Below, piece after piece: positions 1-17,455 of a stretch of 17,455 nucleotides of DNA. Within the stretch, counting starts at the first letter, position 1, and the number at the start of each line of letters is the position of its first letter. Under the pieces are notes generated by a model. The model was not told the DNA's origin and did no database searches. It saw only the letters and a program-made list of their open reading frames with translations. Source of the DNA: Colwellia polaris (GTDB taxonomy: Archaea > Nanohalarchaeota > Nanosalinia > Nanosalinales > Nanosalinaceae); assembly GCA_047617785.1 (NCBI GenBank), contig JBLGBK010000013.1, positions 1 through 17,455 on the forward strand, given 5' to 3'. The position numbers and the translations under genes are program-made.

Positions 1-7
1 CACTCAA

Positions 8-35
8 AACTCCTTAAAAAATTTGTCAAGGAGTT
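8..35. promoter_or_regulatory. Imperfect palindrome (AACTCCTT-N12-AAGGAGTT) enclosing the probable TATA element of tRNA-Ile
   Basis: Perfect 8-bp inverted repeat at 8-15 and 28-35, with an AT-rich TTAAAAAA run at 14-21 about 30 bp upstream of the tRNA 5' end. Confidence 0.45.
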
Positions 36-50
36 AACCTATACATGCAA

Positions 51-125
51 GGACCGGTGGCTTAGCCAGGTTATAGCGCCACGCTGATAACGTGGAGGTC
101 CCCAGTTCAAATCTGGGCCGGTCCA
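51..125 (+). tRNA. tRNA-Ile (anticodon GAT), no intron, CCA not encoded
   Basis: Cloverleaf folded by eye: acceptor GGACCGG/CCGGTCC, anticodon stem CCACG/CGTGG with loop CT-GAT-AA (anticodon 86-88), T-arm CCCAG-TTCAAAT-CTGGG, discriminator A125. Confidence 0.97.
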
Positions 126-160
126 CTTTCTATATCAATCAGCTTTTCGAATTTTACTGT

Positions 161-367
161 ATGCATTGGATTCAGAAGAAGTTGATGCGTTATCATCACG
201 GTTATTTCATGGTTGCGGGTCTTGGAATTTTTCTGCTAGGGTTTATTCTTCAGACAGTTTTCAGTCAGGAGGTTTTGAAGTTAAGTTCTTTTCAGGTTTT
301 GACTGTTGTTGGAGCTCTTGTTCTTGGTTGGGGCACGGGCAGATGTGATCAGAAGTGTTCAATGTAG
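161..367 (+). CDS. Small hypothetical membrane protein (68 aa, 2 TM)
   Basis: ATG at 161 is in frame with the 92..367 ORF, whose 5' part overlaps the tRNA. Two hydrophobic segments: FMVAGLGIFLLGFILQTVF and FQVLTVVGALVLGWG. A T-rich tract follows. Confidence 0.6.
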   Translation: MHWIQKKLMRYHHGYFMVAGLGIFLLGFILQTVFSQEVLKLSSFQVLTVVGALVLGWGTGRCDQKCSM

Positions 368-400
368 AGTTGTTTTATCTTATTTTTTAGCTCGATGTCT

Positions 401-420
401 AAGAAGGTAGTTATATAAGT
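401..420 (+). promoter_or_regulatory. BRE/TATA promoter of cdc48
   Basis: Purine-rich AAGAAG followed by TTATATAA (411-418), ending about 27 bp before the ATG at 446. This fits a leaderless or short-leader transcript. Confidence 0.6.
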
Positions 421-445
421 ATATACGCCGTAATAATTTTTAATC

Positions 446-2647
446 ATGTCAATAAAAAAACTTGAAGTTGCAGAAGTGCAGCCAAACGACGCAGGAAAGA
501 AAAAGGCCTTGATTAATTCAGAAGTGATGAGGTCAGCAGGAATTGAAAAAGGAGACCTGGTTACCATCAAAGGCGAAACCAAAACGGTAGCAATCGCCGT
601 ACCTGGATACAGCCAAGACAAAAACACAGAAATCATAAGAATAGACGGAAACACCCGGAGAAACGCCGGAGCAGGCATAGGCGACAAAATAAAAATAGAG
701 AAAGTAGAAGCCAGAGAAGCAGAAAAAGTAACTCTCACACCTAGCTCCAGCTCAATGCGGATCCAAGGTGGAGAAAACTACCTGAAAAGAGCGCTCCAGA
801 AAATGCCGCTGATGCTAGGAGACAAGTTCAGAATAAGACTGATCAGCTCCCCCGTCAACTTCACAGTCACAGACACAAAACCCGATGCACCGGTAGTAGT
901 AACTCCAAGAACAGAGATCAAGCTCTCAGCAGAAGGAGAGGTCCCAAAGAGAAAAGAAAAATCCGATAACAGAGATGTACCGGAAGTAGCATACGAAGAC
1001 ATCGGAGGATTAAACGAAGAGCTCGAACAGGTCAGAGAAATGATCGAGATGCCGCTTCGAAACCCTGAGATCTTCGAAGAACTGGCAATAGAACCTCCAA
1101 AAGGAGTAATACTGCACGGACCACCGGGAACAGGAAAAACACTTATTGCCAAAGCAGTAGCAAACGAAGCAGATGCCAACTTCATATCTGTCTCCGGACC
1201 AGAAATCATGTCCAAATACTACGGAGACAGCGAAGAAGAACTAAGAGATATCTTCGAAGAAGCAGAAGAAGACAGTCCCACAGTAATATTCTTCGACGAA
1301 CTAGACTCTATAGCACCAGGAAGAGAAGACTCCGGAGAAATGGAAAGAAGAATAGTAGCACAACTACTAAGCCTGATGGACGGACTCGAAGCCCGAGAAG
1401 AGGTTATAGTAGTAGGAGCCACAAACCGGATAGACGCAATCGACCCAGCACTAAGAAGAGGAGGAAGATTCGACCGAGAAATCGAAATTGGAGTCCCGGA
1501 CAAAGACGGAAGACACCAGATCCTGCAGATTCACACAAGAGGAATGCCCTACAGCGATGAAATCAACCTGGAGGAACTAGCTGAACGAACACATGGGTTC
1601 GTAGGAGCTGACCTGGAATCACTGACAAAAGAAGCAGCAATGTCCGCAGTCAGAAAGATAAGATCAGATATAGACACGGAAAACGAAGTACCTGCGGAGG
1701 TGCTGGAAAGCCTACAGGTAGAGAAAGACGACTTCGAATACGCATTAGGGATAGTCGAACCAAGTGCCATGAGAGAGTTCTTCGTAGAGATACCTGATGT
1801 CAGCTACGACGATATAGGCGGGCTAGAAGCAACCAAACAGGAGCTAGTAGAAGCTGTCGAGTGGCCTATGAAGTACGGTGAAATGTTCGAGCACATGAAC
1901 GCGAGCTCGCCAAGAGGGATCCTGATGTACGGACCTCCAGGAACAGGAAAAACCTTGATGGCGAAAGCAGTAGCCAATGCCTCCGACTCAAACTTCATCT
2001 CAGTCAAAGGACCGGAACTGATGAACAAGTATGTAGGAGAATCAGAACAAGCCGTAAGAGAAGTATTCGAAAAAGCAAGACAGAATGCTCCAGCGATCAT
2101 CTTCTTCGATGAGATAGACGCAATTGCAAAGGAAAGAAGCAGCGGAAGCACAGACTCCGAAGCCACAGAAAGAGTAGTTTCTCAGTTACTAACTGAGCTT
2201 GACGGAATCGAAGAGCTAGAAGATGTGGTGGTAATCGCAGCATCCAACCGGCCGGATATGATTGATTCAGCAATCCTGAGACCGGGAAGACTTGACAGAA
2301 AAGTCAAAGTACCTGTACCAGATCTAGAGGCAAGACAGGAAATCTTCAGGATACATCTAGAAGACACGCCACTGGAAGATGTAGACATCGATAAGCTGGC
2401 AGAAATCACAGAAGGATTCACAGGAAGCGACATAGAGTCAGTAACCAGAGAAGCCTCAATGCTTGCTATGAGAGACTACATGAAAGACAACAATCCTGAA
2501 GACCTTGAGAAAAACATGGAAGATCTCAAGATAACACAGGAATACCTCGAACAGGCAATCGAAAAAGTAGGACCTTCGCTTGACGAGGAAGATAGAAAGA
2601 GCTACGATGAGATGTCCGAGAAAGTCAATTCAAAGACAGAAGCCTAG
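446..2647 (+). CDS. cdc48: CDC48/VCP/VAT family AAA+ ATPase
   Basis: N-domain ([12 protein letters not shown]) and two AAA modules. Walker A GPPGTGKT occurs twice, Walker B IFFDELD/IFFDEID, arginine-finger regions [10 protein letters not shown] and [10 protein letters not shown]1-D2 linker PSAMRE. Confidence 0.97.
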
Positions 2648-2659
2648 ATGTAGAAATTC

Positions 2660-2686
2660 GTCTTTTTCTTTCTTCTTTTTTCCTTT
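2660..2686 (+). terminator. Oligo-T terminator after cdc48
   Basis: TCTTTTTCTTTCTTCTTTTTTCCTTT tract directly after the cdc48 stop, between convergent genes. Confidence 0.55.
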
Positions 2687-2694
2687 ACCGCTAT

Positions 2695-3336
2695 CTATTC
2701 GCGCCTTATTGTTTGGTATAGCTGTCCGGGCGTGTATATTTCTGGACTGTGCTCCATTGCGAAGTCGTTTTGATCTATGAAATCTCCGTCATATGTTACT
2801 ATAACTGCATCTCGTTCTAAAGCCGCTGCTGTTATCCCTGCATCCTCTGGATAGTCGCTCGTAGGTATTGGATCTACGTCTACTGATTCTCCATATTCGT
2901 TGAGGAACCTATGAACTGATTCGTTGGTCTCACTTTCAGTTCTCGCAAATGTTGACGGATAGAAAATACCTCGGTTCTGTGTAACGGCTTCTTCTAGCAG
3001 AGATATTGTTTCTTCTAGTGGTTCATTTATGTCAACGCGTCTATAATTTTTGCCGTCTCCTCCTTTAACATGTGCATTTTCTTCTGATTTAACGGGTAGG
3101 TATGCAGTGGTCGCTCTATCAGCGCCTTGTGCTAGATCAATGATGACGTTTTCGTCTAGAAATATATTTTCCCGTATTGGAGGTCTGTAATTCTTTACGA
3201 GTTTCTGGTTAAAATCTTTTGTTCTTCTTGTATCCTTTGTTATTAGGTTTTCGAGTTCTTGACCGGGGTTTTTGATTTCTTCTGAATTACTGTTCTCAAG
3301 GAAGCGAGACTTTAGTCTCTCTAAAGGGCCTTGCAT
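2695..3336 (-). CDS. PIN-domain (VapC-like) putative RNase with N-terminal extension
   Basis: PIN acidic motifs IFLDENVIIDL, EDAGITAAALE, VIVTYDGDF and the IYTP tail. Start placed at 3336 (MQGPLERL) rather than 3351 because the minus-strand TATA-like ATATTAAAAA at 3369-3360 fits that spacing. Confidence 0.75.
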   Translation of the reverse strand: MQGPLERLKSRFLENSNSEEIKNPGQELENLITKDTRRTKDFNQKLVKNYRPPIRENIFLDENVIIDLAQGADRATTAYLPVKSEENAHVKGGDGKNYRRVDINEPLEETISLLEEAVTQNRGIFYPSTFARTESETNESVHRFLNEYGESVDVDPIPTSDYPEDAGITAAALERDAVIVTYDGDFIDQNDFAMEHSPEIYTPGQLYQTIRRE

Positions 3337-3423
3337 AGAGAAGACAAACATAGATTTAGTTTTTAATATGTGACGGTGACAACAATCTGGCTACTGAAGT
3401 AGAGTAAATAAAAAAGAGAAATA

Positions 3424-3675
3424 TTATCCGTAGTGTTCTTCTAGGTAGTCGACGATATCGTCGCTTTCCGGCATTGTTGTATCGGTGTTTGAGTCAACGA
3501 TTACAGGTACGCCGGTTTGTCCTGAAACTTCTTCTACTCTTTCTCTATCTCCACTTGGATCTACCTGTCGTGCGATGAAGTCGATTTGCAGTTCTGTAAG
3601 TTTTTCGCGGACTTTCTTGCAGTAAGGGCATTGTTCGAACTGGTATAGTTCGATTAGTTCGTCTGGCTGTGACAT
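3424..3675 (-). CDS. Glutaredoxin / GST-N-terminal-like thioredoxin-fold protein
   Basis: ELYQFEQCPYCKKVR active site, cis-Pro motif SGQTGVPV, MPESDDIVDYL tail, and a GAGG RBS upstream. Confidence 0.9.
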   Translation of the reverse strand: MSQPDELIELYQFEQCPYCKKVREKLTELQIDFIARQVDPSGDRERVEEVSGQTGVPVIVDSNTDTTMPESDDIVDYLEEHYG

Positions 3676-3736
3676 TAGTTGTTTACCTCTCTAGTACTGT
3701 AAAAGAAGTTCGAGGTTTTTAATGAGGAAAGGTTAC

Positions 3737-4168
3737 CTACAGGTTTTCAGCAACCTCTTCAAGCAACTCCCGCTGGTTGTCGTACGTTAGAAGCGCTTTA
3801 GCGTCTGTTAGGTCGAAGAAGTATCCGCCTTCATGTTCATCATGAGGGTTGTTCGTGGTGTCTACTATCGCGTCTTCATTTACTTTGACTATATAGCAGC
3901 TGTATTCTCTTTTGATCTCATCACCGTCTCTTTCAAAGGTCCATTCCATAACTTGTTCAAGGCTTTCCAGAGACTCAATGCTCTCTTCCGAGATACCTGC
4001 CTCTTCCTCTAGCTCTAGCTCGACGGTCTCTCTGTGGTCGTCGTTCTCTAGGTGACCTTTCGGTAGCTCCCATCCATCCCAGTTCTTGGTTCTTTGCAGA
4101 ACGAGGAAGCGTTTGTTCCTATTTGATTCTTTGTACGCTACTATTGTGACGCCTTTTTCTGTTTTCAC
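3737..4168 (-). CDS. Nudix hydrolase (Ap4A hydrolase-like)
   Basis: FLVLQR..WELPKGHLE..ETVELELEEEAGI Nudix box, EH motif, GTG start with a GGAGG RBS. Confidence 0.88.
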   Translation of the reverse strand: MKTEKGVTIVAYKESNRNKRFLVLQRTKNWDGWELPKGHLENDDHRETVELELEEEAGISEESIESLESLEQVMEWTFERDGDEIKREYSCYIVKVNEDAIVDTTNNPHDEHEGGYFFDLTDAKALLTYDNQRELLEEVAENL

Positions 4169-4262
4169 TCTGGGTTAGCCTCCGCTTTATTCCACATTTT
4201 ACACCGAGTTATGAAATGATTTTTATATGTACGCTTCTTTTTTATCATTGACTGGTGTCAAA

Positions 4263-4898
4263 ATGGTTCAAATGATGAGTAAATTGAGACAGTTTCTCAG
4301 CGACCTGTTCAAGGATTCTGAGCAGGATGATATAAGCATAGGTATCTATGGTCCTCCAAACGCCGGTAAATCAACTCTAGCCAACAAGATCTCAATGGAT
4401 CTGACAGGCGAAGAAATGAGCAACATTTCAGAAGTGCCGCACGAAACAAGGGCTGTAGAGAAAAAAGAGAGAGCAACGCTGGAAGCAAACGGAAGAGAAA
4501 TCCAGATGAATCTGTTAGATATGCCAGGAATTTCTACAAACGTCGACTTCAAAGACTTCACAGAACACGGTCTAGAAGAAGAAGACGCGAAGGGACGAGC
4601 AAAAGAAGCAACAAAAGGAATTGTAGAAGCAATCAAATACTTAGACGATGTAGACGCATGTCTAGTTATCTTCGACTCCACAGAAGACCCTTACACACAA
4701 GTAAACGTAACAATAATCGGAAACCTAGAAGCCAAAGATATCCCAATCCTTGTACTGGCTAACAAGACTGATCTAGAGGATGCAGAACCAGATCGTGTCC
4801 GAGATGCCTTCCCTCAGCATCCGGTACTTGAAATTTCCGCGAAAGAGGGAGAAAACATCGACAAACTTTATGAGGAAATAGTTGAAAGGTTAACTTAA
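4263..4898 (+). CDS. arvA: Archaeal Era-like small GTPase ArvA/OapA
   Basis: G1 IGIYGPPNAGKST, G2 PHETR, G3 DMPG, G4 ANKTD, G5 ISAKEG, family signature RAKEATKGIVEAIKYL..DPYTQVN, and an N-terminal amphipathic helix. Start at 4263 is preceded by GGTG; 4272 and 4275 are alternatives. Confidence 0.9.
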   Translation: MVQMMSKLRQFLSDLFKDSEQDDISIGIYGPPNAGKSTLANKISMDLTGEEMSNISEVPHETRAVEKKERATLEANGREIQMNLLDMPGISTNVDFKDFTEHGLEEEDAKGRAKEATKGIVEAIKYLDDVDACLVIFDSTEDPYTQVNVTIIGNLEAKDIPILVLANKTDLEDAEPDRVRDAFPQHPVLEISAKEGENIDKLYEEIVERLT

Positions 4899-5287
4899 TG
4901 ACGGATGAAGGAGTTACCATCGAATTTCTCTCGAAAGAGAAGCTTAGCGAGAAAGAATTTGACGACAAGCTAGACCTAGTACTGGAAAAAGTCAAAGACA
5001 ACTCTGTGCTCGTATTAGAAGAAGGATGGACTCCAGATGAAAAACGAGAACTAATCAAATCCTCCATGGAAAACATTGACGATGACTTCCCTGGAATTGA
5101 ATTTCTAGGTCTTACCTCCAATAATTCACGCCTTGAACGCGCCCGTAACATTTTCTACGAAAAATTCCTTAACGAGAAATACCGTCGCGGATTAACAATA
5201 GTCGGTAACGCAAGAGTGATGGAGAAAATCAAGGAAGAAAAGGATACTGTCTCATTCCTTGCACGAATGGATGAGCAAAGTAATTAA
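4898..5287 (+). CDS. arvB: DUF2073 family protein ArvB/OapB
   Basis: Motifs VLVLEEGWTPDEKRELI..M..I.DDFPGIE and GLTIVGNA. Translationally coupled to arvA by a TAATG overlap at 4896-4900. Confidence 0.85.
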   Translation: MTDEGVTIEFLSKEKLSEKEFDDKLDLVLEKVKDNSVLVLEEGWTPDEKRELIKSSMENIDDDFPGIEFLGLTSNNSRLERARNIFYEKFLNEKYRRGLTIVGNARVMEKIKEEKDTVSFLARMDEQSN

Positions 5288-5299
5288 GGTGAAAAATCA

Positions 5300-5683
5300 G
5301 TGCCTCACAGATGCATGAACTGCGGTAAGACATATGATGATGACTCTGAAGAACTTCTAAACGGCTGTGAATGTGGTTCATCACTTTTCATGTACGAAAA
5401 CGAGATCGAACGCGATCAAGAAGAACTTCAGGAAGAGAAGGAAGAAGTCGAAGAAGATATCCGTGAAATGGTTGGAAGCGGTGAAAAAGAACGAGGTAAC
5501 ATCAAAATAGAATTTGATCTTGACTCTATCAAGGTCCGTGAAGAAGGCGTCTATGATATCAACGTCTCACGTCTGCTCGAAGAACTACCGCTCGTAATCG
5601 AGAAAAGCGAAGGAGTATACAGAATCCACTTGCCTTCGGCCTTCAAGAAGGAATCTCGCCAAGTTGATATTGGTGAATTATAG
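5300..5683 (+). CDS. arvC: DUF2072 Zn-ribbon protein ArvC/OapC
   Basis: MPHRCMNCG..LLNGCECGS.LFMY N-terminal Zn ribbon, C-terminal SIKVREEGVYDIN..EGVYRI, GTG start with a GGTGA RBS at 5288-5292. Confidence 0.87.
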   Translation: MPHRCMNCGKTYDDDSEELLNGCECGSSLFMYENEIERDQEELQEEKEEVEEDIREMVGSGEKERGNIKIEFDLDSIKVREEGVYDINVSRLLEELPLVIEKSEGVYRIHLPSAFKKESRQVDIGEL

Positions 5684-5762
5684 TCGTTCTTTCTGCTTAA
5701 TTGGGTAATGTTTAAAACGCGCCGGACCTCTTGATTGTATTATAAAGGTGCTTTAAACAAGA

Positions 5763-6068
5763 ATGGCTGACAAATACGCAGATAGAGAAAAAGATATTTT
5801 CGGACTACCTAAACTTGATAGCGATGCAGAACTAGGGATTTCATTCACCTTGATGATCCTCGGTGTACTTGTACTTTACTCTACGTTCTATACGGCTGGA
5901 CTAGGCTCTAATCCTGCAGTACTCCTTGGATTTATGCTTGTAGCAACAGGATACCTGTTCGTACTTGAGAGTGTGCGTGAACTGGAGCAGAAAGATCACT
6001 TCCTTTCCCGAAAGTTAATGACTGGGAGAGAAGACAATTCTGCAGAGTCCGAAGACGAAGAAGGATAA
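5763..6068 (+). CDS. Hypothetical membrane protein (2 TM, acidic tail)
   Basis: Two hydrophobic helices (LGISFTLMILGVLVLYSTFY; AVLLGFMLVATGYLFVL), a charged helix, an acidic C-terminus and a T-tract after the stop. Confidence 0.8.
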   Translation: MADKYADREKDIFGLPKLDSDAELGISFTLMILGVLVLYSTFYTAGLGSNPAVLLGFMLVATGYLFVLESVRELEQKDHFLSRKLMTGREDNSAESEDEEG

Positions 6069-6155
6069 ATTTTTCTTTATTCTTTCATCTACATATTTTC
6101 TTTGATTTTATTATCGGGTAGAATTAAAACTCTTTATCATTAACAAGTAATTATT

Positions 6156-6431
6156 ATGTCAAGTAAGGAACTCGACCTTGAGTTCGATTTCTCAAATGAT
6201 GAATTAGCTAACTTCCTTGATAATTTCGCCGATAAGATTAGAGAAGGCGAGGTAGGTCTAAGTTTCAAAGGAAGAGAAGAGATAAACATTGAACCTACAC
6301 GAGACAGTGAACTATCACTTGATTTCGAAGAGGAAGAATCTTACAGAGAGCTTGAAATAAAAATCAAGCTTAGAGAAGAAATTGAGACATCGGAAGAAGG
6401 TAGAAGAAAGATAGAAGTACAGATAGTCTAA
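6156..6431 (+). CDS. Amphi-Trp-domain-like protein
   Basis: Pattern ELANFLDNFADKIREGEV.L....I.IEP....L.LDFEEE....ELEIKIK matches the amphi-Trp layout as recalled, but there is no terminal Trp. Confidence 0.7.
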   Translation: MSSKELDLEFDFSNDELANFLDNFADKIREGEVGLSFKGREEINIEPTRDSELSLDFEEEESYRELEIKIKLREEIETSEEGRRKIEVQIV

Positions 6432-6485
6432 AGAGTGCTCTCTATCAATTAAATCTCTTTTTCTTAACTATTCTCTTAGTTTTCA

Positions 6486-6845
6486 CTAATTTCCGAAACT
6501 TTCCAATACCTCAATCATACGAGCATTCTGGTCAATAATCTTATCTAGGCGCTCCTCCAAACTGGATAGATCTGCAGAAACCTGTTCAGAACTTGGCTCA
6601 GATCTTCCTTCCTGCTGATGAGAACTTCTATCCTGAACCTGCTTCTGGGAACGCTGCTTCTTTTTCTGCTTATTCTTAGGAGATTCGCGGCTTAAACCAC
6701 CCTCCTCAAGAACTTCTATAGGCGTATCGTCGCCACCTTCGCTGTTTGATTCATCTTGAGCAGCTTCTTTCAGTGTGTCGAAGTTTCCTCCTCCACTGCT
6801 GCTTCCCGAACTTTTTGAGTTATTATTTTTCACGTTATCCTTCAC
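6486..6845 (-). CDS. Hypothetical low-complexity protein with C-terminal coiled coil
   Basis: S/G/E/Q/K-rich disordered body ending in DLSSLEERLDKIIDQNARMIEVLESF. GTG start 4 bp after the upstream gene's stop. Confidence 0.75.
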   Translation of the reverse strand: MKDNVKNNNSKSSGSSSGGGNFDTLKEAAQDESNSEGGDDTPIEVLEEGGLSRESPKNKQKKKQRSQKQVQDRSSHQQEGRSEPSSEQVSADLSSLEERLDKIIDQNARMIEVLESFGN

Positions 6846-6849
6846 GTTG

Positions 6850-7161
6850 TCATAGTAGCTCAGTTGGATCGCCTCCTACATCATTATCCTTTGTTTCTGT
6901 TTCTCCACTGTTTTTGATATCCTGCAGAAGCGAAATAATCTGCTCGTTCTGCCTTTTAATCTCTTTAAGGTCGACGTCACCGGAACTACCTGTTCTTGTC
7001 GAAGAACTGGAGCTGCTTGAAGAACTTGTCTCCTCAACAGAGCCCAGACGTGTTTCAACTTCATTATGAAGATTAGTGTTATCTCCAGAGTCGCTGGAAT
7101 CTTCATCAGGTGTTCTCAGTGAAACCTCCTCAGTCTCTTCATCAGAGCTATCAAATAACAT
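6850..7161 (-). CDS. Hypothetical acidic low-complexity protein with short coiled coil
   Basis: D/E/S-rich with a poly-Ser run, then VDLKEIKRQNEQIISLLQDIK. Acidic composition typical of the real genes here. Confidence 0.75.
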   Translation of the reverse strand: MLFDSSDEETEEVSLRTPDEDSSDSGDNTNLHNEVETRLGSVEETSSSSSSSSSTRTGSSGDVDLKEIKRQNEQIISLLQDIKNSGETETKDNDVGGDPTELL

Positions 7162-7230
7162 AACTAGTAAAGTAGAATTCGCTCAAATAAAAAAGCTTGA
7201 CCGTCCACAACACAATATACAGGAAAAAAC

Positions 7231-7710
7231 ATGAAGATAGAAATAACTCCTACACAGCAACCAGAAAAACTCCGTGACAACCTGGAAAAAACAGCTGACC
7301 GCATAGAACTCGGGGAAGACAAGATAAAAGTAGAAGTAGAGAAGGAAGAAACAGTCGCAAAAACACCGGGAATAGAAAAATACACGGTTGAAGGAGAAGA
7401 AAAACAAGGTCTGAAAGGCCGACCTGTACAAGAAAAAGCATACGCCGAACTAGAAACACGAGAAGACGCAGTCAAAGCACTTTTAGCAACCATCAACGGA
7501 TACAACCTCGTAATCCTGAACTCCGGAAGAGACTGGGACTTAAGACAGCTCAGAAAATACAACCCGGCAATCATCGAACTCAAAAACAACGAACCGAAGG
7601 AAGAACTCGGAATCGAAAAAGCCCTGTTCGAATCTGAAAACACCGAAAAAGTCGAAGTACCGATGGAAGAAGTAGAAATACCTGTAGTTTACAGAGAAAT
7701 GATGACATAG
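7231..7710 (+). CDS. Hypothetical protein, possibly a minimal and degenerate ThiI-related protein
   Basis: Host-like A-rich codons support coding status. LRDNL..KIKVE..VAKTPGIEKY resembles the ThiI N-terminal ferredoxin-like domain, and GLKGRPV..KAYAELETREDAVKALL...GYNLV resembles the GGLPVG/PP-loop region. The family call is tentative. Confidence 0.7.
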   Translation: MKIEITPTQQPEKLRDNLEKTADRIELGEDKIKVEVEKEETVAKTPGIEKYTVEGEEKQGLKGRPVQEKAYAELETREDAVKALLATINGYNLVILNSGRDWDLRQLRKYNPAIIELKNNEPKEELGIEKALFESENTEKVEVPMEEVEIPVVYREMMT

Positions 7711-7791
7711 AAAAAAAGGACTTAAAATACTACCTAACCTAATACATACCTGTACTGCAAATAATATCGGAAGGGTGTACAACACTTAATC

Positions 7792-8097
7792 ATGGAGAAA
7801 GACATTGACTTCGAAAGAGTAGAATACTCAACCAACAGAAAACTGGAGAACGACGAAGGAGAGAAAACCGGCAAAGTTCAGATGTTCTCCTACGATACAG
7901 AATTATACCACTACGACATCGAATGTCCATACTGCGGCAACCACTGGGAAGGGGAACAAGAACTAGGTTCTCGACCATGGTGGATTGAATGCCCGGAATG
8001 CACAAGAAGCGTCAATGTCAACCGCATCAAAGACGCAATGGATCGCAAAGTCAAAGAACGCGGACCAGACACGCCTGACGACATGCCAGAAGCATAA
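7792..8097 (+). CDS. Zn-ribbon (C4) hypothetical protein
   Basis: CPYC and CPEC knuckles, host-like codon use, and an oligo-T tract at 8104-8118. Confidence 0.85.
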   Translation: MEKDIDFERVEYSTNRKLENDEGEKTGKVQMFSYDTELYHYDIECPYCGNHWEGEQELGSRPWWIECPECTRSVNVNRIKDAMDRKVKERGPDTPDDMPEA

Positions 8098-8118
8098 AGC
8101 CAGTTTTTTATTCTTTTT

Positions 8119-8515
8119 ATGAATTCGTAAACTGTTATAGTATCAGAGATGCTTAAAAGAGATTTTAACTTGTCTGTACCTTTTGGAAACATGCTAGATA
8201 TGACTCTCATCGATGAGAGGTTGATGAGCTTTGAAAGAGTCTCTTGTAAGACAAAAATTCTTTGAAATGGTGTCATAGTAGTTAAGACCGTTAGTACTAG
8301 ATCTAAATCTTTAGAAACCTCTGAAACTAGTTATAAGATTTAAATCGACAAATATGTGGCATATTGTCCTCAGAATGAGAAACTTTGTGAAGTGCCTAGT
8401 GAAGGGAGATTTCAGGAACGAGATGTTTCTAAGAGCGACTTAAACAGACAATAATCAAGAGAAAGGTATTACCTGGACGGAAGACCACAGTTTGTGTCAG
8501 TGGATTCTAATATAA
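8119..8515 (+). pseudogene. Decayed PD-(D/E)xK endonuclease, PDDEXK_5 / group I intron-associated (I-Ssp6803I-like) family
   Basis: Read through stops: S*TVIVSEMLKRDFNLSVPFG, ARYD (shifted frame near 8193), FERVSCKTKIL*NGVIVVKT, YKI*IDKYVAYCPQNEKLCEVP, then in a shifted frame EMFLRAT*TDNNQEKGITWTEDHSL. The family motifs occur in order. Stops at 8128, 8263, 8341 and 8441, plus frameshifts. Confidence 0.85.
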
Positions 8516-8518
8516 ATG
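8509..8518 (+). promoter_or_regulatory. TATA box of tRNA-Thr
   Basis: TATAAAT at 8511-8517, ending about 23 bp before the tRNA 5' end, overlapping the pseudogene stop codon. Confidence 0.6.
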
Positions 8519-8540
8519 TTACCTACTACACACTTTCTGT

Positions 8541-8630
8541 GCCTTCGTGGCTCAGTCTGGCTAGAGCGACCCCCTTGTAACATCACTGCAAGACAGGGGT
8601 AGGCCGAGGGTTCAAATCCCTCCGAGGGCT
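8541..8630 (+). tRNA. tRNA-Thr (anticodon TGT) with 15-nt intron at canonical 37/38 position
   Basis: Acceptor GCCTTCG/CGAGGGC, D-stem GCTC/GAGC, anticodon stem ACCCC/GGGGT, anticodon 8576-8578, T-arm GAGGG-TTCAAAT-CCCTC, discriminator T. Confidence 0.95.
8580..8594 (+). other. tRNA intron with bulge-helix-bulge splice motif
   Basis: Intron ACATCACTGCAAGAC. Central helix CTTG (8574-8577) / CAAG (8589-8592), bulges TA^A and AC^A, outer helix CA/TG closing a TCAC loop. Confidence 0.9.
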
Positions 8631-8665
8631 CTTCTCATTCTGTGAATCAATTCGGTCAAAATTAA

Positions 8666-8975
8666 AGCTGGGCTTTCACTGACGTGGATGTTGTTTTAGC
8701 TGAGAATACAAGAGAGAATATACTGGAAGATCTACATTATGATTATGACGGATTGCTTAAGGCGCCAGAACTTCCCCCGGAGAATCAATACATTTCACAC
8801 TGCCTAATGAATATGACTTAATTAAATCTCTGAAGGAAAATTTGAGTCGAAACAGGATGCGGAAGATCACAGTTTACAAGCTCACATTATCTTCAGAGCC
8901 GGAAGAAAGGAATATGGAGGTACTTACAACGTTAAACCTTCGCGTGAAGGAGAACTTTCTAATGAGTTTATTTGA
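8666..8975 (+). pseudogene. 5'-truncated, doubly frameshifted gene remnant of unknown family
   Basis: Adding one C to the C5 run (8774-8778) and one A to the A4 run (8837-8840) gives a continuous frame: ..ENILEDLHYDYDGLLKAPELPPGESIHFTLPNEYDLIKSLKEKFESKQDAEDHSLQAHIIFRAGRKEYGGTYNVKPSREGELSNEFI*. Confidence 0.45.
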
Positions 8976-9122
8976 AATGACTCATCAAGGAAAAAAATCG
9001 TTCTTTCTCTCTACAATCGTGGATAACTCGTAACTTCTGAGACTAAGCTTCTATAACTTACATGAACTTTAGACTCTCGAGCTGCCTAAAGTGTGAAAAG
9101 ACTGAGCTGAGAATAACATTGT

Positions 9123-9566
9123 ATGGATGAGGAAAAGCTGAAGATTGAGAATGCTCAGGCCTATAGAGATTATGCTAACTACTTTGGATCCTTAGCTAGT
9201 GGTTTGTTTATCGCTTCGGGGATAGGAGTGTCTCTTGCTGCTATGAGCCTCAATTCAAGCACTTCATTTATGGCTCTGGGGCTACGTACCTTGAACTATA
9301 ATAATATCAATGCTACTCTGACAGACCAGATGGCGGGGAATTTTACAGAAATGAGTGTTACAGCTGCTAGAGGTGTAAATCTGGGAGGTGCGCTCAATAT
9401 GATATTGATCGGGGCGGCATTTGTGTTCGCGGTAGAAGGTATTAACAAGTGGAAGAGGTCTCAGGCAATACTGAATGATGCTTTTCATAGTTCTAAGAGG
9501 TATAGAATGCTTCAGGCTGTTATAATTCTAGGTTTCTGGATACCTGCAGTGCTTTTACTACTATAG
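9123..9566 (+). CDS. Hypothetical membrane protein (about 3 TM)
   Basis: Hydrophobic segments near residues 21-43, 87-106 and 129-147. The loop between TM1 and TM2 has sequons NSS, NAT and NFT. Confidence 0.75.
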   Translation: MDEEKLKIENAQAYRDYANYFGSLASGLFIASGIGVSLAAMSLNSSTSFMALGLRTLNYNNINATLTDQMAGNFTEMSVTAARGVNLGGALNMILIGAAFVFAVEGINKWKRSQAILNDAFHSSKRYRMLQAVIILGFWIPAVLLLL

Positions 9567-9596
9567 TTTTTACCTTTCATTGAGTATAGACTGTAT

Positions 9597-10394
9597 ATGC
9601 TTACTTTCATGGCCAGGTTCGCCCAGATTCAGAACCGCTTGGCAGATCTTCTGGAAACTAAGTTTATTCCGGGAGAGAAAGATCAGATAACTCAGTACAT
9701 ATACAATACGTCGGAAAATATTCTGGAAATGCATAACTCTGGGCGCTATAGAGAACGAGACTACCACTTATTGAGATTGGCTATTTTCGCTAAGCATCTG
9801 GAAGAAGTGGAGGAAGAGCGGAATGAAGTTTTTGAGGAGTTTAGGTCGGAGCTGAAGTCTCAAACCCATAACGAATATTTTGGAACCCGTTTCGAGGTAG
9901 ATATTGCTGCATCACTGATCAGAAAGGATATCGACTTTGATCACCCTGATCCTCCTGACTTCGATATAGTAAACCGTGACTGCGTTATCGAATGTACTAC
10001 AAGCCACTTCTCTGGCGGTGATCGTACTCCTGAAGAGAAGATAAAACAGGCTATAGAAAGTAAATCGGGTAAGAGCTACTTTGATTCTAGTAACGCTCTC
10101 TTCATCGATATCACTAACATTTACTTCGCTATGGCGCAGCGTGAAAAGGAATATTCTCAGGAGTATATCGAGGAACAGGTTGAGGAAAGGTTAGATGTCT
10201 TTAATCACGATATTGGCTCAGTAATACTGTTCACTTATGTCGTTGATAGATCTGCATCACCTCCGGGCCTACATCACTCATATATCAGGGTTGATAATTC
10301 CTCTGCAGAAGCTGATCTTACAGCCTTCTTAGATTCACACTGGCCGAAAGAGGGCGAGCACGTGCCGGAAACATATTTTCCCAGTGAGCCCTAG
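9597..10394 (+). CDS. Putative PD-(D/E)xK superfamily (restriction-like) nuclease
   Basis: Helical N-terminal half, then the core RFEVDIAASL (helix E), PPDFDI (PD), VIECTT (ExK variant), IKQAIESK..KSY and LFIDIT. Confidence 0.65.
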   Translation: MLTFMARFAQIQNRLADLLETKFIPGEKDQITQYIYNTSENILEMHNSGRYRERDYHLLRLAIFAKHLEEVEEERNEVFEEFRSELKSQTHNEYFGTRFEVDIAASLIRKDIDFDHPDPPDFDIVNRDCVIECTTSHFSGGDRTPEEKIKQAIESKSGKSYFDSSNALFIDITNIYFAMAQREKEYSQEYIEEQVEERLDVFNHDIGSVILFTYVVDRSASPPGLHHSYIRVDNSSAEADLTAFLDSHWPKEGEHVPETYFPSEP

Positions 10395-10505
10395 TTAACT
10401 AAGGGGCGAAGCGGTGAATGAAAACGCCGGTATTACTTATAAAAGAACGGAGTTTAAACTGCCTATTACCTAGTATTTGACCTGTATTGTTCACGGATTT
10501 GAAGT

Positions 10506-10520
10506 ATCCCTCCAAGGGCT
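10506..10520 (+). repeat. att-like direct repeat of the tRNA-Thr 3' end
   Basis: 14/15 identity to 8616-8630, ending exactly at the discriminator base. Confidence 0.75.
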
Positions 10521-10637
10521 TAAATTTTACCTTTTTAGCTATTATTAGAATCTAATAATTAGAGTTTTGTTTTAGATATCTGGAGGGTTGAACCTGTTGG
10601 CGAAGAATGATTAAGCGTTCGGTTCAATATAATTTCT

Positions 10638-11267
10638 ATGTCCGTAGTTTACTTTGATTTAGATGGCACGCTGATTACATATAGTAAGGATTTTCACCCG
10701 CTATTTGAGGAGGCTCTTGGATTTGAGGTAAGCAAAGAAGTTCACGACTACTGGACAGAGCATCTCTTAAGCAACATCAAGGATATGAAAAAAGAACCGT
10801 ACCGAGATGCTTTAGAGAAAGTCGAGCGAAAATTTGATTTAGGCATTAATCCAGAAGAAGCTGCAGAAAGAAGAATAGAAACTGAACTTCAAACTACACA
10901 AATTCATTCAGGAATGAAGCAGTTAATAGAGAAACTTTCGGAGAAACACCAGGTAGGAATACTGACTAATGGTGTAGAAGAAGTTCAGAGGAGAAAAATA
11001 GAGAAATTCTGCTTGGATGAGCTTGTTGACGAGATCATTATCTCAAATCCAGAAGGAGTTAGGAAACCTGATACAGAGATTTTCAAATTAGCTAAAGACA
11101 GGCTGAAAGGAGAAAACTACATCTATGTCGGAGACACATTTGAGGAGGATGTCAAACCCGCTCAAGACGAAGGATTCAAAACAATCTACATCAATGGAGA
11201 AAGAGAAGCAGATTTAGAAGCAACAAACTCTGAAACGCTGGCAGAAACATTAATTTCAATACTCTAA
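10638..11267 (+). CDS. HAD-superfamily hydrolase (subfamily IA, YjjG-like)
   Basis: Motif I YFDLDGTL, motif II ILTNG, motif III RKPD, motif IV YVGDTFEEDV. Confidence 0.92.
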   Translation: MSVVYFDLDGTLITYSKDFHPLFEEALGFEVSKEVHDYWTEHLLSNIKDMKKEPYRDALEKVERKFDLGINPEEAAERRIETELQTTQIHSGMKQLIEKLSEKHQVGILTNGVEEVQRRKIEKFCLDELVDEIIISNPEGVRKPDTEIFKLAKDRLKGENYIYVGDTFEEDVKPAQDEGFKTIYINGEREADLEATNSETLAETLISIL

Positions 11268-11299
11268 TATTAACTCTAAGGTGTGAAATCTTAGCCTCA

Positions 11300-11953
11300 T
11301 CACTCTCTCGGAGGTTCCTCTCGGTTTTTTATCTGGCTTTCCAGCAGTACCGTTCTCAGTTCTTCAGGTCCATTTACTGTTTCGTCTGCCTGTTCAAGGC
11401 TTTGTCCGTCCGAACCTTCGTATCCGATACAGTAGAGGCCTGCTGATTTAGCAGATTTTATTCCTGCATCAGTGTCTTCAACAGCTACTGCTTCTTCCGG
11501 TTCTACGTCCAGTTTTTTCACTGCGATTAGATATGTTTCCGGATCGGGCTTCCCGTTTCCTTCTGTCATGTTTGAATCTGACTTGGCATCGAAATCAAGG
11601 TCGAAACGCTCTATAGCATAATCTGCCCAGTATGATCCTGTGGCTACGCCTACTTTAAGCCCTTTTTCCTTAAGTTCTTCTGCCAGTTCTTTGAATCTGG
11701 GCATGAGGTCTGCGTTCTTCTTGTAGATTGTTTCGGCGTGATCTTCATACATTTGGAAGAATTCTTCGTAATTCACTTCGGTTTTGTAGTTTTCTGACAG
11801 ATATTCGTAAGTGTTGGATATGGTCATTCCTGCCAGTTCATCGGTTTTAACTTTCTCTCCAGTTGCTTTCTGGTAGATTGTTTCTTCTGCCTTATTCCAG
11901 TACTTTTCCGTGTCTACCACTACGCCATCGAGATCGAATACTACTGCTTTCAT
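11300..11953 (-). CDS. HAD-superfamily phosphatase (beta-PGM/CbbY-like)
   Basis: AVVFDLDGVVVDTE, VATGS, GKPDPETY, AVEDTDAGIKSAKSAG. Confidence 0.92.
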   Translation of the reverse strand: MKAVVFDLDGVVVDTEKYWNKAEETIYQKATGEKVKTDELAGMTISNTYEYLSENYKTEVNYEEFFQMYEDHAETIYKKNADLMPRFKELAEELKEKGLKVGVATGSYWADYAIERFDLDFDAKSDSNMTEGNGKPDPETYLIAVKKLDVEPEEAVAVEDTDAGIKSAKSAGLYCIGYEGSDGQSLEQADETVNGPEELRTVLLESQIKNREEPPRE

Positions 11954-12038
11954 ACAATATAACTGTCGGAGCTGTGATAAAAAACCAGGAATGTTTTCAC
12001 CTACAATAATTTACATGCTCTGATGCTAATTTTTACCT

Positions 12039-12764
12039 GTGAAACTGTACAAAATCTTGGTTGAAAGCTTTGAGATGTTGAAGGATGAGCCACGCTTCTT
12101 TGTGCCAAGGCTTGTATCAACAAGCATCTCAACTTTATGGTTTGTGTTGTTCTTTGAACGGTACATGGCAGGTCTCCTAGCTCAGCAACTCTCAAATGCT
12201 GAAATAGCGTTTTACTTTGTATCTGGTCCGTTAATTGTTTTTCTAGGTGTATTCGTTTCGGTAATGCTTGCCAGAATGGTCGACAAAGGACCGGAGCTGA
12301 AAAATGCGTTTACGTATACTATTGGTGCTCTAGGGCGTCTTTTCAAGGTTACCTCGGTATTGATGGTTGCAGGATTTCTGGTTTCACTTCCTATGACGGC
12401 AGGCATAGTATTTTATCCTTTAATAGGTTTAACAGGTTTTCTGATGGCTTCCATGGTTTCTATACTTCTTTTAATTCTCACTGCGTTCGCAATCTATTTC
12501 CTGCCTATTGCAATTGTTGAAAGTAAAGATTTGCGATCAAGTTTGGTGAATTCGGTGAGAGCTTCGCGTAAAAATTCTTGGGAGGTTTCTGCGATGTTAA
12601 TTCTCAGCATTATCTTGCTTGCATTAGCCGGTATAGCGCAAGGAACGATTCAAACCTTGGGGTACATAGGATTTGCTTTAAGCCGTTTAATTTCTGCAGT
12701 TACAACAACATATCTATTTATTGTTAGTCCAAATATGTATCTCGGTTCTAAGAGCCAGGTCTAA
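12039..12764 (+). CDS. Polytopic membrane protein (about 6 TM), function unknown
   Basis: GTG start and six hydrophobic segments. The FLPIAIVE..SSLVNSVR..KN pattern is typical of GDPD-membrane-domain-like archaeal proteins. 4-bp convergent overlap with the next gene. Confidence 0.8.
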   Translation: MKLYKILVESFEMLKDEPRFFVPRLVSTSISTLWFVLFFERYMAGLLAQQLSNAEIAFYFVSGPLIVFLGVFVSVMLARMVDKGPELKNAFTYTIGALGRLFKVTSVLMVAGFLVSLPMTAGIVFYPLIGLTGFLMASMVSILLLILTAFAIYFLPIAIVESKDLRSSLVNSVRASRKNSWEVSAMLILSIILLALAGIAQGTIQTLGYIGFALSRLISAVTTTYLFIVSPNMYLGSKSQV

Positions 12765-13132
12765 ATCTGTATTAGGTAGAGAACTGCTGTTGTAAAGGCT
12801 GCGGCAGCAATAGATTTCAGATGGATTTTCTTAGCCTTTTCAAGATCTTTTATATGTGATTCTTCGCCTTCAACGTTTTCTTCCCTGCCGTCTTCGCTGT
12901 AAGTACCTTTGCTGGCGTGTGCTACGCAGAAACTTTCGTATCCTTGGAACAATCCCTCAAATCCTATGAAAAGCAGTGCTGCAACGCCGAAAAATATTAG
13001 ATCGCTTACGGAAGTGATAAAACTAGCCGTAGAAAGTAGAAATCCTGAAGCAAGGCCGCTAACTCCTAGAATGTATCTCTTTCGTTGCCCGGATTTGTCA
13101 ATATTGCATACTCCAGGCTCATAATCTGCCAT
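12761..13132 (-). CDS. Conserved Cys-containing membrane protein (YxPGVCNI family)
   Basis: YEPGVCNI...QRKR N-terminus, two TM helices, FQGYESFCV motif and a C-terminal TM helix. Confidence 0.8.
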   Translation of the reverse strand: MADYEPGVCNIDKSGQRKRYILGVSGLASGFLLSTASFITSVSDLIFFGVAALLFIGFEGLFQGYESFCVAHASKGTYSEDGREENVEGEESHIKDLEKAKKIHLKSIAAAAFTTAVLYLIQI

Positions 13133-13223
13133 ATAAGGAGTATTGTTCGATGAATAACTAAAAACTATTGCCTTTTGAACAGGTTGAAAATGAGAAAAAA
13201 GAGATTTATGAGATTGATTTCTC

Positions 13224-13307
13224 TCAGTGCTCTTCCTCTTTGTGATCCTCTAACTCTTCGTCGCTGTCAAAATCGGTTCCACATCTTTTGCATACTTTAT
13301 CGCTCAT
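13224..13307 (-). CDS. 27-aa single C2H2 zinc-finger microprotein (not in ORF track)
   Basis: MSDKVCKRCGTDFDSDEELEDHKEEEH* fits C-x2-C-x3-F-x5-L-x2-H-x4-H. A GAGGCG RBS lies at 13320-13315, and a T-rich tract follows on the minus strand. Confidence 0.85.
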   Translation of the reverse strand: MSDKVCKRCGTDFDSDEELEDHKEEEH

Positions 13308-13321
13308 TGTTAATCGCCTCG

Positions 13322-13588
13322 TTATACTTCCTCGCCCTTGGCCCAGGCTTTTAGGGTTTCTTTATCGGTTTCGCCGCAGATCCATTCTTCGGATTCTGTG
13401 TTGAAGAAGAACGGTACGCCTCCGCAGAAACCTTCATCGTACTTGTCCATCATTTCGGCGTTTTCTTCATCATGCCAAACTTCAAGTTGTTCAACTTCAA
13501 CATTCTCTTCTTTCTGGAGTTGTTCAACTTTCGGCTCCATGTTCTCACAGTGTGGGCATTCTTCGCCGTAAAACTCGTATAAAGTCAT
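13322..13588 (-). CDS. Thioredoxin/glutaredoxin-family protein
   Basis: EFYGEECPHC active site, LEVWHDEEN, FCGGVPFF cis-Pro loop, WICG. Confidence 0.9.
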   Translation of the reverse strand: MTLYEFYGEECPHCENMEPKVEQLQKEENVEVEQLEVWHDEENAEMMDKYDEGFCGGVPFFFNTESEEWICGETDKETLKAWAKGEEV

Positions 13589-13626
13589 AACGTGTACTTA
13601 TTGCTGCTTCGGTTTAAAGAACTAGC

Positions 13627-14010
13627 TTACCTTGAAGGAATCTCAAATGAGGAATCAAGGTCTTTGGCGGGTTGCAGTCTTTTGCGTCCCCACTCTGCCA
13701 TTCCTAGGATTACTGGTTCGAGGCTTTTGCCGACAGAAGTTAAAGTGTAGCTGACTTTCTTAGGGCTTTCAGAGATTATTTCCTTCTCCACTATGTTCTT
13801 ATCTTGGAGATCCTGTAATGTCTCGGAAAGTACTTTGCTCGAAATACCGTTAGCTTCTCTCTTCAACTCGTTGAAACTCAAATCGTTTTTCTTGACAAGT
13901 CTGTGGATTATTACTGGGTGCCATTTACGTCCTAGAATCTGCGATGCTGCAGTAACAGGGCACCAGTCTTCTGTGGAACACCAGACTTTCATCTCATTTT
14001 CTTCGCTCAT
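13627..14010 (-). CDS. HxlR (MarR/DUF24) family winged-helix regulator
   Basis: WCPVTAASQILGRKWHPVII, SFNELKR..GISSKVLSETL..L, PKKVSYTLT..GKSL. Confidence 0.93.
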   Translation of the reverse strand: MSEENEMKVWCSTEDWCPVTAASQILGRKWHPVIIHRLVKKNDLSFNELKREANGISSKVLSETLQDLQDKNIVEKEIISESPKKVSYTLTSVGKSLEPVILGMAEWGRKRLQPAKDLDSSFEIPSR

Positions 14011-14035
14011 AATGTCTCAATTGTGTAGGCTAGTA

Positions 14036-14057
14036 TTTTATAGTTACTTAACGTAAC
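14036..14057. promoter_or_regulatory. GTTAC-N5-GTAAC palindrome abutting the hxlR TATA box; candidate HxlR operator
   Basis: GTTAC 14043-14047 and GTAAC 14053-14057, with minus-strand TATAAAA at 14042-14036, about 25 bp before the hxlR ATG. Confidence 0.65.
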
Positions 14058-14117
14058 CTGTCCGTTTTGTTTGCTGTCCCACTAGCTATAAGTTAAAACC
14101 GATTGCATAATTAGACT

Positions 14118-16190
14118 ATGAAAAAATATTTTACAGCATCTCTAGTACTTCTAACCTTTATCGCACTTCTAGTATCTAGCGTATCTGCGCATACAATAGC
14201 ACAACACCAGCAGACGCAGGAAAACCAGGAAACAACTGAAACATCCCAGCAGGTTCTGGAAGAACCATGTACAGAAACGAATCCTGGCTGGAGAGATGAA
14301 CAAACTATTGCAGGCGTACAAATACAGGAATCACAGAGATGCAATCCGGACAATCCTAATGTGGTGGCTGCATCCGTCAAAGGAACCAACAACGTACCTA
14401 TGGATGTACTTATGAAGTCCGGGCTTAACCGGAATGCGGTTGTCAAAGGAAACGATACTGATGGAGACGGAGACCCTGACGATATACATATCACTCTGGA
14501 GATATCTGGAGTTAACGAGGAGAATGCAGTAGTAGAACAGGAGATCGCACCGGGAATTAAACCAGCGTTCTGGACATTCTCACCAAAGACAAGAGGGATG
14601 ACGGACGACAACTCGAAAGTACAGGATCTGATGAAGGTACCAAGCCCTACAATCAGAGTAGAGGAAGGAGACACAGTAACAGTTGAAGTTGACAACACTC
14701 ACTATATGCCCCACACAGTACACCTTCACGGAGTCGACCACCCTTACTCTGGAGGAAACAAAACTGAAGGAGGTGACGGAGTACCTGTCACCAACGAGAA
14801 ACCTATCAAACCAGGAGAGAGCAGAGAATACACATTCACGCCGGAAACACCGGGAACGATGTTCTATCACTGCCACGTAATCCCCAACACACACGTTTCA
14901 ATGGGGCTAAACGGCATGTTCGTAGTTGAAGAAGAAAAAGACAACAACACAGTACAGACACTGAACCCTCAGGCAGGAAAAGTACGACACACTTCTGAAG
15001 GCGTAGATGAAAACTACACTGCAGAGTACGACATGGTGTACCAAGATATCGACAAGGAGCTTCATCAGTACTCACAGAACCTGAGTGATACAAGAGAGAT
15101 CGCAAAAGCAGTAAACCGCGACTACGATATCACTGACGCATCCAAAGACTACTTCATGCTTAACGGGCTATCATACCCGTACACACTTAGAGAATCCAAC
15201 ATCAACGTAGAACCTGATGAAAGATACAAGATGAGAGTCCTAAACGCAGCAGGCGACGTTCTCTCACTGCACACACATGGCCACAAAGTCAAGATCCAGC
15301 AGAAAGACGGCGTACCTCTTGAAAACGAGGTACAGCGCGATGTAATAGATGTATCTTCTGCACAACGAGTAGACCTGTCTCTCAACACTACACGAGATGG
15401 ACTGAACTCGTACGGTGAGGGAATATGGCTCATGCACGATCACTCCGAGGAAGCAGTAACCACCGATGGAATATCGCCAGGTGGAAATCCGGCAACTATA
15501 ACCTACAAAAGCCATCTCAAGGAGAACGGAATGCCAGAAACCGCGGTTAACATATCCAAGTACTTCAGTGAACAGTACTACGAAGGAGAAGTACCTTTCC
15601 ACGAAGGACTTGATCAACAGGCGTTCGGATACCCGCCGTCTGAAGAACCAAATGAGGTAGATGTACCGGCCGCATCAACAAATAACGACCAAATGAACAT
15701 GCAAGGAATGGGTATGAGTGGAGACATGATGAGCATGATGGACATGGAAATGGTTCCCAACGGAACAGTAGTCAACGAGAACAAAGACAAGTTGCCTGAA
15801 GGATGTGAAGAAATCAGAGGTGTCCGAGATATAACGTTAGAGGCAGGTGAAAGATTCGCAGAGCCTGGAGAGGCATTTGGCTACAACATGGACAATATGG
15901 AGTTCAACACATGCGAGAAGATAAACGTCAAGTTCGTTAACCATGACGAAACACGCCACCAGTGGATGATCCATGGACTACCTGAAGAAACCTATCCGAT
16001 GGGAATGTTCAACTTGGAAGTCATGGATGGTGGAACAGTTGAGGGTACATTCATTACGCCTAGCGAACCAACCGACCTCCTTCTACACTGCTCGCTTCCA
16101 CAGCACCAGCAGAAAGGAATGGATGGAACAGTCTCAATCGTTGAACCAAGCTCAGGAGGATTCTTCTCCTGGCTCGGTAACCTGTTCTAA
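14118..16190 (+). CDS. Secreted two-domain multicopper oxidase with Met-rich linker and C-terminal cupredoxin domain
   Basis: Sec-type signal (MKKYF..VSA). Domain 1 has HTVHLHG and YHCHVIPNTHVSMG; domain 2 has LHTHGH and MHDH. The C-terminal T1 site is HQWM..CSLPQHQQKGM. Confidence 0.9.
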   Translation: MKKYFTASLVLLTFIALLVSSVSAHTIAQHQQTQENQETTETSQQVLEEPCTETNPGWRDEQTIAGVQIQESQRCNPDNPNVVAASVKGTNNVPMDVLMKSGLNRNAVVKGNDTDGDGDPDDIHITLEISGVNEENAVVEQEIAPGIKPAFWTFSPKTRGMTDDNSKVQDLMKVPSPTIRVEEGDTVTVEVDNTHYMPHTVHLHGVDHPYSGGNKTEGGDGVPVTNEKPIKPGESREYTFTPETPGTMFYHCHVIPNTHVSMGLNGMFVVEEEKDNNTVQTLNPQAGKVRHTSEGVDENYTAEYDMVYQDIDKELHQYSQNLSDTREIAKAVNRDYDITDASKDYFMLNGLSYPYTLRESNINVEPDERYKMRVLNAAGDVLSLHTHGHKVKIQQKDGVPLENEVQRDVIDVSSAQRVDLSLNTTRDGLNSYGEGIWLMHDHSEEAVTTDGISPGGNPATITYKSHLKENGMPETAVNISKYFSEQYYEGEVPFHEGLDQQAFGYPPSEEPNEVDVPAASTNNDQMNMQGMGMSGDMMSMMDMEMVPNGTVVNENKDKLPEGCEEIRGVRDITLEAGERFAEPGEAFGYNMDNMEFNTCEKINVKFVNHDETRHQWMIHGLPEETYPMGMFNLEVMDGGTVEGTFITPSEPTDLLLHCSLPQHQQKGMDGTVSIVEPSSGGFFSWLGNLF

Positions 16191-16191
16191 A

Positions 16192-16217
16192 TTCTTTTTC
16201 TACTCTTTCTTCCTTTC
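16192..16217 (+). terminator. Oligo-T terminator after the multicopper oxidase gene
   Basis: TTCTTTTTCTACTCTTTCTTCCTTTC immediately after the TAA at 16190. Confidence 0.5.
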
Positions 16218-16251
16218 AACTATTTGGTTCTTCAACCCGAATAAACTTACT

Positions 16252-16577
16252 GTGACACATATACAGGACGGCTTACACGGCTACATCAAACTGAATAAGG
16301 ATGAGAAAGAACTTTTTGACACACCAAAGGTACAGAGACTACGCAGAATCAGACAGCTAGGACTATCCTCGCTCTTCTACCCAAGCGCCGCACATACACG
16401 GTTCAGCACAGTCTTGGAGTGATGCATACATCAGGAAGAACTTTTGACGCTGATGACTACGTTACCATGATCGAAACGATAAGAGAAATAGCGGAGGAAA
16501 CCGGTTTCACACCGGAAAAAGTTGGATACGCTCTTTTCGCACATGACTACAATGTACGTGAACGAAACCTACACTGA
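16252..16577 (+). pseudogene. Frameshifted, truncated HD-domain phosphohydrolase (SAMHD1/dNTPase-like N-terminus), probably fused to the 3' end of another gene
   Basis: IQDGLHGYIKL..DTPKVQRLRRIRQLGLSSLFYPSAAHTRF, then a 1-nt deletion at about 16404, then HSLGVMH. The remainder lacks HDxGHGPFSH and stops at 16577. Confidence 0.85.
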
Positions 16578-17402
16578 AACCCTTCTGAAACTATCCAAAA
16601 ACCCTTCTGCATCATTTTTCTCCAAGCTGTTGTCCATTTGAAGCGATTTGTACTGATCTATGCCGAAACGAAGAGGCAGGAATTCCGCGGTTTGAAGACC
16701 TATACGCGTTAATGCGGAAGGCGATACAAGTACAGGCTTGTCCGGGAATCGCCGCTTAACCATGTCTTTCATGCTTAGAACTTCTTCTCCGCCGATATCA
16801 AATACGCCTGAAAGCCCTTTCTCGACCGCATACAGGAAAATGTCTGCTACGTCAGCCATATCTATTGGCTGAAAAACAGGGTTGCCCGGAAGAACTGCTA
16901 CAGGTAGCCTTCGGAGGCGTGAGAACAAGGTTTCAAACTCGCTGCCCTTGCCTAGGACAACGGATGGGCGGAACACACACGTTTCCAACTCGCTGTCTTC
17001 TACTAATTTCTGTCCCGCACCCTTAGTCCTCAGATACTCGGTTTCTGCATTCGGGTCTGCGCCATAAGCACTCATGTGGATAAGATGATCTAGGTCGGCT
17101 CGCTCTGCTTCTTCAATTATGTTTTCAACTCCTTCAACATGAATATCATAGTAACTTACGTCTGAAGGTTTGAATAATGGGCTGAGACCTGCAAGATTGA
17201 TCGCGGTATCATATTTTCCAAAGTTCAGCGATCCCTGATAGGTTATATCGGCTAGTTCGATATCTACTTCAGAATCAAGATATTTGCTCTCACGTTTCTC
17301 AGATACGCCTGCTGTTACCTTGTATCCAGCTTTATTTAACCGGTTGCAGACATGTGTGCCTATGAATCCTGTGCCGCCGATAACTAATACTTCCTTGCTC
17401 AT
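16569..17402 (-). CDS. NAD(P)-binding atypical SDR (NDUFA9-like epimerase family)
   Basis: VLVIGGTGFIG Rossmann motif, INLAG, HMSAYGAD, YLRTK (YxxxK), FRPSVVLG, FQPIDMADVA. Confidence 0.9.
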   Translation of the reverse strand: MSKEVLVIGGTGFIGTHVCNRLNKAGYKVTAGVSEKRESKYLDSEVDIELADITYQGSLNFGKYDTAINLAGLSPLFKPSDVSYYDIHVEGVENIIEEAERADLDHLIHMSAYGADPNAETEYLRTKGAGQKLVEDSELETCVFRPSVVLGKGSEFETLFSRLRRLPVAVLPGNPVFQPIDMADVADIFLYAVEKGLSGVFDIGGEEVLSMKDMVKRRFPDKPVLVSPSALTRIGLQTAEFLPLRFGIDQYKSLQMDNSLEKNDAEGFLDSFRRVSV

Positions 17403-17455
17403 CTTAATTTACCGGCGAATAACGTCCTTTCAACTCGGTTTCATCAATGACGTGT

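Follow-up and report, generated by a model that had tools for sequence, protein, structure and literature searches.

The window, a 17,455-nt stretch from the 787-kb genome of a salt-loving nanohaloarchaeon, contains a tRNA-Thr(UGU) gene with a small intron and, between this tRNA and a conserved Zn-ribbon protein gene, the remains of a gene of the PDDEXK_5 family. The features are listed here with coordinates, strand and the evidence for each:

7792..8097, + strand, Zn-ribbon protein gene, a conserved neighbour on the upstream side by which the orthologous locus is recognised (present in 58 of the phylum's 70 genomes)
8098..8118, + strand, T-rich spacer of 21 nt from the Zn-ribbon stop to the pseudogene ATG (direct reading)
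8119..8515, + strand, decayed PDDEXK_5 (I-Ssp6803I-family) homing-endonuclease gene (PF11645 match; alignment to the intact gene of genome G022)
8506..8521, + strand, end of the nuclease gene running into the putative promoter of the tRNA (block identical in G022:C25)
8541..8579, + strand, 5' exon of tRNA-Thr(UGU) (Rfam; ARAGORN with introns allowed)
8580..8594, + strand, 15-nt intron at canonical position 37/38 (ARAGORN with introns allowed)
8595..8630, + strand, 3' exon of tRNA-Thr(UGU) (Rfam; ARAGORN with introns allowed)

The decayed gene and the intron-bearing tRNA

The profile PF11645 (PDDEXK_5) matched the + frame starting at 8119 with 54 bits (E 2.3e-14; profile positions 12-108 of 138) against a curated cut-off of 26.1 bits, and a search of the whole 787-kb genome returned the same place (8131-8412) as its sole match. 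With a locally built HMM the window copy scored 49.1 bits, and NCBIfam gave no match to the three + frames of the 8119-8515 region. Of the four intact nanohaloarchaeal genes, two share 44% and 38% identity with the copy; in the alignment to the intact G022 gene, residues 16-109 run in one frame with 44% identity, about 12 N-terminal codons are absent, and the in-frame stops are TAA 8128 (codon 4), TGA 8263, TAA 8341 and TAA 8441. A +1 shift follows residue 109, so that residues 110-135 continue in the next frame (the one containing TAA 8441), and the stop homologous to that of G022 (8508-8510) lies in the third frame; the pseudogene therefore carries at least two frameshifts. Three columns that do not vary among the four intact relatives, E11, D36 and Q49, are deleted, T and S, respectively, in the window copy. 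A profile built from the four intact genes had 2OST as its sole match of solved structure (E 4.3e-12, residues 3-123), and the acidic, Gln and Lys columns conserved in PDDEXK_5 are presumably the active-site residues of the 2OST enzyme. Judged by its sequence, the window copy is a dead family member with neither an open frame nor intact conserved columns, and 8119-8515 is what is left of a PD-(D/E)XK homing-endonuclease gene, free-standing and belonging to the I-Ssp6803I family. The same broken sequence was present in contigs of all four sequencing runs examined (1-7 differences).

Upstream, the Zn-ribbon protein gave no more than weak zinc-ribbon matches in Pfam. A remnant of a tRNA 5' exon was sought between its gene and the pseudogene and none was found, the 21-nt spacer alone lying there; position 8104 in this spacer is a 1-nt length variant in two sequencing runs. 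One low-similarity contig had 790 letters separating the Zn-ribbon gene and the tRNA, versus 511. Downstream, the free-standing gene ends 25 nt 5' of the intron-bearing tRNA, and the layout is equal, with an intact gene, in G022. A TATA-like ATATAAAT lies at 8510-8517, 24-31 nt 5' of the tRNA, with TAA 8508 or 8513 within or touching it, and the 16-nt block 8506-8521 recurs unchanged where the intact nuclease gene of G022:C25 ends. To judge from its position, ATATAAAT would be the tRNA promoter, i.e., the end of the nuclease gene would supply the TATA box of the tRNA. Similar TTTATAAAAAT blocks occur 3' of the nuclease gene and 5' of tRNA-Asn in L213 and L233.

The tRNA matched Rfam with 55.5 bits across 8541-8630 (17-nt insert); it was missed by a default ARAGORN run and found by a run allowing introns. 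The predicted fold of the intron comprises a 4-bp CUUG/CAAG helix and a 3-nt 3' bulge, and its 5' side is paired, therefore the structure would be a relaxed bulge-helix-bulge (BHB) and not the textbook form. The genome encodes a splicing endonuclease (PF01974, 89 bits). The 3' ends (CAAG + 2 nt) are alike across all Thr introns, a likeness that was ruled out as a sign of common descent because these ends are alike through their pairing with the anticodon loop.

The preliminary description of this DNA, made from the letters alone, had reported a near-full-length PDDEXK_5 gene with four stops and several frameshifts, its own stop overlapping the TATA box of a tRNA that bears a 15-nt BHB intron in the anticodon loop. 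It was a fair account of the gene, whose family the profile search proposed there has now borne out, and of the overlap with the TATA-like block; intron and position likewise stand, and the predicted fold departs from a textbook BHB in lacking the 5' bulge.

The same locus in other Nanohaloarchaeota

Within the phylum the nuclease gene occurs in five of the 70 genomes, each of a different genus, a patchiness typical of a selfish gene, and in all five it lies at an intron-bearing tRNA. In G002, G017, G029, G022 and G034 the Zn-ribbon gene is followed immediately by tRNA-Thr(UGU) or by the nuclease gene, and because they have this neighbour in common we regard the tRNA-Thr(UGU) loci as orthologous. 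In G017, an intact gene resides within a BHB intron of 426 nt that occupies 37/38 in the orthologous tRNA-Thr, the very site of the window's 15-nt intron, and its ORF of 135 aa takes up 405 of the 426 nt. In the minimum-energy fold predicted for this pre-tRNA (z = -5.3), the anticodon stem has 5 bp, 3-nt bulges flank a helix of 4 bp on either side, and a further helix closes the structure. Since no other tRNA-Thr(UGU) gene turned up in G017, the intron must be spliced. With its 426-nt insert, this tRNA escaped the Rfam search at gathering score; ARAGORN with introns allowed, together with exon identity to G029, settled its identity. The nuclease ORF is likewise inside the intron in contig L155, which is 99% identical to G017. 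The intron-resident G017 gene and its free-standing counterpart in G022, which occupies the same locus, share 63% identity. G029, a congener of G017 with identical exons, has a 21-nt intron, the start CGTTC being common to both. In Nanohaloarchaeota, the lineage of the window gene thus resides at the tRNA-Thr(UGU) locus and has two forms, one between the Zn-ribbon gene and the tRNA (dead in the window, intact in G022) and one inside the 426-nt intron (G017).

G002, which belongs to the genus of the window, has neither nuclease gene nor intron at the orthologous tRNA-Thr locus; its Zn-ribbon protein is 95% identical to that of the window, the tRNA follows 57 nt after the gene, and the anticodon arm is identical. 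Intron-less tRNA-Thr(UGU) alleles are also present in G069, G067, G071 and G012. Thr introns of 14-21 nt are confined to the three genera with a Thr-type nuclease, the other genera having introns of 69-143 nt or none; G001, G061, G062 and G063 yielded no tRNA-Thr(UGU) and, being 68-82% complete, are uninformative here. A second nuclease lineage lies just 5' of an intron-bearing tRNA-Asn(GUU) in G007, G016, L213 and L233, the last two being metagenome contigs with nanohaloarchaeal-type tRNA-Asn exons. The tRNA-Thr exons group by host genus: nuclease-bearing and nuclease-less members of one genus have identical exons (G017 and G029; G022:C25 and C28), and the window genome, G000, is nearest to G002. 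The tRNA copy next to the nuclease gene is thus not foreign to its host lineage. Two G022 contigs were considered as alleles and rejected, being 76.5% alike in the Zn-ribbon region, and they therefore provide no evidence of polymorphism within a population. A single-gene (Top6A-like) tree did not recover the genera and was too poorly resolved to order events; we therefore give no direction of change.

tRNA genes and introns across the family

I-Ssp6803I (PF11645; PDB 2OST) is the homing endonuclease of a group I intron in the tRNA-fMet gene of Synechocystis; a 2012 review placed its close homologues mainly in cyanobacteria (PMC3384342), and five haloarchaeal sequences were noted in the family by Steczkiewicz (2012). 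Our surveys show that what is known from a cyanobacterial group I intron is a large family, spread through Halobacteria, Actinomycetes and others, whose genes almost always stand beside tRNA genes: in four surveys, a tRNA gene lay within 600 nt of the family gene at 20 of 22, 30 of 30, 40 of 40 and 77 of 80 loci, and nucleases with the same tRNA partner group together on the nuclease tree (6 changes of tRNA label versus 19.7 in shuffles). The gene is present in 138 of 301 sampled Halobacteria and absent from the other 163. Outside the Nanohaloarchaeota most loci adjoin intron-less tRNAs, namely Asp and Pro in Halobacteria and Thr in Actinomycetes. The gene stands beside tRNA-Thr in Actinomycetes, Patescibacteria and archaea, and the anticodon stems of these nuclease-linked tRNA-Thr genes differ between bacteria and archaea, therefore no target beyond the loop is shared. 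A literature search returned no published tRNA-linked PDDEXK_5 gene, no mini-intron beside such a nuclease gene and no report of site-specific cleavage by any archaeal PDDEXK_5 member.

An intron is frequent in the phylum also where the nuclease is absent: it occurs in 12 of 17 tRNA-Thr(UGU) loci of nuclease-less Nanohaloarchaeota, including another family of the phylum, and in 13 of 19 of their tRNA-Asn(GUU) loci, and with base rates this high, the presence of an intron at each of the nuclease loci does not exceed what chance would give (roughly 0.1-0.2). The intron may be much older than the nuclease gene. Two ARAGORN calls wrapped round locus ends (L011, L013) were artefacts and were dropped from all counts, and the kinship of genomes is ignored in every count of introns and nucleases. 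In Halobacteria, with kinship so ignored, tRNA-Asn has an intron at 23 of the 35 listed loci beside a nuclease gene versus 34 of 115 elsewhere (odds ratio about 4.6). Intact genes adjoin an intron-less tRNA-Asn in 12 of the 35 listed cases, and the intron state flips at least eight times among closely related intact haloarchaeal nucleases, thus the intron is not needed for coexistence in the haloarchaeal clade. All of the 22 tRNA-Met and 2 tRNA-Leu genes situated 12-84 nt 3' of haloarchaeal nuclease genes are intron-less. With the window as positive control, no nuclease remnant was found within 1.5 kb of any of 31 intron-bearing, nuclease-less haloarchaeal tRNA-Asn genes, nor near 29 intron-less haloarchaeal tRNA-Asn loci. 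An intron is present in eight archaeal tRNAs located 25-70 nt 3' of a nuclease gene on the same strand (window, G022, G007, G016, L213, L233, L218 and L272).

The kinship to I-Ssp6803I and the tie of the family to tRNA genes, both proposed earlier, are upheld by PF11645, by the match to 2OST and by the family-wide linkage. As to a correlation of an adjacent nuclease with the intron, the two occur together in all five genomes of the phylum, not beyond chance given the base rates, and in the haloarchaeal tRNA-Asn counts the intron is commoner beside the nuclease, with 12 exceptions. Of the observations that the preliminary description had named as speaking against its mechanism, an intron common without the nuclease and intact homologues beside intron-less tRNAs were both encountered to some extent.

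Proposed homing at the anticodon loop and its alternatives

The locus is best read as a dead, tRNA-targeting homing endonuclease gene beside an intron that probably interrupts its target site. By analogy with I-Ssp6803I in tRNA-fMet genes, the enzyme would have cut uninterrupted tRNA-Thr(UGU) DNA in or near the anticodon loop, and repair from a nuclease-bearing copy would have brought the gene, along with the intron close to it, into the allele that had been cut. An intron at 37/38, of whatever kind, would split the target site and make its carriers immune; once no cuttable alleles were left, the nuclease gene would decay, and the intron would persist since the host splicing endonuclease removes it from the RNA. 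This homing mechanism, as put forward in the preliminary description, gains from the gene within the G017 intron and from the lack of both gene and intron in G002, and loses from the commonness of the intron without the nuclease and from the many relatives beside intron-less tRNAs. That a tRNA-Thr-cutting nuclease spread with a linked shielding intron and then decayed is, taken as a whole, a tentative explanation in which our confidence falls a little short of even.

A serious alternative, which we consider quite possible if well below even, is that the intron is a bystander. A tRNA-linked homing nuclease might have cut elsewhere in or beside the tRNA gene, or its spacer target might have been disrupted by its own insertion, with base changes, or the insertion as such, protecting the carriers; the Thr intron would be old and independently variable in the phylum, and in G017 the gene would have moved secondarily into an intron that was conveniently at hand. 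The base rates of 12/17 and 13/19 would then be expected, as would the intron-less tRNAs beside most family members and the frequent flips of intron state in Halobacteria. However, the normal target of a homing gene that resides in an intron is the insertion site without the intron, and the G017 gene is a close relative of the free-standing one in G022 at the same locus; the eight introns in closely adjacent archaeal tRNAs and the haloarchaeal odds ratio favour a link, and the window genome and G002 differ in nuclease gene and intron together. If the link to the intron fails, an ordinary decayed selfish gene remains.

It is improbable that the gene was not selfish, i.e., that it encoded a dispensable host nuclease acting at tRNA loci in processing, regulation or repair and lost in a reduced genome. 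Its retention by 138 of the 301 sampled Halobacteria would fit such a role, as would its fixed place and strand beside particular tRNAs in 70 of 70 loci examined and the match of nuclease clades with tRNA partners, which vertical descent could also yield; against this, the gene is missing from 163 of those Halobacteria and from all but five of the 70 genomes of the phylum, stop-containing copies exist, the G017 gene sits inside an intron, the sole characterised family member is a homing endonuclease, and the adjacency to tRNA-Thr in Actinomycetes, Patescibacteria and archaea suggests transfer. It is very improbable that the gene was left behind by a virus or plasmid that had integrated with the tRNA as attachment site and happened to bring the nuclease gene along: tRNA genes are common integration sites (PMC4090602), the DNA 3' of the tRNA is not conserved between the window genome and G002 and has a gene-free stretch of 490 nt (8631-9122 gave no Pfam match and no likeness to 36 related loci), and partial tRNA 3'-end copies of at least 17 nt lie between tRNA and nuclease gene in 10 of 27 haloarchaeal tRNA-Asp loci, but the gene is 5' of the tRNA, tight between two core genes and equally tight in G022, with no integrase or mobile gene nearby and no flanking repeat of the tRNA end within the window.

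Returning to homing at the anticodon loop, I-Ssp6803I is the closest known system, belonging to the same protein family by profile, with about 135-150 aa and a tie to the tRNA anticodon-loop region, and the G017 gene also lies within an anticodon-loop intron. It differs in that the host here is an archaeon, that the G017 intron is a protein-spliced BHB intron of 426 nt, nearly all ORF and with no space for a ribozyme, and that the window gene is outside the intron and dead. Archaeal rRNA BHB introns encode LAGLIDADG homing endonucleases (I-DmoI, I-PorI). The occurrence of homing-endonuclease genes in archaeal BHB introns (PMC6125680) is paralleled by G017, a protein-spliced archaeal intron with such an ORF, whereas the hosts there are rRNAs and the enzymes LAGLIDADG, and here a tRNA and PD-(D/E)XK. 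In the text of a 2014 review of tRNA introns (PMC4090602), 'homing', 'ORF' and 'open reading frame' never occur.

Collaborative homing has been described together with a proposed route to mobile introns (PMC3984707, section 12; also PMC6083498 and PMC2790892). As there, a free-standing nuclease gene stands here beside a gene with an ORF-less intron at the presumed cut site, and an intron-resident form is present in a relative (G017); in the phage cases the introns are of group I, their hosts are protein-coding genes and cleavage at the insertion site is proven, whereas here a cellular archaeal tRNA has a BHB intron and cleavage is presumed by analogy. An archaeal collaborative homing, with a PD-(D/E)XK enzyme and a protein-spliced BHB intron spreading together at tRNA anticodon loops in Nanohaloarchaeota and perhaps Halobacteria, is conceivable but appears rather less likely than not; under it, the same gene may enter the shielding intron and give rise to a fully mobile tRNA intron. 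The orthologous tRNA-Thr locus would in that case represent all stages of a cycle: empty (G002), intron with live gene (G022), gene inside the intron (G017), intron with dead gene (the window) and intron alone (G029, G034). In a proposal by Randau and Soll, tRNA introns guard the genes that contain them against integrating elements (PMC4090602), and in both proposals the intron shields a conserved tRNA sequence from a site-specific DNA enzyme; the attackers there are viral integrases, whereas here the putative homing endonuclease would also spread the shield. As a hypothesis, homing would explain the patchy gain of tRNA introns in archaea, which the preliminary description had also suggested, and if true it would be a mechanism at the DNA level. 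The intact gene in a large intron at the same tRNA site hints at how archaeal tRNA introns might move. With a homing endonuclease in or beside protein-spliced tRNA introns, intron gain and movement become testable, and natural allele pairs differing by the intron alone exist for the intact G017 and G022 enzymes.

A decayed nuclease gene beside an intron-bearing tRNA

The window comprises one entire contig of 17,455 bases from a 787-kb genome (96.5% complete), and no long ORF was found in the interval that separates a small Zn-ribbon gene from a tRNA gene, which nevertheless gave a PDDEXK_5 match:

7792-8097, small Zn-ribbon gene, upstream neighbour of the dead nuclease gene
from 8119, + strand, dead PDDEXK_5 gene (Pfam PF11645, 54 bits, E 2.3e-14, cut-off 26.1)
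8541-8630, tRNA-Thr(UGU) gene (Rfam, 55.5 bits)

The PF11645 match was the only one in a profile search of the whole 787 kb, and NCBIfam gave no match for the three + frames. The pseudogene was aligned to the intact gene of G022, another member of the phylum: one frame covers residues 16-109 of the reference with 44% identity and in-frame TGA (8263) and TAA (8341) codons, a frameshift follows residue 109, the next frame matches residues 110-135 and contains a TAA at 8441, and the third frame holds the counterpart of the G022 stop (8508). The N-terminus lacks about 12 codons, and codon 4 is a TAA (8128). Of three residues invariant in four intact relatives, E11 is deleted, D36 is replaced by T and Q49 by S. 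Judged from its sequence, the gene is dead, and the preliminary description of a decayed, near-full-length PDDEXK_5-type gene with four stops and shifted frames was borne out. The same broken gene occurs, with 1-7 differences, in contigs of four public runs; the 18 runs listed include no RNA run. As had also been described, the gene abuts the putative tRNA promoter: it ends in ATATAAAT (8510-8517), 24 nt upstream of the tRNA, and G022 and the window share, letter for letter, the block linking this end to the promoter, TCTAATATAAATGTTA.

An intron of 15 nt interrupts the tRNA at the canonical position in the anticodon loop, and the genome encodes a tRNA-splicing endonuclease. The intron had been called a bulge-helix-bulge (BHB) intron; the predicted fold recovered the helix (CUUG/CAAG) and, on the 3' side, a bulge of 3 nt, but no 5' bulge. 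Introns were found in 6 of the 32 tRNA genes detected in this genome, among them one (G000:C1:15615-15741; L088 2803-2929) labelled tRNA-Thr(agt) with a 53-nt intron by ARAGORN, which we read by eye as tRNA-Asn(GUU) with an intron of ~53 nt at position 37/38.

The surrounding genes (Cdc48, NUDIX, GTPase, OapB/OapC, HAD hydrolases) form a housekeeping neighbourhood and no mobile island. OapB and OapC (origin-associated protein) lie side by side at 4898-5683, and a replication origin may therefore be near. The ~490 nt 3' of the tRNA (8631-9122) contain no ORF >63 aa, gave no Pfam match in any of the six frames and resemble none of 36 related loci, a gene-free stretch unusual in so compact a genome; in G002, of the same genus, a different gene follows the tRNA.

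The tRNA-Thr(UGU) locus across the phylum

PF11645 matches were found in 5 of 70 phylum genomes, representing five different genera, and in all five the tRNA at the nuclease gene bears an intron. The loci of the window, G022 and G017 share the Zn-ribbon gene as their upstream neighbour and are therefore orthologous.

Nuclease gene and intron at tRNA loci of the phylum (genome; nuclease gene; tRNA; intron)
G002; none; tRNA-Thr; none (Zn-ribbon protein 95% identical and anticodon arm identical to the window's)
G029, same genus as G017; none; tRNA-Thr; 21 nt (exons as in G017, intron start CGTTC as in G017)
G034; none; tRNA-Thr; 14 nt
second contig of the G022 bin; none; tRNA-Thr; 15 nt
G022; intact and live, upstream; tRNA-Thr(UGU); 14 nt
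G017; intact, 135 aa, within the intron; tRNA-Thr(UGU); 426 nt at 37/38
window genome; dead, upstream; tRNA-Thr(UGU); 15 nt
G007; intact, upstream; tRNA-Asn(GUU); 109 nt
G016; intact, upstream; tRNA-Asn(GUU); 31 nt

The window gene, now dead, belongs to the I-Ssp6803I family (2OST being the only solved relative) and to a lineage tied to the tRNA-Thr(UGU) locus; in G017 the same lineage resides inside a BHB intron of this tRNA. In its minimum-energy fold (z = -5.3), the 501-nt G017 precursor has the anticodon stem, a closing helix and, between them, a 4-bp helix with a 3-nt bulge at each end; no second tRNA-Thr(UGU) gene was found in that genome, and another public contig (L155) holds a copy 99% identical to this arrangement. 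A single-gene tree gave no order of events at the locus. The G022 bin is probably a mix of two organisms: it holds two versions of the locus (L143/L144; G022:C25/G022:C28) that share the same tRNA exons and match at only 76.5% across the Zn-ribbon region. One 956-nt contig of run X1, from a related organism (compared with window 8036-8548), has 790 letters from the Zn-ribbon gene end to the tRNA versus 511 in the window.

To our knowledge, the homing genes known from archaeal BHB introns are all in rRNA genes. That such introns hold homing genes is stated in PMC6125680, and reviews place the nuclease family in cyanobacteria plus a few haloarchaeal sequences (PMC3384342; Steczkiewicz 2012). A 2014 review of tRNA introns (PMC4090602) leaves homing and ORFs unmentioned and describes the way in which introns transpose as unknown. 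A search of the main texts of freely accessible papers returned no archaeal tRNA BHB intron with a PD-(D/E)XK gene inside it or next to it.

tRNA linkage of the wider family

The I-Ssp6803I family at large is tRNA-linked: a tRNA gene lies within ~400 nt at 20 of 22 family loci in a species-genome scan, and within 600 nt at 77 of 80 in a metagenome scan (80 of the 205 relatives found). The metagenome tRNA-linked loci include 64 with an intron-less tRNA-Thr(UGU) in high-GC DNA, two contigs with nanohaloarchaeal-type tRNA-Asn exons and the nuclease gene 24 and 56 nt upstream of an intron-bearing tRNA-Asn, and one haloarchaeal-type contig with the gene upstream of an intron-bearing tRNA-Lys. PDDEXK_5 genes were present in 138 of 301 Halobacteria sampled, and at all 70 loci examined (L114-L142, L235-L274) the gene adjoins a tRNA gene of the same orientation, a linkage for which no describing paper was found.

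Partner tRNAs of nuclease genes in Halobacteria (tRNA; loci; introns)
tRNA-Asn; 31; 33-37 nt in 18, absent in 13
tRNA-Asp; 27; none
tRNA-Pro; 9; none
tRNA-Leu; 2; none
tRNA-Arg; 1; one, 29 nt

An intron-less tRNA-Met also lies 3' of the nuclease gene in 22 of the 31 Asn loci. Partners are strongly clustered on the nuclease tree (6 changes versus 19.7 in shuffles), which kinship could also produce; the nanohaloarchaeal nuclease genes at tRNA-Thr and at tRNA-Asn form separate lineages. Many haloarchaeal tRNA-Asp loci have tandem tRNA-Asp genes, and ten (L114, L118, L119, L120, L127, L133, L134, L138, L140, L141) have 1-3 partial copies (17-24 nt) of the tRNA-Asp 3' end between tRNA and nuclease gene, a pattern suggestive of attachment-site scars or of repeated rounds of repair.

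The intron and the putative cut site

Intron-resident homing genes generally cut the empty insertion site. I-Ssp6803I is, by the title of its founding paper, specific for the anticodon-loop region of tRNA-fMet genes (reference list of PMC3984707). Because of this specificity and that habit, the enzyme may have cut the uninterrupted anticodon-loop region; the intron would block the site, and gene and intron, <100 bp apart, would be co-transferred during repair, joint travel termed collaborative homing in section 12 of PMC3984707. We tentatively favour this reading, although we rate it as slightly less likely than not. A somewhat less probable but serious alternative is that a tRNA-linked homing gene cut elsewhere and that the intron is a bystander, as suggested by the intron-less tRNA partners of nuclease genes and by the frequency of introns where the nuclease is lacking. 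In the phylum, 12 of the 17 nuclease-less loci with a visible tRNA-Thr(UGU) gene carry an intron at this position (14-143 nt; absent in five; two wrap-round ARAGORN calls excluded), also in another family of the phylum. For tRNA-Asn(GUU), introns are present in 13 of 19 nuclease-less loci, the window genome's among them. With such high base rates, the intron at all phylum nuclease loci is not significant (roughly 0.1-0.2). These nuclease loci involve only two tRNA species. One pattern is conspicuous: short tRNA-Thr introns (14-21 nt) occur only in the three genera with the nuclease at tRNA-Thr; elsewhere they measure 69-143 nt.

The proposed correlation between an adjacent nuclease and a tRNA intron was tested in the larger haloarchaeal sample. 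Among the 150 tRNA-Asn(GUU) matches listed of 200 (192 of 301 genomes), 23 of the 35 with a listed nuclease gene no more than 1.5 kb away had an intron, versus 34 of 115 others (odds ratio ~4.6, kinship uncorrected); however, 12 of these 35 listed carriers are intron-less, and between closely related intact nucleases the intron state changes 8 or more times. None of 31 intron-bearing, nuclease-less haloarchaeal tRNA-Asn loci held a nuclease remnant within 1.5 kb, the window serving as positive control (49 bits). A host function of the nuclease is unlikely and a remnant of an integrated element very improbable, both fitting more poorly than the cut-site readings. Among the 150 listed haloarchaeal tRNA-Asn(GUU) genes, 57 have a 29-37-nt intron at 37/38, whose presence or absence varies from one close relative to the next.
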